A DNA stretch of 64,000 nucleotides from Solirubrobacterales bacterium. GTDB taxonomy: Bacteria; Actinomycetota; Thermoleophilia; Solirubrobacterales; 70-9. Of this stretch, positions 1 to 64,000 are shown piece by piece; the first letter of the stretch is position 1; every line of letters starts with the position of its first letter. Both the position numbers and the translations under genes were made by a program. The notes beneath the pieces are model-generated. The model searched no databases. It was not told the DNA's origin and saw nothing but the letters and a program-made list of their open reading frames with translations. The stretch covers positions 262 to 64,261 of the forward strand of contig DATFON010000065.1 of NCBI GenBank assembly GCA_035265465.1. The letters run 5' to 3'.

Positions 1-2312
1 CGGCGCAGCGGCCTCGCCCCCATCGCCGGATCCCAGCCCTTGTCGACCAGGAGCTCCTTCGCCGGGTCATCGAGCTCGAGCTGCAGCTCGTGCTCCGCGA
101 CCTGGGCCCGAACTCGGGCGATCATCAGGTCGATGATCACCTTGATCTCGTCGCGCGTGAGCTTGTGGAAGACGATCACCTCGTCGATCCGGTTCAGGAA
201 CTCCGGGCGGAAGACCTTCTTGAGCTCGCCCATGATCCGGCCCTTCATCTCCTCGTAGGAGGCGCCCGTCTCGTCGGAAGCGCCGAACCCGAAGGACACA
301 TTGCGCGCGATGTCCTTGGCGCCGATGTTCGACGTCATGATCACGATCGCGTTGCGGAAGTCCACCGTCCGGCCCTGCGCGTCCGTGAGCCGCCCGTCCT
401 CCAGGATCTGGAGCAGGATGTTGAACACGTCCGGGTGCGCCTTCTCGATCTCGTCGAGCAGCAGCACCGAGTACGGCTTGCGCCGTACGGCCTCCGTCAG
501 CTGGCCGCCCTCGTCGTAGCCGACGTAGCCGGGCGGCGACCCCACCAGGCGCGAGACGGCGTGCTTCTCCATGTACTCGGACATGTCGATGCGAACCATC
601 GAGTCCTCATCGCCGAACAGGAACTCGGCGAGGGTTCGCGCCAGCTCGGTCTTTCCAACTCCCGACGGGCCGAGGAAGATGAACGAACCGGCGGGTCGCT
701 TTGGGTCCTTGATCCCGGCGCGCGAGCGGCGGATGGCCTTGGACACGGCGTTGAGTGCCACGTCCTGGCCGATCACGCGCTTGTGGAGCTCGTCCTCCAT
801 CCGCAGAAGCTTCTTGGTCTCGGCCTCGGTCAGCTTGAAGACCGGGATCCCGGTCCACATCGACACGATGTCGGCGATCTCCTCCTCGCCGACCTCCGGC
901 CGCTCGCCGCCCTCGCCGGCGGCCCACTGGTCCTCGAGCTCACGCTTGCGGTTGGTGAGCTGCCGCTCCTTGTCGCGAAGATTCGCGGCCTTCTCGAACT
1001 CCTGGGCCTCGATCGCGGACTCCTTGGCCCGCCGCGTCTCCTCGATCTCCTCCTCGAGATCGCGATACACCGGCGGCTGGGACATGGACTTGATGCGCAT
1101 GCGCGACGCGGCCTCGTCGATGAGGTCGATCGCCTTGTCCGGCAGGAACCGATCCGAGATGTAGCGATCGGCGAGCTCCGCGGCTGCACCCAGCGCCTCA
1201 TTGGTGATCTGGACGCGGTGATGCTCCTCATAGCGCTCCCGGAGGCCCTCGAGGATCTGCACGGTGTCGGTAGTCGACGGCTGGTCGACCTTGATCTGCT
1301 GGAACCGCCGCTCGAGCGCGGAGTCGCGCTCCAGGTACTTGCGGTACTCGTCCATCGTCGTCGCGCCGATCGTCTGGATCTCGCCGCGCGCGAGCGCCGG
1401 CTTCAGGATCGAGGCGGCGTCGATTGCGCCCTCGGCGGCGCCGGCGCCCACCAGGTTGTGGAGCTCGTCGATGAAGAGCACGATGTCGCCGCGCTGGGTG
1501 ATCTCCTTCATCACCTTCTTCAGCCGCTCCTCGAACTCGCCGCGGTACTTCGATCCGGCGACGAGCGCCGCGAGATCGAGCGTGTAGATCTGCTTGTTCT
1601 TCAGAAGCTCCGGCACCTCGCCCTTCGTGATGCGCGATGCGAGTCCCTCGACGATGGCGGTCTTCCCCACCCCCGGCTCGCCGACGAGCACCGGGTTGTT
1701 CTTGGTGCGCCGCGAGAGGATCTGCATGATCCGCTCGATCTCGGTCTCGCGCCCGATGACGGGGTCGAGCTTCGATTCCGCTGCCAGCTTGGTCAGGTTG
1801 CGGCCGAACTGGTCGAGCAGCTTCGAGGACTTCTTGCCCTCGCCTCCGGTGCCGGTTGCGCCCTGGCGGCGACCGCCCGGGCCGGACAGCATCCGGATGA
1901 CCTCGTTGCGGATCTTCTCCGAGTCGGCGTCGAAGTCCAGCAGGATCCGTGCGGCGACGCCCTCGTTCTCGCGGACCAGGCCGAGCAGGATGTGCTCGGT
2001 GCCGATGTAGTTGTGGCCGAGCGAGAGCGCCTCGCGAAGCGCCAGCTCCAGCACCTTCTTCGCCCGCGGCGTGAACGGGATCTGTCCGGAGGTCACCTCC
2101 TCACCGGAGCCGACGATCCGCACGACCTGGGCGCGGACGCGCTCGACGGTTATGTCCAGCGACTCGAGGACTCGCGCGGCAAGGCCCTCCTCCTCGCGGA
2201 GCAGCCCGAGCAGGATGTGCTCGGTGCCGATGTAGTTGTGCTTGAGCGTGCGCGCCTCCTCTTGCGCGAGGACGACGACCTGCCTGGCTCTCTCTGTGAA
2301 TCGCTCGAACAC
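1..2312 (-). CDS. clpC: ATP-dependent Clp protease ATP-binding subunit ClpC (N-terminal ~770 aa; C-terminus lies beyond window start)
   Basis: Own minus-strand translation from GTG at 2312: [38 protein letters not shown]..., duplicated Clp_N repeat, Walker [14 protein letters not shown] and [11 protein letters not shown]. Absent from the ORF track because no stop lies inside the window. The 90..2504 (+) ORF is its antisense shadow. Confidence 0.92.
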
Positions 2313-2606
2313 TTCTACCTTGCTGTTCTCTTTCCGCCTCCCAGGCTAGTGGGTGCGCCTTGCGGCTCTCCCAAGTATTGCCTACTGGTTGGTCGGCTCC
2401 GGGGGCTCAAACGGGGACGCATGAGCGCCGGAGTCCCATCCAATGTTTCGGCTGCGCGGTGCCGACGGATTAGACCTCCGGTTGTCGCTTACGGCGAGGA
2501 GTGAGTATATCGGCGGCCCATGCGTGTCCAGGCGGGCCTCAGGCGCGCCGGACGGGAAGTGGCGCTAATTGCGCATTGAGGCTTGGGCGGCCCTCGGCTG
2601 GGGCGC

Positions 2607-3014
2607 TCAGGGAAGCGTCCCGGCGGCCCGCGTCGGGTCCGCCGCCTGGAACGGCGAGTGAAACGACAGCACGGTCGCCCCACAGCGCAGGACATCGCCG
2701 TCGAGAAGGCGCCGGCGGCCCTCGATCCGCTGATCGTTGACGAACGTTCCGTTGCGGGAGAGCCCATCGTCGATCACGGTCCAGTCATCGGCCAGACGCG
2801 AAAGCTCGGCGTGGACGCGGGAGACGTCGGCATCCCACGTGAGCGCGACGTCGGCACCCATGCCGCGGCCGATCGTGACCCGATCCCAGGTATCCGGGAG
2901 CGACAGAACCCGCTGGCGAGCGTGCGCGTCTCGGTAGACCAGATACGGGTCGCCGCAACGCCTCGCCGCCGCGAGCTCCGGCGTGTCCTCCGGCGCCAGC
3001 TCGTTGCCCGACAC
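2607..3014 (-). CDS. FHA-domain protein
   Basis: C-terminal part of ORF 2607..3263 reads VTIGRGMGADVALTWDADVSRVHAELSRLADDWTVIDDGLSRNGTFVNDQRI, a typical FHA core. I place the start at in-frame GTG 3014 (VSGNELAPE...) because the upstream 83 aa are R/P-rich junk. The exact start is uncertain. Confidence 0.7.
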   Translation of the reverse strand: MSGNELAPEDTPELAAARRCGDPYLVYRDAHARQRVLSLPDTWDRVTIGRGMGADVALTWDADVSRVHAELSRLADDWTVIDDGLSRNGTFVNDQRIEGRRRLLDGDVLRCGATVLSFHSPFQAADPTRAAGTLP

Positions 3015-3163
3015 GCCACATATTCGAGCGCGGGCGCGGCGCGGGCGCAAGCCCCTCGAACCGGCGCGCGCGCTCAGGGGGCGACATATGGTTCCGGCCC
3101 AGCATGGGTGGGCCCGAGTCCAGCCGGAAGCGGGTCCCTTATAACGATCAACAGGAGGCAACC

Positions 3164-3991
3164 TTGAGAAAGCTAGTCGCGTTGACCTGCGCGATCGGCG
3201 CGATGGCAGTGGTGGCGGCCAGCCCGGCCGTCGCCTCGGCGTGGGCGCCAGCGGCATCGGCATCGGTACATCCGGGCGTCATGACCTTCACCGAAGGTGC
3301 CCAGTGCACATCCAACTTCGTCTTCCAGGACGGGGCGAGCGTCTACCTTGGCCAGGCGGCGCACTGCTCGGGCACCGGCGCGGCCACGGACACCGACGGG
3401 TGCACGAGCGAATCCCTTCCGATCGGCACCCCGGTTGAGGTGGACGGCGCCAGCAGGCCCGGAACGATGGTCTACAACTCGTGGATCACCATGCAGGCCA
3501 AGGGCGAGACCAACGCCGACGCCTGCGCGTACAACGATCTCGCGCTCGTCAGGCTGGATCCCGCCGACGTGCCGAATGTGAACCCGTCGGTTCCCGGCTT
3601 CGGCGGCCCGACGGGCGTCGGGTCCGTCGGCGGCCTCGGGTCGACCGTGTATTCCTACGGCAACTCCTCGCTGCGCGCGGGCGTCACGAAGCTGAGCCCG
3701 AAGCAGGGGACCGTCATCCAGAACCAGGGCAACGGCTGGAGCCACAACGTCCTCACCGCCACACCGGGCATCCCCGGTGACTCCGGCAGCGGGTTCCTGA
3801 ACGGGTCCGGACAGGCGATCGGCGTGCTCTCCACGCTCCAGATCGCCCCGGCGGCAGGTTCGAACGGCGTGGGCGACATCGCGAAGGAGATCGCCTACAT
3901 GCACGCGAACAGCTCGCTCTCGGGCGCGAACCTCGTGCCGGGCACGGAGCCGTTCAGCGCGAACTGGGTTCAGGCGATCCTGGGAGCGTAG
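3164..3991 (+). CDS. secreted trypsin/chymotrypsin-like (S1 family) serine protease
   Basis: Catalytic triad contexts AAHCSG (His), NDLALVRL (Asp), GDSGSGF (Ser). Signal peptide LRKLVALTCAIGAMAVVAASPAVASA. TTG 3164 sits 5 nt after AGGAGG (3153-3158), in frame with track ORF 3104..3991. Confidence 0.75.
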   Translation: MRKLVALTCAIGAMAVVAASPAVASAWAPAASASVHPGVMTFTEGAQCTSNFVFQDGASVYLGQAAHCSGTGAATDTDGCTSESLPIGTPVEVDGASRPGTMVYNSWITMQAKGETNADACAYNDLALVRLDPADVPNVNPSVPGFGGPTGVGSVGGLGSTVYSYGNSSLRAGVTKLSPKQGTVIQNQGNGWSHNVLTATPGIPGDSGSGFLNGSGQAIGVLSTLQIAPAAGSNGVGDIAKEIAYMHANSSLSGANLVPGTEPFSANWVQAILGA

Positions 3992-4016
3992 GAGCGACGC
4001 GAACGGTTTAGGGCAA

Positions 4017-4048
4017 GTAGGGGCAGGTCCGAAAGGGCCTGCCTCTAC
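4017..4048. terminator. GC-rich hairpin between convergent genes (candidate bidirectional terminator)
   Basis: GTAGGGGCAGGTCC-GAAA-GGGCCTGCCTCTAC, imperfect 14-bp stem, 26 nt after the protease stop. Confidence 0.45.
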
Positions 4049-4107
4049 CCGTGCCCGGGCGGAACTGCCGGGTCAAGTGGATCTACGCCCACCTGCCGGG
4101 GGTCAAT

Positions 4108-4788
4108 TCACTTGACCTGGGCTTTTCCGGGCTCTGCCGAAGCTCCCTGCCCGGTTCGAACCGCCGGGTAGACGAACCCTAGGTCGACGCCCCGCCGCGG
4201 TGAGTCCAGTGGCATTTCGCCCGGCTCCGGCTCGCGGCCGACGTAGAAGATGGTGCGCGTCTCGCCCAGCAAGTAGATGGCGTCCCGCCGGATCTCAAAG
4301 CGGTCGCCACCGAAGTTGACGTCATCTCCCAGGAGAAGGGGTGGGTTCGCGCATTCGAGGTCGGGCGGCGCGTCCTCCGGCAGGTCGCACGGCCGCCGAG
4401 GGGTCTCCCGACCTAGGGTGATCCCCATCCAGTGACCCACGGCCTGCGGAATGGAGGGCAGGAGCCGAACCTTTCCGTCGATGCCGCCTTTCTGAAGCTC
4501 GCGGGTCATCTCGGCGGCGCCCGCTTCGCCGTCGAGGATGCGGATCTTCACCCACCCGTCGTCGTCGTCGATTGCCAACACCCGCTCGGGACCGCTGGTG
4601 AAGACGCCGCCGCCGAAGAGCACCGCTGCCACCGTGATGCAGGCAGCGCCGACAACCGAGGCGCGGAAACGGATCCTCGACCTGCGCCGCCTGATGGCGC
4701 CCACTAGCGCGCCTCGAAGTGGGAGGGGAGGTTGTGCCGCCCCGGCGGCATGCAAAGCGGGCTGGTGAATCGGTCGCGAGTCAGTCAT
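4108..4788 (-). CDS. single-pass membrane protein co-transcribed with ECF sigma factor (putative anti-sigma factor)
   Basis: ATGA start/stop overlap with the sigma gene (4785-4788). One predicted TM helix VVGAACITVAAVLFGGGVF after a short cytoplasmic N-terminus. No recognisable zinc anti-sigma motif, so the function comes from position only. Confidence 0.5.
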   Translation of the reverse strand: MTDSRPIHQPALHAAGAAQPPLPLRGALVGAIRRRRSRIRFRASVVGAACITVAAVLFGGGVFTSGPERVLAIDDDDGWVKIRILDGEAGAAEMTRELQKGGIDGKVRLLPSIPQAVGHWMGITLGRETPRRPCDLPEDAPPDLECANPPLLLGDDVNFGGDRFEIRRDAIYLLGETRTIFYVGREPEPGEMPLDSPRRGVDLGFVYPAVRTGQGASAEPGKAQVK

Positions 4789-5354
4789 GACGTTGCCTCC
4801 AACGAGTCGGCGAGTTTGGTCAGGGCGCGGGCGACGCGAACTCGGGCCGCACCCTCGGTGCAGCCGAGACGGCGCGCCACCTCCGCGTACGGGAGTTCGC
4901 CATCGACACGAAGCCGCACGGCCTCGGCGCTGTCGGGTGGCAGCTCCGCGAGCGCCGCCTCGAGTTGCTTGCGAACTGGTGCGAGATCGGCCAGCTCCTC
5001 AATCCGGCGCAACGCATCGTCATCCAGCTCGATCCGTTCGAGGCCCAGTCGCCTGCGGGCTCGATCCTCGATGCGCTCGTTCCGGATCGAATCAGCGAGC
5101 AGGTGGCGGGCGATACCCAGGATCCAGGCGATCGCCGGCACACCTGTACCGCGGTAACGGCGGCGGGAGCAGAAGGCCGCCGCGAACGTTTCGGCGGTCA
5201 GGTCGGCGGCGCTCTCGGCGCACGCCGTGCGCCGCTGGAAATACGCGAGGACGGTGGCGGCGTGGCGGTCGTAGAGGAGGCCGAAGGCCTCCGGATCGCG
5301 TCCCGAGCGCCGAAGCAGCTCGGCATCGCTCTTCGCGTCGTACTTCGAGGCCAT
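4785..5354 (-). CDS. ECF-type RNA polymerase sigma-70 family factor
   Basis: 189 aa. Region 2 (FGLLYDRHAATVLAYFQRR...DLTAETFAAAF) and region 4 HTH (LPYAEVARRLGCTEGAARVRVARAL). Confidence 0.85.
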   Translation of the reverse strand: MASKYDAKSDAELLRRSGRDPEAFGLLYDRHAATVLAYFQRRTACAESAADLTAETFAAAFCSRRRYRGTGVPAIAWILGIARHLLADSIRNERIEDRARRRLGLERIELDDDALRRIEELADLAPVRKQLEAALAELPPDSAEAVRLRVDGELPYAEVARRLGCTEGAARVRVARALTKLADSLEATS

Positions 5355-5460
5355 CTACCAACTCATCGGCTGGGTAGGCGGCGACGTTACATCGCGCCAA
5401 ACGCTGCGGGCGGCAGATAATCCACCTATACGGGGGACAATCGGCCGCTCGTGGGATGGA

Positions 5461-6942
5461 TTAGTTCCGCATCGCCGGGAACAGCACGACCTCGCGCAGG
5501 TTGCGGGCACCCGTCAGGATCATCACCAGCCGATCGATTCCGAGTCCCACGCCACCGGTGGGCGGCATGCCCTGCTCTAGCGCCTCGACAAATGCCTCGT
5601 CGAACGGCTGGGCATCCTCGTCGCCACGCCGGAGCTCCTCGACCTGCTGCTCGAAGCGCCGCCGCTGCTCGTCGGGATCGTTCAGCTCCGTGAACGCGTT
5701 CGCGATCTCCACGCCGCCGACGAACGCCTCCCAACGCTCCACGAATCCATCGGCGGAGCGGTGCCGCTTGGCGAACGGTGAGAGCTCCACCGGGTAGTCC
5801 AGGATGAACGTGGGCTGGATCAACGTGGGCTCGACCAGCTTCGACAGCACGCCGTCGACGAGCTTGCCCCAGCCCTCGGCCGGCTCGGGCTCGCGTCCCA
5901 GCGCCGCGGCGAGCTCCTCCCGGCTCGGATGCTCGGCGAGGTCGAGCCCGGTCCGCTCGGCGATCGCGTCGCGCAGGGTGACTCGCTGCCATGGCGGCGC
6001 CAGGTCGATCTCGGCGCCGTCGCGCTGGAACCTGGTCGTGCCGAAGACGCGCTCCGCCACACCGGCGACCAGCTGCTCGAGCCGCTCCGCGACCTTCCGA
6101 TAGTCCGAGTAGGCCTCGTACCACTCGAGCATCGTGAACTCGGGGTTGTGCTTGGGCGAGACGCCCTCGTTGCGGAAGTCCTTGCCGAGCTCATAGACGC
6201 GGTCGATGCCCCCGACGACGCAGCGCTTGAGATAGAGCTCGGTCGCGATCCTCAGGTAGAGATCGCGATCGAGTGCGTTGTGGTGGGTCAAGAAGGGCCG
6301 CGCGAGCGCCCCGCCGTACAGGGGCTGGAGCACCGGTGTCTCCACCTCGACGAAGCCGCGGGCGTCGAGCCACTCGCGAACCGCCGTCACGACCTGCGCG
6401 CGCTTGACGAACCGGTCGCGAACCTCGGGGTTGGCGATCAGGTCCAGCTCGCGATGGCGGTAGCGAAGCTCGACGTCCTCCAGACCGTGGTACTTGTCGG
6501 GCGGCGGGCGCAAGCTCTTGGCCAAGAGGGTCCAACCCTCCACGCGGAGCGACAACTCGCCCCGCTTCGTCGCGAACACCGCGCCCTCGGCACCAACGAT
6601 GTCGCCGAGATCAACGCCCACCAGACCCTCGAACGACTCCGCCCCCAGCACGTCCTCCCGCGCGTGCAGCTGGATCCGTCCGGAGCCGTCCACCACGTCG
6701 ATGAACGCGGCCTTACCGTGGCCGCGCCGCGCCGCAATCCGCCCCGCCACCCGATACCGATCGGTGGTCTCCTCGCCGGCGGCGAGTCCTTCGTGAGCGG
6801 CTCGCACGGCCGCGATCTCCGTCCGCCCCTCAAATGAATGGGGAAACGGCTCCACTCCCGATTCCCGCAGGCGCGCGAGCTTCTCGCGCCGCTCGGCGAT
6901 CACGTGGGATTCGGAGCGCTCCTCCTGATCGGGCTCGCCCAT
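5461..6942 (-). CDS. lysS: lysine--tRNA ligase (class II)
   Basis: 493 aa. OB-fold N-domain plus class II motifs (FRNEGVSPKHNPEFTMLEWYEAY, GGVGLGIDRLVMILTG). Confidence 0.95.
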   Translation of the reverse strand: MGEPDQEERSESHVIAERREKLARLRESGVEPFPHSFEGRTEIAAVRAAHEGLAAGEETTDRYRVAGRIAARRGHGKAAFIDVVDGSGRIQLHAREDVLGAESFEGLVGVDLGDIVGAEGAVFATKRGELSLRVEGWTLLAKSLRPPPDKYHGLEDVELRYRHRELDLIANPEVRDRFVKRAQVVTAVREWLDARGFVEVETPVLQPLYGGALARPFLTHHNALDRDLYLRIATELYLKRCVVGGIDRVYELGKDFRNEGVSPKHNPEFTMLEWYEAYSDYRKVAERLEQLVAGVAERVFGTTRFQRDGAEIDLAPPWQRVTLRDAIAERTGLDLAEHPSREELAAALGREPEPAEGWGKLVDGVLSKLVEPTLIQPTFILDYPVELSPFAKRHRSADGFVERWEAFVGGVEIANAFTELNDPDEQRRRFEQQVEELRRGDEDAQPFDEAFVEALEQGMPPTGGVGLGIDRLVMILTGARNLREVVLFPAMRN

Positions 6943-6969
6943 GGCCGGCGAGCGTACCGGCGACCGCTG

Positions 6970-7449
6970 CTAAGCCGCTTCGATCTTGGTGATCTTGAGC
7001 TTGCGCTTCGGGCCTCGCGGCACCTCGACGGTGACGACGTCGCCCCGCTTGTGGCCGACGAGCGCCTTGCCGATCGGCGACTCGTTCGACAGCTTGCTCT
7101 CCGCGGGATCGGCTTCCGCCGAACCGACGATCTGGAACTTCTTCGAGTCGCCGGACTTCTGATCCTTCACGTGCACTCGTACTCCGACGCCGACGGTGTC
7201 GGTATCGAGCTGCTTCTCGTCGACCACCGTCGCCCGGCGGACGCGCTCCTCGAGCTGCGCGATCCGCTGCTCGAGCAGAGCCTGCTCGTTCTTGGCGTCG
7301 TCGTACTCGGAGTTCTCCATGATGTCGCCGAACTCCCGCGCCTCCTTGATGCGCGCGGCGACCTCACGACGCTTCACGGTCGTCAGTTGGCTGAGCTCCT
7401 CGCGGAGCCTCTCCAGCCCCTCCTGGGTGATCAATGATTCACGAGCCAC
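6970..7449 (-). CDS. greA: transcription elongation factor GreA
   Basis: 159 aa. MARESLITQEGLERLREELSQL...ENSEYDDAK coiled-coil plus C-terminal FKBP-like domain. Confidence 0.95.
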   Translation of the reverse strand: MARESLITQEGLERLREELSQLTTVKRREVAARIKEAREFGDIMENSEYDDAKNEQALLEQRIAQLEERVRRATVVDEKQLDTDTVGVGVRVHVKDQKSGDSKKFQIVGSAEADPAESKLSNESPIGKALVGHKRGDVVTVEVPRGPKRKLKITKIEAA

Positions 7450-7594
7450 GTGCTGAAACCTCGTCCCCTGTGTTCTCGAGGGACCCTTGACGGCGCCCCG
7501 GTAGATGACGAAACAAAACCCGAACGCGGCGCATACCTGCGTGCGCTCGCGGGTCGGGCAGGCGGGCGATTATAGCGGGGGGCGTTTTGCCTAA

Positions 7595-8593
7595 TTACGC
7601 GGCCAGGGCGGGTGCTTCCGCCAGGGCCGCCACCAACGTGCGCGCCTCGTCGAGGCCCTCGGTCCGCTGGAAGGCATCGGCCCGTGAACCCGTCACACCG
7701 AGTCGCTCGAGATACCAGGGATAGAACTTGCGGGCGTAGCGCGCGGCGCGGCGCTCGCCGAGATGCCGCGCGGCCCGCTCCATCGTCCAAAGAAGCTCGC
7801 GAACGATCTCGTCGTGGCTGGGCGGCGCCGCCCGCCGTCCGGTGAGCTCCTCGAAGATCCATGGGTTTCCGAGGGCCCCGCGGGCGATCATCACGGCGTC
7901 CGCCCCGGCCTCGCGATACGCGCGCCGCGCAAGGTCGGCCGTCGCCAGACCGCCCGAGACGATCACGGGAACGCCCGCTCCATCAACCCGCCTGGCGAGC
8001 TCGCGTACGAGGCCGTAATCGGGTTCCCCCTTGTGCTGGACGGCGGCGCTTCGCGGATGGAAGGCGATCCCGGCCACCCCGGCCTCCTCGACCAGGCGCA
8101 CCGCGAGGTCGATTCCGGAGCGATCGCCCGGCTCGATCCCGGATCGGAGCTTCACCGTGACCGGCCGTCCGGAGCCCTCGGCAGCCGCACGCGCAAGGCG
8201 CACCGCGAGGTCGGGCCGCCGCAGAAGCTCGGCGCCCGCTCCGACCCTGCGGACCTTGCGGACCGGGCATCCCATGTTGATGTCGATCAGGTCCGCTCCG
8301 CCGCCGGCGGCAATGCGGGCGCCGGAGGCCATGACCTCGGGGTCGTGCCCGAAGAGCTGGATCGACACCGGGTGCTCCGACGGGTGGATACGCATGAGCT
8401 CGGTCATCGTGCGCTCGTTGCGGTAATGGAGCCCGAAGCTCGACACCATCTCCGAGACGGCGAGGCCGGCACCGTGTCGGCGCGCCTGCAGGCGGACGAA
8501 CCAGTTGCCGATCCCGGCCAGCGGTGCGAGCAGCACGCGGTTGGCGACGTCAACGTCGCCGATACGGAATGGTGATGTAAGGGGCCGCGTCAC
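7595..8593 (-). CDS. dus: tRNA-dihydrouridine synthase
   Basis: TIM-barrel Dus motifs (LAPLAGIGNWFVRLQARRHGAG, DINMGCPVRKV, VTVKLRSG). Start moved to GTG 8593, which overlaps the coaX stop as GTGA. The upstream 134 aa of the track ORF are antisense-type R-rich sequence. Confidence 0.85.
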   Translation of the reverse strand: MTRPLTSPFRIGDVDVANRVLLAPLAGIGNWFVRLQARRHGAGLAVSEMVSSFGLHYRNERTMTELMRIHPSEHPVSIQLFGHDPEVMASGARIAAGGGADLIDINMGCPVRKVRRVGAGAELLRRPDLAVRLARAAAEGSGRPVTVKLRSGIEPGDRSGIDLAVRLVEEAGVAGIAFHPRSAAVQHKGEPDYGLVRELARRVDGAGVPVIVSGGLATADLARRAYREAGADAVMIARGALGNPWIFEELTGRRAAPPSHDEIVRELLWTMERAARHLGERRAARYARKFYPWYLERLGVTGSRADAFQRTEGLDEARTLVAALAEAPALAA

Positions 8594-9366
8594 TGGTTTC
8601 GCTCCCAGATCAAGCGTAGGCCCGTAAGCGTGAGGAGGTCGTCCACCTCGTCGATCAGCTCGCAGAACGGGACGATCGCGGCGGCGTGGCCGCCCGTGGC
8701 GACGAACCGAGTCTCCTCGCCGAGCTCGCGCTCGATGCGGCGCGCGATTGCGTCCACCGCCCCGGCGAACCCGTACGTGATCCCGGAGAGCAGGCTCTGG
8801 TGAGTGGTCCGGCCGATCACTCCACCCGCCTCGCTGGGAGGCTCGCCCAGATCGATCGGCGGCAACTTCGCGGTGCGCTGCGCCAGGGCCTCCATGGAGA
8901 TCTCGACTCCGGGGCCGATCACACCGCCCACGTACTCGCCGTTCTCCGACACGACGTCGAAGGTGATCGCGGTGCCGAAGTCCGCGACGGCGCACGGGCC
9001 TCCCAGACGTTCATACGCGGCCACGGCGTTGGCGAGTCTGTCCGCGCCCAGCTCGCGGGGATTTTCGAGTTGGATCGCCATGCCGGTCTTGATGCCGGGG
9101 CCGAGGATCAGGCACTCGCCCTGCAGGTAGCGCTCGCTCATCCCGAAGTACTCGGGCGTCAGCTGCGGCACCACCGACGAGACGATCGACGCGTCGACGG
9201 CGCTGGCCTCCAGCCCGCGAAGCGCGAGCAGCGTCGAGACGCGAACGGCGAGCTCGTCGGCGGTCGCCTCGATGTGAGTCGCAAACCGCCAGTGCTCGAT
9301 GAGCTCGTCCCCCTCGAACAGGCCGAGGTGGCTTTGCGTGTTTCCAACGTCAACCGCAAGCAGCAC
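8590..9366 (-). CDS. coaX: type III pantothenate kinase
   Basis: Start at GTG 9366 gives VLLAVDVGNTQSHLGLFEGDELIEHWRF..., the typical CoaX N-terminus (DVGNT). ADFGTAITFD motif present. ~258 aa. Confidence 0.85.
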   Translation of the reverse strand: MLLAVDVGNTQSHLGLFEGDELIEHWRFATHIEATADELAVRVSTLLALRGLEASAVDASIVSSVVPQLTPEYFGMSERYLQGECLILGPGIKTGMAIQLENPRELGADRLANAVAAYERLGGPCAVADFGTAITFDVVSENGEYVGGVIGPGVEISMEALAQRTAKLPPIDLGEPPSEAGGVIGRTTHQSLLSGITYGFAGAVDAIARRIERELGEETRFVATGGHAAAIVPFCELIDEVDDLLTLTGLRLIWERNQ

Positions 9367-9402
9367 GCCGGGGATTATCCAGCGCAATACGATGCCGGCG
9401 CG

Positions 9403-10185
9403 ATGGCCGCCGCCCAGCAGCTCAACGCGAAGCTGTATGTGATCCCCGGCTCCCACCCCGCGATGGCGGCGCGGCGGATGCTGGAGCTGAAGGGAATCCC
9501 CTATCGCCGCATCGACCTGATGCCGGTGATCTCGCGCGGGGCGCTGCGCGCGCTGCGATTTCCGTCGAACACGGTTCCGTCGCTCGCGATCGAGGGTCGC
9601 AAGCTCACGGGGTCCAGGGAGATCGCGCGCGAGCTCGACATGATCCAACCCGATCCGCCTCTGTACCCCTCCGAGCCCGAGCGTCGCGTCGCCGTGGAGG
9701 ACGCCGAGCGATGGGGCGAGGAGGTGCTCCAGCCGGCCGTCAGGCGAATCCTGTGGAACGCGCTCAAGCGAGATCGCGCTCCGCTCGCCAGCTACGCGGA
9801 GGGCGCAAGGCTCGGCGTTCCGATCGGCCTTGCCGTCAAGACCGCGGCGCCCATCGTCGCGGCGGCGAACCGGATGAATGGCGCCTACGACGACGCCGTC
9901 CGGCGCGACCTCGCCTCGCTCCCGGGATGGCTCAAGCGGATCGACGACTGGATCGGCGAGGGCATCCTGGGCTCTACTCCGCCGAATGCGGCCGACCTCC
10001 AGATCGGCGCGAGCCTCCGTCTGGCGATGACCCTCGATGACGTTCGCCCCGTCATCGCCTCACGGCCGGCGGGCCAGCTTGCGGTTCGCGCCATCCCGGA
10101 CTTCCCTGGGCACGCGCCCCCGGTGCTGCCGGCGAGTTGGCTCGCACCGGCGCGCGAGGCAGAGGAGGCCGCGGCCGCCGGCTGA
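9403..10185 (+). CDS. glutathione S-transferase-like / thioredoxin-fold protein
   Basis: ATG 9403 is in frame with track ORF 8686..10185, whose first 239 aa are antisense to coaX. YVIPGSHPAMAARRMLELKGIPYRRIDL...VPSL resembles a GST N-terminal (glutaredoxin-like) domain. Confidence 0.6.
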   Translation: MAAAQQLNAKLYVIPGSHPAMAARRMLELKGIPYRRIDLMPVISRGALRALRFPSNTVPSLAIEGRKLTGSREIARELDMIQPDPPLYPSEPERRVAVEDAERWGEEVLQPAVRRILWNALKRDRAPLASYAEGARLGVPIGLAVKTAAPIVAAANRMNGAYDDAVRRDLASLPGWLKRIDDWIGEGILGSTPPNAADLQIGASLRLAMTLDDVRPVIASRPAGQLAVRAIPDFPGHAPPVLPASWLAPAREAEEAAAAG

Positions 10186-10206
10186 CCCCCCCGCCGCAGG
10201 TGCCGT

Positions 10207-10707
10207 TCAGCTGAACGGGCCGGCCCGGCGAACGCGCTGGCCTGGCCCGAGCTTCTCAAGGGCGGCGTCGAGCCGGGTTCCGTCGGGCAGCGCCAGATCG
10301 GGGTCGAGCTCGAGTAGCGGCGCCAGCACGAAGCGCCGACTCGTGACCTGCGGATGCGGGAGCGTCAGGCGCTCCGTCCGAAGCTCGACGTCACCGAGCA
10401 TGAGTAGATCGATGTCCAGCGGGCGCGGGCCGTGGCGCGGGCCTCCGAGCATGCGCCCCTGATCGGCCTCGATCGCTTTGCACAGGTCGAGCAGGTCCTC
10501 CGGCTCCAGCTCGGTGCGGATTCGTGCTGCCGCGTTCAGAAAGTCCGGCTGGTCGAGCACCTCGCCGACCGGCTCGGTCGCGTACAGCGACGAGGTCGCG
10601 TCCACCTCGACCCCACGCTCGTTCAGCGCGTTCACCGCGGCGCGGAGGTGGGATCGGCTGTCGCCCACGTTCGAGCCGAGGCCCAGGTACCCGGTCCGCG
10701 CGCTCAC
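10207..10707 (-). CDS. folK: 2-amino-4-hydroxy-6-hydroxymethyldihydropteridine diphosphokinase
   Basis: 166 aa. YLGLGSNVGD...PRPLDIDLL...LTLPHP motifs. Confidence 0.9.
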   Translation of the reverse strand: MSARTGYLGLGSNVGDSRSHLRAAVNALNERGVEVDATSSLYATEPVGEVLDQPDFLNAAARIRTELEPEDLLDLCKAIEADQGRMLGGPRHGPRPLDIDLLMLGDVELRTERLTLPHPQVTSRRFVLAPLLELDPDLALPDGTRLDAALEKLGPGQRVRRAGPFS

Positions 10708-11126
10708 TCCTCTCCGTCGTTCTCCCCGCCGACATCGCCCGCGGCGCGCTCGTGCACGACCTCTACCGCGACTTGCTCGACGGCGATCGGCAACGGCGGC
10801 TCGGGCTTGGCGGCCCGCACCCGCACCGACTCGCAGCTAAAGCGCTCCATCAGCCGCTCGGCGATCACGTGGCAGAGGCGCTCGAGCGTCCTGTAGCTGC
10901 GCTCCGTTGCGCCGAGTGCCACGATGTCGCAGACCTCTGCGTAATCGACCGTGTCCTCCACCCGATCCGTGAGCACGGCATCGCAATCGGGAACGTCGAT
11001 GCTGACGTCGATCTCGAGGCGCTGGCCGGTCTCCCGCTCGGCCTCCGTCACCCCGTGATGCGTATAGATGGAGAGACCGCGAACCTCGACCTCTACTGAC
11101 GCGCTGTCACCCGGATCCGGTTCCAC
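10704..11126 (-). CDS. folB: dihydroneopterin aldolase
   Basis: Core VRGLSIYTHHGVTEAERETGQRLEIDVSI...DYAEV. 4-nt overlap with the folK start. Start set to in-frame GTG 11126; the remainder of the 305-aa track ORF overlaps folP out of frame. Confidence 0.8.
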   Translation of the reverse strand: MEPDPGDSASVEVEVRGLSIYTHHGVTEAERETGQRLEIDVSIDVPDCDAVLTDRVEDTVDYAEVCDIVALGATERSYRTLERLCHVIAERLMERFSCESVRVRAAKPEPPLPIAVEQVAVEVVHERAAGDVGGENDGEE

Positions 11127-11167
11127 GGGCGGACCGTACCAGCGGCGAGAAAGGCGCCCGCGATCCG

Positions 11168-11965
11168 CTAGTCCGAGGCTGCCTCGAGGATCGTCTCGGC
11201 GACCCGAGCTGCCTGGTGAACCTCGGCGACGTCGTGAACTCGCAGAACGTCGGCGCCCGCCCGCAACGCCAGCACGCTGCTCGCGATCGTGCCACCAAGG
11301 CGATCGTCCACCTCTCGGTCGGTGATGCTGCCGATGAAGCGCTTGCGCGAGGTTCCGACCACGATGGACCGCCCGAGTTGGCGCAGCTCGCCGAGCCGGC
11401 TCAACAGCTCGAGGTTGTGACGGACGGTCTTCCCGAACCCGATGCCGGGATCGACCCAGATGCGGTCCTCCGCGATCCCCTCGCCAGTGGCGAACTTGAT
11501 CCGCTCGGCGAGGAACGCCATAACGTCGTCCACCACGTCGTCGTAGGTGGGGTTCTCCTGCATCGTCCGGGGCGTCCCCTGCATGTGCATCAACACCACG
11601 ACGCACCCGCGGTCGGCGCACAGGCCGGCGAGCGCCGGCTCGGTCCGCAGAGCGGTCACGTCGTTGACGATCTCCGCACCCGCGTCGAGCGCGGTCTCGG
11701 CTACGGCAGCTTTCGAGGTGTCGATCGAGATGGCCGCATCCACACCGTCCAGGCCCGCCATGACCGGGGCCACCCGAGCGAGCTCCTCCTCGGCGCTCAC
11801 GGCACGCGCGCCGGGCCGGGTTGATTCGCCGCCGATGTCGAGAAGCTCGGCGCCGTCGGCGACGAGCTGGCGTGCGTGGGCGATGGCGCGCTCGGGAGCA
11901 AGGAACAGCCCCCCGTCGGAGAACGAGTCGGGGGTCACGTTGACGATGCCCATCAGCCGGGCCAT
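11168..11965 (-). CDS. folP: dihydropteroate synthase
   Basis: 265 aa. MGIVNVTPDSFSDGG, DIGGESTRPGA, GFGKT motifs. Confidence 0.92.
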   Translation of the reverse strand: MARLMGIVNVTPDSFSDGGLFLAPERAIAHARQLVADGAELLDIGGESTRPGARAVSAEEELARVAPVMAGLDGVDAAISIDTSKAAVAETALDAGAEIVNDVTALRTEPALAGLCADRGCVVVLMHMQGTPRTMQENPTYDDVVDDVMAFLAERIKFATGEGIAEDRIWVDPGIGFGKTVRHNLELLSRLGELRQLGRSIVVGTSRKRFIGSITDREVDDRLGGTIASSVLALRAGADVLRVHDVAEVHQAARVAETILEAASD

Positions 11966-11987
11966 GCGCTGAGTATCCCCGCCCGCG

Positions 11988-12323
11988 CTACTCCGCCCGG
12001 ATCAGGTTCCCGGAGGGGTCGAGCTCGACGAAGTGATGCGCCTCCCCGTCGCGGAACCGCTTGCACTGGTTCGCGGGATCGTCATCCACCGATTGGCGCG
12101 GATCGTGGGCGATATCGGCGACCCAGTCGGGCAGCCCCGGCAGCCGCTCGGCTATGCACGGGCCGCGGTCGAGGTCCCTGCCGCCGGACTTCGCCTCGTC
12201 GTAGGCCCGCTGCGCCTCGGCCACGGCGCGATCCTGATCACTTGGGCCGGTGCCGCTATCGCCGCCGCAGCCGCCTAGGAGGGCGACGGCGGCGAGCAGG
12301 GCAAGGAGAGGAACGCGTCGCAT
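11988..12323 (-). CDS. small lipoprotein, function unknown
   Basis: ATG 12323 gives MRRVPLLALLAAVALLGGCGG (lipobox LGGC). High third-position GC. No family recognised. Confidence 0.5.
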   Translation of the reverse strand: MRRVPLLALLAAVALLGGCGGDSGTGPSDQDRAVAEAQRAYDEAKSGGRDLDRGPCIAERLPGLPDWVADIAHDPRQSVDDDPANQCKRFRDGEAHHFVELDPSGNLIRAE

Positions 12324-12389
12324 GACCAAAACGCTACCGACGCGAGAGAGGCGCGAGTCCGCCAACCCGACGTACGCCTCGCGTCAAGG

Positions 12390-12420
12390 CAATCCGCATC
12401 CGAGGGGTGGATGCGGATTG
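12390..12420 (-). terminator. hairpin downstream of ftsH (candidate terminator, no U-tract)
   Basis: CAATCCGCATCC-GAGGGGT-GGATGCGGATTG, perfect 12-bp stem, ~80 nt after the ftsH stop on the minus strand. Confidence 0.45.
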
Positions 12421-12500
12421 ACTCGACCCGCCTTGAACGAAGCGCCCGTCTCTCTCCCTGCGCCGTAAACGCGCCGGGGGACCGGGCCGGATGTCGCGCG

Positions 12501-14483
12501 TTAGGGGCGCTCGTTCGGGTCGTCCGCGCGCATGTCCGCGGTCCCGCCGGCGAGGCCCGGACGCGGGCGTGGCACCGGGCGAGGACCCTCGCGGGCGGCC
12601 GGCTTCTCGGCCTCGGCCTCGGGCTGGTCTGGCACCCGAGTCTCCTCTTCCTCGTCCCCGAAGACCTCCTCCTCGGAGGCGCCGTCGAGGAGCTTCGCGA
12701 ACTCCTCCGCGTCAATCGTCTCGCGCTCCAGGAGGATCTTCGAGATCGCGTCGAGCGCCTCGCGCCGCTCGCCCAGGATGTCCTTCGCGGTCTGGTGCGC
12801 CTCCTCGACGATGCGGCGGATCTCGTCGTCGATCTCGCGGGCGATCTCGTCGGAGTAGTCCGGCTCGGCGGAGAACTCGCGCCCCAGGAACGGCTGGGAG
12901 CGGTCGTGGCCGAAGACCCGTGGGCCGAGGCGCTCGGACATCCCGAAGCGCATGACCATCTGCTTCGCCGTCTCGGTGACCTTCTCGAGGTCGTTCGAGG
13001 CGCCGGTCGTGATCTCGCTGAAGATGATCTCCTCGGCGGCGCGGCCGCCCAGGGTCATCGCCATCGTGTCGGTCAGCTCCGCGCGGGTGGTCAGGAACTT
13101 GTCCTCCGTCGGCAGGGAGATCGTGTAGCCCAGGGCCTGGCCGCGGCTGATGATCGAGATCTTGTGGACGGGATCGGTGTTGGGCAGCAGGTGGCCGACG
13201 ATCGCGTGGCCGAGCTCGTGGTAGGCGGTGACGAGGCGCTCCTTCTCGGACATCACCCGGCTCTTCTTCTCGGGGCCGGCGATCACGCGCATGATCCCCT
13301 CCTCGAGCTCGTGCATCGTGATCTCGCGCTTGTTGGAGCGCGCGGTCAGGAGCGCCGCCTCGTTGATGAGGTTGGCGAGGTCGGCGCCGGTGAAGCCCGG
13401 CGTCTGCCCGGCGAGCGTGTCCAGGTCGATCTTCTTGGCGAGCGGCTTGCCGCGGGTGTGCACCTCGAGGATCCGCTTCCGGCCCTTGCGGTCGGGCCGG
13501 TCGACGACGATCTGGCGGTCGAAGCGCCCGGGCCGCAGCAGCGCCGGATCGAGGATGTCCGGGCGGTTGGTGGCGGCGATGAGGATGATGTTGTCCTTCA
13601 TCTCGAAGCCGTCCATCTCCACGAGGAGCTGGTTCAGAGTCTGCTCGCGCTCGTCGTGGCCGCCGCCCATGCCCGCGCCGCGGTGCCGACCGACGGCGTC
13701 GATCTCGTCCATGAAGATGATGCAGGGGGAGTTCTGCTTCGCCTGCTCGAACAGGTCGCGGACGCGACTCGCGCCCACACCGACGAACATCTCGACAAAG
13801 TCCGAGCCGGAGATGGAGAAGAACGGCACGCCGGCCTCGCCGGCAACCGCGCGCGCCAGCAGCGTCTTCCCCGTGCCGGGCGGGCCATAGAGGAGGACGC
13901 CCTTGGGGATACGCGCCCCGAGGGCCTGGAAACGTTTCGGATTCTCGAGGAACTCCTTGATCTCGTGAAGCTCCTGCACCGCCTCGTCGACCCCCGCGAC
14001 GTCACGGAAGGTGATCTTGGGCGCGTCGACCGACATGCGCTTCGCCCGTGACTTGCCGAAGCTCATCACGCGCGAGCCACCGCCCTGCATCTGGTTCATC
14101 AGGAAGACCCAGAACCCGAAGAAGAGTAGGAACGGCAGGATGTAGGTGAGGATCGAGAGGAAGCTCGAGCCACCGGTTCCCTCGACCTTGGTCGCGACGT
14201 TCTTCTTCGCCAGCAGGTCGATGACCTGGCTCTGGGCGTTGCCCGCGGTCGGATACCCGGTGGAGTAGCTCTTGCCGTCCGGCTCGTCGACGGTGATCGA
14301 GCTGGCCTTCTGGTCGAAGGTGACCGACTCGATCGACGACGGATTGTTCTTCACCTGCGATATGAACTGGTCGTAGGTCGGCGTCTGCTCGCTTGAGGGG
14401 CTGCTGATCAGCCGCTGCGCGAAGAACGCGAGCACGATCACGATCAGGATCGGGAATGCCGCGCTGCGGAAGAAGCGCCTCAT
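12501..14483 (-). CDS. ftsH: ATP-dependent zinc metalloprotease FtsH
   Basis: Start at ATG 14483 ([21 protein letters not shown], first TM). Walker [17 protein letters not shown] region, HEXXH = [10 protein letters not shown]. The track ORF extends 75 aa too far upstream. Confidence 0.95.
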
Positions 14484-14622
14484 CTCGAATCCCTCGAGCC
14501 GGCGGCAGGCGCGGCGCTCGCGAGAAAGGTGCGGTGAAGCTGATGGAACTTGCGCATGATCTAAGGGGGGTTCTGGAGCCCCGCGAACGACTGGAATGAG
14601 CGTACCAGGGTGCCTATACCGT

Positions 14623-15174
14623 TTAAGGGGCGTCTGACGACTGGTCCGAGTCCGCCAAAACGGCGACGTAGTCGAGGTTCCTGTACCGCTGGGCGTAGTC
14701 CAGGCCATATCCGATCACGAACCGATTCGGGATCTCGAATCCGACGTAGCGGATCGGCAGATCCACCCGCCGCCGATCCGGCTTGGTCAACAGAGCGCAG
14801 ACCTCGAGTGAGGCGGGATTTCGTGCGTTCAGGTTGCGCAGCAGGTAATGGAGCGTGAGCCCGGAGTCGATGATGTCCTCGACGATCAGCACGTCACGCC
14901 CCTCGATCGACGAGTCGAGGTCCTTGAGGATGCGGACCACGCCAGACGAGTCCGTCTCGGAGCCATAGCTCGAGACCGCCATGAAGTCGATCTCGCAGGG
15001 AACGGTCGCGAAGCGCATCAGGTCCCCGAGGAACAGGACGGCACCCTTGAGGATCCCGATCATGACGAGGTCCCGTCCCTCGTAATCGCGGCTGATCTCG
15101 GCGGCCAGGGCCTTGACGCGGCTCTGGAGCTCGGGGGCGGGGACGAGGATCTCGCCGATCGCGGAATCGTCCAT
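14623..15174 (-). CDS. hpt: hypoxanthine phosphoribosyltransferase
   Basis: 183 aa. PRPP-binding motif [13 protein letters not shown]. Conserved position upstream of ftsH. Confidence 0.9.
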
Positions 15175-15275
15175 GGCGGCGTGAGTCTACGTTCCGATCA
15201 CGCCCGCGGGGGCGCCGGCGGAGAGGGCGAGTAGGGCAGCGACGAACCGGCCCAAATCCGGCAGTCGCCCGGCTT

Positions 15276-15314
15276 GTGGACGTTTGCTTTCGCATAGCGA
15301 AACAAACCGTCCAC
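15276..15314. repeat. 39-nt imperfect hairpin/palindrome with CGC-ATA-GCG apex (copy 1 of a family)
   Basis: GTGGACGTTTGCTTTCGC-ATA-GCGAAACAAACCGTCCAC. 17 bp with two 1-nt bulges. 35 nt after the tilS stop and ~100 nt upstream of the hpt start. Confidence 0.6.
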
Positions 15315-15349
15315 GCGGGCCGCAAATCTGCCGGGGCGCGGCGAGTCGC

Positions 15350-16702
15350 TCAGTCCAACGCTCGCGCCGTCAGCACGGCGACCTCCCGTGCGTCCGCCGG
15401 AAGTCGAAAGTCCTCGGATACCGCCACGCCGGCGACCCAGACGACCCGTCCCGCCGCCGTCACCACCGGAAGGTGGTGCCGCAGGGAGCGTGGCACGCCG
15501 CGATCCGTGAAGAGGTCCTGGAGGCTCTTCGTGCCGTTCATGCCCAGCGGGCGGATCCGGTCTCCGTCGCGCCAGGTGCGGACCACGAGCTCATCTCCGA
15601 GGGCTTCCGCGTCGAGCGTCGCCAGGTCGGGCCCGGCGGGCTCGAGCGGGCCCGCGCGAATCTCCGCTCGCACCTCCCACCGCCCGAAGCGGCAGCTTCC
15701 GGGCACCCGCAGCGGTGCCGGGGCGGGCGCCGCATCCGCCTCGGATGACGTCTCGAACCTGATCAGCCCCTGCTCGCAGATCGCACGGACGCCGTGGCCG
15801 AGGTCGACCTCGCCGCCCTCCGGCATCAGCGCGAGCCGCATGATCTGCGCCGCGCGGCGGCGGCCCAGCGGCACAGCGCGCCCGGTGGCCCGCTCCGCGA
15901 GCGCGCGCAGGGCGAGACGTCGAAGCGCGGGCTCGGAGCCCTCCAGCGCCTCGGCGCGGATCGCGACCGCTCCCGCGCCGGCTCCCGCCGCCTCCAGCGC
16001 CTCCAGAACGACCCGGTCGAGCAACCGGGCCTCCTCGATCATCTCGGCCTGGGTCTCGGCGATGTTGCGCTCCGCGGCCGGACTCAGGTCTCGCAGCACC
16101 GGCAGGATCTCGGCCCGGATCCGATTCCGGGCGAACGCCGGATCGAGGTTCGTCTCATCGTCGGCGAACGGCAACGCCGCCTCGGTCGCGAGCTGGCGGA
16201 GCTCGGCGCGCTCCATTTCGATGAGCGGCCGAATCACGCGGCCGCTCTGGACCGGCAGGCAGCGGAGGCTCCGCGCCCCCGGCGAGACCGCGAGGCGATA
16301 GACCAGGGTCTCGGCCAGGTCCGTTCGGGTGTGGCCGGTCGCGATCCAATCGCCGCCCGCGCGAATCCGCAGGCGCTCGGCCGCCGCGTAACGGAACTCG
16401 CGAGCGGCGGCCTGGATGTTGCCCTGGAGGGTCGCCGGGCGCTCGATGTGCAGGTCGATTCGAAGCCGCGAGCAAAGATCCCTGCAAACGCTCTCGTCGC
16501 GGCTCGCGGTATCGCGAAGGCCGTAGTTGATGTGGAGCGCATGGACGCGTTCGGGTCCGATCGCCCGCGCCATCCCGGCGGCGACGCATGCCGAGTCGGG
16601 GCCGCCGGAGGCCAGCACGACCCCCGACGAGATGGCGTCCACCAGGCCGCTTCGCCGCACGGCCTCGGTGAGGCGATCCAGGGCCTCCTCTCTTCCACCC
16701 AT
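15350..16702 (-). CDS. tilS: tRNA(Ile)-lysidine synthase
   Basis: Start at ATG 16702 (MGGREEALDRL...). PP-loop SGGPDS in VVLASGGPDSACVAAG. Conserved neighbour of hpt/ftsH. Confidence 0.85.
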   Translation of the reverse strand: MGGREEALDRLTEAVRRSGLVDAISSGVVLASGGPDSACVAAGMARAIGPERVHALHINYGLRDTASRDESVCRDLCSRLRIDLHIERPATLQGNIQAAAREFRYAAAERLRIRAGGDWIATGHTRTDLAETLVYRLAVSPGARSLRCLPVQSGRVIRPLIEMERAELRQLATEAALPFADDETNLDPAFARNRIRAEILPVLRDLSPAAERNIAETQAEMIEEARLLDRVVLEALEAAGAGAGAVAIRAEALEGSEPALRRLALRALAERATGRAVPLGRRRAAQIMRLALMPEGGEVDLGHGVRAICEQGLIRFETSSEADAAPAPAPLRVPGSCRFGRWEVRAEIRAGPLEPAGPDLATLDAEALGDELVVRTWRDGDRIRPLGMNGTKSLQDLFTDRGVPRSLRHHLPVVTAAGRVVWVAGVAVSEDFRLPADAREVAVLTARALD

Positions 16703-16760
16703 ATCGCCGATCTTAAGGCGACGAGCGGCGCGAGCCGCGGCTACTCGGAGGCTGGCGCTC

Positions 16761-17978
16761 CTAGTCGTAAGGGACCCGCTCGGGAGCGGAGTCCGCCTCG
16801 CGGGCCCGGGCAACGAAGAGCTCGACCGGCTGCGGGAATCCCTTCAGCTCGACGCCGCCGATCGGATCGAATTCGAGATAGCCCGACTCGCCGATCGCAT
16901 CCGCGACTGCGGCGGTGACCATCACCTCGCCACCGAGGGCCCGCGCGACCACGCGATGGGCGAGGTTCACCTCGCTTCCGAAGTAGTCGCCGTCCCGATA
17001 TACGGCGCGACCGCAGTGGACGCCCACCCGCGGTTGGGGCCGCTCCTGGAACAGGCCGAGGAACCCGACCGCCCACTCGGTGAGCGTCACGGGGTCCGGG
17101 GAGACGATCATCACCTCGTCGCCGATCGTCTTGACGACGAGCGCCTCGGCTGGAAGCGTCGCCTCAACAGTCTCGACGAATCGCTCCACGAGGTCGAACG
17201 CCTCCTCATCCCCCTCCTCCTCCGTGTAACGGGTGAACCCGGTCAGGTCGACGAAGCAGAACGCCATCTGGACCCGGCCCAGCTGGCGCTGCCCCGCGAG
17301 CTCGGTCTCCATGTGGCCGACGACGTCCTGCTCGATGTAGAAGCGCAGGTAGCGCTGGTGGATGTACTCCATCAATGGCGACGTGATCGGGAGGAGGTCT
17401 CGCGCGAGTCCCTCCATCTCCTCCGCCATCTGAAGTGCGTCGACCCCCTGCCGGATGAGGGGCTCGTGGACGTACAGGTGGAACAACCGCACCTCCGCCT
17501 CGGCGATCTTGCGAACCGACTGGGCGTAGACCCGGATGAGCTGGAGCAGCGCCACCAGTGGAAACCCTGCCCGCAGGACGTCCCGGATGTGCTCCATCGC
17601 GACGACGTCCTGCTCGTTGAGGGTTCCCTCGAGGGCGGTGGGCGTACCCAGCAGCGACATCATCCGCTCGATCAGGGCCTCCTCGAGGCCCGTCCGCTCC
17701 GCCGCTTCCAGACGCGTCATGTTGCGCTCGCGCCCCGGAAAGAGGTCCTCGACGTAGCCGAACGCCAGACGGCCTTCGCGAACCGCGCGGCGCAGCTCGG
17801 CGAGCGAATGCCCCCGTTCGCGCAGCCGGCTCACGACCCGGGCCTGAGCCGCCGCGGCGGTGGTCCACCTCCCGCCCCTGACCGGGATCACCCCTGCCTT
17901 GACCCACCGCTGCAGGGTGGATGACGAGACCCCCGCGATCCTCGATGCCTCGCTCAGAGAGATGTGATCGTCCGGCAT
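16761..17978 (-). CDS. MerR-family HTH fused to class III adenylate/guanylate cyclase domain
   Basis: N-terminus ISLSEASRIAGVSSSTLQRWVKAGVIP...GHSLAELRRAV (MerR HTH). C-terminus FCFVDLTGFTRYTEE...KTIGDEVMIV...VGVHCGRAVYRDGDYFGSEVNLAHRV (cyclase catalytic core). Confidence 0.8.
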   Translation of the reverse strand: MPDDHISLSEASRIAGVSSSTLQRWVKAGVIPVRGGRWTTAAAAQARVVSRLRERGHSLAELRRAVREGRLAFGYVEDLFPGRERNMTRLEAAERTGLEEALIERMMSLLGTPTALEGTLNEQDVVAMEHIRDVLRAGFPLVALLQLIRVYAQSVRKIAEAEVRLFHLYVHEPLIRQGVDALQMAEEMEGLARDLLPITSPLMEYIHQRYLRFYIEQDVVGHMETELAGQRQLGRVQMAFCFVDLTGFTRYTEEEGDEEAFDLVERFVETVEATLPAEALVVKTIGDEVMIVSPDPVTLTEWAVGFLGLFQERPQPRVGVHCGRAVYRDGDYFGSEVNLAHRVVARALGGEVMVTAAVADAIGESGYLEFDPIGGVELKGFPQPVELFVARAREADSAPERVPYD

Positions 17979-18318
17979 CGGGATCGATCCTTTCAGGGTC
18001 GGCCGGCAGTTGGCGCGCGCGTTGGACGGACCATCAATCGACGACCCAACGGAAACGGCTCCTAACGTGGAGCGACGGGGCTCGCGGCCCCGTCGCCCGC
18101 GGGCGTTCGGCCCGCCGCGTCGGCCTACGGCACTGCTGGTGCCTCGCGGGTCCGCTCCTCCGCCCCAGTCGCCGAAGGGCGACGGGAGCGGCGCCCACTG
18201 CGGCCTGTTTCCGATCTCTCGGTGCTGAGCCTACGCCGACGGCCGCCCCACGTCAACGCCGATTTGATGCGCGCCGATCACCAGGACGGGGCACCGAGGG
18301 AGGGTCACACGGCGGATT

Positions 18319-18356
18319 TGGACGTCTGGTTTCGCTATGCGAAACAAACGGTCCAC
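18319..18356. repeat. imperfect hairpin/palindrome with CGC-TAT-GCG apex (copy 2, inverted relative to copy 1)
   Basis: TGGACGTCTGGTTTCGC-TAT-GCGAAACAAACGGTCCAC. Its reverse complement aligns with copy 1 over ~40 nt, and a flanking AAATC(C/T)GCCG motif is shared. 37 nt after the SCP2 gene stop. Confidence 0.6.
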
Positions 18357-18393
18357 ATGGGCTACAAGCGCCGCCCGCGCGCCGACGCGCGCC

Positions 18394-18831
18394 CTACTCC
18401 AGCACCAGGTGCGGGTGCTCCTGGGTCACCACCCGACTGTAGGAGCTCACGAGCAACCGGAGCGCCGGGATGTAGACGAGCGCTGACCGGGTGTCGCCGG
18501 TTGCCTGCACACGGCCGCGAGCGATCGCGATCGCCAGGCTCTCCTTCCCCTGGAGATAGGCATTGGCCACCTCCGAGCCCATCATCAGCGTGAGCTTGGG
18601 CTTCCAGTCGACCTGGTCCGAGAATTGCCAGGTCAGGTGATGGTCGCCTTCCTCCGTCGCGGCGAGGTTGAGCACCAGCGGGAGGTCCGGGAACTCGAAT
18701 CGGACACGAAGGTCCGCAGCGCGCAGCAGTGGGCCGGCGTGCTCGTCGGCGTCAGTCTCGGTGAGCACCTCGTCCAGCAGGTGCCGGAACTCCGCCGCGG
18801 CGCCTGACGACGATCCCATCCCGGTCCCCAT
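18394..18831 (-). CDS. SCP2 sterol/lipid-binding domain protein
   Basis: Start at ATG 18831 (MGTGMGSSS...). LNLAATEEGDHHLTWQF...KLTLMMGSEVANAYLQGKESLAIAIARGRV resembles the SCP2 fold. Confidence 0.6.
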   Translation of the reverse strand: MGTGMGSSSGAAAEFRHLLDEVLTETDADEHAGPLLRAADLRVRFEFPDLPLVLNLAATEEGDHHLTWQFSDQVDWKPKLTLMMGSEVANAYLQGKESLAIAIARGRVQATGDTRSALVYIPALRLLVSSYSRVVTQEHPHLVLE

Positions 18832-18850
18832 CTCAGGATGGAGGCTATCG

Positions 18851-19825
18851 CTACAAGGGCTTAAAGAACGCACCCCCGCGCTTGACCAGGCTCTCGTACA
18901 ACTTCGCCTGGATGGTTTCCCTGACCTGCTCCGAGACCTCAAACAGCAGCCGGCGATCCTCGGCCGCGTCGGGCCCGTGATGCGAGACGTCGATGGGCTC
19001 GCAGAACTCGATTCGCCACTTCGACGGCAACGGGATCATCCCGAGTGGGCCGAGCCAGGGAAAGGTGGGGGTCACGGGAACGAATGGCGCTCCCACCGCG
19101 CGGGCGAGCGGCCTTGCATCGGCGAGCTTCGGATAGATCTCCTCGGAGCCCACGACGGCCACGGGAATGATCGGAGCGCCCGTCCGAAGCGCGACCTCCA
19201 CGAACCCGCCGCGCCCGAAGCGCTGCAGCCGGTAGCGCTCCGAGAACTGCTTGCCGGTTCCCTTGGCCCCCTCCGGGAACACCATCACGAGCTCGTCCTG
19301 CTCGAGCAGGCGGGCCGCGTTGTGCTTGCTGGCGGGCACGCCCCCCACCCGGCGCATGAAGGCCGACAGGAACGGGAGCACGAACGCCCAGTCGATCACG
19401 AGGAACCGCGCCCACCGCGGTAGCGGATGCCGCTTCATGATCGACAACAGGATCATCGAGGCGTCGAACGGGAACAGCGCCCCGGCGTGATTGGACACGA
19501 GGAGTGCGCGGCCATGGGCGGGGACGTTTAGAACCCCCTCCGGCTCGACCCGCCACCACACCTCGTACAGGAACTCGAACAGCGGATAGACCGCCTCGGC
19601 GAACTCCTCGTCGAAGCCCCACTCGTCCTCGTGGTAGTCGCCGCGGAGCCGATGTGACAAGAGCTGTACGACATGGGCCAGCCGTTGCGGTAGCTCGTCC
19701 GCGGCGCGGTTTGCTGCACTCATCGGGTCGAGCCCGTCCTCGATCCCCACCCGCATGCGCCGCAGGAACTCGGCAACCGACTCGGCGGAAGGCTGGGGCG
19801 AATCCGCCTTGGCCTGCGCGTTCAT
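18851..19825 (-). CDS. lysophospholipid / 1-acyl-sn-glycerol-3-phosphate acyltransferase family protein
   Basis: 324 aa. Acyltransferase motifs VSNHAG (HX4D-type block, here NHAGALFPFD) and FPEGAKGTGK. ATGA overlap with the upstream epimerase gene. Confidence 0.78.
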   Translation of the reverse strand: MNAQAKADSPQPSAESVAEFLRRMRVGIEDGLDPMSAANRAADELPQRLAHVVQLLSHRLRGDYHEDEWGFDEEFAEAVYPLFEFLYEVWWRVEPEGVLNVPAHGRALLVSNHAGALFPFDASMILLSIMKRHPLPRWARFLVIDWAFVLPFLSAFMRRVGGVPASKHNAARLLEQDELVMVFPEGAKGTGKQFSERYRLQRFGRGGFVEVALRTGAPIIPVAVVGSEEIYPKLADARPLARAVGAPFVPVTPTFPWLGPLGMIPLPSKWRIEFCEPIDVSHHGPDAAEDRRLLFEVSEQVRETIQAKLYESLVKRGGAFFKPL

Positions 19826-20841
19826 CGAGCCGCTCCGGAGAGCCTTCCGACGAGATCCCCCGGGTGGATGGATGGGCCAACCCGGAGCCCCATCGACTTC
19901 GCCGCGAAGTCACGGACCGCTCCCTCGGCATCGAAGCGGGGCGTGTACCCGACCTCGGTGACGAGTCGCTCGTTGTCGACGCCGCGGCCGAACCGCAGCA
20001 TCCGGACCCCGTCGCCGTACAGGGGGCCGGCTCCCAGCCGCCGCCCCAGCCTCTCGAGCGCGATTCCGAAGAGCGGATGCGGGATCGGCAGTGCCGGCCG
20101 TCTCACAAGCCGAAGGATGTGACTCAACGAGATCGAGCCCGAGGGTGCGACGTTCACAGGTCCGCGTACGGGCCGCCTCGCCGCGGCCTCGAGCGCACCG
20201 GTGGCGTCGTCCGCGTGGAGCAGCTGGAGGCGCGGGTCCCATCCCAGCTGCGTCGGCACGACGGGCAGCTCGAGATAGCGAACGAGCGGCGTGTCGAGAT
20301 CGGGGCCGATCTCGGGCTGGTACCGCAGGGTGCAGCACACGACGCCTGGGTGGCGCCGGGCGAAGTTCTCGATGTAAGCCTCGAGCTCCGAAACGTCGCG
20401 TTGAAAGCGGGTGCGAAGGGGGAGCGTCCGCGCCATGGGCTCGGTGAAGAAGTAGGGCGTCGCTCCCTCACAGCCGTAGATCGCCGCCGACCCTCGAACG
20501 ACGAGTCGCTCGAGGGTCTCGGTCCGCTCGCAGGCGGCCAGGAGCTGAAGCGTTCCGATGACGTTCACGTCGTGGAGCACCCGCGACGGCCTGCCGCTCT
20601 CCGGGTACCAGAGAATCCCGCAGTGCACGATGGTGTCCACCTCGGTGGTGGGCAGAAGCCGGGAGAGGAGAGGACTGCGGATATCGGCTTCGATGAAGTC
20701 CGTGCGCTCGAGATCCGCCGGCGGCGGCTCGATGTCGATCCCGGCGAGATACTCGATGCCGGGATCGCGCTCGAGACGTCGCGCGAGCTCCGCGCCCCAA
20801 TGGCTCGCGATGCCGACGATCACGACCCGGCGAGCGGTCAT
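19822..20841 (-). CDS. NAD-dependent epimerase/dehydratase family protein
   Basis: 339 aa. Rossmann N-terminus RVVIVGIASHWGAELARRL. SDR-extended architecture. Confidence 0.78.
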   Translation of the reverse strand: MTARRVVIVGIASHWGAELARRLERDPGIEYLAGIDIEPPPADLERTDFIEADIRSPLLSRLLPTTEVDTIVHCGILWYPESGRPSRVLHDVNVIGTLQLLAACERTETLERLVVRGSAAIYGCEGATPYFFTEPMARTLPLRTRFQRDVSELEAYIENFARRHPGVVCCTLRYQPEIGPDLDTPLVRYLELPVVPTQLGWDPRLQLLHADDATGALEAAARRPVRGPVNVAPSGSISLSHILRLVRRPALPIPHPLFGIALERLGRRLGAGPLYGDGVRMLRFGRGVDNERLVTEVGYTPRFDAEGAVRDFAAKSMGLRVGPSIHPGDLVGRLSGAAR

Positions 20842-21219
20842 CTAACCCTCAGCTTTAGGCTTAGAGCGGTCCCGGCCACGGAGGGCATCCTCCAATTCCG
20901 TCAACCGTCGCTCCAGCGCCTCGAGCCGTTGCCCCATCTCCTCCGCCGCATCCTGCCCTCGCCGTGCGAGCTCGGCACCGGCATCCTGGCCGCGGCGGGT
21001 CAACTCCTCGCGGGCGCCCTGCCCTCGACGCGCGAGCTCGCCGCGGGCATCGCGCCCCAACCTGGCGACCTCGTCGAGGAGCTGGGCAGCTCGCTCACGA
21101 CTGAGACCTGTGGTTCCTGCGCGAGCGGGCCGTCCCGCCACCGAGAGCGTCCGCTCGATCGCCTCGCGGAGCGCCTCGGCTACACCCCCGTCGGGTCGCT
21201 TGCCGGACTGCGACGCCAC
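20842..21219 (-). CDS. coiled-coil protein with 11-aa repeats
   Basis: 125 aa. Three tandem units EL(A/T)RRGQ(G/D)A(R/G/A)xE, ending in LEALERRLTELEDAL. The stop abuts the epimerase start. Confidence 0.5.
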   Translation of the reverse strand: MASQSGKRPDGGVAEALREAIERTLSVAGRPARAGTTGLSRERAAQLLDEVARLGRDARGELARRGQGAREELTRRGQDAGAELARRGQDAAEEMGQRLEALERRLTELEDALRGRDRSKPKAEG

Positions 21220-21225
21220 GAGTGA

Positions 21226-21582
21226 CTAGACCTGGGGTTCGGTCGCACCCGCGTGATCCGCCGACTTCGGCGCTTCGGCCTCGATGGACCGGCGCATCGC
21301 GGCAAGCTCGTCGAGGGCATCGTCGAGCTGATCCTCAACGGCCTCGAGCCTTGCCGAGAGCGAGCGCATCCGCTGTTCCAGCCGCTCGAAGTCGGACGCT
21401 GCCGGGATGTTGAGCGCGCCCATCGCCGAGCGTTGGGCGTTGGCGGCCCGCTCGCCGGCACCGATCGCGGTGGTCACGGCCTGGCTGAAGATGGGGTTGT
21501 CGAGAAGCGCCTGGGCGAGATCGCTCAGCGCCTCCTCACCGCGGGCTCGGATGCCCTCGTCGCGCTCAGGATCCACGCTCAC
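21226..21582 (-). CDS. phasin-like / PHA-granule-regulator-like helical protein
   Basis: 118 aa. NPIFSQAVTTAIGAGERA...SDFERLEQRMRSLSARLEAVEDQLD resembles the phasin (COG3937-type) family. Weak assignment from memory. Confidence 0.45.
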   Translation of the reverse strand: MSVDPERDEGIRARGEEALSDLAQALLDNPIFSQAVTTAIGAGERAANAQRSAMGALNIPAASDFERLEQRMRSLSARLEAVEDQLDDALDELAAMRRSIEAEAPKSADHAGATEPQV

Positions 21583-21624
21583 GTCCCACCGTATTTCGCT
21601 CGTTGCCGTCGCAGCGCATGGGTG

Positions 21625-21780
21625 GCGCAGGGTAACGCTTCAAGGGGGGCCGTCCGGGTGTCGATTCATAGACCAATGGCTACCCGTAGCCTTGCGAGGG
21701 TAGGCACAAGCTGAGATACCGTTCCCACCCCGAGTTCCACGTTGCAAACCGCCCCTCGAACAGTTAGCGTTCTCACGGCT
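21625..21780 (+). ncRNA. candidate structured 5' leader, possibly divergent ydaO-yuaA (c-di-AMP) riboswitch
   Basis: Ordered blocks CGCTT, GGGGGGCC, GGGTGTCGATTC, GGGTAGG, CCCACCCCGAG, ACAGTTAGCG. AACGCT (21634-21639) can pair with AGCGTT (21766-21771). Lies upstream of a cell-wall hydrolase gene. The match to the consensus is only partial. Confidence 0.22.
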
Positions 21781-21855
21781 TTGAGCAGGCCGGATCGGAG
21801 GAGCCGCGCCGCAGCGTACCCCCCGCTGGGCACGAAGGACGGGGACTGAAACAGG

Positions 21856-24525
21856 ATGGGAAGGAAGCTACTTCTGATACTCGCCCTTGGGGTGCTCGGC
21901 GCCATCGTCGCCGCGGGCGCCGGCGTTGCGAGTGGCGGGCTGCTCGATTCATCCACGAGCGGCGTGTCCGTGAACCTTCCGGGGGGCGAGAACCTCCCGC
22001 CCGTCGAAGCGCTGCCGGCCTGCTCGAATACGAGCGACGACGATGGTGACGGGCTCGTCGACCTCGCGGACCCCGGCTGCTCCGGGCCGCTGGACAGCGA
22101 TGAGTACAACGCGCCGACCGGGACGACCGGCGGCGGCTCGACCGGCACCACGGGCACCACCGGGACCACCGGGACCACCGGGACCACCGGCACCACCGGC
22201 ACCACGGGCACCACGGGGACCACAGGGACGACCGGCACCACCGGGACGACCGGCACCACCGGAAGCGGTGGAGCCGCCGGGCCGGGCGGTTCGGGCGGTT
22301 CGGGCGGTCGGCCGAACGGCGTCGGTCGCGGGGGCCACCGTCACCGCAACGGCAACGGCGGGACGTCGGCCCGCGATCGCACTCCCTCCCCGCCACCGCC
22401 GGTCAAGCCGAACGGGGTGCCCACCAAGTCGAACCCGTCGCTCACCATCGCCACCCCCACCCCGGCCCCCCTTGGTGTCCCGAGCTTCCTCATCGGCCAG
22501 TTCGAGATCCCGCCCTTCCTCCTCCCGATCTATCAGGCCTGCGGCACCGAGTACGGCATCCCCTGGCAGGTCCTGGCCTCGATCAACAAGATCGAGACCG
22601 CATTCGGGACCAACCTCAACGTGTCCTCGGCCGGTGCTCTCGGGTGGATGCAGTTCATGCCTTCGACCTGGCAGGCGTACGGAACGGACGCCAACGGCGA
22701 CGGCCGCAAGGACCCGTACAACCCGGTCGACGCGATCTGCGCAGCCGCCCGGTACCTGAAGGCCGCCGGCGGCGACACCGACCTGCGCAGCGCGATCTTC
22801 GCGTACAACCACGCCACCTGGTACGTGGACGAGGTGCTCCTGTACGCGAACCAGTACGGCAAGCTCCCCGATGACCTCATTGGCTCGATCGGCGCCCTGA
22901 CGACCGGCGATCGCTTCCCCGTCGCCGCCAAGGCCCGGTACGCGGACGAGATCTCCACACGCAAGGCGGCGAAGAACGCGAAGCCGAGCAAGGGCTCGAC
23001 CGGCAACGCCGCCGACATAGTCTCAAGCTCACCTACACGTCGAGGGATCAACATCTACTCGCACGAGGGCGCTCCCGTCGTCGCGGTCAACGACGGAACG
23101 ATCAAGAGGATGGGCCACGATCCGAAGCTCGGCAACTACATCGTCCTCCAGGACAACTACGGCAACCGCTTCACGTATGCGGAGCTCGGCCGCATCTCGA
23201 AGGCGTACCCCGTTCCGAAGCAGAAGCGCAAGCTCTCGGCCGACGACTTCAAGCTGGTCACGCCCAACGACAAGGCCCCGGATCAGCCCGCCACCCGGGG
23301 CAAGCCGCTCGGCGTGAGCAAGCACGCGAGCAAGCTCGCCAGCGACGTGGCCCAGCGCGCGACCCAGGCCGATAAGGCGGAGGCCTCCAAGTCCCAGTCC
23401 TCGAGCTCCAAGTCTCGCAAGCGGCTGGCGGAGTCCAGGGCGGCTCCGGCACCCAGCACATCCGAGGGTCCGGTCAACACCGAGGATCAGCGCCCCCGGC
23501 TGTACGCGCTGCCGGAGCGGCCACACAACGTGGACCGCGCCGACATCACGGGACAGCTCGACACCCTGCTGGCGAAGCGGATGCCCGGGTACTCAACCTT
23601 CAAGTCGTACTTCGGCGGCGTCCTCCGCTTCGATCGCAAGTCGATGGAGCTCCGCCAGCTGCGCAAGGGATCGGAGGTGGTAGCCGGCACCGTACTCGGC
23701 CGCATCGGCAAGACGACCGAGCTGGCCCCCCACCTGAACTTCGCCATCAGGCCCGCGGGCAAGCACACGCCGAAGATCGATCCGAAGCCCATCCTGGACG
23801 GTTGGAAGCTCCTCGAGGAGACGGCGATCTATCGCGCCGCCGGGGAGAACCCCTTCACCGACAGCACGACGACGAGCAACGTCACCCAGGACCTCCTGAT
23901 GCCGAAGACCCAGCTGGCGCGCAGGGTCCTGGCCGATCCGCGGCTCTCCATCTACGCCTGCGGTCGCAACGACATCCGCACCGGCCAGATCGACCAGCGG
24001 GTCCTGGCGGCAATGGAGTACCTGGCCGACAACGGCTTCCGGCTCACGATCACCTCGCTGAAGTGCGGCCACAGCACGCTCACCGCTTCCGGATACGTCA
24101 GCGAGCACTCGACCGGCGACGCGATGGACATCGCCTTGGTGAACGGCATCCCGATAGCCGGTCACCAGGGCCCCGGCTCGATCACCGAGGCGGCGGTCAA
24201 GTCACTGCTTCAGCTCCAGGGATCGATGGAGCCTCACCAGGTCATCTCGCTCATGAATCTCGGCGGCCCGTCGTTCGCCATGGCGGACCACGCGGACCAC
24301 ATCCACGTCGGCTACTACCCGAAGGGCTCGGCGCCCGAGAAGGGCAAGCAGTTCGAGTCGCTGCTGAAGCCCGACCAGTGGAAGAAGCTCATCGGCACGA
24401 TCTCCGAGATCCAGAACCCGAACGTCCCCACCTCGCCTTCGAAGTACTCGCTGCCGGCCAAGAAGGACAAGGGCAAGAAGGACAAGGGCAAGAAGGACGG
24501 CGGCAAGAGCGGGCGCGGCGACTAG
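21856..24525 (+). CDS. secreted multidomain peptidoglycan hydrolase: (GTT)n linker, lytic transglycosylase (SLT-type), split M23 peptidase, LAS/M15-type zinc peptidase, Lys-rich tail
   Basis: 889 aa.
- Signal peptide MGRKLLLILALGVLGAIVAAGAGVASG.
- Transglycosylase: IPWQVLASINKIETAFG...GALGWMQFMPSTWQAYG...DPYNPVDAICAAARYL.
- M23: APVVAVNDGTIKRMGH...GNYIVLQDNYGNRFTYAELG ... GTVLGRIG...HLNFAIRP.
- LAS zinc motifs: SEHSTGDAMDI and DHADHIHVG. Confidence 0.85.
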   Translation: MGRKLLLILALGVLGAIVAAGAGVASGGLLDSSTSGVSVNLPGGENLPPVEALPACSNTSDDDGDGLVDLADPGCSGPLDSDEYNAPTGTTGGGSTGTTGTTGTTGTTGTTGTTGTTGTTGTTGTTGTTGTTGTTGSGGAAGPGGSGGSGGRPNGVGRGGHRHRNGNGGTSARDRTPSPPPPVKPNGVPTKSNPSLTIATPTPAPLGVPSFLIGQFEIPPFLLPIYQACGTEYGIPWQVLASINKIETAFGTNLNVSSAGALGWMQFMPSTWQAYGTDANGDGRKDPYNPVDAICAAARYLKAAGGDTDLRSAIFAYNHATWYVDEVLLYANQYGKLPDDLIGSIGALTTGDRFPVAAKARYADEISTRKAAKNAKPSKGSTGNAADIVSSSPTRRGINIYSHEGAPVVAVNDGTIKRMGHDPKLGNYIVLQDNYGNRFTYAELGRISKAYPVPKQKRKLSADDFKLVTPNDKAPDQPATRGKPLGVSKHASKLASDVAQRATQADKAEASKSQSSSSKSRKRLAESRAAPAPSTSEGPVNTEDQRPRLYALPERPHNVDRADITGQLDTLLAKRMPGYSTFKSYFGGVLRFDRKSMELRQLRKGSEVVAGTVLGRIGKTTELAPHLNFAIRPAGKHTPKIDPKPILDGWKLLEETAIYRAAGENPFTDSTTTSNVTQDLLMPKTQLARRVLADPRLSIYACGRNDIRTGQIDQRVLAAMEYLADNGFRLTITSLKCGHSTLTASGYVSEHSTGDAMDIALVNGIPIAGHQGPGSITEAAVKSLLQLQGSMEPHQVISLMNLGGPSFAMADHADHIHVGYYPKGSAPEKGKQFESLLKPDQWKKLIGTISEIQNPNVPTSPSKYSLPAKKDKGKKDKGKKDGGKSGRGD
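22141..22263 (+). repeat. imperfect 9-bp tandem repeat (ACC GGS ACC)n encoding (Gly-Thr-Thr)x13
   Basis: Read directly: accggcacc acgggcacc accgggacc ... . Synonymous variation between units. Its antisense generates the (VPV)n shadow ORF 21666..22259. Confidence 0.9.
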
Positions 24526-24578
24526 CCGCCCGGGCTCTCCGCCACCGATCCGTCACCCGTGAATAGGCTGGGGTCGCC

Positions 24579-25466
24579 ATGAGCGTGACCACTGCCGACT
24601 GCTTTCGCTTCGTTCAGCTGGACGTACCCGGGCGCTTAGGGATCGACGACGGTCGCTATCTGGTCCGTGCCACCGGCGGGGAGCCAGCCGAGCACGAGAC
24701 CGTGCTCGTCGTCCAAACGATGGGCGCACCCCCGGCCGGCAGACACCCCAGGAGGCGGCGCAGGGCTCGCCGCGCGGAGCCCGACGACGCTCCGTCCGAG
24801 GTTCCCATCACCAGGCTCACGGTCATCCCGGCGCGGACGCAGTCTCACGACGAGGCCAAGCGAGAGCTCGGTGTCCTGACCGGCGATGCCTCCGCCACGG
24901 AGGAAGCGGTCCTGGACGGGCTGCGCGAGGCGAACCGCGTCGTGCGAGCGCACCGGATCGCGAACCAGGATCCGTACGGCCACGAGATCGCACGGCTCAC
25001 GCCGCTCGCCGTCCGAGTGGGCTTCGGAACGGGCGACGAGCTGGCCAATGGAAAGTGGAGCGAGGCGTTTGACGTCCCCGCGCCCGAGAGGCGTCGCCGC
25101 CGCGCGGATGCCCTGCGGCCGCAGGAGCGCCTCGCAGAGCTGCTTGCGGGCCGGGAGCCGATCGACGTGTGCGAGACATTGCTCCTTCGGGCACGAGCGG
25201 ATCTCGATCAGGGTCGGCCGCGCGAGGCCGCGCTGCAGATCGGCCCAGGTCTCGAGGCGCTCCTCGCCGAGCTCCCCGAGCGGGCGGGGCCCGGGCAGGA
25301 GGAGGACCTGGCGGCCCTGAGGAATCTGCGCGACGCGATGGGCGAGGCGGGCCGGCAGGCGCTTCGCGGGGATCTGTCGACCGAGCGCGCGAGCCAGGTC
25401 GCCGAGACCCTTCGCATCTGCGAGCGCGTGCTGCGCCGCCGTCAGGCGCTCAGGGACTCCGGCTAG
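24579..25466 (+). CDS. hypothetical protein (no family recognised)
   Basis: 295 aa. High third-position GC. 53 nt downstream of the hydrolase gene on the same strand. Contains two Arg clusters (RRRRRARR, RRRRR) and a helical C-terminal half. Confidence 0.5.
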   Translation: MSVTTADCFRFVQLDVPGRLGIDDGRYLVRATGGEPAEHETVLVVQTMGAPPAGRHPRRRRRARRAEPDDAPSEVPITRLTVIPARTQSHDEAKRELGVLTGDASATEEAVLDGLREANRVVRAHRIANQDPYGHEIARLTPLAVRVGFGTGDELANGKWSEAFDVPAPERRRRRADALRPQERLAELLAGREPIDVCETLLLRARADLDQGRPREAALQIGPGLEALLAELPERAGPGQEEDLAALRNLRDAMGEAGRQALRGDLSTERASQVAETLRICERVLRRRQALRDSG

Positions 25467-25469
25467 CGA

Positions 25470-26231
25470 TCAGCCGTCCAGCGCCGCGAGCACAGCCTGA
25501 AGCTCGTCGGCGACATCGCCGCTCAGCCGCACCACGGCATCGCCGTCGTAGGGAGTCGAGCTCCTCGTGACGATGGCGATCCGCCCTCCCCGCCCAAGGG
25601 TCACCTCGGGTAGCCCGGCAACCGGGTAGACCTCCAGCGAGGAACCGACGCACAGCAGAAGGTCGGCCGCCGAGCAGAGCTCATCGGCCCGCGCCATCGC
25701 TTCGGCGGGAAGCATCTCGCCGAAGAGAACGACGTCGGGCTTCACCTTTCCCGCGCAGCCGGTGCATGTCGCGATCCCATCGGCGTCGAACAGCGATTCC
25801 ACCTGTTCGAGTGGATAGCTCGCGGGGCAGCTCGTACAGCTCGCGGTAGCGATCGAGCCGTGAACCTCGATCACCTCCTCCGAGCCGGCCTTGCGATGCA
25901 GGCGGTCAATGTTCTGGGTGATCACCGCCTCCAGCAGCCCGCGACGTTCGAGCTCGGCAAGCACCTCGTGCGCGGAATTCGGCTCCTTGTCGGCGAGGTC
26001 GTGGAAGCGGGGCCGGTAGAAGTCCCAGAAGCGCTTGGTGTCGCGATGAAACGCGTCGATCGTGGCGACTGCCATCGGATCGACCTTGGCCCACAGCCCC
26101 TTCCCGGGAGTCCTGAAGTCGGGAATGCCGGAGGGCACCGAAACCCCCGCCCCGGTGAGCGCGACAACCCGCTCGCTCGACCTGATGAGCCCGGCGAGCT
26201 CCTCCGCGGCGCTCGTTACCTGCCCTGCCAC
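25470..26231 (-). CDS. cobB: NAD-dependent protein deacylase (Sir2/CobB family)
   Basis: GAGVSVPSGIPDFR, TQNIDRLH, zinc ribbon CTSC...CTGC, DVVLFGE. Start set to GTG 26231 (16-nt overlap with the upstream gene end). The track ORF start 26636 is inside the neighbouring gene. Confidence 0.85.
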   Translation of the reverse strand: MAGQVTSAAEELAGLIRSSERVVALTGAGVSVPSGIPDFRTPGKGLWAKVDPMAVATIDAFHRDTKRFWDFYRPRFHDLADKEPNSAHEVLAELERRGLLEAVITQNIDRLHRKAGSEEVIEVHGSIATASCTSCPASYPLEQVESLFDADGIATCTGCAGKVKPDVVLFGEMLPAEAMARADELCSAADLLLCVGSSLEVYPVAGLPEVTLGRGGRIAIVTRSSTPYDGDAVVRLSGDVADELQAVLAALDG

Positions 26232-27319
26232 TTCGCCTTGCGCTTGCCCAGGAACGCCGAGATCCCCTCGCGAGCGTCCTCGGACGTGAACGCCGTCACG
26301 AAGCCATCCTTTTCGGCGTCGATCCCCTCGTCGAGATCGGCCTTCGCCGAGACCTTCTTGATCTGCTCGACCGCGACGGGCGCCTGGCCGCCGAGCTTGC
26401 GCGCCCAGGCGAGCGCCGTGTCGAACAGCTCGTGGTCCGCGACGATCTCGCTCGCGAGGCCGAGCTCGTAGGCCTGTGCGGCCGAGATCGGCTCGCCCAG
26501 CAGGTTCATCTCGAGAGCCTTGCCCTCCCCCACCAGCCGCGCCAGCCGCTGGGTGCCCCCGAAGCCCGGGATGATCCCGAGGTTGATCTCCGGCTGGCCG
26601 AAGCTCGCCGACTCGGCCGCGATCCGGAAGTCGCACGCCATCGAGAGCTCGCAGCCACCGCCAAGTGCCAGCGAGTTCACGGCCGCGATGGTCACCTTCC
26701 CGGACTGCTCCATCCGCCGCAGAACGGTGTGGCCCGAATCCAGGAGCTCCTTACCCGCGGAGGGCTCAGTCATCTTCGTGAACTCCTTGATGTCAGCCCC
26801 CGCGCAGAACACGGCGAAGTTGGACGACGCCAACACCGCCGCCCGGATGGAGTCGCGGGACTCGATCTCGTCCCATACCGCGGTCAGGTCACGGATCATC
26901 TGCGGCGAGATCGGGTTGGTTGGTGGCCTGTTGAGCCAGACGATCGCGACGTCGTCGCGGGTCTCCAGCAGGACGGTCTCCTGCTGGTCGAAGTCCTCGT
27001 CCGCGCGCGGGTAGAAGAAGAACCCCTGCCCGGTCTTCTTGCCGAGGCGTCCCTGGTTGACCAGGCGCCGCAGCAGAAGCGGTGGCGCGAAGCCCTCACC
27101 CCATTCGCGCTGGGCGACCTCCAGCCGGTCGAGCATCTCGTCCAGCCCCGCCTCGTCGGCGCGGGCCAACGGGCCGGGCAGGATGCCGGCTCCCATCATC
27201 ATCCCGAGGTCGACGTCCTTGGTCGTCGAGACCCCCTCATCGACGACCATCACGGCCTCGACGAACGCCTTCAGCTGGAAGCGCTCGACGACCGTCATCG
27301 CAGCTGTTGCGGCCTCCAT
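26216..27319 (-). CDS. 3-hydroxyacyl-CoA dehydrogenase C-terminal-type domain fused to enoyl-CoA hydratase (crotonase)
   Basis: 367 aa. N-terminus VDEGVSTTKDVDLGMMMGAG...GRLGKKTGQGFFFY (HAD C-domain), then VAIVWLNRP...FCAGADIKEF...LALGGGCELSMACDFR (crotonase). Confidence 0.85.
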   Translation of the reverse strand: MEAATAAMTVVERFQLKAFVEAVMVVDEGVSTTKDVDLGMMMGAGILPGPLARADEAGLDEMLDRLEVAQREWGEGFAPPLLLRRLVNQGRLGKKTGQGFFFYPRADEDFDQQETVLLETRDDVAIVWLNRPPTNPISPQMIRDLTAVWDEIESRDSIRAAVLASSNFAVFCAGADIKEFTKMTEPSAGKELLDSGHTVLRRMEQSGKVTIAAVNSLALGGGCELSMACDFRIAAESASFGQPEINLGIIPGFGGTQRLARLVGEGKALEMNLLGEPISAAQAYELGLASEIVADHELFDTALAWARKLGGQAPVAVEQIKKVSAKADLDEGIDAEKDGFVTAFTSEDAREGISAFLGKRKAKWQGR

Positions 27320-27320
27320 C

Positions 27321-28196
27321 TCAGCCTCCGTGTGTGTAGTAGCCCTGGCCGGTCTTCTGGCCGAGATTGCCGGCCTCCACCAGCTCCTTCATCCCCGGAT
27401 GGACGTAGAAGCGGTCGCCGTAGCTGGCCTGCAGATGCTCCGCCACGTGGAGCACCGTGTCCAGCCCGAGCAGATCGGACAGGAAGAACGGGCCCATCGG
27501 GGTCACCTTCGCCTCTGCGATCTCCTTGTCGATCTCCTCGGGCGAGCGTCCGCTCTCGTTCTCGTAGCGCCAGATCTCCGATGCCGCCGAGTTCAGGACC
27601 CGGTTCACCACGAAGCCTGGCTCCTCGCCGCAGCGAATGGGGTTCTTGCGGATCTGCATGGCGAAGTTCGCCGACGCCTGGCTCGTCTCCTCGGACGTGA
27701 ACTCACCCTCGACCACCTCGATCAGCCGCATCACCGAGGCCGGATAGAAGAAGTGGAAGCCGACGACCTGGTCCGGGCGGGTGGTGGCCGATCCGATCTC
27801 TGAGATCGAGAGCGCCGAGGTGTTGGACGCGAGGATCGCATGGCCGGGCGTCACCTCGTCGAGCTCGGCGAAGACCGCCTGCTTGATCTCCATGCGCTCC
27901 GGAACCGCCTCGACGACGAAGTCGACGTCGCCAAAGCCGTCGTACTCGGTGGTGCCGGTTATCCGGCCGAGGATCTCCTCGCCGCGCGTATCAGCCTGCT
28001 CCTGCGTGAGCTTCTCCTTCTTGACCAGGCCGGCGAGCTGGCCCTGCGTGACCTCGCGCGCCTTGGTCAGTCCGGCGTCGATGAACTCCTGCTTCACGTC
28101 CTTCATGACGACGGGCACGTCGGCCGAGGCGATCACCTGCGCGATCTCGCCTCCCATCGTTCCCGCGCCGAGCACGGCGGCCTTGAACACGAACAT
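27321..28196 (-). CDS. 3-hydroxyacyl/3-hydroxybutyryl-CoA dehydrogenase
   Basis: 291 aa. KAAVLGAGTMGGEIAQV Rossmann motif, ASNTSALSI, FHFFYPA, GQKTGQGYY. Confidence 0.9.
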   Translation of the reverse strand: MFVFKAAVLGAGTMGGEIAQVIASADVPVVMKDVKQEFIDAGLTKAREVTQGQLAGLVKKEKLTQEQADTRGEEILGRITGTTEYDGFGDVDFVVEAVPERMEIKQAVFAELDEVTPGHAILASNTSALSISEIGSATTRPDQVVGFHFFYPASVMRLIEVVEGEFTSEETSQASANFAMQIRKNPIRCGEEPGFVVNRVLNSAASEIWRYENESGRSPEEIDKEIAEAKVTPMGPFFLSDLLGLDTVLHVAEHLQASYGDRFYVHPGMKELVEAGNLGQKTGQGYYTHGG

Positions 28197-28212
28197 CGCT
28201 TGCGATCCTCCA

Positions 28213-28390
28213 GGTTGTGTTGATGAGGGGGCGCCAGCCCCCGAAACTGACTGGTGCCGTTGGTTAGTGGTTGTGTTGGTGAGGGGGCGTCAGCCCCGAA
28301 ACTGACTGGTGCCGTTAGTTAGTGGTTGTGTTGGTGAGGGGGCGCTAGCCCCCGAAATTGGCTGGTGCCGTTAGTGATTGTCTTGGTGAG
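28213..28390 (+). repeat. tandem 55-56 bp repeat, 3 full units plus 11-nt partial, each with GGGGGC-NNNN-GCCCCC hairpin embedded in TGATGA...GAAA (hammerhead-core-like)
   Basis: - U1 28213-28268: GGTTGTGTTGATGAGGGGGCGCCAGCCCCCGAAACTGACTGGTGCCGTTGGTTAGT.
- U2 28269-28323: TTGGTGAG, loop GTCA, one C deleted.
- U3 28324-28379: TTGGTGAG, loop GCTA, GAAATTGGC.
- Partial unit: GTCTTGGTGAG. Confidence 0.9.
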
Positions 28391-28417
28391 CCGTTACTGC
28401 CAGTGAGCGCGGGAAGG

Positions 28418-28879
28418 CTATACGGGTTGCGTTCCCGCCGCCGCTTCCTCGACCTCGAGCTTGAGGCGAGCCAGCGAGCGGCCCAGCGACCCCCTCATCT
28501 GCGACCGGATGAAGAGCCTGTCCGTCAGCTTCGCGAACGGCCCGCCCTCGCGCAGCCCGTAATTGAGCTCCTGCTGGACGACCGTCGCGTCACCCTGGAT
28601 CGCAAAGGTGGTGGTGAGCTGCCCGGTGGTCTCCGGGTCCTCGAACGAGACCCGATGGATTCGGCGCGGCTCGTGCTCGACGACCCGCTCGGTGACCGTC
28701 CCCCGGCCTGCAGGAGTCGACACCCATCGCAGCGACCCACCCGCATCCGGATATCCGGTCTCCGACTCGACCCGCCCGAATCCGTCGACCCACGCCGGCC
28801 ATCCCGCGGGGTCGAAGTAGTAATCCCAGACCTCGGCAAGCGAGGCCTTCACCGCCGCCGAGGCCGAGACGCGACTCAT
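28418..28879 (-). CDS. SRPBCC (START/polyketide-cyclase-like) domain protein
   Basis: ATG 28879 overlaps the padR stop (ATGA). MSRVSASAAVKASLAEVWDYYFDPAGWPAWVDGF... is typical of the SRPBCC ligand-binding fold. Confidence 0.7.
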   Translation of the reverse strand: MSRVSASAAVKASLAEVWDYYFDPAGWPAWVDGFGRVESETGYPDAGGSLRWVSTPAGRGTVTERVVEHEPRRIHRVSFEDPETTGQLTTTFAIQGDATVVQQELNYGLREGGPFAKLTDRLFIRSQMRGSLGRSLARLKLEVEEAAAGTQPV

Positions 28880-29379
28880 CGACCTCCCCGGGAGTTCGCG
28901 CGACCGCTGTAGATCTCGCGCTTGATGAGCGTCACTGACTTGATCACCGAGTCCAGGAATGGCTCCATCTCGTCCACCAGCCGCCGATACTCCTTTCGCC
29001 CCGCCGCGGTGATCGAGTAGAAGCGCCGCGTACGGCGATCGGGGTGCTCCCACTGGCCCTCGATCAAGCCGCGGGCCTCGAGGTCGCGAAGGAGTGGGTA
29101 GATCGTGTTGGGGTTCACCGAGATGACCCCGTTCGTGATCCCCTCGATCTCCTCGATCAGCCGGTTGCCGTACGCGGGCTCGCGCTCGATCAGATGCAGC
29201 ACGAGCAGCGGGAACACGTCGCGGCGGCGGATCTCGCCGCCGAAGACGTCCATCGCGCCGCCGCTGCGGCGTCCTGGCTGGCGCGTATCGGCGCTCGCCG
29301 CCCGGGTGCGGGCCGCCCGCGCCGCCTCGGCCACTCGGCGCGAACGAGGACGGGTGCCCTTCTCACGCTCCTGGGCCAT
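28876..29379 (-). CDS. PadR-family transcriptional regulator
   Basis: LLVLHLIEREPAYGNRLIEEIEGITNGVISVNPNTIYPLLRDLEARGLIEGQWE...RRFYSIT winged-helix. The start could instead be ATG 29253 (MDVFGGEIRRRD...); the first 42 aa are R/A-rich. Confidence 0.8.
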   Translation of the reverse strand: MAQEREKGTRPRSRRVAEAARAARTRAASADTRQPGRRSGGAMDVFGGEIRRRDVFPLLVLHLIEREPAYGNRLIEEIEGITNGVISVNPNTIYPLLRDLEARGLIEGQWEHPDRRTRRFYSITAAGRKEYRRLVDEMEPFLDSVIKSVTLIKREIYSGRANSRGGR

Positions 29380-29493
29380 GGGGAGCGACTATACGGTCCG
29401 CCCACGCGGCTGCACCGTTTACGCAGGTGAGGCGGCAGGTGCTCTGTGATCATCCGCACTTCCATCCGCCGCCATCCGGGTGTAGCCTCGTCT

Positions 29494-29602
29494 GGTGAGT
29501 TGATAAGGGGGCGCCAGCCCCCGAAACCGGCAGGTGCTGTCGCTGGTGTGTTGATGAGGGGGCGCCAGCCCCCGAAATTGGCTGGGTGCCGTTGCTGATG
29601 CT
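29494..29602 (+). repeat. two further units of the 28213-type repeat, same orientation
   Basis: - U4 29494-29544: GGTGAGTTGATAAGGGGGCGCCAGCCCCCGAAACCGGCAGGTGCTGTCGCT.
- U5 29545-29602: GGTGTGTTGATGAGGGGGCGCCAGCCCCCGAAATTGGCTGGGTGCCGTTGCTGATGCT.
- The block ends 15 nt before ATG 29618. Confidence 0.9.
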
Positions 29603-29617
29603 GACGAGGAGGACGAG

Positions 29618-29869
29618 ATGGCGAACATGAACATTCAGGACCGGGCGCAGTACGAACGGGCCGACCTGGCCGCGCCCGACAGGAGCTTGCGCGTTACCAG
29701 TCGCCGCCCCGTGACCGTGTTCGTGGCGCTCGGCATGGTCCTGCTGGCCGCACTCGTCTACGCCGTCGCCTGGGGCATCGACGGTTGGGCCCAGGCGCTC
29801 GTTCTCGGTGTGATTGTGGTGACGACGATCGGTCTGATGATCGCGGTGAGCCCGACCCGACGCGCCTAG
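29618..29869 (+). CDS. small two-TM membrane protein
   Basis: 83 aa. GAGGAGG SD a few nt upstream of ATG. TM segments VTVFVALGMVLLAALVYAVAW and ALVLGVIVVTTIGLMIAV. Confidence 0.45.
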   Translation: MANMNIQDRAQYERADLAAPDRSLRVTSRRPVTVFVALGMVLLAALVYAVAWGIDGWAQALVLGVIVVTTIGLMIAVSPTRRA

Positions 29870-29983
29870 ACTCGGTCCTCATCCCAGCGGTGCCTTCCCG
29901 CCCGCGTGGTCGGGTGGTCGGGCAGGTAGGGAATCGCCCCGTCGGGCTTCGCGCGTTTCGGACCCCTCAGAGGGGGTGGCTAT

Positions 29984-31219
29984 CTAGGCGACCTCGGCCG
30001 CTGCGGGGGCCTGCTCGGACGCCTCGGCCCCGGCGTCCGTCGCCTGCTTCGTCGTCTCGGGCTGCGGATCGTCGATCTGCCGCGGCATCAGGACCTCGCG
30101 GGCGATCACGAGGCGCTGGATCTGCGAGGTGCCCTCGTACAGCTGCATGATCTTCGCGTCGCGCATGAGCTTCTCGACCGGGTACTCCTTGATGAACCCG
30201 TAACCGCCGTACACCTGGACGGCGTCGACGGTGACCTCCATCGCGGTATCGGCGGCGAAGCGCTTGGCGTGCGAAGCGACGAGCGTGTTGCGCTCGCCCT
30301 GATCGAGTAGGACCGCCGACTCCCAGGTCAGCAGCCGGGACGCCTCGATCTTCGTCGACATGTCGGCGATCATGAACGCAACCGCCTGGTGCATCGCGAT
30401 CGGGACGCCGAACTGGACCCGCTCCTTCGCGTAGTCGCAGGCGAACTCGAACGCAGCGCGCGCGATGCCGACCGCGAGACCGCAGACGCCTGGGCGCGTG
30501 CGATCGAGGGTCATCATCGCGAGCTTGAAGCCGTGGTTCTCCTCGCCGAGCAGGTTGGCCGCCGGGACCTCCGTCTCGTTGAACGTGATCGTCGCCGTGT
30601 TGGAGGCCCGCTGACCGAGCTTGTCCTCCTTCTTGTCGACGATGACCGTGTCGTCCTTGGGAACCACGAAGGCCGAGATGCCGCGGTGGCCGGCGTCCTT
30701 GTCGGTCTTCGCATAGACCGTGTACCAGTCGGCGTAGCCGCCGTTGGTGATGAAGCACTTCGAGCCGTTGATGACGTACTTGTCGCCGTCGCGGACCGCC
30801 GTAGTCTTCATGCCGGACACATCGGAGCCCGCATCTGGCTCGGTCAGGCAGAAGGACGCGAGCTGCGACTCCTCGGTGAGCCTGCCGAGGAACTCCTTCT
30901 TGATCTCCTCAGAGCCACCGATCATGAGCGGTGCGGACGCGAGGCCGTTGGCCATCAACGTCGTGCCGATGCCGGAGCAGCCCCAGCCGAGCTCCTCCTC
31001 GATCAGGCAGCCGGAGAGATTGTCTAGGCCGGGACCGCCGTATTCCTCGGGGACGTGGACGTTCATGAGGCCCACCTCCCATGCCTTCTCGATGATCTCC
31101 TGCGGCCAGGTACCGTCGCGGTCGTAGTCCCAGGCCACTGGGCGGATCTCCTTCTCGGCGAAGTTGTGAGCCAACTCGCGGAGATCCTTCTGCTCGTCCG
31201 TCAGCGTGAAGTCAACCAA
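29984..31219 (-). CDS. acyl-CoA dehydrogenase
   Basis: 411 aa, TTG start. DFTLTDEQKDLRELAHNFAEKEIRP..., LTEPDAGSD, YEGTSQIQRLVIAR. Confidence 0.9.
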   Translation of the reverse strand: MVDFTLTDEQKDLRELAHNFAEKEIRPVAWDYDRDGTWPQEIIEKAWEVGLMNVHVPEEYGGPGLDNLSGCLIEEELGWGCSGIGTTLMANGLASAPLMIGGSEEIKKEFLGRLTEESQLASFCLTEPDAGSDVSGMKTTAVRDGDKYVINGSKCFITNGGYADWYTVYAKTDKDAGHRGISAFVVPKDDTVIVDKKEDKLGQRASNTATITFNETEVPAANLLGEENHGFKLAMMTLDRTRPGVCGLAVGIARAAFEFACDYAKERVQFGVPIAMHQAVAFMIADMSTKIEASRLLTWESAVLLDQGERNTLVASHAKRFAADTAMEVTVDAVQVYGGYGFIKEYPVEKLMRDAKIMQLYEGTSQIQRLVIAREVLMPRQIDDPQPETTKQATDAGAEASEQAPAAAEVA

Positions 31220-31268
31220 GGCTGAATGCTCCTTTTGAGTGCGGAAGAGAGGTCGAGTGACTTGTCGA

Positions 31269-31284
31269 TTGACTAGTCAGTCAA
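31269..31284. promoter_or_regulatory. AT-rich palindrome TTGACTAGTCAGTCAA (core TGACTAGTCA perfect) in divergent promoter region
   Basis: Read directly. Preceded by another TGACT (31255-31259 region). Sits ~50 nt upstream of the acyl-CoA dehydrogenase start in otherwise GC-rich DNA. Confidence 0.35.
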
Positions 31285-31373
31285 CCAAGGGCATTCAGGA
31301 TATCGGAATCGAATCCGCAGGGCACGGGTTCGATTATGCCCTTGCGAGATGCCCAGACCGCCCTTAGTCTGGG

Positions 31374-31850
31374 GTGGTGCTTCCGATCGCGATCAGCCTG
31401 AGCACCGGAGAAGTGATCATGATCGTGGTGTTCACGACGATCCCGATCGCGCTGCTCACATTTGTCCTGGGCGCCAAGAACGCGCTCAACGAGGTGGGAA
31501 AGGGCCAGTTCGCGGTGGAGTTCGAAAGCGATCTGCCGTCGAAGATCACCGACAGCGATGCGGACAGCTCCCCGGCCGCCCGCGAGGCCGAGATCCGTCA
31601 GCTCCTCGAGGCGAAGTCGTATCGCCAACAGGCCCGCGGCGAGGCGGCGCTCGACGTCGACGCCGAGCTGAACCGTCTGCTCTCCGAACGCCCGAGTCTT
31701 CCCACGGGGGTCAACGCACAGCTCGTCGAGGAGGTACGACAGCTTGTCGTCGCGCGCAACGAGCGGCGGGCACGGCAGGGGAAGGAGCCGCTGGACGTCG
31801 ACAAGGAGGTCGAGAGGCAGCTCCGAGACCTGGAGAACCTGGGGCAGTAA
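31374..31850 (+). CDS. membrane-anchored hypothetical protein
   Basis: 158 aa. N-terminal TM VIMIVVFTTIPIALLTFVLGA, then a charged helical region. High GC3. Start uncertain (GTG 31374 or the ATG a few codons in). Confidence 0.5.
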   Translation: MVLPIAISLSTGEVIMIVVFTTIPIALLTFVLGAKNALNEVGKGQFAVEFESDLPSKITDSDADSSPAAREAEIRQLLEAKSYRQQARGEAALDVDAELNRLLSERPSLPTGVNAQLVEEVRQLVVARNERRARQGKEPLDVDKEVERQLRDLENLGQ

Positions 31851-31908
31851 GCGCGGGGATCTCTCGCGGGGATCTCCGGCGCTGAGCACTAGATAGGATC
31901 GCGGCCCT

Positions 31909-32250
31909 ATGGCCGATCTCGAGACGCGAATCATCGAAGTCGACGACATGCTGCTGCGGCCGGGGACTTACTTCAACCCGCAGACCGAGATGGTCGTGAT
32001 CGTGGACGACTCGACCTCCATCGACCAGGACATCTTCAACATGGAGAAGTACGAGGGCTCGGACTGGGTTCGGATTGCCGACGAGGTCCCGGTCGACGAG
32101 GACGGCTTGGAGGCGACGCTCGAGGAGTTCCAGACCCACTACCACGGAAGCTCGCCCGGCTCGATATCCGAGACGGCGGTCGAGCAGGGCGACGGCACCG
32201 ACGACGAGGAGGAAGCGGAGCTCGAGCAGGACCCGGGCCGGGAGGACTGA
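31909..32250 (+). CDS. acidic hypothetical protein
   Basis: 113 aa, very D/E-rich with a C-terminal DDEEEAELEQD tail. The stop overlaps the next start as TGATG. Confidence 0.5.
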   Translation: MADLETRIIEVDDMLLRPGTYFNPQTEMVVIVDDSTSIDQDIFNMEKYEGSDWVRIADEVPVDEDGLEATLEEFQTHYHGSSPGSISETAVEQGDGTDDEEEAELEQDPGRED

Positions 32251-32654
32251 TGAGCGATTACGCAGTCGCCACCCGCGACGACGCCACCGACTGGATGGCG
32301 GAGTACCCGGACTTCGGAGAGATGCGGTCCTACACGGACGCCCTCGGATGCGACGCGGTCGCATTCACCTGGCGGCGAATGCCCCCGGACACCGGCGGCA
32401 AGGGCTCCTACGGCCACCGCCACAAGGACCAGGAGGAGATCTACTTCGTCGTGCGGGGCACGGTCCAGTTCAAGCTCGGTGACGAAGTGTTCGAGGCGGG
32501 ACCGCAGACCGCCGTGCGGGTCCCGACGGACGTCTTCCGCTCGGTCCACAACGACGGCCCGGACGAAGCGGAGCTGATCATCTGCTCGCCCAAGGCGAAG
32601 ACCGACCAGGGCCACGCCGAGAAGACGGACACGGACTTCTGGCCGACCGGCTGA
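32250..32654 (+). CDS. cupin-domain protein
   Basis: 134 aa. GHRHKDQEEIYFVVRGTVQFKLGDE...RSVHN matches cupin motifs 1/2. Confidence 0.7.
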   Translation: MSDYAVATRDDATDWMAEYPDFGEMRSYTDALGCDAVAFTWRRMPPDTGGKGSYGHRHKDQEEIYFVVRGTVQFKLGDEVFEAGPQTAVRVPTDVFRSVHNDGPDEAELIICSPKAKTDQGHAEKTDTDFWPTG

Positions 32655-32659
32655 CGCGG

Positions 32660-33163
32660 GTGCTCTCCCAGGGCGATCCGGCACCCGATTTCGCCCTCCC
32701 CGACCAGGAGGGAAATCTGCTCTCGCTGTCCGACCTCCGCGGTCAGACCGTCGTCCTCTACTTCTACCCACGGGCGGATACGCCCGGCTGCACGACGCAG
32801 GCGTGCGGAGTCCGCGACCATGCGGCCGACTACGAGGAGATCGACGCCCGCGTGATCGGGGTCTCGCCCGACCCGGTCGCCGCGGTCCGGAGGTTCGACG
32901 ACAAGTTCGGGCTCGGCTTCACGCTGCTCGCCGACGAGGATCACTCGGTCGCGGAGGCCTACGGCACCTGGGTCGAGAAGCGGATGTACGGCAAGACGTA
33001 TTGGGGCGTGCAGCGGGCAACGTTCATCCTCGACGCCGAGGGGCGCATCGCCAAGGTCTTCCCGCAGGTCTCGCCCAAGACGCACGACGACCTCGTGCTC
33101 GAGGCGCTCGAAGCCCTAGGTGATCGTCGGGCTGGAACCGGGCCTCACGACAGAACCACGTAG
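32660..33163 (+). CDS. bcp: thiol peroxidase / peroxiredoxin Bcp
   Basis: 167 aa. GDPAPDFALPDQEG...VVLYFYPRADTPGCTTQACG with the catalytic Cys in PGCT. Confidence 0.85.
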   Translation: MLSQGDPAPDFALPDQEGNLLSLSDLRGQTVVLYFYPRADTPGCTTQACGVRDHAADYEEIDARVIGVSPDPVAAVRRFDDKFGLGFTLLADEDHSVAEAYGTWVEKRMYGKTYWGVQRATFILDAEGRIAKVFPQVSPKTHDDLVLEALEALGDRRAGTGPHDRTT

Positions 33164-34140
33164 ACGGGGAAGACCGTGTAAAGGGTCGCCCAGGCCAGGA
33201 TCGCGGGCACGCTGAAGCGGCCCTGGAGACGCAGCGCCCAGTAGGCCACGATGCCACCGCCGAGCCCGAGCGCCACCGACACGAACGCGAAGCTGTCGAG
33301 GTCCCAGGCGGTGAACGCGAGGCCGAACGCGACGGGGATGGTCGACTGGAAGACCATCGCCCCGGTGATGTTCCCGAGCGCCAGTGCGTCCTTCCCCTCA
33401 CGGACCCAGAAGAAGCTGTTCGCCTTCTCCGGCAGCTCCGTGGCCAGCGGGGCCAGGAGGAGCGACAGGACGACCGGATGGACGCCGATCGACTCCGCCA
33501 GGTTGATCGCCTCCTCGACGAACAGGTGGGCGCCTCCCACCATCGCGCCGAGCCCGACCACGAACTGCAGCACGATCAGGCGCCACGGTGCTTGTGCGTG
33601 CGTGTTACGTGCGAGGATCAGCGGGCGGATCGATTCGCTCGACTCGACCTCGCCGCCACGCAGCAGAGTCCGCCATACGTAGATGCCGTAGGCGGCCACG
33701 AAGACAACCGCGAGGGGTATCCGGAGCTCCGACGGCGCGCCCAGTCCGAGCACCGCCGCCAGCGCGAAGAAGCAAAGGAAAAATCCGAGGTCTCGATCGA
33801 GCGTCGGGGCGTGTGCGTCAAGGTGGAGCCCCTGGGGTCGGCGACGGCGGTAGCCCAGGGCCGAGAGCCCGACCACCACCATCGCGATCGTTGCGAGCAG
33901 GAACGGGGCTCCGATGATCGCGCCGATAGCCACTTCGTCCGCGTCGGGCTTGCCGCCGATCACGGCGACGATCGGGATCAAGGTCTCGGGCATGGCGGTA
34001 CCCACCGCGGCGAGCAGGCTGCCCACCGCGCCCTCCCCCAGGGCGAGCCGCTGGCCGGCCCACTCGACCGCATTGGTGAACACGAGGGCCCCGGTCAGGA
34101 TGATCGCGAAGCTCGCCAGTAACAGGACGGCGTCTCCCAT
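33145..34140 (-). CDS. sodium/calcium exchanger family (CaCA, YrbG-like) membrane protein
   Basis: 331 aa. Alpha-repeat motifs GSLLAAVGTAMPETLIPI and GNITGAMVFQSTI. ~10 TM helices. Confidence 0.8.
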   Translation of the reverse strand: MGDAVLLLASFAIILTGALVFTNAVEWAGQRLALGEGAVGSLLAAVGTAMPETLIPIVAVIGGKPDADEVAIGAIIGAPFLLATIAMVVVGLSALGYRRRRPQGLHLDAHAPTLDRDLGFFLCFFALAAVLGLGAPSELRIPLAVVFVAAYGIYVWRTLLRGGEVESSESIRPLILARNTHAQAPWRLIVLQFVVGLGAMVGGAHLFVEEAINLAESIGVHPVVLSLLLAPLATELPEKANSFFWVREGKDALALGNITGAMVFQSTIPVAFGLAFTAWDLDSFAFVSVALGLGGGIVAYWALRLQGRFSVPAILAWATLYTVFPVYVVLS

Positions 34141-34149
34141 TGCTAACCG

Positions 34150-35286
34150 CTAGGCGAAGCCGAACGCGAGCACGAAGATCAGGTACACGGCGAGCAGCTG
34201 CACGCCCTCGAACCACGTCGATTCGCCCTCATGCGTCACGAAGTTGGCGATCAGGACCGCGAGCAGCATCGCCGCCATCTCGAATCCGTTGAAGACAAGC
34301 GGCATCGGCGCCGGACCGAGCACGAACGACGCCAGCACGAGGACCGGTGCGACGAACAACGCCACCTGGGCGCTCGACCCGATCGCGATGTTCACCGCCA
34401 GGTTCATCTTGTTCTTGTAGGCGACGAGCAGCGCGACCCAGTGCTCCGCGGCATTACCGACGATCGCGACCACCACCGCGCCGATGAAGAACTCGCTGAG
34501 CCCGATTGACTCCGACGCCTCGGCGATCGAACCCACCAGCACCTCCGACATGACGCCGACCGCCACCCCGGCGATCGCCAGCATCAATATCGAGCGCCGC
34601 GCCGACCAGTCGAACGCGGTCTTCTCGGCCTGCTCGTCCGGGGGATTGAAGATCGCTCGGTGGGTCTTCAGCGAGAAGACCAGGCCGGCGACGTAGACCC
34701 CGATGAGCACGATCGCCACGGCCAGGGACAGATGCTCCACGGTCGATCCGTAATCCACCCGCTCGACTCCGACCGAGGGCAGCCCGCTGCCCTCGACGAG
34801 CTCGAAGACCGCCGGCATGACGAGGGCGGCGGCGGCCAGGAAGACCATCAGCGACTGCACGTTCGCGGCCGTCGCGTTGAATCGCTGGCGGTCGCGACCG
34901 AGGCCGCCGACGAGCATCGCTCCGCCGAGCACGAGCAGGATGTTGCCGAGGATCGAGCCGATGATCGATGCCTTGACGACCTCGTGCAGACCGGACTCCA
35001 GTGCGAACAGAGCGATGATCAGCTCGGGTGCATTGCCGAAGGTGACGTTCAGCAGCCCCCCGATGCCCGGACCGGACCGGGCGGCAAGCTCCTCGGTGGC
35101 GATGCCCATGAGGGCAGCCGTCGGGATGATCCCCAGCGCCGCCGCGAAGAAGATCACGCTCGGCGATGCATGCGCGATGTCCAGGACAATCGCGATCGGG
35201 ATGAACGGCACCAGGAGGTAGGGCCACCCCTTGGCCGTGAGCAGGAATCGGGGACCCCGCACGCCTTCTGATCCAGCGTTGGCCAT
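34150..35286 (-). CDS. calcium/proton antiporter (CaCA family, ChaA/Cax-like)
   Basis: 378 aa. GNAPELIIALFA and GNAAEHWVALLVA alpha-repeats. Confidence 0.85.
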   Translation of the reverse strand: MANAGSEGVRGPRFLLTAKGWPYLLVPFIPIAIVLDIAHASPSVIFFAAALGIIPTAALMGIATEELAARSGPGIGGLLNVTFGNAPELIIALFALESGLHEVVKASIIGSILGNILLVLGGAMLVGGLGRDRQRFNATAANVQSLMVFLAAAALVMPAVFELVEGSGLPSVGVERVDYGSTVEHLSLAVAIVLIGVYVAGLVFSLKTHRAIFNPPDEQAEKTAFDWSARRSILMLAIAGVAVGVMSEVLVGSIAEASESIGLSEFFIGAVVVAIVGNAAEHWVALLVAYKNKMNLAVNIAIGSSAQVALFVAPVLVLASFVLGPAPMPLVFNGFEMAAMLLAVLIANFVTHEGESTWFEGVQLLAVYLIFVLAFGFA

Positions 35287-35344
35287 TCGCGCCGGGGGAG
35301 CCTATGGGGTCGGGCGGCTTTGGAGCTCATCTAGACTGGCCCGC

Positions 35345-36334
35345 GTGAGGACACGGCGTTTCGGCGACACCGACCTCGAGGCATCGGAGATCGGCTTCGG
35401 CACGTGGGCCCTCGGCTCGACCTGGTGGGGCGACGTCAGCGAGTCATCCGGTGAGCGCCTGCTGAAGCTGGCGCTCGACCTCGGAATCACCTTCTTCGAG
35501 ACCGGTGACGCGTACGGCCAGGGCGCAAACGAGGAGCTCGTGGGCCGGGTGCTGGCCCCTCACCGCGACCAGATCCAGCTGTCGACCAAGTTCGGCTACG
35601 TCCTCGACTCGGATCGCCAGCAGCACGCCGAAGGCGAGCGCCCGCAGCGCTGGGACGGTCCCTTCATTCGCGGGGCGCTGGAGGCAAGCCTGGTCCGCCT
35701 GGGAACCGATTGGGTCGACCTTTACCAGCTGCACAACCCGCGCATGGACGCGATCGATTCCGACGAGTGCTTCGCGACGCTCGAGGAGCTGCGCTCCGAG
35801 GGGAAGATCCGCCACTACGGCGTCGCCCTCGGTCCCGCGATCGGATGGCGAGAGGAGGGCCTACGAGCCACGGCCACCCGCGACATCGCGTCGGTTCAGA
35901 CCGTCTACAACCTGCTCGAGCAGGACCCTGGCCGCGACCTGATGGCGGCCGCGGCCGAGCACGGTGTCGGCGTGATGGCGCGTGTCCCCACCTCGTCGGG
36001 CCTGCTGGACGACAACCTGACCCTCGAGACGACTTTCGGCCCCGGGGACCACCGCCGCCACCGCCCGCATGAGTGGCTGGTCGAGGGGCTCGAGAAGATC
36101 GACCGGGTCCGTTTCCTCTGCGGCCCGGAGTCAGGTCGCACGATGGCGCAGGCCGCGCTTCGCTTCATCCTCGCCCAGCCGCAGATGACCGTCGTGATCC
36201 CGACGATCACGAACGAGGCCGAGCTGCGGGAGTACGCGGGTGCAGCCGGGGTACCGGATCTCAGCGCCGAGGAGCTCGCGCGCGTGGACGATCTCTACGC
36301 GCGCAACTTCGACGTCGAGCGAGTCTCGGCCTAG
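35345..36334 (+). CDS. aldo/keto reductase
   Basis: Start at in-frame GTG 35345 (VRTRRFGDTDLEASEIGFGTWALG). FETGDAYGQGANEE, LYQLHNP, IRHYGVA motifs. Confidence 0.85.
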   Translation: MRTRRFGDTDLEASEIGFGTWALGSTWWGDVSESSGERLLKLALDLGITFFETGDAYGQGANEELVGRVLAPHRDQIQLSTKFGYVLDSDRQQHAEGERPQRWDGPFIRGALEASLVRLGTDWVDLYQLHNPRMDAIDSDECFATLEELRSEGKIRHYGVALGPAIGWREEGLRATATRDIASVQTVYNLLEQDPGRDLMAAAAEHGVGVMARVPTSSGLLDDNLTLETTFGPGDHRRHRPHEWLVEGLEKIDRVRFLCGPESGRTMAQAALRFILAQPQMTVVIPTITNEAELREYAGAAGVPDLSAEELARVDDLYARNFDVERVSA

Positions 36335-36346
36335 CGAGTGCGGAAG

Positions 36347-36366
36347 GCCGCGACTCTAGTCGCGGC
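36347..36366. terminator. hairpin GCCGCGAC-TCTA-GTCGCGGC between convergent genes
   Basis: Perfect 8-bp stem 13 nt after the AKR stop. Confidence 0.45.
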
Positions 36367-36378
36367 ACTGGCATGTCC

Positions 36379-36393
36379 GGCGGCGAAGCCGCC
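36379..36393 (+). terminator. hairpin GGCGGC-GAA-GCCGCC followed by GCAATTTGTT
   Basis: 6-bp GC stem with a T-containing tail on the plus strand. Second hairpin of the convergent gap. Confidence 0.35.
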
Positions 36394-36401
36394 GCAATTT
36401 G

Positions 36402-37457
36402 TTACTGCAGCTTCGAGGCGCAGGCGCTGACCTTGGCCGGGTCCGAGCCTGCCTTCTGCACGCACTTGAAGTAAGCCGGGTTGGCTCCGCCGCCGCCGCT
36501 CGCGCCGCCGGGGAACGAGAACCCGCCCGTGCTGCCACCAGCACCCGGCAGGCCGGGAAGCCCGAACTGGCCGAGCAGATCCGACAGCGGCTTCGCGTTG
36601 GACGGCGCGGTGATCGTCTGCGGCTCGTTGACATCGCTGAGGGCCACCGAGAAGTCGACGTCCACACTCGACACCGTTGCACCCGTGCCCGCGGGCGGAG
36701 TGATCGAGAGCGTCAGCGCCAGCTTGCGCAGCAGGTGGTCATCGGTGCCCGAGTAGACGTCGATCGACGCATCCTGCACCGAGCTCTTCAGTTGATCGAT
36801 CTGCTCCGGGGTGATCTGCGATGTCGTTGCGCCGCCCGTCTGCTGCGAGATCTTCTGAAGGTCGGAGACGATCTGCCCCACGTCGGCGTCGCCGTGAATC
36901 TGGATCGCGTCGGCCCCGTCGACGTCGGTCGTGCCCTCGTTGGTCACATTGGTGAGCCAGGTGCTCGGGTCGATGCCGAACTGGCTGAAGACATTCTCTC
37001 CGCTCTTCGACTGGTTCTGCTTCGCGGCCTGCGCGTAGGCCTGCGCGAACTGTTGGTAGGCGTCGGTTCCCACCTCGTAGGCCTGATCCTGATACTCGAC
37101 GAAGGCGTTGTCCTTGGTGGTGATCAGGGAGCCGTCGAAGCTGATGGTGGGCCCGCCACCGGAGGCGCTGACGTTCGCCGTGAGGTCGAGCTCGGGGAAC
37201 GCGGTCTGGTCGCTGGCGGTCTGGAACGGGCCGGAGATGGAGGCCGAGAAGTCGCCGGACTGATCGCCCTGCGCGGATCCACTGACGCTGATGTCCAGGT
37301 TGCCACTGGTGATCTTCGTCGGATTGTTGAAGGTCTCGTCGAGGACCTTCTGCGGGTCCTCGTCATTGCTGCTGCTACCGCCACCACAGCCGGCGACGAC
37401 TGCTGGAATTGCCAGGGCGATCGCCAGCACGGCGACAGCGGTTCGAATGCGCGTCAA
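36402..37457 (-). CDS. lipoprotein, function unknown
   Basis: 351 aa. MTRIRTAVAVLAIALAIPAVVAGCGGGSSS lipobox. S/T/D/Q-rich mature part. No family recognised. Confidence 0.55.
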   Translation of the reverse strand: MTRIRTAVAVLAIALAIPAVVAGCGGGSSSNDEDPQKVLDETFNNPTKITSGNLDISVSGSAQGDQSGDFSASISGPFQTASDQTAFPELDLTANVSASGGGPTISFDGSLITTKDNAFVEYQDQAYEVGTDAYQQFAQAYAQAAKQNQSKSGENVFSQFGIDPSTWLTNVTNEGTTDVDGADAIQIHGDADVGQIVSDLQKISQQTGGATTSQITPEQIDQLKSSVQDASIDVYSGTDDHLLRKLALTLSITPPAGTGATVSSVDVDFSVALSDVNEPQTITAPSNAKPLSDLLGQFGLPGLPGAGGSTGGFSFPGGASGGGGANPAYFKCVQKAGSDPAKVSACASKLQ

Positions 37458-37562
37458 GTGGAGTTCCCCCTACTCTCGGACTTCAGTGAGCGGGCCAGGG
37501 TACAGGACTGCCATAAAGCGGTCGGCTTCACGCCGGAGTCCTAGCGGTAGTCTCAGCCGTTC

Positions 37563-38801
37563 GTGGGGACCCCCCGAATCATCCTCTACACAGGCAAGGG
37601 CGGCGTCGGCAAGACCAGCGTCGCCGCCGCGACGGCGCGGCGCTGCGCCGCAGCCGGACAGCGAACCGTGGTGCTCTCCACGGATCCTGCGCACAGCCTC
37701 TCCGACTCCCTCTGCACGCCGCTCGGTGCGGAGCCGACGCGCGTCGGTCGGGGCCTGTACGGACAGGAGGTCCAGGCGCAGAGGGAGATGGAAGCGCATT
37801 GGGGCGCGGTGCAGAAGTGGCTCGGGCAGCTCCTGGCGGACCGCGGCGTCATGGATGTCGCGGCCGAGGAGCTGACCGTCCCGCCGGGCATGGACGAGCT
37901 CTTCAGCCTCCTTCAGATCAAGCGCCATCACGCGTCGGGGGAGTTCGACGCGATCGTCGTCGACTGCGCACCCACCGGTGAGACGCTTCGCCTCCTCTCC
38001 TTTCCGGAGATCGCCCGGTGGTGGCTCGAGAAGGTCTTCCCGTGGGAGCGGCGCATGGTCGCCGCAGCGCGGCCGTGGGCGCGGACGCTCCTCGACCTCG
38101 AGCTGCCCAGCCAGGAGGTCTTCGCCGACGTCCATCGCCTGGTTCGGAACCTGATCGCGATGAACGAGATCCTCCAGGACCGCGCGCGGGCGACGATCCG
38201 CTTGGTCATGAACCCTGATCGGATGGTGATCCTCGAGGCTCAGCGAACGTTCACCTACCTGAACCTGTACGGGTATCTGACCGACGCCGTGATCGTCAAC
38301 CGGGTCTTCCCGGACGACGTCGAGGATGGTTACTTCGGCGCCTGGCGCGAGCGCCAGCAGAAGCACCTGGGGTTGGTCGAGGAGGGTTTCGGGCCGGTTC
38401 CGGTCCTGACGGCGCGCTACTTCGACCAGGAGGTCATCGGCGGCGAGATGCTCGATCGCTTGGCGGGGGAGCTCTTCGCCGAGCACGCTCCGGAGGACGT
38501 TCTGCACACGGAGCTGGCCCACGACATCACGAGCGCCGACGGCCGCACGGTTCTTCGCCTGCGGATGCCGTTCGCCGAGCGCGGCGACGTGGGCTTGAAG
38601 AAGGTCGGGTCCGAGCTCGTGGTCACGGTCGGCCACGAAAAGCGGACTATCATCCTGCCCTCCGCCCTCGCCCGCCAGCGCCCCAATGGGGCCAGGCTCG
38701 AGGGCGGCTCGCTCGAGGTGAGCTTCGAGGATGGCCGATCCCCAAGAGCACAGCCGCATCCCCAAGGGCGAGACGCCCGGCGCGCCCCCGAGCCGGTCTG
38801 A
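37563..38801 (+). CDS. ArsA/Get3-family (anion-transporting-type) ATPase
   Basis: 412 aa, GTG start. Deviant Walker A YTGKGGVGKTSVAAATA, STDPAHSLSD, VVDCAPTGETLRLL. Confidence 0.8.
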   Translation: MGTPRIILYTGKGGVGKTSVAAATARRCAAAGQRTVVLSTDPAHSLSDSLCTPLGAEPTRVGRGLYGQEVQAQREMEAHWGAVQKWLGQLLADRGVMDVAAEELTVPPGMDELFSLLQIKRHHASGEFDAIVVDCAPTGETLRLLSFPEIARWWLEKVFPWERRMVAAARPWARTLLDLELPSQEVFADVHRLVRNLIAMNEILQDRARATIRLVMNPDRMVILEAQRTFTYLNLYGYLTDAVIVNRVFPDDVEDGYFGAWRERQQKHLGLVEEGFGPVPVLTARYFDQEVIGGEMLDRLAGELFAEHAPEDVLHTELAHDITSADGRTVLRLRMPFAERGDVGLKKVGSELVVTVGHEKRTIILPSALARQRPNGARLEGGSLEVSFEDGRSPRAQPHPQGRDARRAPEPV

Positions 38802-39015
38802 GGCGAATCACCCGATCGAATGCGTCGAGTGGTGCCCGATCTGCCGGGCGGCCGACGTCGTCCGCGCGACGGCTCCCCCGGAGCTGCGAGACCAGTGGCA
38901 GTCCGTCCAGCGCGAGGCCCTCTTGACGACCCGCGCCCTCATCGACACCTATCTGGAACGCCTGGACACCGAACCCGACCGCGGCCCGCGAGTGCAGGAC
39001 ATCCCGATCGAGTAG
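38731..39015 (+). CDS. small Cys-motif protein downstream of ArsA-like ATPase
   Basis: 94 aa. ECVEWCPICRA (CxxxCxxC). GAGG immediately before ATG. Overlaps the ArsA-like ORF tail by 71 nt in another frame, so one of the two boundaries is uncertain. Confidence 0.45.
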   Translation: MADPQEHSRIPKGETPGAPPSRSEANHPIECVEWCPICRAADVVRATAPPELRDQWQSVQREALLTTRALIDTYLERLDTEPDRGPRVQDIPIE

Positions 39016-39066
39016 GTCGCTGGGGCTCAAAAACAGGGCACCGAGGGAGGGGCCGCGGCCGGAATT

Positions 39067-39101
39067 GACGCCTTACGCCCGCATAGCGGCAATAAGGCGT
39101 C
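39067..39101 (+). repeat. hairpin with CGC-ATA-GCG apex (copy 3), nested inside a larger 39024..39154 inverted repeat
   Basis: GACGCCTTA-CGCC-CGCATAGCG-GCAA-TAAGGCGTC. Outer arms GGCTCAAAAACAGGGCACCGAGGG (39024-39047) and CCCTGGGTGCCCTCTTTGAGCC (39133-39154). Confidence 0.5.
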
Positions 39102-39250
39102 GAAAGTGGATTGGCAGCGCCAGGACCGATTGCCCTGGGTGCCCTCTTTGAGCCGTTGGCGGAACGCGCTCGGCCCCGGGCGTTCGCCGATCCGTTGCAC
39201 GCGTGACGAATCTCACGTAACGGCTGTGCCCGCCACGTATCGTTCGTGAC

Positions 39251-42200
39251 GTGGCTGGACAGGTTTGCGGCAGCTGCGGTACGCAGAATCCGGAGGGGGC
39301 GCGCTTCTGCATGTCATGCGGCGCGCCGCTCGCCACGAGATGTCCTTCCTGTGGCGCAGAGAGCCCACCCGGCGCCAAGTTCTGCGTCCAGTGCGGCACC
39401 TCGCTGAGCGCGAGCGGCGCCGCGCCACGCGGCGCAAGGCCTGCGGCTCCGCCAGCGCAGCCCTCGGGCGCGCCCGGTGGGCAGGGCAGAGGGCTCTTCG
39501 GCGGGCAGATCCCAGGTGGCGGCGCCGGGTGGGGACCGGCCGGATCGCTGCCGGAGGAGCGACGCAACGCCACGGTTCTGTTCGCGGACCTGTCGGGCTA
39601 CACCGCCGTAGCCGAGCGACTCGATCCCGAGGCCGTGAAGTCGTTCGTCGACCGCGCGCTGCGGCGGCTCGGGCAGGAGGTTGTCCGCTACGGCGGCACG
39701 GTCGACAAGTACATCGGCGACAACGTGATGGCGGTCTTCGGCGCTCCGGTGTCGCACGAGGACGATCCCGAGCGCGCGGTCCGTGCCGGCCTCGCGATGC
39801 AGGCGGCCATGGACGAGATCAACACGGACATCGAGGCCGCCACCGGGGTTCGCTTCTCGCTTCGCGTGGGAATCAACTCGGGCGAGGTGCTGGCTGGACA
39901 GGTGGGCGACGGCTACACCGTGATCGGCGACGTCGTGAACGTCGCTTCGCGGCTTCAGTCAGCCGCGCGCCCCGGGAGCGTGACGGTGGGCGAGACGACG
40001 CACCGACTGACCCGTGGCCCGATCGAATACGAGGAGCTGAAGCCGCTGAGCTTGAAGGGCAAGGCCGAGCCCGTGCCGGCGTGGGAGGCGGTGCGGCTAC
40101 TCGTGTCCGGGACCGCGGCCCGGGGATCCCGCAGCGCGGCGCCGCTCATCGGGCGTGAGGACGAATCGTCGCTTCTTCTGTCGCTCTTCGATCGCGTGGT
40201 TCGCGAGGGCCGTCCGCATCTCGTCACTGTCATCGGCCAGGCGGGAGTCGGCAAGACGCGCTTGCTGCGCGAGTTCGCGACGCGGGTCGCGGAGCGCGAG
40301 CAGATGGCGGCGTTCCGCGTCGGGCACTGCCCGGCATACGGCGCCCGGCTCGCGTACTGGGCGCTTGGCGAGATCATTCGCGGTCAGTTCGAGATCGTCG
40401 ACACCGACGACTCCCAACTCGCGTGGGCCAAGCTGCTGCACGGGATCGAGGCGGTCAGCACGAAGCTCGAAACGGACGAGCCGCCCGAGCGCCTGGCGGC
40501 CACGATCGCCCGCCCGCTCGGGATCGAGCCGCCGGCCGACCTGGCGATCGCGACCGGGCTCCACGACGCCGAGGATCCGCAGCAGATGCGCGACCGCCTG
40601 TTCTCGGCGGTTCGATCGCTGGTCGAGGCGGCAAGCAAGCGCTGGCCAGTCGTGATCGCGATCGAGGACATCCACTGGGCCGACGAGGGAATGCTCGACC
40701 TGATCGATTACATGGCGCGCTGGATCCGCGGGCCAGCGCTGATCGTCTGCCTGGCGCGCGACGAGCTCCTGGAGCGACGGCCGGGCTGGGGCGGCGGGCG
40801 CCGCAACTACACGACCATCGCCCTCGAGCCGCTCTCGCAGGGCGAGACGCGCGAGCTCGTCACCGCCCTCCTCCCCGGCGGGAATGGCAGCTCCGCGAAC
40901 GGGCATGGCGACCTGATTCCGCAGGTGGCCGAGCGATCCGCAGGCAATCCCCTCTTCGTCGAGGAGATGGTGAACCGGATCCGCGAGGAGGGATCAAAGG
41001 ACGTCCAGACTCTTCCGGAGTCCGTCCACGCGGTCCTCGCCGCGCGCCTCGACTCGCTGTCGGCGCCTGAGCGACGGGTCCTCCAGCACGCCTCGGTCGT
41101 CGGGCAGACGTTCTGGGACGGCTCGCTGGTCGGCCTCGAGGATGAGGAGGGAATCGACCTCTCCGACGCGCTCAACGAATTGGAGGAGAAGGACCTCGTC
41201 GTGTCGAGCCCGGGGAGTCGGCTCGCCGGCGAGCACGAGTACGTGTTCAAGCACGTCCTGATCCGGGACGTCGCCTACTCCACCCTGCCGAAGGTGGTGC
41301 GCGCCCGAAGGCACGCGCAGGTCGCCGCATTCATCGAGGAGCGCGCGGCCGAGCGATCCGAGGGCGTCGTGGCGATGGTCGCCGACCACTACGGACGCGC
41401 CGCAGCGCTCGGCGCGGATGCCGACGTTGGTTCGGCCGAGCTCCAGGCGATCAACGCCAAGGCCCTGGGGGCCCTCGAGAGCGCGGGCGACGCCGCGGCA
41501 TCGCTCTACTCGAACCAGGAGGCGATCGGCCACTACGAGACGGCGCTCTCGCTGGGTCGCGAGCTGGACTCGTCCGGGTCCGATCCCTCCACCCGCGCGG
41601 GCATCGCCGAGAAGCTTGGCGACGTCGCGCTCCGCCTGGGCCGGGTCGACCAGGCGACGGAGGTCTGGGGGGAATGCCTCGATTACCACCGGCGCCAGGA
41701 GGACCTCGCGAGGGTTGGGGATCTGCACCGCAAGATCGGCGCCGGCCTGTGGCACAAGGGCGATCGCGAGGGCTCGATCGAGCACTACCAAAAGGGCATC
41801 GACCTGCTGAAGGACGGCCCGGCGTGTCTGGAGCTGGTCAGGCTCTACGAGGAGGCCGCCTCGCTGTACATGCACACGGGCGATAACATGCTCGCGATCT
41901 ATGCATCCGAGAAGGCGCTGCGCCTTGCGGAGCGCCTTGGCGAGGCCGGGGCCGCGAGTCGCGCTCACGGGATCTTCGGCCGGGTGTTCGGCCGGATCGG
42001 CGACTCCGAGCGTGCCCGCCAGAATCTGGAGCGCTCCGTGGAGCTCGCGAGGGACTCCGATCCTGGAGAGGCGGTCCGCGCGCTGCTCACGCTGGGCTAC
42101 CACCTGGAGGTGTCGGAGGCCGACTACGAGGGCGCCGGGGCCGCCTATCGCGAGGCGCTGGAGCTTGCCGAGCAGACCGGCGATCTGCCATCCAAGGTCG

Positions 42201-42934
42201 AGCTCCACGCTGCGCTCGCCCAGCTCGCGGCCCACGGTGGCAACTGGGAAGTGGTCGCGCTCGAGGCAGATGCCTCCGGGAGCCTCGCGGAGCGCGAGGG
42301 CCTCACGGGCAAGATGTGCTTCCCCTACATGATGCAGGGCATGCTCCGCTGGCGCGAGGGCAATTTCGACGAGGCGGCCAAGGGGCTTCGCCGCGCCGCC
42401 GAGCTCGCCGAGCAGGTCGGACGCTCCGAGGTCGCGTTCCAGTCGCTCTACTGGCTGGCCGCGTCGCTTCGCCAGCGGGGCGATCACGCCGACGCCGACA
42501 CGGAGCTTGCCCGCGCCCTCGACCTCTGCGAGCGTGCCGGGCTGGTGGCCCAGTCGATCGAGGCGATCTCCGCCCGCGCCGTGAACCTCGCCCTGGCCGG
42601 ACGCCTGGACGCCGCTCGAGAGGCGGCCGACGAGGCCGAGCGCCTCGCCGACAGGCTGCGTTACCCGGTCGGGAAGGCGGCGAGCCTGGAGGCCCGCGGA
42701 GCGGTCGCCGCGGATACCGCGACTGCAAGCGTCGCCCTGACGGATGCGTACGCCGCCTGGCTGGAGCTTGGGCGCCCGCTTGACGCCGCACGGTGCGAGT
42801 ACCTGCGGGGCAGATTGCTGCGGGAATCCGATCCCGAGGAGGCCCGCCGCGCCCTCGAGGCGGCAGCCTCGGCGGCGGAGGACTACGGCGTCGGTCACCT
42901 GGCGTCGCTGGCTCGCGATTTGATTCCCGCCTGA
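39251..42934 (+). CDS. double zinc-ribbon / class III adenylate-guanylate cyclase / STAND-type AAA NTPase / TPR-repeat protein
   Basis: 1227 aa, GTG start.
- Zinc ribbons: CGSCGTQNPEGARFCMSCG and CPSCGAESPPGAKFCVQCG.
- Cyclase core: VLFADLSGYT...KYIGDNVMAVFGAP...VGINSGEV...IGDVVNVASRLQS.
- Walker A: GQAGVGKT (aa ~329-336).
- Walker B-like: VVIAIEDIHWADE.
- C-terminal ~450 aa: TPR-like helical repeats. Confidence 0.88.
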   Translation: MAGQVCGSCGTQNPEGARFCMSCGAPLATRCPSCGAESPPGAKFCVQCGTSLSASGAAPRGARPAAPPAQPSGAPGGQGRGLFGGQIPGGGAGWGPAGSLPEERRNATVLFADLSGYTAVAERLDPEAVKSFVDRALRRLGQEVVRYGGTVDKYIGDNVMAVFGAPVSHEDDPERAVRAGLAMQAAMDEINTDIEAATGVRFSLRVGINSGEVLAGQVGDGYTVIGDVVNVASRLQSAARPGSVTVGETTHRLTRGPIEYEELKPLSLKGKAEPVPAWEAVRLLVSGTAARGSRSAAPLIGREDESSLLLSLFDRVVREGRPHLVTVIGQAGVGKTRLLREFATRVAEREQMAAFRVGHCPAYGARLAYWALGEIIRGQFEIVDTDDSQLAWAKLLHGIEAVSTKLETDEPPERLAATIARPLGIEPPADLAIATGLHDAEDPQQMRDRLFSAVRSLVEAASKRWPVVIAIEDIHWADEGMLDLIDYMARWIRGPALIVCLARDELLERRPGWGGGRRNYTTIALEPLSQGETRELVTALLPGGNGSSANGHGDLIPQVAERSAGNPLFVEEMVNRIREEGSKDVQTLPESVHAVLAARLDSLSAPERRVLQHASVVGQTFWDGSLVGLEDEEGIDLSDALNELEEKDLVVSSPGSRLAGEHEYVFKHVLIRDVAYSTLPKVVRARRHAQVAAFIEERAAERSEGVVAMVADHYGRAAALGADADVGSAELQAINAKALGALESAGDAAASLYSNQEAIGHYETALSLGRELDSSGSDPSTRAGIAEKLGDVALRLGRVDQATEVWGECLDYHRRQEDLARVGDLHRKIGAGLWHKGDREGSIEHYQKGIDLLKDGPACLELVRLYEEAASLYMHTGDNMLAIYASEKALRLAERLGEAGAASRAHGIFGRVFGRIGDSERARQNLERSVELARDSDPGEAVRALLTLGYHLEVSEADYEGAGAAYREALELAEQTGDLPSKVELHAALAQLAAHGGNWEVVALEADASGSLAEREGLTGKMCFPYMMQGMLRWREGNFDEAAKGLRRAAELAEQVGRSEVAFQSLYWLAASLRQRGDHADADTELARALDLCERAGLVAQSIEAISARAVNLALAGRLDAAREAADEAERLADRLRYPVGKAASLEARGAVAADTATASVALTDAYAAWLELGRPLDAARCEYLRGRLLRESDPEEARRALEAAASAAEDYGVGHLASLARDLIPA

Positions 42935-42977
42935 CCAGCATGTTTCGGGCCTGACGGCCCCTCATTAACATCACTGC

Positions 42978-43790
42978 ATGCCGTATCTCGAGCGCCCCGA
43001 CGGTGTGAAGATCCATTGGGAGGAGCGTGGGACGGGACCACTGGTGGTCCTGGCTCCCTACGCCAACGCGTATCCAGCCGTCTACGACCCGCTGGAGGCG
43101 GAGCTCTCGGGCGATCATCGGATCGCTCGCTACGACGATCGCGGCAGCGGCGCCTCGGACCGCACCGGCCCTTATGACATGGACACCGGCGCGGACGATC
43201 TGGAAGCGGTGATCGAGACGGCCGGGGAACCCGCCGTTGTGATCGCCCTGGCCGACGCGGTCAATCGGGGCGCCCACGTCGCCGCCCGGCGGCCGGACCT
43301 CGTGGATGCGCTCGTCGTTCCCGGCGGGAACCCGGCGGGGCGGGCCCGGCTCGAGGGCACCGATGCGATGGTCACCTCGGACTCCGTGCTCGACGCTTTT
43401 CTCAGCATGGCCGAGACGGACTATCGAGGCGCGGTCCGCACGGTCGTGAGCGCCGGCAACCCCCAGATGAGCGACGACGAGGTCCGGGAGCGGGTGCGGC
43501 TTCAAGTCGAATATCTGCCGCGTGAGACGGCGATCGCCCGATGGCGGGCATGGGCCGACGACGACGCCACCGAGGCGGGACGGGAGTGCGGCGACCGTCT
43601 GTGGATCCTGGTGTCGGAGCACATGAGCGGTGGCTGGTTTCCGGCAGGCGATGAAGGGCTGCGGATCTCGCGTCGGCTATTTCCAAAGGCTCACGTAGAA
43701 GAGGTGGACGACGGGATGATCAGCCGCCCCGACCAGTTCGGGGACATCGTTCGGCGAATCACGTCGAAGGCGCGCGCGGCCACCGCCTGA
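42978..43790 (+). CDS. alpha/beta-hydrolase-fold protein (paralog 1, no GXSXG)
   Basis: 270 aa. DGVKIHWEERGTGPLVVL...RYDDRGSGASD. The nucleophile-elbow position reads IALADAVNRG. Confidence 0.7.
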   Translation: MPYLERPDGVKIHWEERGTGPLVVLAPYANAYPAVYDPLEAELSGDHRIARYDDRGSGASDRTGPYDMDTGADDLEAVIETAGEPAVVIALADAVNRGAHVAARRPDLVDALVVPGGNPAGRARLEGTDAMVTSDSVLDAFLSMAETDYRGAVRTVVSAGNPQMSDDEVRERVRLQVEYLPRETAIARWRAWADDDATEAGRECGDRLWILVSEHMSGGWFPAGDEGLRISRRLFPKAHVEEVDDGMISRPDQFGDIVRRITSKARAATA

Positions 43791-43795
43791 GCGAC

Positions 43796-44617
43796 ATGGC
43801 GGCCGTTCAGCGACCCGACGGCGTCGAGCTGGCTCTCCACGAACAGGGCGAGGGGCCGCTCGTGATGCTCGCCCCTTACTGGTCCGGACACCCCGGCGTC
43901 TTCGAGGCCTTCCTCTCGGACCTCGCGCGCGACCACCGAGTCGTCACCTGGGATGCTCGCGGGACGGGCGAGTCCACCCGGGCCGGGCCATACGACAACG
44001 AGACCGACTGTGCCGACCTCGAGGCGATGCTGGATCACGTCGGAGGGGCGAACGCGGTGGTGGCGGTCGCCAACGGCTGCAACGCAGCCGTCCACGTCGC
44101 GGCGCGCAGGCAGGATCTCATCGGGGCGGTAGCTGCATTCGGCGCCGGCCCGTTCGCTCGCATGGACTTCGCCGACAGCGAGGCGATGATCGGCTCCGAC
44201 AGTGTGATCGCGGCGTTCCTCGAGATGCTCCAGCGCGACTATCGCGGTGCCCTCCGCACCGTCGTGACGGCGACGAACACCCAGATGTCCGAGGAGGAGA
44301 TTCGCGACCGAGTCGACTTCCAGACCTCCTACTGTCCGCAGGAGGCGGCGATCGCCCGGGTGCGGGAGTGGGCGGACGACGACCCCACGCAGGCCGCGGC
44401 GGCAATCGGCGATCGGCTGTGGATCTTCTCGGCGCCGGGCGTTGCCGGGCCCTGGCTGCCCCCTCTCGAGGAGCGGCGCCGAATCATCCAGAGAGTCATG
44501 CCGGACGCCAATCTGTATGACATCGACGAGGACATGGGCCCGGTCTCCCGTCCCGACGTCATCGCCGCCGCGATCCGGCGCGTCACCCAATCGGTGCAGC
44601 TCGAGTCGGAGCGCTGA
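43796..44617 (+). CDS. alpha/beta-hydrolase-fold protein (paralog 2, no GXSXG)
   Basis: 273 aa, collinear with paralog 1 (DGVELALHEQGEGPLVML...TWDARGTGES). The elbow reads AVANGCNAAV. Confidence 0.7.
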   Translation: MAAVQRPDGVELALHEQGEGPLVMLAPYWSGHPGVFEAFLSDLARDHRVVTWDARGTGESTRAGPYDNETDCADLEAMLDHVGGANAVVAVANGCNAAVHVAARRQDLIGAVAAFGAGPFARMDFADSEAMIGSDSVIAAFLEMLQRDYRGALRTVVTATNTQMSEEEIRDRVDFQTSYCPQEAAIARVREWADDDPTQAAAAIGDRLWIFSAPGVAGPWLPPLEERRRIIQRVMPDANLYDIDEDMGPVSRPDVIAAAIRRVTQSVQLESER

Positions 44618-44651
44618 GAGGGTTTCGCGCCGGCCGGGCGCGCCTTGTGGC

Positions 44652-44688
44652 AAAAAAGAAGCGGGGCGCTCGCCCGGCGCCCCGCTTC
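44652..44688 (-). terminator. intrinsic terminator (hairpin plus T6 on minus strand)
   Basis: GAAGCGGGGCGC-TCGCCCG-GCGCCCCGCTTC, 12-bp stem. On the minus strand it is followed by TTTTTT (44652-44657). Downstream of the SCP2/ACAD operon. Confidence 0.65.
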
Positions 44689-44826
44689 CCGCATGGGAGG
44701 TGCCCCGCGGGGTCTCGCTTTGGGAACCCCGCAGTCCTTTGGATGTGCAACGCGATGATCGACCCGGTGCGGATCCGCCTAAAGGCGCTTCTACTGAGTC
44801 TGGACGTTTGTTCGACCCCGCGAGTC

Positions 44827-45276
44827 TCAGCCGGTTGGGATCGCGAACATCGACTGGATCTGGGCGGAGAACATCAAATCGCCCTCGATCTTCAGCTTGC
44901 CTCTCATGAACATCATCGGGCCGCTGGCATTCCCGGTGACGAGCTTCAGGAAGTCGACTCCGGTCAGCTTCAGGGTGGCCCGCGGTTCCGACTTCGGCTC
45001 CGGGCTCGTCGCGCACGTACCGTCGGCGACCACCACCTCCCAATGGTCTTCGCCGCCATCGGAGCGTCCGGTGATCCTCCAGTGGATCACCGCCGACTGC
45101 CCGGCGCCACCGCGATAGTGCTCTTCCATGCGCTTGAAGATCTCGCCGATGATCTGATCGCGCAGCGGGCCCTCCATCGCCTCGCGAAGCTGCTCATCCG
45201 TCGCCTGCCCGATGCTCCGCGCGAACTCCTCGGGATCGACTGCGGAGGTGTCGATCGACTCCGTGTCGCTGCTCAC
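44827..45276 (-). CDS. SCP2 sterol/lipid-binding domain protein
   Basis: GTG 45276, 18 nt after the ACAD stop. ...ATLKLTGVDFLKLVTGNASGPMMFMRGKLKIEGDLMFSAQIQSMF is the classic SCP2 C-terminus. Confidence 0.72.
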   Translation of the reverse strand: MSSDTESIDTSAVDPEEFARSIGQATDEQLREAMEGPLRDQIIGEIFKRMEEHYRGGAGQSAVIHWRITGRSDGGEDHWEVVVADGTCATSPEPKSEPRATLKLTGVDFLKLVTGNASGPMMFMRGKLKIEGDLMFSAQIQSMFAIPTG

Positions 45277-45293
45277 CTCTGACTCCTCTCTCG

Positions 45294-46577
45294 CTACTTG
45301 ACTCGGGCCCCCGAGATGGCGCGCGAGATCACCAGCCGCTGGATCTCCGAGGTGCCCTCGAAGATCGTGTAGATCTTCGCGTCGCGGTGCATCCGCTCCA
45401 CCGGGTACTCGCGTGTATAGCCGTTGCCGCCCAGGATCTGCATGGCCCGCTCGGTCGCCCAGACGGCCACCTCGCCGGCCTTGAGCTTGGACATGGAGCC
45501 CTCCGCCGCGTTGAAGTCCTTGCCGGTGCGGCCCATCCAGGCGGCCCGCCATACGAGCAGGCGCGCCGCGTCGATCTCCATCTTCATGTCGGCGAGCGTG
45601 AAGCCGATCGCCTGGTTCTCGACGATGGGACGCCCGAACTGCTCGCGCTGCTTGGCGTATTCGAGCGCGTACTCGTAGGCGGCGCGCGCGATGCCGACCG
45701 CCTGCGAGCCGACGGTCGGGCGGGAGACCTCGAATGTCTTCATCGCCGCCTGCCCGCGCGAGCTCTCGCCCTCGCGGGCGCGCGCGAGGCGCTCGTCGAG
45801 CTTGTCCTTGCCGCCCAGGAGGCAGGAGCCGGGAACGCGGCAGTCATCCAGGTGGACGTCGGCCGTGTGCGACGCGCGCAACCCGTGCTTCTTGACCTTG
45901 GAGCCCTGCTGCAGCCCGTCGGTCCCGGGAGGGATCACGAATGCGGCGTGGCCACGAGAGCCCAGCTCGCGGTCGACGCTTGCGATGACGACGTGAACGG
46001 CGGCGATCCCGCCGTTCGTCGCCCAGGCCTTCTGCCCGTTCAGGACCCACTCGTCCTTGGCCTCGTCGTACCGGGCGGTGGTGCGGATCGCGGAGACGTC
46101 GGAGCCGGCGTCGGGCTCCGAAGAGCAGAAGGCCCCCACCTTCGGGTCGTCGGCATCGCCGAAGCACTGTGGCACCCACTCGGCGAGCTGATCCGGAGTG
46201 CCCGACGAATAAATGGCCGCCACCGCGAGCGTCGTGCCCATGATGGACATTCCGATGCCCGCGTCTCCCCAGAAGAGCTCCTCGTTGACGATCGACATCG
46301 TCAGGCCGGTGGGATCCATCCAGAACTGCGCGAGGCCCTCGAACCCGTACAGGCCGATCTTCGCCGCCTCCTGAATCACCGGCCAGGGAGTCTCCTCGCG
46401 CTCGTCCCACTCGTGCGCGGCCGGGCGGACGACACCCTCCGCGAATCCGTGCACCCAGTCCCGGATGTCCCTCTGGTCCTGGCTCAGCTCGAGGCTGAAC
46501 TGAGCCTCCACGTCGCCGGCTCCGTTGTCAGTCGCCATTGCCTCTCTGGCTGCCTCTTGTGCGGTCGTAGCTTCCAT
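45294..46577 (-). CDS. acyl-CoA dehydrogenase
   Basis: 427 aa. CSSEPDAGSD, QILGGNGYTREYPVERMHRDAKIYTIFEGTSEIQRLVI. Confidence 0.9.
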   Translation of the reverse strand: MEATTAQEAAREAMATDNGAGDVEAQFSLELSQDQRDIRDWVHGFAEGVVRPAAHEWDEREETPWPVIQEAAKIGLYGFEGLAQFWMDPTGLTMSIVNEELFWGDAGIGMSIMGTTLAVAAIYSSGTPDQLAEWVPQCFGDADDPKVGAFCSSEPDAGSDVSAIRTTARYDEAKDEWVLNGQKAWATNGGIAAVHVVIASVDRELGSRGHAAFVIPPGTDGLQQGSKVKKHGLRASHTADVHLDDCRVPGSCLLGGKDKLDERLARAREGESSRGQAAMKTFEVSRPTVGSQAVGIARAAYEYALEYAKQREQFGRPIVENQAIGFTLADMKMEIDAARLLVWRAAWMGRTGKDFNAAEGSMSKLKAGEVAVWATERAMQILGGNGYTREYPVERMHRDAKIYTIFEGTSEIQRLVISRAISGARVK

Positions 46578-46646
46578 GCGTAAAACTTACATCAATCGAT
46601 GTCACATCCTTCCATGTCTCCCACCGATGGTGCCTAGGCTTGCGGG

Positions 46647-47264
46647 GTGAGCGAGCTTCGCGAGCTGCATCCAGGGCTTTGGCGATGGACCGCCGCACAT
46701 CCGGGCTGGGTGCCGAACGCCAAGCCCGAGAGCCAGTCGGACTGGCCCGAGTACGTGGGGTGCGTCCTCTGCGATGCACCGGACGCGACGGTGCTGATCG
46801 ATCCTCTGCTGCCGCACGGAGACGATCGCTTCCTTGGCCAGCTCGATGGCCACGTGCGGATGCGTGGTTTGCCGGTCGCGATCCTCACCACGATCAAGTT
46901 CCACCGGCGCAGCCGCGATGAGCTCGCAAAGCGCTACTCGGCGCGAACGTCGCGCGCCAGGCGAGCGCTCCCGGAGGGCGTTGAGGCGTGGCCCATCCGC
47001 GGGGCGGGCGAGACCATGTTCTGGCTTTCCGAGCACCGCGCCCTGGTCGCCGGTGATCGACTCATGGGAGTCGAGGACGGCGGTCTGCGGCTTTGCCCGG
47101 AATCGTGGCTTGGCTACCTGCCGAGCCGGATCTCGATCGCGGAACTGGCCGCGCGGTTGCGGCCGCTCCTGGACCTGCCCATCGAGAGCGTCCTCGTGTC
47201 GCATGGCGAGCCGGTGATGACGGGTGGCCACGACGCCCTGGAGCGAGCGCTCGACCTGGGCTGA
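46647..47264 (+). CDS. metallo-beta-lactamase-fold-like protein (degenerate metal motif)
   Basis: 205 aa. VLIDPLLP...ILTTIKFHRRS...LVSHGEP pattern resembles the MBL fold but lacks a clear HxHxDH. Weak assignment. Confidence 0.5.
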   Translation: MSELRELHPGLWRWTAAHPGWVPNAKPESQSDWPEYVGCVLCDAPDATVLIDPLLPHGDDRFLGQLDGHVRMRGLPVAILTTIKFHRRSRDELAKRYSARTSRARRALPEGVEAWPIRGAGETMFWLSEHRALVAGDRLMGVEDGGLRLCPESWLGYLPSRISIAELAARLRPLLDLPIESVLVSHGEPVMTGGHDALERALDLG

Positions 47265-47317
47265 CGCGAGGCGTTGGCGCTCGTTTTCCCCCCGCCCGTG
47301 GGGGTAGCCGAGTATTG

Positions 47318-47692
47318 ATGGAGTCGGAGCTCAAAGAGGAGACCCTCGATCCGGATCGAGGCCGCAAGCTGATCGCGAGCGAAGGGGTCCAAGCGCTTGA
47401 CCTTCGGGATGAGGACGACTTCGGTGACGCACACATCGCGGGTGCGGTTCGGGCCGAGGGTGACGAGATCGACGCCGCGCTCGAATCCCTGGATAAAGAC
47501 CGCCCGGTAGTGGTCGTGTGCGCGGACGGCCAGCGCAGCTCGGACGTCGCCGCCAACCTCCGAGAGCGTGGCTATCAGGCGGCGGTCGTCAAGGGCGGAA
47601 TGAAGGCCTGGACCGGCGACAGCCTCCCGGTCCAGCCCCGCGAGGCCGAGGAGTTCCACGGCCCGCGGCGCCCGGGGCCGCTGGGCCAGTAG
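47318..47692 (+). CDS. rhodanese-domain protein
   Basis: ATG 47318 in frame with track ORF 47093. LDLRDEDDFGDAHIAGA...VVVVCADGQRSSDVAANLRERGY with active-site loop CADGQRS. Confidence 0.75.
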   Translation: MESELKEETLDPDRGRKLIASEGVQALDLRDEDDFGDAHIAGAVRAEGDEIDAALESLDKDRPVVVVCADGQRSSDVAANLRERGYQAAVVKGGMKAWTGDSLPVQPREAEEFHGPRRPGPLGQ

Positions 47693-47758
47693 CGCGGCGC
47701 CGGTCTCGCACATGCCGGGTGATTGCGTGGCTGCGCGCGCGGGTACTGCGTACGCACC

Positions 47759-48769
47759 ATGCGACTACGGAGGGTCGATTGCTCCACGCCGGGACTCCAG
47801 CGAGTGCGGCGGGGGCGCGGCTTCAGCTACCTGGATGAGAACGGCGACGCCGTCGAGGATGCCGAAGTCCGGGCGCGAATTCGTGAGCTTGCGATCCCTC
47901 CCGCGTGGACCGACGTCTGGATCTGCCCCGATCCGCGCGGGCACATCCAGGCGACCGGATACGACGACGCCGGCCGCAAGCAATACCTCTACCACGACGC
48001 CTGGCGCGAGCATCGGGACCGCCGCAAGTTCCAGCAGATGGAGACCTTCGGCGAGTCCCTGCCCGCGCTTCGCACGCGTGTCGAGCGTGATCTCGCGCGC
48101 CGGGGCCTCGTGCGCGACCGGGTGCTCGGCTGCGCGCTTCGGCTCCTCGACCTCGGCTTCTTTCGCATCGGATCCGAGCGCTATGCAGCCGAGAACGAGA
48201 CCTACGGCCTCGCCACGCTCAAGAAGGGACAGGTCAGGCTCGAGCGCGGTACCGCCGTATTCGACTACCGGGCGAAGGGATCGCAGCGCCACGTGCAGGT
48301 GGTCGCGGATCCGATGGTGCTGCCGACGATCCGGGCGCTGAAGGCCCGGCGCTCCGGGGGCCGAGAGCTGTTCGCCTACCGGAACGGACGGACCTGGCAC
48401 GGGGTGCGCTCGGATGAGATCAACGAGCACCTCAAGGACCTTTCGGGCGATGAGTTCACGGCCAAGGACTTCCGGACGTGGAACGCGACCGTGCTCGCGG
48501 CCGTCGCGCTCGCCAAGCACGATCCGAGCGACCTCGGCAAAGCTGCCCGGCGCCGTGCCACGAACGAGGCCGTCAAGGCGGTGGCCGCCTATCTGTCGAA
48601 CACGCCCTCCGTCTGCCGTAGCGCCTACATCGATCCCCGGGTCATCGATCGGTTCGACTCCGGAGACACGATTCGCGGTGCTCTGGATCGCGAGCGCAAC
48701 GGCGCCGAGCCGGGCGAGTTCCCCCACCGCGAGCGCATCGAGGCCGCGGTTCTCAAGCTCATCCGTTAA
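47759..48769 (+). CDS. DNA topoisomerase IB (poxvirus/eukaryote-like)
   Basis: ATG 47759. IPPAWTDVWICPDPRGHIQATGYDDAGRKQYLYH, FTAKDFRTWNATV, LSNTPSVCRSAYIDPRV (catalytic Tyr context SAYI). Confidence 0.8.
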   Translation: MRLRRVDCSTPGLQRVRRGRGFSYLDENGDAVEDAEVRARIRELAIPPAWTDVWICPDPRGHIQATGYDDAGRKQYLYHDAWREHRDRRKFQQMETFGESLPALRTRVERDLARRGLVRDRVLGCALRLLDLGFFRIGSERYAAENETYGLATLKKGQVRLERGTAVFDYRAKGSQRHVQVVADPMVLPTIRALKARRSGGRELFAYRNGRTWHGVRSDEINEHLKDLSGDEFTAKDFRTWNATVLAAVALAKHDPSDLGKAARRRATNEAVKAVAAYLSNTPSVCRSAYIDPRVIDRFDSGDTIRGALDRERNGAEPGEFPHRERIEAAVLKLIR

Positions 48770-48835
48770 GGCCGGGCCCGGCGCGCGTCGCGCGAGTGCA
48801 CCGATTCTCGGCGGCTGCTACGGTGCCGCGCTGAC

Positions 48836-49039
48836 ATGGCCACCGGAACGGTCAAATGGTTCAGCGACGAGAAGGGCTTCGGGTTCATCACGCCCGACGA
48901 CGGGTCGCAGGATGTCTTCGTCCATCACAGCTCGATAGCCGGCGACGGGTATCGCTCGCTGGACGAAGGCGCCAAGGTCTCGTACGAGTCCGAGGCGAGC
49001 GACAAGGGCCCCCGCGCGACCAACGTGCAGAAGGTCTAG
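48836..49039 (+). CDS. cspA: cold-shock protein (CspA family)
   Basis: 67 aa. [32 protein letters not shown] with RNP1/RNP2 motifs. Confidence 0.92.
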
Positions 49040-49052
49040 CGCCGGTTTCGGT

Positions 49053-50132
49053 CTAGTCGCTGCCTTGAATCTCGACGCAGGTCGGGCCAAGCGCTGACGC
49101 CTGCGGCACGCCGGAGAGAGCCAGCGCGACGTCGAACTCGGCGAGGATGAGCTCGAGGACCGCGCGGACGCCGTCTTCACCGTCCACCGCGAGACCCCAG
49201 ATCACGGGGCGCCCGACCATGACCGCGCGAGCCCCGAGGGCCAGCGCCTTCAGCACATCGGTCCCACGGCGGATCCCGCCGTCGACGATGACGTCCATGC
49301 GATCTCCCACGGCCTCGACCACGGCCGGCAGGGCTTCGGTCCCCGTCGCGACGGTGTCGAGTTGACGACCGCCGTGGTTCGAGACGACCACGCCGGCGGC
49401 GCCGTGCTCCGCGGCGAGACGCGCGTCCTCCGGCGTCAGCACGCCCTTCACGAGCACCGGCAGGTCGCAGCTCGACGCGAACTCCTCCACATCGGACCAG
49501 GTCAGGCTTGCGTCGATGAGATCGCCGATCTGAAGCAGGCTCATGGCGCCCGAGCGCTCCTTGGCCCCAACGCCTGGTGAGGCGAGGGCATCCGGGATCA
49601 CGTACTGGCTGCGGACGTCGCGCTCGCGGATCCCAAGCACCGGCATGTCGACCGTGATCACGATCGCCTCGTAGCCGCTCTCGGTGGCGGCTTGGAGGAG
49701 CTCGTGCGAGACGGCCCGGTCCTTGAACACGTACAGCTGGAACCAGCGCGTGCCGTCCGGAGCGGCGGCGGCCACGTCAGCGGGCCTCGCCGTCGCAAGC
49801 GAGGAGAGGCAGAAGATCGATTCAGCGGTCGCGGCGCCACGGGCCGTGGCCTCCTCGCCGTCGGGGTGCGCCAGGCGGTGGTACGCCGTCGGCGCCACGA
49901 CGACCGGGTGCGGACGGGGACGGCCCAGGAGCGTCGTCGAGGGGTCCCGCTCCGAGACGTCCACGAGAACGCGCGGCCGGATGGCGATGCGCCGCCAGGC
50001 CCGCACGTTGTCCTCGACAGTCACCTCGTCGCCGGCGCCGCCGGCGAAGTACCCGTACGGGCCCTGCTCCAGGACCGCGGCGGCGCGCTCCTCGAAATCG
50101 GCGATCGTGAGCGGGAGCTGGATGAAGGGAAT
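49053..50132 (-). CDS. FMN-dependent alpha-hydroxy-acid oxidase/dehydrogenase (LldD/glycolate-oxidase family); start codon unresolved
   Basis: The track ORF starts at GTG 50024, but the 36 in-frame codons upstream (IPFIQLPLTIADFEERAAAVLEQGPYGYFAGGAGDE) are the conserved family N-terminus. The only candidate starts there are ATT 50132, ATC 50123 or CTG. TAG lies at 50135-50133. C-terminal part: VVSNHGGRQLD, GGIRRGTDVLKALALGA. Confidence 0.7.
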   Translation of the reverse strand: MPFIQLPLTIADFEERAAAVLEQGPYGYFAGGAGDEVTVEDNVRAWRRIAIRPRVLVDVSERDPSTTLLGRPRPHPVVVAPTAYHRLAHPDGEEATARGAATAESIFCLSSLATARPADVAAAAPDGTRWFQLYVFKDRAVSHELLQAATESGYEAIVITVDMPVLGIRERDVRSQYVIPDALASPGVGAKERSGAMSLLQIGDLIDASLTWSDVEEFASSCDLPVLVKGVLTPEDARLAAEHGAAGVVVSNHGGRQLDTVATGTEALPAVVEAVGDRMDVIVDGGIRRGTDVLKALALGARAVMVGRPVIWGLAVDGEDGVRAVLELILAEFDVALALSGVPQASALGPTCVEIQGSD

Positions 50133-50275
50133 CTATTGGCCCGCGGACGAGAACTCCCGCATCGCGGCGCGCGTTTGCACCGGCCGCTCCAGCATCGGGA
50201 AAACCGTCGCTCGTATTGCCCCGTTCGCGGAGGGTTCAATCCTCCCTGCTCGCCCGGACGGGGGGTGAGGGCTGA

Positions 50276-51631
50276 TCAGTGCGTGGAGGCGGTTGCGTCG
50301 GCCCGAGCCGCGGTGACGACCTGCGGCTGCGGGCGAATCTCGCGGAAGGGGGTGAAGCTCGACCCCGCCCGCAGGACGGTGATCGGGCCGACATCGGGGT
50401 CCCCGCTGGACTCGAGCCTGTACGCGCCGATGATTCCGCCGCCCCTGGTCGCGAAGACCGCCTTGACGATGCCCGCCCGGTGCGGGCCCGCGGCGGCGAT
50501 GGCATTGGTCAGCACCGCGGCCGCCTCCCCGGCGGGCGGCGCGAACTGCTCAACATGCTGGTCGCCGATCTCGTCCTGGAGGTCGCTCACCAGCGTCGCT
50601 CCATCTCCCGTCAGCTTCTCGGGTGCGCGTCCCGGCAGGCTCGCGAACATGCCCTTGCTGTCGGCCCCCGCGTCGTCGATGGTGGCCTGTTGCGCGAAGC
50701 CGTCGAACGCGAACAGCGGCATCTTCTCGTTCGACCCCAGCGCGGCGACCTTGTCGCGAATCACCTGGGCGCCGTTCTCCTCGGTCAGGCCGGCCAGGAC
50801 GACGCTGTCGGCCTGGGCTGCCTTTACCTCCTTGAACAGGGACGCGTAACTCTTCGCCTTCGGGTCCCAGGAGGCATACCCGGAGAGCTCCAGGCCGATG
50901 TCCTGCGCTGCGGCACGGAAGTTCGCGGCCTGTCCCAGGCTCGTTGGATCGTCCTGCGCGTAGACGACGAAGGGCTGTTTGGATCCTTCCGACTTCGCGA
51001 ACTCGCCGAGCGCCGCGCCCTGGAAGGCGTCATTGGGGACAACACGGGCGTACGTGCGCTTGCCGGTCGGATAAAGGCTGTTCGGCTGGCCCGACTCGCA
51101 AAGCGGGCTCGGCTCGGTGAGGCAGACCGCCGTGTTGCCCGGGGAGATCATGATCAGGCCCGCCTTGTTCAGGATCGGGATCTCCTCGGCCGCGCAGCCC
51201 GAGTTGTAGGTGCCGATGACGCCCAGGACCCTGTCGTCGTCCGCGTAGGCGTGCGCGTTGGAGCGGCAGGTCGCCGGATCCCAGAGGCCGGTCTTGGAGA
51301 TCGAGTCGTCGCAGGCCTGGAAGCCGACGGTCGTCGGTCCCGCCTTCCAGTCGTTCTGCTCGAGCACCAGCCGGATCGCGTCCACCTGCTGCTGCGAGCG
51401 CTCCGCCGAGTCGCCCCGCATCGGGAGGTCGGAGACGATCAGGCCCTGCGGGGTTCCCTCCCCCCCGTACTCGACACCGCTGCAGGAGTTGGCCTTCACC
51501 CCCTCGATGTCCGAGGAGGTCGTCGTGGAGGATTCGCTTCCGCCGCACCCGACCACGGCGGCGACGAGGAGCGCCGCGGCAACGGCGAACAACGCAGCGG
51601 CGGCGGCACGGGTGGGTCGCGGCGACTTCAT
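50276..51631 (-). CDS. ABC-transporter substrate-binding lipoprotein (type 1 periplasmic binding fold, branched-chain amino-acid-like)
   Basis: 451 aa. Lipobox AAVVGCGG. IGTYNSGCAAEEIPILNKAGLIMISPGNT is typical of LivJ-like binding proteins. No permease/ATPase genes adjacent. Confidence 0.75.
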   Translation of the reverse strand: MKSPRPTRAAAAALFAVAAALLVAAVVGCGGSESSTTTSSDIEGVKANSCSGVEYGGEGTPQGLIVSDLPMRGDSAERSQQQVDAIRLVLEQNDWKAGPTTVGFQACDDSISKTGLWDPATCRSNAHAYADDDRVLGVIGTYNSGCAAEEIPILNKAGLIMISPGNTAVCLTEPSPLCESGQPNSLYPTGKRTYARVVPNDAFQGAALGEFAKSEGSKQPFVVYAQDDPTSLGQAANFRAAAQDIGLELSGYASWDPKAKSYASLFKEVKAAQADSVVLAGLTEENGAQVIRDKVAALGSNEKMPLFAFDGFAQQATIDDAGADSKGMFASLPGRAPEKLTGDGATLVSDLQDEIGDQHVEQFAPPAGEAAAVLTNAIAAAGPHRAGIVKAVFATRGGGIIGAYRLESSGDPDVGPITVLRAGSSFTPFREIRPQPQVVTAARADATASTH

Positions 51632-51703
51632 CGAGGCGGGGAACCTACCGGGCGGCTCGGCGGTTCACGGGGCGACCGCAGTGGGCGCCCCGCAGCGGAA
51701 AGG

Positions 51704-52249
51704 TCACGAAGAGGGGCCGGGCACGAGCGGTGTGTTGTTGGACGAGGAGATCAGGAAGCCGATCAGGATGCCCAGGCTCGCGAGCCCGACCACGCCGATC
51801 ACAATGCCCGCGATCGCGATCGCCCGGCCGCTCTGGTGTCCTCCGGAGGCGTCGATCTGCTTCAAGCCCAGGTAGCCGAGCACCACCGCCAGCACCGAGC
51901 CAAGACCGAACAGCCAGATGATCCCCAGAAACAGCGAGGCGATGGCGAAGCCGTTGGTGTCGCCCGCCTCCTCGCCTCCAGGGGCCCCGTTGGAGCGGCT
52001 CGCCGCCTTTGCCTTGGAGTCGACGCTCGCGAGCCACTCGTCCCGCGAGGGGAGCCTGCCCTCTTTGCGCGCCGCGAGCGCACAGGCCGTGTGCGCGTGG
52101 CGCCGGCGGCTCGCGTCGCCCTCGGGAAGCAGGAGCATGTGCTCGCTCAGCGCCGGCAGGTACAGGCCGCAGAACGGGCAGGTGTAGGTCGAGGGCTTAC
52201 GGCTCTGGGCGCGAACCGACCACCAGCGAGCCGCTTGCAGTTCGCTCAC
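51704..52249 (-). CDS. DUF4190-type small membrane protein with N-terminal Cys/His region
   Basis: 181 aa. YTCPFCGLYLP...HAHTAC, then NGFAIASLFLGIIWLFGLGSVLAVVLGYLGLKQI and AIAGIVIGVVGLASLGILIGF. Confidence 0.55.
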   Translation of the reverse strand: MSELQAARWWSVRAQSRKPSTYTCPFCGLYLPALSEHMLLLPEGDASRRRHAHTACALAARKEGRLPSRDEWLASVDSKAKAASRSNGAPGGEEAGDTNGFAIASLFLGIIWLFGLGSVLAVVLGYLGLKQIDASGGHQSGRAIAIAGIVIGVVGLASLGILIGFLISSSNNTPLVPGPSS

Positions 52250-52360
52250 CGGGCCAGCCTAGGCCCCTACAGGAAGATCACGATCTTCTGCTTGCCGTTG
52301 TTCGCGGCCCTGTGGTGCGGCCGATTGCCTGTAGCACCCGCCCATGGGAAGATCCCGGCG

Positions 52361-53116
52361 ATGGAGATCCAACTCGACTTCAGCGGACAGCACGCCCCCC
52401 AGACGAGCGTGCTGCTGCTTTTCGCGGCGTTCCTGATCTCGTTCCTGTTCATTCGCACGAGCGCGCGGTTGATGCGCAGCCCGAAGGTGCCGTGGTGGCC
52501 GGGGAGCGTGACGACCGAGGGCGGGCTGCACATCCACCACATGGTCTTCGGCATCGTGCTGATGCTCATCGGCGGCACGCTCGGCTTCGCCCTCGAGCAG
52601 GAGGCCCCATGGATCGAGCTGAGTGCCGTCGCGTTCGGGATCGGCGCCGGCCTCACGTTCGACGAATTTGCCTTGTGGGTTCACCTGGAGGACGTCTACT
52701 GGTCGGAGGAGGGGCGCCAGTCGGTCGACGCCGCCATTGTTGCCATCGCGTTCGTCGGCCTGGTGTTGACGGGCGCCATCTCGACGAATCTCGACACCGG
52801 CTCGCCCTGGCTCATCGCAGCCAGCGTCCTCGTCATCGCGGTCGGGATCGTCACGACCCTGATCGCGTTCTCGAAGTTCCGGCTGGCGCACGGCATGTTC
52901 GGCCTGGTCTTCTGGCCGCTGGCGCTCTGGGGCGCATGCCGCTTGGCCAAGCCGAACTCTCCGTGGGCCAAGCGCTTCTACGGCGAGCGCAACCCGGACA
53001 AGCAGGCCCGCGCGGAGGCCCGGTACGGGAGCCGCCGCATCGACCGGTTCAAGGACCGCGTCCGCGACGCCATCGGAGGACAGCCGACGAGCATCGAACA
53101 ACGCGAGCACGAGTAA
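52361..53116 (+). CDS. integral membrane protein, function unknown
   Basis: ATG 52361 in frame with the 945-aa track ORF, whose first ~694 aa are antisense to the binding-protein gene. ~6 TM helices (LLLFAAFLISFLFI, HHMVFGIVLMLIGGTLGF ...). Confidence 0.6.
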   Translation: MEIQLDFSGQHAPQTSVLLLFAAFLISFLFIRTSARLMRSPKVPWWPGSVTTEGGLHIHHMVFGIVLMLIGGTLGFALEQEAPWIELSAVAFGIGAGLTFDEFALWVHLEDVYWSEEGRQSVDAAIVAIAFVGLVLTGAISTNLDTGSPWLIAASVLVIAVGIVTTLIAFSKFRLAHGMFGLVFWPLALWGACRLAKPNSPWAKRFYGERNPDKQARAEARYGSRRIDRFKDRVRDAIGGQPTSIEQREHE

Positions 53117-53201
53117 GCCTCGTGACGGCCGCGTCAGGGCCGTGACCGCCGCGGTGAACGACCGGCGGCCAATGCGGGTACTCCGTGCAGGAGGTGATTT
53201 C

Positions 53202-53339
53202 GTGAACACGCTGTTTCAACCACGCTGGCGCGCATGGGTCGTGGGAGCGATTCTGCTCGCCGTCGCAATCGCCGTGGTCCTCGTGATCGCCTATTCGGGT
53301 GGCGGCTCGAGCGGCGGTGGCGGTGGTGGCGGCTACTGA
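53202..53339 (+). CDS. very small single-TM protein with poly-Gly tail (tentative)
   Basis: GTG 53202 about 8 nt after AGGAGG. VNTLFQPRWRAWVVGAILLAVAIAVVLVIAYSGGGSSGGGGGGGY. Confidence 0.35.
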   Translation: MNTLFQPRWRAWVVGAILLAVAIAVVLVIAYSGGGSSGGGGGGGY

Positions 53340-53481
53340 TCACCGTCTCGCCGAACCCGATCCAATCCGCGGACAGGCACGGGCCCCGGGATTCCCCGGG
53401 GCCCACTCATGCCGGAGGGCTTGATATCCCGGCTCGTGCGAACCTAGGGCGCGCAACCCACGCGAGAAGAGGCGAGAGCGA

Positions 53482-53943
53482 ATGACCGGAAAGGCCGATT
53501 TCACCGAGGAGGAGTGGAAGCTCCTGCGAGAGGCTCCGACCAGCGCCGGCATGCTCGTCATGGAGGCAGACCGCGGCGGGGTGGTCCGCGAGAGCTTCTC
53601 CATGGCCAAGGCGTACACCGGCGCCCGCACCGAGCATGGCGCCAGTCAGCTGCTGGACGACATCGTCTCCGAGAAGCCCGAGGTCGATCGAACCCGCTTC
53701 GCGTCGGAGGAGGAGCTTCGGTCGAACCTGCTTCAGCACATCCGTGACGCCATCGACCTGCTCCAGCAAAAGGCGACGCCAGAGGAGCTCGAGGAATACC
53801 GGCGCTTCATCATGACCGTCGCGAATCGGGTCGCCGACGCTCGCCGCGAGGGCTTCATGGGCATGAGCGGGGAGCGGGTCAGCGACGAGGAGCGCCAGGC
53901 GCTTGCGGACATCGGCGAGGCAGCGGGGGCAACGAGCAGCTGA
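53482..53943 (+). CDS. hypothetical cytosolic helical protein
   Basis: 153 aa. High GC3, GAGA-rich SD region upstream. No family recognised with confidence. Confidence 0.55.
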   Translation: MTGKADFTEEEWKLLREAPTSAGMLVMEADRGGVVRESFSMAKAYTGARTEHGASQLLDDIVSEKPEVDRTRFASEEELRSNLLQHIRDAIDLLQQKATPEELEEYRRFIMTVANRVADARREGFMGMSGERVSDEERQALADIGEAAGATSS

Positions 53944-53984
53944 GACCGGCTACGGTCGCTCGCGCATCGAGGCGGCGGCGATCC

Positions 53985-55598
53985 TCACGCAGGGATGACG
54001 AACAGGGTCAGCGATCGACCCGGATAAGTCGCGGCGAATCCGCCCGCGGGAACGTTCTTGTCACTGACGCGGTTGATCGCCCCGCCGGTCCACCTCCACA
54101 CCTGGGCCTTGCCCGAGGGCGAGATCCCGGACAGCGCGAGCGAGCTCTGGAGCGCGCCCGCGGTCTTGTTGATCACCAGGATCGTGTAGGCGCCGTCGCC
54201 GGATCGTCGCGCTCCGTAGACCGCCAGCTTGCTCTGGTTCGCGCTCGTCGACCGAACCCAGGTGTTGCCGAACTTGGCATGGTTGCCGTTGTAGTTCCGG
54301 AAGATGCGAAACGCGTCGGCGATCAGCGGACCGTCGTTGCCCATCTCCCAGCGGGTGGCGAGATCGACTCCCTCCCGGGCGAAGATCCCGAGCGTGTCGG
54401 CTTGGATCAGCGCGTTGGTCATCGCGTCGCCGACGGACAGGTTGTATTCGCTCAGCGCAAGCTTGGTGCCCGGGTAGTCCTGGGCGACCCATTGCTTCAT
54501 CCGCGGGATGAGCTGGATCTTTTCGCCGATCCAGCTCGGGTCGGTGTAGGTGGGATCCCAAAGCGAGCGGGTCACGTCGGTGGAGTTGCCCCCCTGGGCG
54601 TAGTAATGGAGGTCGAGGTAGTCCAAGAGCCGCGTCGCCTGCGCCTGCTGATAGGCGCGCATCTTCCGCAGGAACCACTCGACCAGAGGCGTCCCGCCGT
54701 GGTTGGCGCGGTCCGGTGAGCTCGCGAAGCAGCCGCTGTTCACGTGGTCGGCGGCGCTGCAGAAGTAGTTCGGCCACCCCCACTCCGAGAAGCCGAGCAC
54801 CTTCGCCGTGGGGTCCGCAGCCTTGACGGCGGCGCCGTAATCGCGCGACTTCTGCCACAGCTCGTTGTAGGTCTCCGGAGCGGGGTGCATGTCCCGGTGG
54901 GTGCTGTTCCATAACGCCGGCTCGTTGCCCAACTCATAGAAGCGGACCCCACCGTTCGCCGCCGACCCGTACAGGCTCACGAGCTTCTTGACCCAGGCAG
55001 CGTCGAACGACGGACCGATCTGCATGCCGTCGCGAGCGGGATTGCTGGCGAGCGCGGTGCCGCCCTGGAGCCCGTTGCCGCAGTTCGCGTCGTAGGGGTC
55101 GAACGAGTCCTGATTCGAGAAGACGGATGCCGGAAAGCCACAGGTGAACGGGTGGCTGGGCTTCCCGTCCTTGGCCACCCAGCCCATCATCGGCAACGTC
55201 ATCAGCGTTTGGGCGCCAACCGATCGATCCTTCTGGACGACCTGCCTGTAGGCGTACCTGGGGCCGTCGTCGCAGGTGTAGGTTGGGGCGTCGAAGCAGT
55301 CGGGGATGTTCTCGAAGTACCAGTCGTTGCCAGTGTTGGACGCGCCGATCTTCCAGTTGTAGGTGTCGGTCGTGTTCCCGCCCCAGCGGTCCACGGGCAG
55401 GTCGAGCTGGTTGGCGAGCCCGGCCGGGGCGAAGTTCATCCCGTAGATGTAGGGGCTGATCGCATGATGACCGGCGTCACCGTTGACCGAAAGCGCTGGG
55501 CCCGACGTCGCACCGAACGCGGCCGGTGAGGCGAGCAACGCGACGCAGACCGTCGCCACGGCTGCTCCGAGCCTCCATGCCCCCCGCCTGGTGCCCAT
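53985..55598 (-). CDS. secreted glycoside hydrolase, GH44-like
   Basis: ATG 55598 gives signal peptide MGTRRGAWRLGAAVATVCVALLASPAAFGA. RWGGNTTDTYNWK, FYELGNEPALWNSTHRDMHP, LDLHYYAQ, LSEYN resemble GH44 signatures recalled from memory. Confidence 0.6.
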   Translation of the reverse strand: MGTRRGAWRLGAAVATVCVALLASPAAFGATSGPALSVNGDAGHHAISPYIYGMNFAPAGLANQLDLPVDRWGGNTTDTYNWKIGASNTGNDWYFENIPDCFDAPTYTCDDGPRYAYRQVVQKDRSVGAQTLMTLPMMGWVAKDGKPSHPFTCGFPASVFSNQDSFDPYDANCGNGLQGGTALASNPARDGMQIGPSFDAAWVKKLVSLYGSAANGGVRFYELGNEPALWNSTHRDMHPAPETYNELWQKSRDYGAAVKAADPTAKVLGFSEWGWPNYFCSAADHVNSGCFASSPDRANHGGTPLVEWFLRKMRAYQQAQATRLLDYLDLHYYAQGGNSTDVTRSLWDPTYTDPSWIGEKIQLIPRMKQWVAQDYPGTKLALSEYNLSVGDAMTNALIQADTLGIFAREGVDLATRWEMGNDGPLIADAFRIFRNYNGNHAKFGNTWVRSTSANQSKLAVYGARRSGDGAYTILVINKTAGALQSSLALSGISPSGKAQVWRWTGGAINRVSDKNVPAGGFAATYPGRSLTLFVIPA

Positions 55599-55626
55599 GG
55601 GATGATCGTACCCGGCTGGCACGCGA

Positions 55627-57048
55627 TTACGGCTGAAGGAGTCGGCCCGCCGTGCCCTCGATCGACTGGATGCCATAGCCCATGGACGGGCTGCCGTCGG
55701 TGAGGACGGCGATCGCGATCTGTCGCTCCGAGCGCTTCACTCGGGCTACCTGATGGACGAGCTGGCCGCGGCTCGTGCCTCGCCACCCACCCTTGAAGAA
55801 GACCTTCCATCCGCGTGGCCTGGCGACGGCGGGGATGCCCCAGCTTTGCGAGCTCGTGATGTGCGACAGCAGGTGGTTCGCGTAGTGGCGGAACGCGGAC
55901 GGCAGAAGTCGCTTCATCTCGTAGAAGAACCGGGCTTGGTCGGCGGCACTGATCATCGCGTTCGTCCACAAACCGTCGATCGAGAAGTCCTTCATCCGAG
56001 CGTGGCGTGCGAGCCGCCGCAGCCTGTGGTTCCCGACGATCGACCAGACCTTGGTGGCGGCGTCGTTGTCGGAGACGTGGATCATCGGATGAAGCAACGA
56101 ACGGCTGTAGGCGTCCAGGCTTCGGTGCGCGTGATGGAGCTTGCGCAGGTAGGCCACCAGCAGCATTGCCTTGACGACGCTGGCGCTGACGAAGCGGCGG
56201 TGAACGTGGGACCCGTACAGCCTCCCCTCGCTGGTCACCACGGCGAACGACTTGACGCCCGCCCGGCCCGCGAGGTAGCGCCGGGCCCGGTCGATGCTTC
56301 CGCGGCTCGGATAGCCGAACGGAGCCTTCCCGGTCCCCTGGTAGAGCGCGTGGCGGCCACCGTGGAATCGGTGCCGCCCGCAGTCGGGATGGGCGGACGC
56401 GGGGCCCATCGCCGCCAACGATCGGGCCCGAAAGCAGGCCGCGAAACGGAAGCTGCCCGCCGGTACCTTGATGGTCGTCCGCATCCGGGTCACACCCGGG
56501 TCAGCGGTGCGAGTGCGGCCGACGTCGACCCGGTGGAGCCGCGTCCTCTTCCCGGGCGACGTGTACCAGCTCAGGCGCCGGTCCCCCCAATGAAGATCGG
56601 CCGGGTGACGGCTGCGGATCACGATCCGGGCCCGACCCGGCGTCCTGTAGCGAATCCGGGTGGTGACGATCTCGTTCACGGTCACGGAGACCGTGCCGCT
56701 CCGCACACTCGACATGCCCGGGAGCAGGACCCTGTACCTGGTGTTTCGCGAGGGCGACACCCGGAACCGGTAGGCGCCATCGGGGGCGGTCGCCGTGGAT
56801 CCCTCCGTCGCGAACGAGCCGTACGGATAGGGGTCGGACTGGAGCTCGACCAGGACTCCGCCATCACCACCGGGATGACCCGTAACCCCGCCCGTGATCC
56901 CAGTCGATCCCGTGAAGCGGATGTCGTCGCGGCCGGCGTGTGCCGACACCTTGGTGGTTGCCGCCCCAGCGGGCGATACTGCCAGCGCCCCGACCGATGC
57001 CAGGCCGAGCACGGCGGCGATCAGACGGCGTCTCCTCAAGGCCTGCAC
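55627..57048 (-). CDS. secreted serine hydrolase, class A beta-lactamase-related C-terminal domain with N-terminal beta-rich region
   Basis: 473 aa. Signal peptide MQALRRRRLIAAVLGLASVGALAVSPAGA. SxxK motif in FVSASVVKAMLLVAYL. Confidence 0.6.
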   Translation of the reverse strand: MQALRRRRLIAAVLGLASVGALAVSPAGAATTKVSAHAGRDDIRFTGSTGITGGVTGHPGGDGGVLVELQSDPYPYGSFATEGSTATAPDGAYRFRVSPSRNTRYRVLLPGMSSVRSGTVSVTVNEIVTTRIRYRTPGRARIVIRSRHPADLHWGDRRLSWYTSPGKRTRLHRVDVGRTRTADPGVTRMRTTIKVPAGSFRFAACFRARSLAAMGPASAHPDCGRHRFHGGRHALYQGTGKAPFGYPSRGSIDRARRYLAGRAGVKSFAVVTSEGRLYGSHVHRRFVSASVVKAMLLVAYLRKLHHAHRSLDAYSRSLLHPMIHVSDNDAATKVWSIVGNHRLRRLARHARMKDFSIDGLWTNAMISAADQARFFYEMKRLLPSAFRHYANHLLSHITSSQSWGIPAVARPRGWKVFFKGGWRGTSRGQLVHQVARVKRSERQIAIAVLTDGSPSMGYGIQSIEGTAGRLLQP

Positions 57049-57191
57049 CGTACACGGGCCTCTGCCGGTCGGGCCGGCTTGCTACCTTTCCGCCCGTAAC
57101 GGACCGGGATTAATCCCGGAAAATCGTGTTAGCGCTCGTCGTTGTTGGCATTAAGCCTCCGCGGTCGCGGCACAAACCGATGGAGGATCAG

Positions 57192-57395
57192 ATGCCAACT
57201 GGCACAGTGAAGTGGTTCAGCGACGAGAAGGGGTTCGGGTTCATCACTCCAGATGACGGTTCCTCTGACTTGTTCGTGCACCAGAGCGCGATCAACTCGG
57301 AGGGGTTCCGTACCCTGGCCGAGGGCGCCAAGGTGTCGTTCGAGTCCGAGGCCGGCCCGAAGGGCCCCCGCGCCGTGAGCGTTCAGCCGCTCTAG
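57192..57395 (+). CDS. cspA: cold-shock protein (CspA family)
   Basis: ATG 57192 after [38 protein letters not shown]. Confidence 0.92.
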
Positions 57396-57416
57396 CGGTC
57401 CCACTTCAAAGACGTT

Positions 57417-57453
57417 GTCCGAGGGCCGCTCCTAGCAGGAGCGGCCCTCGGAC
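57417..57453. terminator. perfect 16-bp hairpin between convergent csp and desaturase genes
   Basis: GTCCGAGGGCCGCTCC-TAGCA-GGAGCGGCCCTCGGAC, 22 nt after the csp stop. Confidence 0.65.
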
Positions 57454-57565
57454 GTTAGGGGTTGGACGGCGTGCGGTCGAGCCCGCGGGCACCCGCCGGG
57501 CGATTGTCGGGTTTCGGCGATATAGGCGCCGTTTTCGACAATCGCTCGGGGCGGAGCTGCTGAGG

Positions 57566-58549
57566 CTAAGCGGGAACGTAGGCCTTGGCGGCTCGCCGCG
57601 CCGGGGACGGCCTCACGACGTCCCAGACCAGGCCGACCTTCTCCAGGGCAGCGATCACGAGGCCGGAGGGATCGGGCTGCCATCGGCTCAGGCCATGTAC
57701 GGCGGAGGTCGGAAACGCGTGATGGTTGTTGTGCCACGCCTCGCCGAACGTGGGCAGGGCGAGCCACGCGAGGTTGCGGGACTCGTCCTGGGTCTCGTAC
57801 GGCCGGCTGCCGAACATGTGGCACAGGGAGTTGACGCTGTAGGTGACGTGGTGGACCACGAACACGCGCACCGCGCCGCCCCAGAGCAGCGCCGTCAAGC
57901 CGGCCGCGATGGAGCCCCCGATGGCCACCCCCAGCCCGAACGGGATCGCGAGCCCAACGAGCGCCCACACGACGAAGGTGCGATCGATGAAACGAATCAC
58001 GGGGTCGGCGAGAAGATCCGGAGCGAAGCGCTCCTTGCAGCCGCGCTGGGAGTGAATGAAGAGCCAGCCGACGTGGGCGTGGTACAAGCCGCGCAGGGAC
58101 CCTCGCAGGCCGGAACCGTGGCCGACGTGGGGACTGTGTGGATCACCCTCACGATCGGAGCAGGCGTGGTGCTTGCGGTGGTCGGCGACCCAGGAGATCG
58201 CGGGTCCCTCGACTGCAGCGGAGCCGAGGGCGGCGAACACGCCGCGGAGCAGCGGGCTCGTCGAGAAGCTCCGATGCGTAAGCAACCGATGGAAGCCGAC
58301 CGTGACGCCGAGGCCGGTGACGACATAGGCGAGGGCGAGTATCACCAGATCGCTCCATCGGAGCGCCTCGTTCCAGGCCTGCCAGGCGGCCAGGCCCAGG
58401 AGCAGGATCGGCACGACGGTGACGAGGCCCGTGATGATTCGGTCCCGCGTTTCGTTTGAGGTGGATTCCACGGCCGTCGCCGGCCGGCCGCGCACGCGGG
58501 CGGCGGCTTCTCCGCCGACTGTGGCGGTGGGGTTCCGGTCCGAAGACAT
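57566..58549 (-). CDS. acyl-CoA (delta-9-type) fatty-acid desaturase
   Basis: 327 aa. Histidine boxes HRLLTH, HRKHHACSD, HNNHHAF. 4 TM segments. Confidence 0.85.
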   Translation of the reverse strand: MSSDRNPTATVGGEAAARVRGRPATAVESTSNETRDRIITGLVTVVPILLLGLAAWQAWNEALRWSDLVILALAYVVTGLGVTVGFHRLLTHRSFSTSPLLRGVFAALGSAAVEGPAISWVADHRKHHACSDREGDPHSPHVGHGSGLRGSLRGLYHAHVGWLFIHSQRGCKERFAPDLLADPVIRFIDRTFVVWALVGLAIPFGLGVAIGGSIAAGLTALLWGGAVRVFVVHHVTYSVNSLCHMFGSRPYETQDESRNLAWLALPTFGEAWHNNHHAFPTSAVHGLSRWQPDPSGLVIAALEKVGLVWDVVRPSPARRAAKAYVPA

Positions 58550-58553
58550 CAGC

Positions 58554-58721
58554 TCAGCCGCCGGCGCGGGCCAGGTACGCCGCCCAAACGAAGAGCAGAA
58601 CTGCCCCTCCGAGGAGGAGGAGGCCTCCCTGCTCGGAGCCGTGCGTAATCGTGGCTAGTCCAAGCAGGAGGCAGATTCCGCCGCTCCAGGCGCTGATCTC
58701 GGGTCCGTGCGAAGAATCCAT
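58554..58721 (-). CDS. 55-aa two-TM peptide upstream of desaturase (tentative; below ORF-track length cut-off)
   Basis: Own translation: MDSSHGPEISAWSGGICLLLGLATITHGSEQGGLLLLGGAVLLFVWAAYLARAGG. The stop lies 4 nt before the desaturase ATG. Confidence 0.3.
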   Translation of the reverse strand: MDSSHGPEISAWSGGICLLLGLATITHGSEQGGLLLLGGAVLLFVWAAYLARAGG

Positions 58722-58800
58722 GTGCTGAAGGTCCTCCCGTCAGATTACTCCGATGACGCTACGCGGCAACTACCCTCCGCGGCCTGATTCGAACCGGCGC

Positions 58801-61104
58801 ATGCGCTCTGGCTCATGGTTACCGTGCGCGATCGCGGTCGTGGAGGAGATCAGGCAAACGCCGTTTCGCGTGCGGTGGGCGGTCGCGCTCTGCCTGGTCC
58901 TCGCAACATGCGCCTGGCCGGCCGGGGCGCTCGCGGGTGGTTCCAGCCACCTCGACATCCGCGTCCTCTCGAACCGCGCCGACTTGATCTCCGGTGGCGA
59001 CGCGCTGGTGGTGGTGAAGCTCCCGCGTGGGGTGCGGCCGTCGCAGGTCCGCATGAAGGTGAACGACCGCAACGTCACCGGCGACTTCGCGATGCGCGTA
59101 AACGGACGCTACGAGGGCCGGCTCGATGGGCTGCGCCTTGGCCGCAACGTCGTGACCGCAACCGCGCCTGGGACCGATTCGGATCGCATCGCGATTCGCA
59201 ACCACGCGATGGGCGGGCCCGTCTTCTCGGGTCCCCAGATACAGCCGTGGGTGTGCCGGAACGGCTCCACGCGCCCCAAGTGCCAGGCCCCTGCAACCTA
59301 CGAGTACCAGTACAAGTCCTCGCTCGACGGCGGGCTCCATCCCTACGACCCGGACAACCCGCCTTCAGACGTCGCCAAGACCACGACCCAGACCGGCAAG
59401 ACGGTGCCGTTCATCGTCCGCATCGAGACCGGCTATCAGGACCGCGATCAGTACAAGATCGCCGTTCTGGACCAGCCCGGCAAGTCGTGGAAGCCGTGGA
59501 ATCCTCAGCCGCAGTTCAACCACAAGCTCCTGATCACCCACGGCGCGAGCTGTGGAATCGATCACCAGAGCGGCGAGGCGCCAAGCGTCACGGGCGACAC
59601 GGTCGGCGGCTCCAGCCCAACGACCGCGCTCGGCATGGGATTCGCGGTGATGTCAACGGCTCTCGACAACGCCGGCCACAACTGCAACATCGCCACCGAG
59701 GCAGAGTCGCTCGTGATGGCGAAGGAGCACCTGATCGAGAGCTACGGAGCGCTCCGATACACGATCGGGACCGGGTGCTCGGGTGGCTCCCTGGTCCAGC
59801 AGCAGGTCGCGAACGCGTACCCCGGCATCTGCCAGGGCATCCTTCCGCAGTGCTCGTTCCCCGACTCGTGGTCGACCGGCCAGCAGCTCGCCGCCTACCA
59901 CTTCGACCGTGGCTACTTCGAGAACCCGTCCAAGTGGGGACCGGGCATCGCCTGGACCCCGTCGCAGATCGCCGCCGTGGAAGGCCATCCGAACCACGTC
60001 AACGCAATCGTGTTCGACTCCGTGTACTGGACCTCGCTGGCGGACCCGGCGGACGGCTGCCCCGGCGTGCCCTCCTCGGACAACTACGACCCGCAGACGA
60101 ATCCCGACGGCGTCCGGTGCACGCTCGCCGACTACATGATCAACGTGCTCGGCCCGCGGCCACCCAGCCTGTGGACGTCGCCCGAGACCGAGGCGGGCCA
60201 CGGGTTCGCCGGGCTGCCGATCGGCGACGTCGGCGTCCAGTTCGGGCTCGAGGCCCTGAAGAACGGCGGCATCAGCCCAGCGCAGTTCGTGGATCTGAAC
60301 GCCAAGATCGGCGGCGCGGACATCGACCTGAACCCGATTCCCCAGCGCAGCGACGCCACCCAGCCTGCGCTGCGAAACGCCTACCGCAGCGGCGGCGTCA
60401 ACGAGGCGAACAACCTGACCGGTGTGGCGATCATCGACCTGCGTGGGCCGGACCCCGGCGCCTTCCACGACGCGTACCGATCGTGGACCATCCGCGCCCG
60501 GCTCGAGCGCCAGGAGGGGCACTTCCCGCGAAACCACGTGATCTGGTTCGGCCAGACGCCGCTGATCGGCGATCCGCGGTACACGACCCAGGGATTGAAG
60601 GCGATGGATCGGTGGCTCTCGGCGGTGGCGCAGGACGATCGCGACCTGCCGCTTGCCACCAAGGTGGCGAGGGATCGGCCCGCGGACGTCCACGATCAGT
60701 GTTCGTCGATTCCCGGCGTGGAGAAGGTGTCGGTGCCCGGCGTCGGACCCGTCTGCAGGCTCAAGGAGGCTCAGACGCGCTTCGGCACTCCCGCGACGGT
60801 CGCCGGTGAGAGCATCGCCACCGACCAGAATCGCTGCCAGCTGAAGCCGCTCCGCCGCAGCGACTACTACCCGATCGACTTCACGGCGTCCCAGTGGTCG
60901 GCGCTCAAGGGAGCGTTCCCGACCGGCGTCTGCGACTGGGAACGACCGGGGGTGTCGCAGCGCGACACGATCCCGTGGCTCACCTACCAGGAGCCCGACG
61001 GCCACGTGGTCTACGGCGGCGAGCGCCTGGGGGCCGCTCCCGACGGATCCGGCGGCGGCTGGACCAGCCGCGCGTTCTCGTCCTGGCGCCGCGCAAGCGG
61101 CTGA
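58801..61104 (+). CDS. large secreted protein with GCSGGS motif (tannase/feruloyl-esterase-like alpha/beta fold; DUF6351-like)
   Basis: Signal-like segment WAVALCLVLATCAWPAGALA. IGTGCSGGSLVQQQVANAYPGICQGILPQCSFPDSW. Start uncertain (ATG 58801, or 58753 as in the track). Confidence 0.55.
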   Translation: MRSGSWLPCAIAVVEEIRQTPFRVRWAVALCLVLATCAWPAGALAGGSSHLDIRVLSNRADLISGGDALVVVKLPRGVRPSQVRMKVNDRNVTGDFAMRVNGRYEGRLDGLRLGRNVVTATAPGTDSDRIAIRNHAMGGPVFSGPQIQPWVCRNGSTRPKCQAPATYEYQYKSSLDGGLHPYDPDNPPSDVAKTTTQTGKTVPFIVRIETGYQDRDQYKIAVLDQPGKSWKPWNPQPQFNHKLLITHGASCGIDHQSGEAPSVTGDTVGGSSPTTALGMGFAVMSTALDNAGHNCNIATEAESLVMAKEHLIESYGALRYTIGTGCSGGSLVQQQVANAYPGICQGILPQCSFPDSWSTGQQLAAYHFDRGYFENPSKWGPGIAWTPSQIAAVEGHPNHVNAIVFDSVYWTSLADPADGCPGVPSSDNYDPQTNPDGVRCTLADYMINVLGPRPPSLWTSPETEAGHGFAGLPIGDVGVQFGLEALKNGGISPAQFVDLNAKIGGADIDLNPIPQRSDATQPALRNAYRSGGVNEANNLTGVAIIDLRGPDPGAFHDAYRSWTIRARLERQEGHFPRNHVIWFGQTPLIGDPRYTTQGLKAMDRWLSAVAQDDRDLPLATKVARDRPADVHDQCSSIPGVEKVSVPGVGPVCRLKEAQTRFGTPATVAGESIATDQNRCQLKPLRRSDYYPIDFTASQWSALKGAFPTGVCDWERPGVSQRDTIPWLTYQEPDGHVVYGGERLGAAPDGSGGGWTSRAFSSWRRASG

Positions 61105-61160
61105 GGCACCGCCGCCCCTCGGCAAGTAGGCGACGCCCTGTCGGCCCCGGCGACCCCGAC

Positions 61161-61218
61161 TCGAAGCATTTGGTGTTTTGGGGACGCTATAGCGGCCCCA
61201 ATCCACCAAACGCTTCGA
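61161..61218 (+). repeat. 58-nt imperfect hairpin with CGC-TATA-GCG apex (copy 4 of apex family)
   Basis: TCGAAGCATTTGGTGTTTTGGGGACGC-TATA-GCGGCCCCAATCCACCAAACGCTTCGA. ~23 bp with three internal mismatches/loops. 57 nt after the stop at 61104. Confidence 0.55.
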
Positions 61219-61490
61219 AGGCGCCCACTGGAGCCGCGACGGAACGCCCGGGCCCCCGCCCTACTTGCCCAATCCGTTTTGAGGGGTGTCCGGCTGCGGT
61301 CTACCCGAGCCAATAGCTTGCGCACATCGCGCTGATTCCAACCAGCTGGCGGCTCCGCGGCGCAGCCGGCCCCGCGATTCGCCGCGGATTTCTCGTCGCG
61401 ATCCCGGTCGGGATCGCGGCGCTCGTCGAGCTCGAGCTGAAGACGCCGGCGACCGGCGCGATCACGATCGGCGCGTCCATCACCGGCTTC

Positions 61491-62372
61491 GTGGCGTTCG
61501 ACGCGCCCGCGCGCACCCGCTTCGTCTGGCAATTCGGCATCGCGCCGTTGATCGGCGTCGCCGCGGCGCTGGGGGCGGTCACAGGGCAGTCCGCGGCACT
61601 CGCGGTCCCCACCATGACGATCTTCGCCGCCGTCGCCGCCATGTCCGTGGCGGTCTCCCGGCGGCTGGCGATCGCCGCCCTGAACTGCGTGCTCGCGCTA
61701 CTCATCGCGCAGGGGCTTTCGCTCGAGGCCCACGACACTCTGCGGATCCTGGTCCTGGGTGGGGCTGGAGCTCTGTCCCAGGCGACGCTGTCGCTGGCCG
61801 TCGCGCTGTTCCAGGGCCAGCTCGAGCGCCCCCATCCAATCGCCGGGGCGCGGACGACCGCTGCCCTGATCAGGGCCAATCTCAACCTCCGTTCGCCGAG
61901 CCTTCGCCACGCCCTCCGCTCGGGCCTCGCCCTGGGGTTGGCGGTCGCCGCGTATCACGTGGTCGATCTGGGTCGACACGGGTACTGGGTGCCGCTGACC
62001 GTGCTCTTCGTGTTGAGGCCCGCACGCGCCGACACCGACGAGCGAATCGAGATGCGAGTGGTGGGCACCCTGACCGGACTCGCCGTCGCAACGGGGCTGG
62101 CGGTGTTGGTGGGCCACGGGGTGGCCGCGAATACCGCGATCCTGACGGTCACGGCGGCGTGCGCCTACGCCATGCTGATGATCGAGTACGCGCTGTTCAC
62201 GTTCGCGATCACGGTCTACATCGTGACCCTGGCGCACGCGATGGGCGAGTCCGCCGCTGACGCGGTCGGCGAGCGCGCTCTGGGCACGGCGATCGGCGTC
62301 GCGATCGTCATTCTTGCGTTCGCCGTTCTGCGGGATCGGCGGGCCCCGCTTCACGCGAGGGCCGCCTCCTAG
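61491..62372 (+). CDS. FUSC-family (fusaric-acid-resistance/aromatic-acid-exporter-like) membrane protein, paralog 1 (minimal ORF; conserved sequence extends to 61317)
   Basis: RHALRSGLALGLAVAAYHVVDLGRHGYWVPLTVLFVLRP is the FUSC signature. The 55-58 in-frame codons upstream of GTG 61491 align with the paralog 2 N-terminus but contain no ATG/GTG/TTG. Confidence 0.7.
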   Translation: MAFDAPARTRFVWQFGIAPLIGVAAALGAVTGQSAALAVPTMTIFAAVAAMSVAVSRRLAIAALNCVLALLIAQGLSLEAHDTLRILVLGGAGALSQATLSLAVALFQGQLERPHPIAGARTTAALIRANLNLRSPSLRHALRSGLALGLAVAAYHVVDLGRHGYWVPLTVLFVLRPARADTDERIEMRVVGTLTGLAVATGLAVLVGHGVAANTAILTVTAACAYAMLMIEYALFTFAITVYIVTLAHAMGESAADAVGERALGTAIGVAIVILAFAVLRDRRAPLHARAAS

Positions 62373-62397
62373 GGGCAATCCGCGGGGCGCAATAGGT

Positions 62398-63450
62398 TTG
62401 GGTATCGCCCTGATCCCCGCCAACTGGAAGCTGCGCGACGCTCCGGTCCCGGCGCTCCGCCGGGGCCTGCTCGTCGCGATTCCGGTCGGCGGCGCGGTCC
62501 TCGTCGACCTGCAGCTGGACTCGCCCGTCGCCGGCGGTTTGTCGACGGGCGCGCTCCTCGCCGGGTTCATCGCCTTCGATGCCCCGGCCCGGACTCGGTT
62601 CGTCTGGCAGCTCCTGGCCGCGCCCGTCATCGGCGCCTTCGGCGCCCTGGGAGCGCTCACCTCCGAACCGGGAGCGCTGGCAGCGCTGACGATGACCGTG
62701 TTCGCCTGCGTGGCGGGGATCACGGTCGCGGTCTCGCTGCGCCTCTCGGTGGCCGCAATGGTGTGCGTGCTCGCGTTGCTGCTCGCGCAGGGGTTCGCCC
62801 TCCAGCCGCATGACGCCCCGGACGCGCTGATCATCGGTGGCGCGGGTGCGCTCGCGCAGGCGCTCATGTCCCTGGTCGTGAGTCTGTGGCAGCGCACGAC
62901 CGAGCGGGTGCGGCCCGTGGGCGGAGCGCGCGCCGCCGCGCGGCAGGTGCGGGCGAGCCTTGGTCGGCGCTCGGCGAGCCTCCGACACGCGCTGCGGTGG
63001 GGCATCGGACTCGGCCTCGGCGTCGCCCTGTATCACGTCATCGACCTCGGCCAGCACGGGTACTGGATCCCGCTGACGGTGCTGTTCGTATTGAAGCCGA
63101 CGCCCGCCGATACCTACGAACGCATCGCGATGCGCGCCGCGGGCACGGTTGCGGGGCTGGTGCTCGCGACCGGGATTGCGGAGGTCGTGGGCCGGGATGC
63201 CGTCGCCAACGCCGTCGTGCTGACGATCGCGGCGGCGTGCTCGTTCGCCCTGCTGGCGATCGAGTACGCGCTGTTCACGACCGCGATCACCGTCTACATC
63301 GTGGTCCTGGCCCACGCTCTCGGCCAGGGGGCGTTCCAGGCGGTCGACGAACGCGGAGTGGCGACGCTGATCGGCATCGTCATCGCCGCGCTTGGCTTCG
63401 TCCTGCTCCGCGACCAGAGCTCCACCGCCCCGTCGGCGGCGCCCACGTAG
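62398..63450 (+). CDS. FUSC-family membrane protein, paralog 2
   Basis: TTG 62398 (MGIALIPANWKLRD...). RHALRWGIGLGLGVALYHVIDLGQHGYWIPLTVLFVLKP. Collinear with paralog 1. Confidence 0.7.
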   Translation: MGIALIPANWKLRDAPVPALRRGLLVAIPVGGAVLVDLQLDSPVAGGLSTGALLAGFIAFDAPARTRFVWQLLAAPVIGAFGALGALTSEPGALAALTMTVFACVAGITVAVSLRLSVAAMVCVLALLLAQGFALQPHDAPDALIIGGAGALAQALMSLVVSLWQRTTERVRPVGGARAAARQVRASLGRRSASLRHALRWGIGLGLGVALYHVIDLGQHGYWIPLTVLFVLKPTPADTYERIAMRAAGTVAGLVLATGIAEVVGRDAVANAVVLTIAAACSFALLAIEYALFTTAITVYIVVLAHALGQGAFQAVDERGVATLIGIVIAALGFVLLRDQSSTAPSAAPT

Positions 63451-63464
63451 CTTGCGCGCGCCGG

Positions 63465-64000
63465 CTAGCGTGCCCCGGCTACGGCTTCGCGGTCCCGGGG
63501 CCGGCCGTCCGCATCCGCGGCGTGGCCGTTGGACGATGCGTCCACCGTTCCTTCGTCGCCTTGGTAGGGGCCGGGCTTCGGGCGTGGCACGCCGCCGGGG
63601 AGGGCGAGGCGCAGGATCGTGCGCTGCACCATTCCCCATTGCTGCAGAAACGGGCCGGAGTTGTACGGCAGCCCGTATCGCTCACAGATCTCCTTGACCC
63701 GCGGCGCGATCTCCGCGTAGCGAGTGCTGGGCATGTCCGGGAACAGGTGATGCTCGACCTGATAGCCGAGGTTGCCGCTGATCACGTGGAACAGCGGGCC
63801 GCCCTCGATGTTGGCCGCGCCGACGAGCTGGCGGACGTACCACGCGCCGCGGGACTCGTCCTCCACCTCCTCCTGGCTGAACGTGTACGTCTGGTCCGGG
63901 AAGTGGCCGCAGAAGATGATCGCGTGCGACCAGAGGTTGCGGACGATGTTGGCGGTGAAGTTCGCCCAAAGCGTCGCCTTGAACGACTGCCGGCCACCCT
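63465..64000 (-). CDS. fatty-acid desaturase, C-terminal part (N-terminus beyond window end)
   Basis: Own translation continues in frame to the window edge: FTANIVRNLWSHAIIFCGHFPDQTYTF...GYQVEHHLFPDMPSTRYAEIAPRVKEICERYGLPY (third His box EHHLFP). Confidence 0.8.
   Translation of the reverse strand, partial: GGRQSFKATLWANFTANIVRNLWSHAIIFCGHFPDQTYTFSQEEVEDESRGAWYVRQLVGAANIEGGPLFHVISGNLGYQVEHHLFPDMPSTRYAEIAPRVKEICERYGLPYNSGPFLQQWGMVQRTILRLALPGGVPRPKPGPYQGDEGTVDASSNGHAADADGRPRDREAVAGAR

Follow-up and report, generated by a model that had tools for sequence, protein, structure and literature searches.

Two blocks of direct repeats that flank a padR–SRPBCC gene pair in a 64,000-nucleotide stretch of DNA from a Solirubrobacterales bacterium (the window) probably belong to a dispersed REP/MIRU-like mobile repeat with a preference for promoter and leader positions in the Solirubrobacterales, an order of soil Actinomycetota in the class Thermoleophilia. 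The unit is non-coding and ~50–56 bp long (periods 49–56 nt); it consists, in order, of a loose G/T-rich 5' flank, a near-invariant TGA, a GC hairpin of 5–6 bp, a near-invariant GAAAC and a tail made up of TGGCTGGTGCCGTT and about 10 less conserved bases. A search of a plasmid collection gave no match to the repeat and a literature search found no paper containing its sequence; this repeat family of soil Solirubrobacterales is apparently undescribed so far. The preliminary description had offered a new REP/MITE-like structured repeat as one reading, which is essentially supported except for the MITE part, because the unit has no terminal inverted repeats.

The repeat is real, and its blocks, their order and their letters are as first reported, with five full units on the plus strand. 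Tandem Repeats Finder returned block 1 as 28213–28375 (period 55, 2.9 copies, 91% matches, score 277), and a repeat search of the window yielded five in-register plus-strand copies starting at 28213, 28268, 28324, 29493 and 29544. The 20-mer GGGGGCGCCAGCCCCCGAAA occurs four times with up to three mismatches against 0.03 expected, excluding a chance origin. U1 (28213–28268, plus strand; nhmmer E=1.4e-14) reads TTGATGA-GGGGGC GCCA GCCCCC-GAAAC-TGACTGGTGCCGTT-GGTTAGT. U2 (28269–28323, plus strand; E=3.4e-14) is short by one C in the 3' arm of its hairpin, and U3 (28324–28380, plus strand; E=6.7e-15) has the loop GCTA. Block 2 comprises U4 (29493–29543, plus strand; E=8.2e-12), which ends in the tail CCGGCAGGTGCTGTC, and U5 (29544–29601, plus strand; E=8.3e-14), whose tail has one additional G. 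The core variants assigned earlier all stand (TTGATGA in U1 and U5, TTGGTGA in U2 and U3, TTGATAA in U4), as does the GACTGG with its A–C mismatch in U1 and U2. A partial unit thought to be 11 nt long exists but is really 22 nt and lacks the core: at 28381–28402 (plus strand) the 5' flank TCTTGGTGA is fused to the tail GCCGTTACTG with nothing in between. A sixth copy, truncated to GATGTTAATGAGGGGCCGTCAGGCCCGAAACATG with its tail gone, lies at 42934–42975 on the minus strand (E=1.7e-5), with its TGA side towards the start of a plus-strand alpha/beta-hydrolase gene (ATG at 42978); contigs L118 and L020 carry full copies at the same place. The letters GGCACCA raised the idea of a link to tRNAs or a primer-binding site; ARAGORN, run over the whole window, made a single odd call at 2632–2730 that is unrelated to the repeats.

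The genes around the blocks are a 3-hydroxyacyl-CoA dehydrogenase (3HCDH) gene (27321–28196, minus strand), the SRPBCC (Polyketide_cyc2) gene (28418–28879, minus strand), the PadR-family regulator gene (28876–29379, minus strand) and a small membrane ORF of 83 amino acids 3' of block 2 (29618–29869, plus strand; kept in L027 and L077). Identical contigs carry the annotations 3HCDH, Polyketide_cyc2 (SRPBCC) and PadR, and the proteins of the window are identical in sequence to proteins of a Solirubrobacterales MAG. Promoters and start sites were predicted from motifs only. Reading the minus strand, a -10-like box TAGCCT (28415–28420, minus strand; kept in L027 and L077) comes just before block 1 and shares bases with the SRPBCC stop codon, and an SD motif GGAGGA and the 3HCDH ATG come after the block; block 1 may form a minus-strand leader or spacer of a 3HCDH operon. 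A second -10-like TAGCCT (29483–29488, plus strand) stands 5 nt upstream of U4, where TGTAGCCT is conserved in L027 and L077. Between the right block end and the ATG at 29618 are 15 nt, as first reported, with GAGGAGG inside the gap, and block 2 would be a plus-strand leader of the small ORF. Two further -10-like boxes are of the leaderless type: TATAGT (29388–29393, minus strand), outside the repeat and 8 nt before the padR ATG (29379), and TAACAT (42966–42971, plus strand), directly after the TCA of the truncated copy and 6 nt before the ATG at 42978.

Across the family, conservation is confined to the TGA, the covarying GC hairpin, the GAAAC and the tail TGGCTGGTGCCGTT. The hairpin measures 14–16 nt and its inner pairs covary: pair 23–30 is CG in 73 copies and GC in 56, and one copy carries a GGAGC/GCTCC version. 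Overall, 96% of hairpin cells are paired, as opposed to 31–57% when the partner is slid, and the stem is 94–96% paired. The GAA after the hairpin (columns 35–37) is present in 150, 149 and 150 of 150 copies. The best-conserved part lies between the hairpins, in the 20-nt non-palindromic tail; since the sample was gathered by a pattern inside the tail, its conservation is inflated, and in 21 copies outside this selection the core is still nearly invariant. Each unit also contains three TGGTG microrepeats, and its hairpin loop, read as the reverse complement, usually spells a stop codon (TAA, TGA or TAG).

Several other structures and functions were considered for the unit. No sigma-70-type promoter or intrinsic terminator was found within units, and the TCACCA that the 9-nt class has at -12 to -7 does not qualify as a -10 box. 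An alternative 9-bp helix, GCGCCAGCC/GGCTGGTGC, which would exclude the hairpin and act as a switch, is paired at 69%, the same as shuffled sequences, and shows no compensatory change. An extended plus-strand helix between the 5' flank and ACUGGC, with a GA/GAA internal loop resembling a k-turn or loop E, is paired at 79% compared with 10–53% in slid controls; it is a weak candidate that shows no covariation and competes with stem III. G–U versus A–C mismatches were uninformative about the strand of function: the 3' arm was constrained by the search pattern, and in the 21 unbiased copies both arms carry changes. Peptide coding was rejected because the hairpin comes in 14-nt and 16-nt variants, which puts the reading frame out of register. 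A CRISPR-like array was likewise rejected because the ‘spacers’ between hairpins are conserved; the arrays hold one to four units.

The preliminary description had likened the unit to a hammerhead catalytic core and raised the possibility of degenerate or unusual hammerhead-derived ribozymes transcribed from the plus strand, a reading that we now regard as practically untenable. The likeness is genuine for the UGA, GC stem and GAAA, which resemble N7-G8-A9, stem II and G12-A13-A14-A15.1 of Hammerhead_1, Hammerhead_3, Hammerhead_II, HH9 and HH10; this part is conserved, stem II covaries (CG/GC at one pair), a stem III of 3–4 bp can be drawn, and plus-strand transcription of block 2 is probable from the -10-like box at 29483. 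The core lacks its CUGA half, however: CUGANGA occurs in none of 150 copies from soil metagenomes and MAGs and NUGANGA in seven. Position A6 is A in 28 of the 150 and G in 113, C3 is C in 39, U4 is U in 76, and G5 is unconserved. Stem III is nearly invariant, and its bases could pair with the 5' flank instead, a competing arrangement. The absence of stem I is confirmed, the flanks being direct repeats, and most copies are antisense to local transcription. The Rfam hammerhead models gave no match at E<=10 in 27900–29900 or at six other repeat-bearing loci; no other Rfam family matched the repeats at E<=10 either, and the whole window had no hit at gathering thresholds. At the level of core, stem I and covariance models, the hammerhead reading is refuted.

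An exact 23-mer of the repeat is present in two Actinomycetota MAGs, and the family sample, drawn from soil metagenomes and MAGs, includes at least 120 metagenome loci. Among the matches listed there are at least 178 copies in 142 arrays on ~0.82 Mb; 112 of these arrays are single, 25 double, 4 triple and 1 quadruple, sizes to be read with the caveat that tandem repeats may be collapsed in metagenome assemblies. The listed arrays collapse to at least 59 independent sites, which are unrelated to each other and intergenic, and the arrays are always direct tandem repeats. The gene lying between inverted copies in L040 and L081 encodes an ordinary HNH protein.

Unit number is polymorphic even between near-identical strains. 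Block 1 has no full unit in L126, where the core-less partial unit is the sole remnant, two in L128 and three in the window and L120, although the 3HCDH protein is identical. Among the matches listed, 17 of 32 multi-member sites vary in their number of units. Presence or absence of a single unit at an otherwise conserved site distinguishes L009 and L026 from L036 and L066, L016, L113 and L036 from L009, and L123 from L117. Three filled/empty comparisons define an asymmetric insert of ~49–55 nt; in these three, neither terminal inverted repeats nor a consistent target sequence or duplication was found, and unit boundaries are fuzzy.

This dispersal bears on two proposals that tie the units to the genes between them: that they are operator or binding-site arrays for the adjacent PadR, or that they are recombination sites mobilising the padR–SRPBCC cassette. 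Blocks in the same orientation do bracket the cassette in the window, L027 and L077. Against this, units lie at the at least 59 independent sites beside unrelated genes, and padR has its own predicted leaderless-type promoter ~100 nt from block 2. The padR-specific version of the protein-binding sites suggested earlier is excluded because units are dispersed to more than 50 unrelated sites. Nor was the proposed gain or loss of the cassette by recombination seen: all relatives examined have the cassette, including L027, L077 and L126, and changes are limited to unit number. Together we consider these proposals very improbable.

The units have a preferred orientation, with the TGA side towards the 5' end of an opposite-strand gene, and are mostly antisense to their neighbours. 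Among the independent sites in the matches listed, 33 have their TGA-side neighbour on the opposite strand and 11 have it on the same strand (p=0.0013). A TANNNT box lies within 45 nt upstream of 26 of 112 listed arrays in the reverse-complement orientation versus 6 of 120 in the plus orientation, against a background of 0.06% per position. In the reverse-complement reading, the ATG most often comes 9 nt after the TCA, with no SD between. At SurE and PafBC-like genes the array is the exact interval from the -10-like box to the start codon, and relatives without the element are of the leaderless type. Empty SurE alleles read TAGAAT-N8-ATG in L131 and TACAAT-N7-ATG in L134, while filled alleles carry one to two units in L107, L055, L057 and L062 and four in L129. 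PafBC is empty in L137, L138 and L139 (TATGCT-N7-GTG and similar) and filled in L110 and L136; in L110 a leaderless mini-ORF of 9 codons ends at the loop stop codon, 18 nt ahead of the PafBC ATG.

The unexpected feature is the position, with the interval from -10 box to start filled at several unrelated genes that are leaderless-type in relatives, which hints at a mobile element targeting open promoter complexes. A specific form of this idea, which we advance tentatively and rate as unlikely rather than probable, is a mobile SD-less 5' leader that inserts at the edges of the melted region of leaderless promoters (+1 or just upstream of the -10 box) and makes leaderless genes leadered. If so, expression would depend on a hairpin ~12 nt before the AUG, a CA-rich spacer, a loop stop codon (through termination and reinitiation) or a dedicated binding factor, and the repeat would constitute a portable post-transcriptional regulon in the Solirubrobacterales and a natural experiment on leaderless/leadered interconversion.

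A related explanation makes function primary and spread secondary: the units would be cis-acting RNA, a shared 5' leader or intercistronic module read by one trans-acting protein or sRNA in a post-transcriptional regulon, or an aid to SD-independent translation. The element lies exactly between a -10 box and a start codon in at least five gene families, and the stretch from hairpin to AUG is CA-rich and predicted to be unpaired in centroid folds. The stop codon in the reverse-complement loop and the mini-ORF of L110 also fit. Furthermore, block copies occupy the same two positions flanking padR–SRPBCC in species that are only ~80% identical, and the near-invariant core is much better conserved than neutral intergenic DNA; this retention and conservation agree with a selected cis-acting function at least as well as with selfish mobility. 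On the other side, about a quarter of the sites are oppositely oriented, many copies are located at the 3' ends of genes or in the space between convergent ones, and no shared function is apparent among the carrier genes. Predicted folds of reverse-complement leaders are no more stable than those of shuffled sequence (z ~0), substitutions carry no strand signal, with A–C and G–U mismatches on both arms, and any binding partner is hypothetical. We hold this RNA explanation to be possible but not probable.

Under the preferred reading of a dispersed mobile repeat, the unit would be moved in trans by a host or element enzyme recognising the hairpin and the invariant flanks, perhaps where open promoters expose single-stranded DNA, and array size may change by slippage between the TGGTG microrepeats. 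Most copies would then be transcribed as the complement of the strand described here, as an SD-less 5' leader or intercistronic spacer. The mobilising activity is purely inferred, because a search of six-frame ORFs from the ~0.82 Mb for HUH and Y motifs, aimed at transposases and RAYT-like genes, gave nothing but a LexA false positive. One candidate for such an enzyme is a RAYT (an IS200/IS605-like Y1 transposase) encoded elsewhere in the genome, which would make the units a classical REP/REPIN family. The short GC hairpin with its invariant foot (G/A)TGA is comparable to REPs with their GTAG, and the lack of terminal inverted repeats and of a clear target duplication would also be expected. 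A bias in strand with respect to genes and GC skew (65 loci against 38, on short contigs where replication and transcription strand are inseparable) points the same way; replication-coupled single-strand transposition yields such a bias. Yet no RAYT- or IS200-like ORF came up in the motif search of the ~0.82 Mb, which is enriched for copies, the units are direct tandems rather than inverted pairs, the hairpin is far shorter than that of REPs, and the best-conserved part is the non-palindromic tail. A classical RAYT-moved family is therefore rather improbable.

These results remove a false ribozyme lead, as the hammerhead can be dropped, and define a repeat family with a clear consensus that helps annotation in a poorly studied, mostly uncultured soil order. 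The repeat could be used for VNTR-like strain typing, and it matters for assembly because contig L127 ends within it at block 1. If the promoters and starts are confirmed, the sites would provide natural leaderless-versus-leadered allele pairs of one gene.

Among the known systems closest in organisation are the MIRU minisatellites (VNTRs) of Mycobacterium, also an actinobacterium: both are direct tandem intergenic units of 40–100 bp whose number varies by strain, whose orientation is biased relative to flanking genes and which often fill the whole gap from a stop to the next start. Unlike MIRUs, the present units have a covarying GC hairpin and a near-invariant tail, most sites hold a single unit, and the periods (49–56 nt) are not multiples of three. 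Coupling ORFs of the MIRU type are generally absent because stop codons close all frames in the window; block 1 is not crossed by any minus-strand ORF, the mini-ORF of L110 being a special case elsewhere. With the REPs and REPINs of Proteobacteria, the family shares a short GC hairpin with an invariant foot motif, many extragenic copies, subfamilies that tend to be genome-specific, strand bias and the absence of terminal inverted repeats and target duplication. It differs from them in its direct tandems instead of inverted pairs (BIME/REPIN), its TGA foot instead of GTAG, its stem of 5–6 bp, its conserved 20-nt tail and the lack of a detected RAYT; REPs are found mostly at the 3' ends of genes, whereas promoter and leader positions are favoured here. 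Correia (CREE/NEMIS) and ERIC/IRU elements are similar in being small non-coding repeats in 5' leaders or intercistronic RNA, and they can alter the expression of adjacent genes in an orientation-dependent manner. They are, however, MITEs of 100–150 bp that have terminal inverted repeats and duplicate a target such as TA, whereas the present unit is ~50 bp, asymmetric and tandemly amplifiable.

Re-reading the region's sequence bore out the repeat layout given in the preliminary description. A repeat search of the window returned five in-register copies (U1–U5), all on the + strand and starting at 28213, 28268, 28324, 29493 and 29544, and Tandem Repeats Finder delimited block 1 as 28213-28375 (period 55, 2.9 copies, 91% matches, score 277). 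The central 20-mer, allowing up to 3 mismatches, occurs four times in the window against 0.03 expected. U3 is followed directly by a core-less unit (28381-28402, +), in which TCTTGGTGA is fused to GCCGTTACTG. The family profile matched a truncated further copy at 42934-42975 on the − strand (E=1.7e-5) and found no more in the 64-kb window. The blocks neighbour PadR (PF03551), Polyketide_cyc2/SRPBCC (PF10604), 3HCDH, ECH and SIR2 genes, as annotated on contigs encoding an identical 3HCDH protein. Elsewhere, the window holds a 9-nt tandem repeat at 22141-22262 (ACCGGCACC, 13.6 copies, with 45-nt periodicity too), and ARAGORN reports a 'tRNA-???' with a 4-base anticodon (gtcc) at 2632-2730 (−), probably a false call.

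An exact 23-mer of the repeat is present in two Actinomycetota MAGs, and a degenerate 22-mer from the tail, used as the search pattern, retrieved at least 120 soil-metagenome loci. Among the matches listed, nhmmer detected 178 copies in 0.8 Mb, from which 150 distinct copies were aligned (alignment A1). TGA (147, 145 and 145 copies), the hairpin, GAAAC and TGGCTGGTGCCGTT are near-invariant; the sampling pattern itself lies inside the tail. A plasmid search gave no plasmid matching the repeat, and a literature search found its sequence in no paper.

Each unit had been likened to a hammerhead catalytic core. With cmscan, the whole window gave no gathering-level match to any of the 4227 Rfam families, and at E≤10 neither 27900-29900 nor six further array-bearing loci gave a hammerhead match or any other match on the repeats; the lack of a covariance-model match above noise was an outcome that the preliminary description had itself set against its reading. 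CUGANGA occurs in 0/150 aligned copies, the would-be C3-U4-G5-A6 is unconserved (C 39/150, T 76/150, G 111/150, A 28/150), and where U1 and U5 have TTGATGA, a local variant, the usual form is GGTGA. Together with the absence of any stem I in the family, these results count against a hammerhead identity; judged by its sequence, the repeat family is not a hammerhead.

The GC hairpin, cast as stem II in that reading, is supported by both pairing and covariation: 96% of cells in the family alignment are paired versus 31-57% with the partner slid, and pair 23-30 switches between CG (73 copies) and GC (56), one copy having GGAGC/GCTCC. The candidate stem III (GGC/GCC plus U-G) is compatible with the copies, but it is near-invariant and falls inside the search pattern. 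A 9-bp helix, GCGCCAGCC/GGCTGGTGC, mutually exclusive with the GC hairpin, was without support in the alignment. On the + strand only, the 5' flank can form a G-U-rich helix with ACUGGC that is 79% paired versus 10-53% in controls, with no covariation. Mismatch types in the copies carry no strand signal, and reverse-complement leaders, hairpin aside, show no better folding than shuffles do.

The 178 copies fall into 142 arrays, comprising 112 single units, 25 doubles, 4 triples and 1 quadruple; with three added loci (L126-L128) the 144 arrays cluster by flank into 59 independent sites. Among the 32 sites seen in two or more contigs, unit number differs at 17, in metagenome assemblies that may collapse tandem repeats. 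Among contigs with an identical 3HCDH protein, block 1 has three units in the window and L120, two in L128 and none in L126, which keeps nothing there but a core-less partial unit. Another contig with an identical 3HCDH gene stops 26 nt upstream of its start codon (L127:1-30), where U1 begins in the window, which points to the repeat breaking short-read assembly. In L027 and L077, from species ~80% identical, each block keeps its position, with unit counts of 3+2 and 1+1, and their hairpin type is GGGGC-TTTA-GCCCC versus GGGGGC-GCCA-GCCCCC in the window. Hairpin length class agrees in 44 of 53 same-contig pairs, compared with 50% between contigs, so subfamilies tend to be genome-specific; some contigs mix hairpin types.

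In three filled/empty site comparisons, the two states differ by one ~49-55-nt unit that lacks terminal inverted repeats and shows no consistent target duplication, and a motif search of 0.82 Mb found no IS200/RAYT-like ORF. TGGTG occurs three times per unit, plausibly a substrate for slippage and the origin of core-less remnants. Recombinational gain or loss of the padR-SRPBCC cassette, suggested from its position between the blocks, was not seen: every relative compared at the block sites has the cassette. Separately, one unit sits inside a ~250-bp MITE-like element (L001:150-470; L002:4880-5077; the same element in L008) with ~36-nt terminal inverted repeats, CTAGTGGTGCCTCTCATGACGTTGTGCCGGAAATGG ... 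CCATTTACGGTGCAACGTTGTGAGAGGCACCACTA; one MAG has this element on at least two contigs.

Across the 59 non-redundant sites, the neighbour gene on the TGA side lies on the opposite strand in 33 cases and on the same strand in 11 (p=0.0013); the non-TGA side gives 23 and 16. Coding bases are mostly on the strand opposite the originally described orientation at 72 loci versus 32. It is thus usually the complement of the 'hammerhead' strand that is co-transcribed. Read as the reverse complement (TGA becoming TCA), 58 arrays are followed by a co-directional ORF, and in 20 of them its start codon lies 1-15 nt beyond TCA. This distance shows a sharp mode at 9 nt and involves at least seven unrelated genes; N-termini in this class look genuine (SurE, thiolase and others), and the CA-rich spacer before the start codon contains no GGAGG-like SD.

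Promoters and start sites were in all cases assigned from motifs. TANNNT occurs at -30..-8 from the upstream end in 12 of the 20 arrays of this class versus 1.4% expected, and, over all arrays, at most 45 nt upstream in 26/112 in the reverse-complement orientation versus 6/120 in the other. The window has 91 TANNNT on both strands versus 224 ± 13 in dinucleotide-preserving shuffles, and several of these few lie 6-8 nt 5' of a start codon (padR, 29388-29393; 42966-42971); this placement suggests many leaderless genes in this organism. A full sigma-70 scan found no promoter. The -10-like box TAGCCT precedes block 1 (28415-28420, −) and block 2 (29483-29488, +), conserved at both in L027 and L077, and padR has TATAGT-N8-ATG upstream (29388-29393, −). 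In a second placement class the -10 box comes straight after TCA, followed by 6-7 nt and ATG (contigs L020/L118, L011 and L039); TAACAT at the truncated copy (42966-42971; ATG 42978) is of this class. In L004:6625-6750, a thiolase gene and a small membrane ORF diverge from a 120-nt region made up entirely of two units; both promoters would need to be within or between units, and TACCTT lies between them.

A conserved non-coding stretch 3' of the window's alpha/beta-hydrolase gene (44650-44770), common to L118, L020 and L065, holds two strong hairpins, GAAGCGGGGCGC-TCGCCCG-GCGCCCCGCTTC and GGTGCCCCGCGGGG...AACCCCGCAG; it has no Rfam match at the gathering threshold and could be a terminator or small RNA. 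These contigs carry an extra ~1-kb minus-strand short-chain dehydrogenase gene (L118:9209-10248; L020:1661-2764; L065:735-1784) where the window (44815-44837) has just ~20-90 nt, an indel of a single gene between related species. In L118 and L020 a full unit overlaps the end of the second alpha/beta-hydrolase gene, its TAG loop serving as the stop codon; the matching site in the window (44615-44655) reads TGAGAGGGTTTCGCGCCGGCCGGGCGCGCCTTGTGG, is not detected by nhmmer and may be a decayed unit relic.

A box followed after 7 or 8 nt by ATG without an SD is the leaderless-gene arrangement of actinobacterial transcription. SurE genes free of the repeat have this form (TAGAAT-cgaaccgc-ATG in L131; TACAAT-cgactcg-ATG in L134/L135), with neither element nor SD upstream. 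In filled orthologues, 1-2 units (L107, L055, L057, L062) or four (L129/L130) are inserted between TAGAAT-cgggac and ATG. For a PafBC-like WYL regulator, L137 (TATGCT-cagccgc-GTG GCC AAG), L138 and L139 are empty, while L110 reads TATATT-cagccac-GTG-unit-ATG GCC AAG and L136 has a similar layout; the unit thus lies exactly between the old start/TSS and the new ATG. The old GTG of L110 starts a 9-codon frame closed by the hairpin-loop TAA 18 nt before the new ATG. A ~60-nt hairpin-rich insert unrelated to the repeat takes its place at the same position upstream of two other SurE genes, between TAGAAT-cgggagg and ATG (L132:9941-10000; L133:8602-8652), so two different inserts have reached the promoter-ATG junction of this leaderless gene.

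The family is a dispersed non-coding repeat, polymorphic for insertion and able to amplify in tandem, whose hairpin covaries between invariant flanks; it is biased to promoter/leader positions in the orientation opposite to that first described. Its interest rests on this promoter-to-start-codon placement, not on a ribozyme. Long retention at orthologous sites favours the main rival, in which a common factor binds a cis-acting leader kept by selection; this rival is also compatible with mobility. In the more probable reading, that of a mobile repeat, the unit would be mobilised in trans, perhaps inserting where open promoters expose single-stranded DNA, arrays would change size through slippage, and the unit would be transcribed as an SD-less leader. 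MITE and CRISPR were rejected as classes, the family failing their membership tests outright. It shares tandem, VNTR and intercistronic character with MIRU, and with REP a hairpin with an invariant foot motif and no terminal inverted repeats, yet lacks defining features of each; the repeat belongs among the small interspersed intergenic repeats and works most like MIRU and REP.
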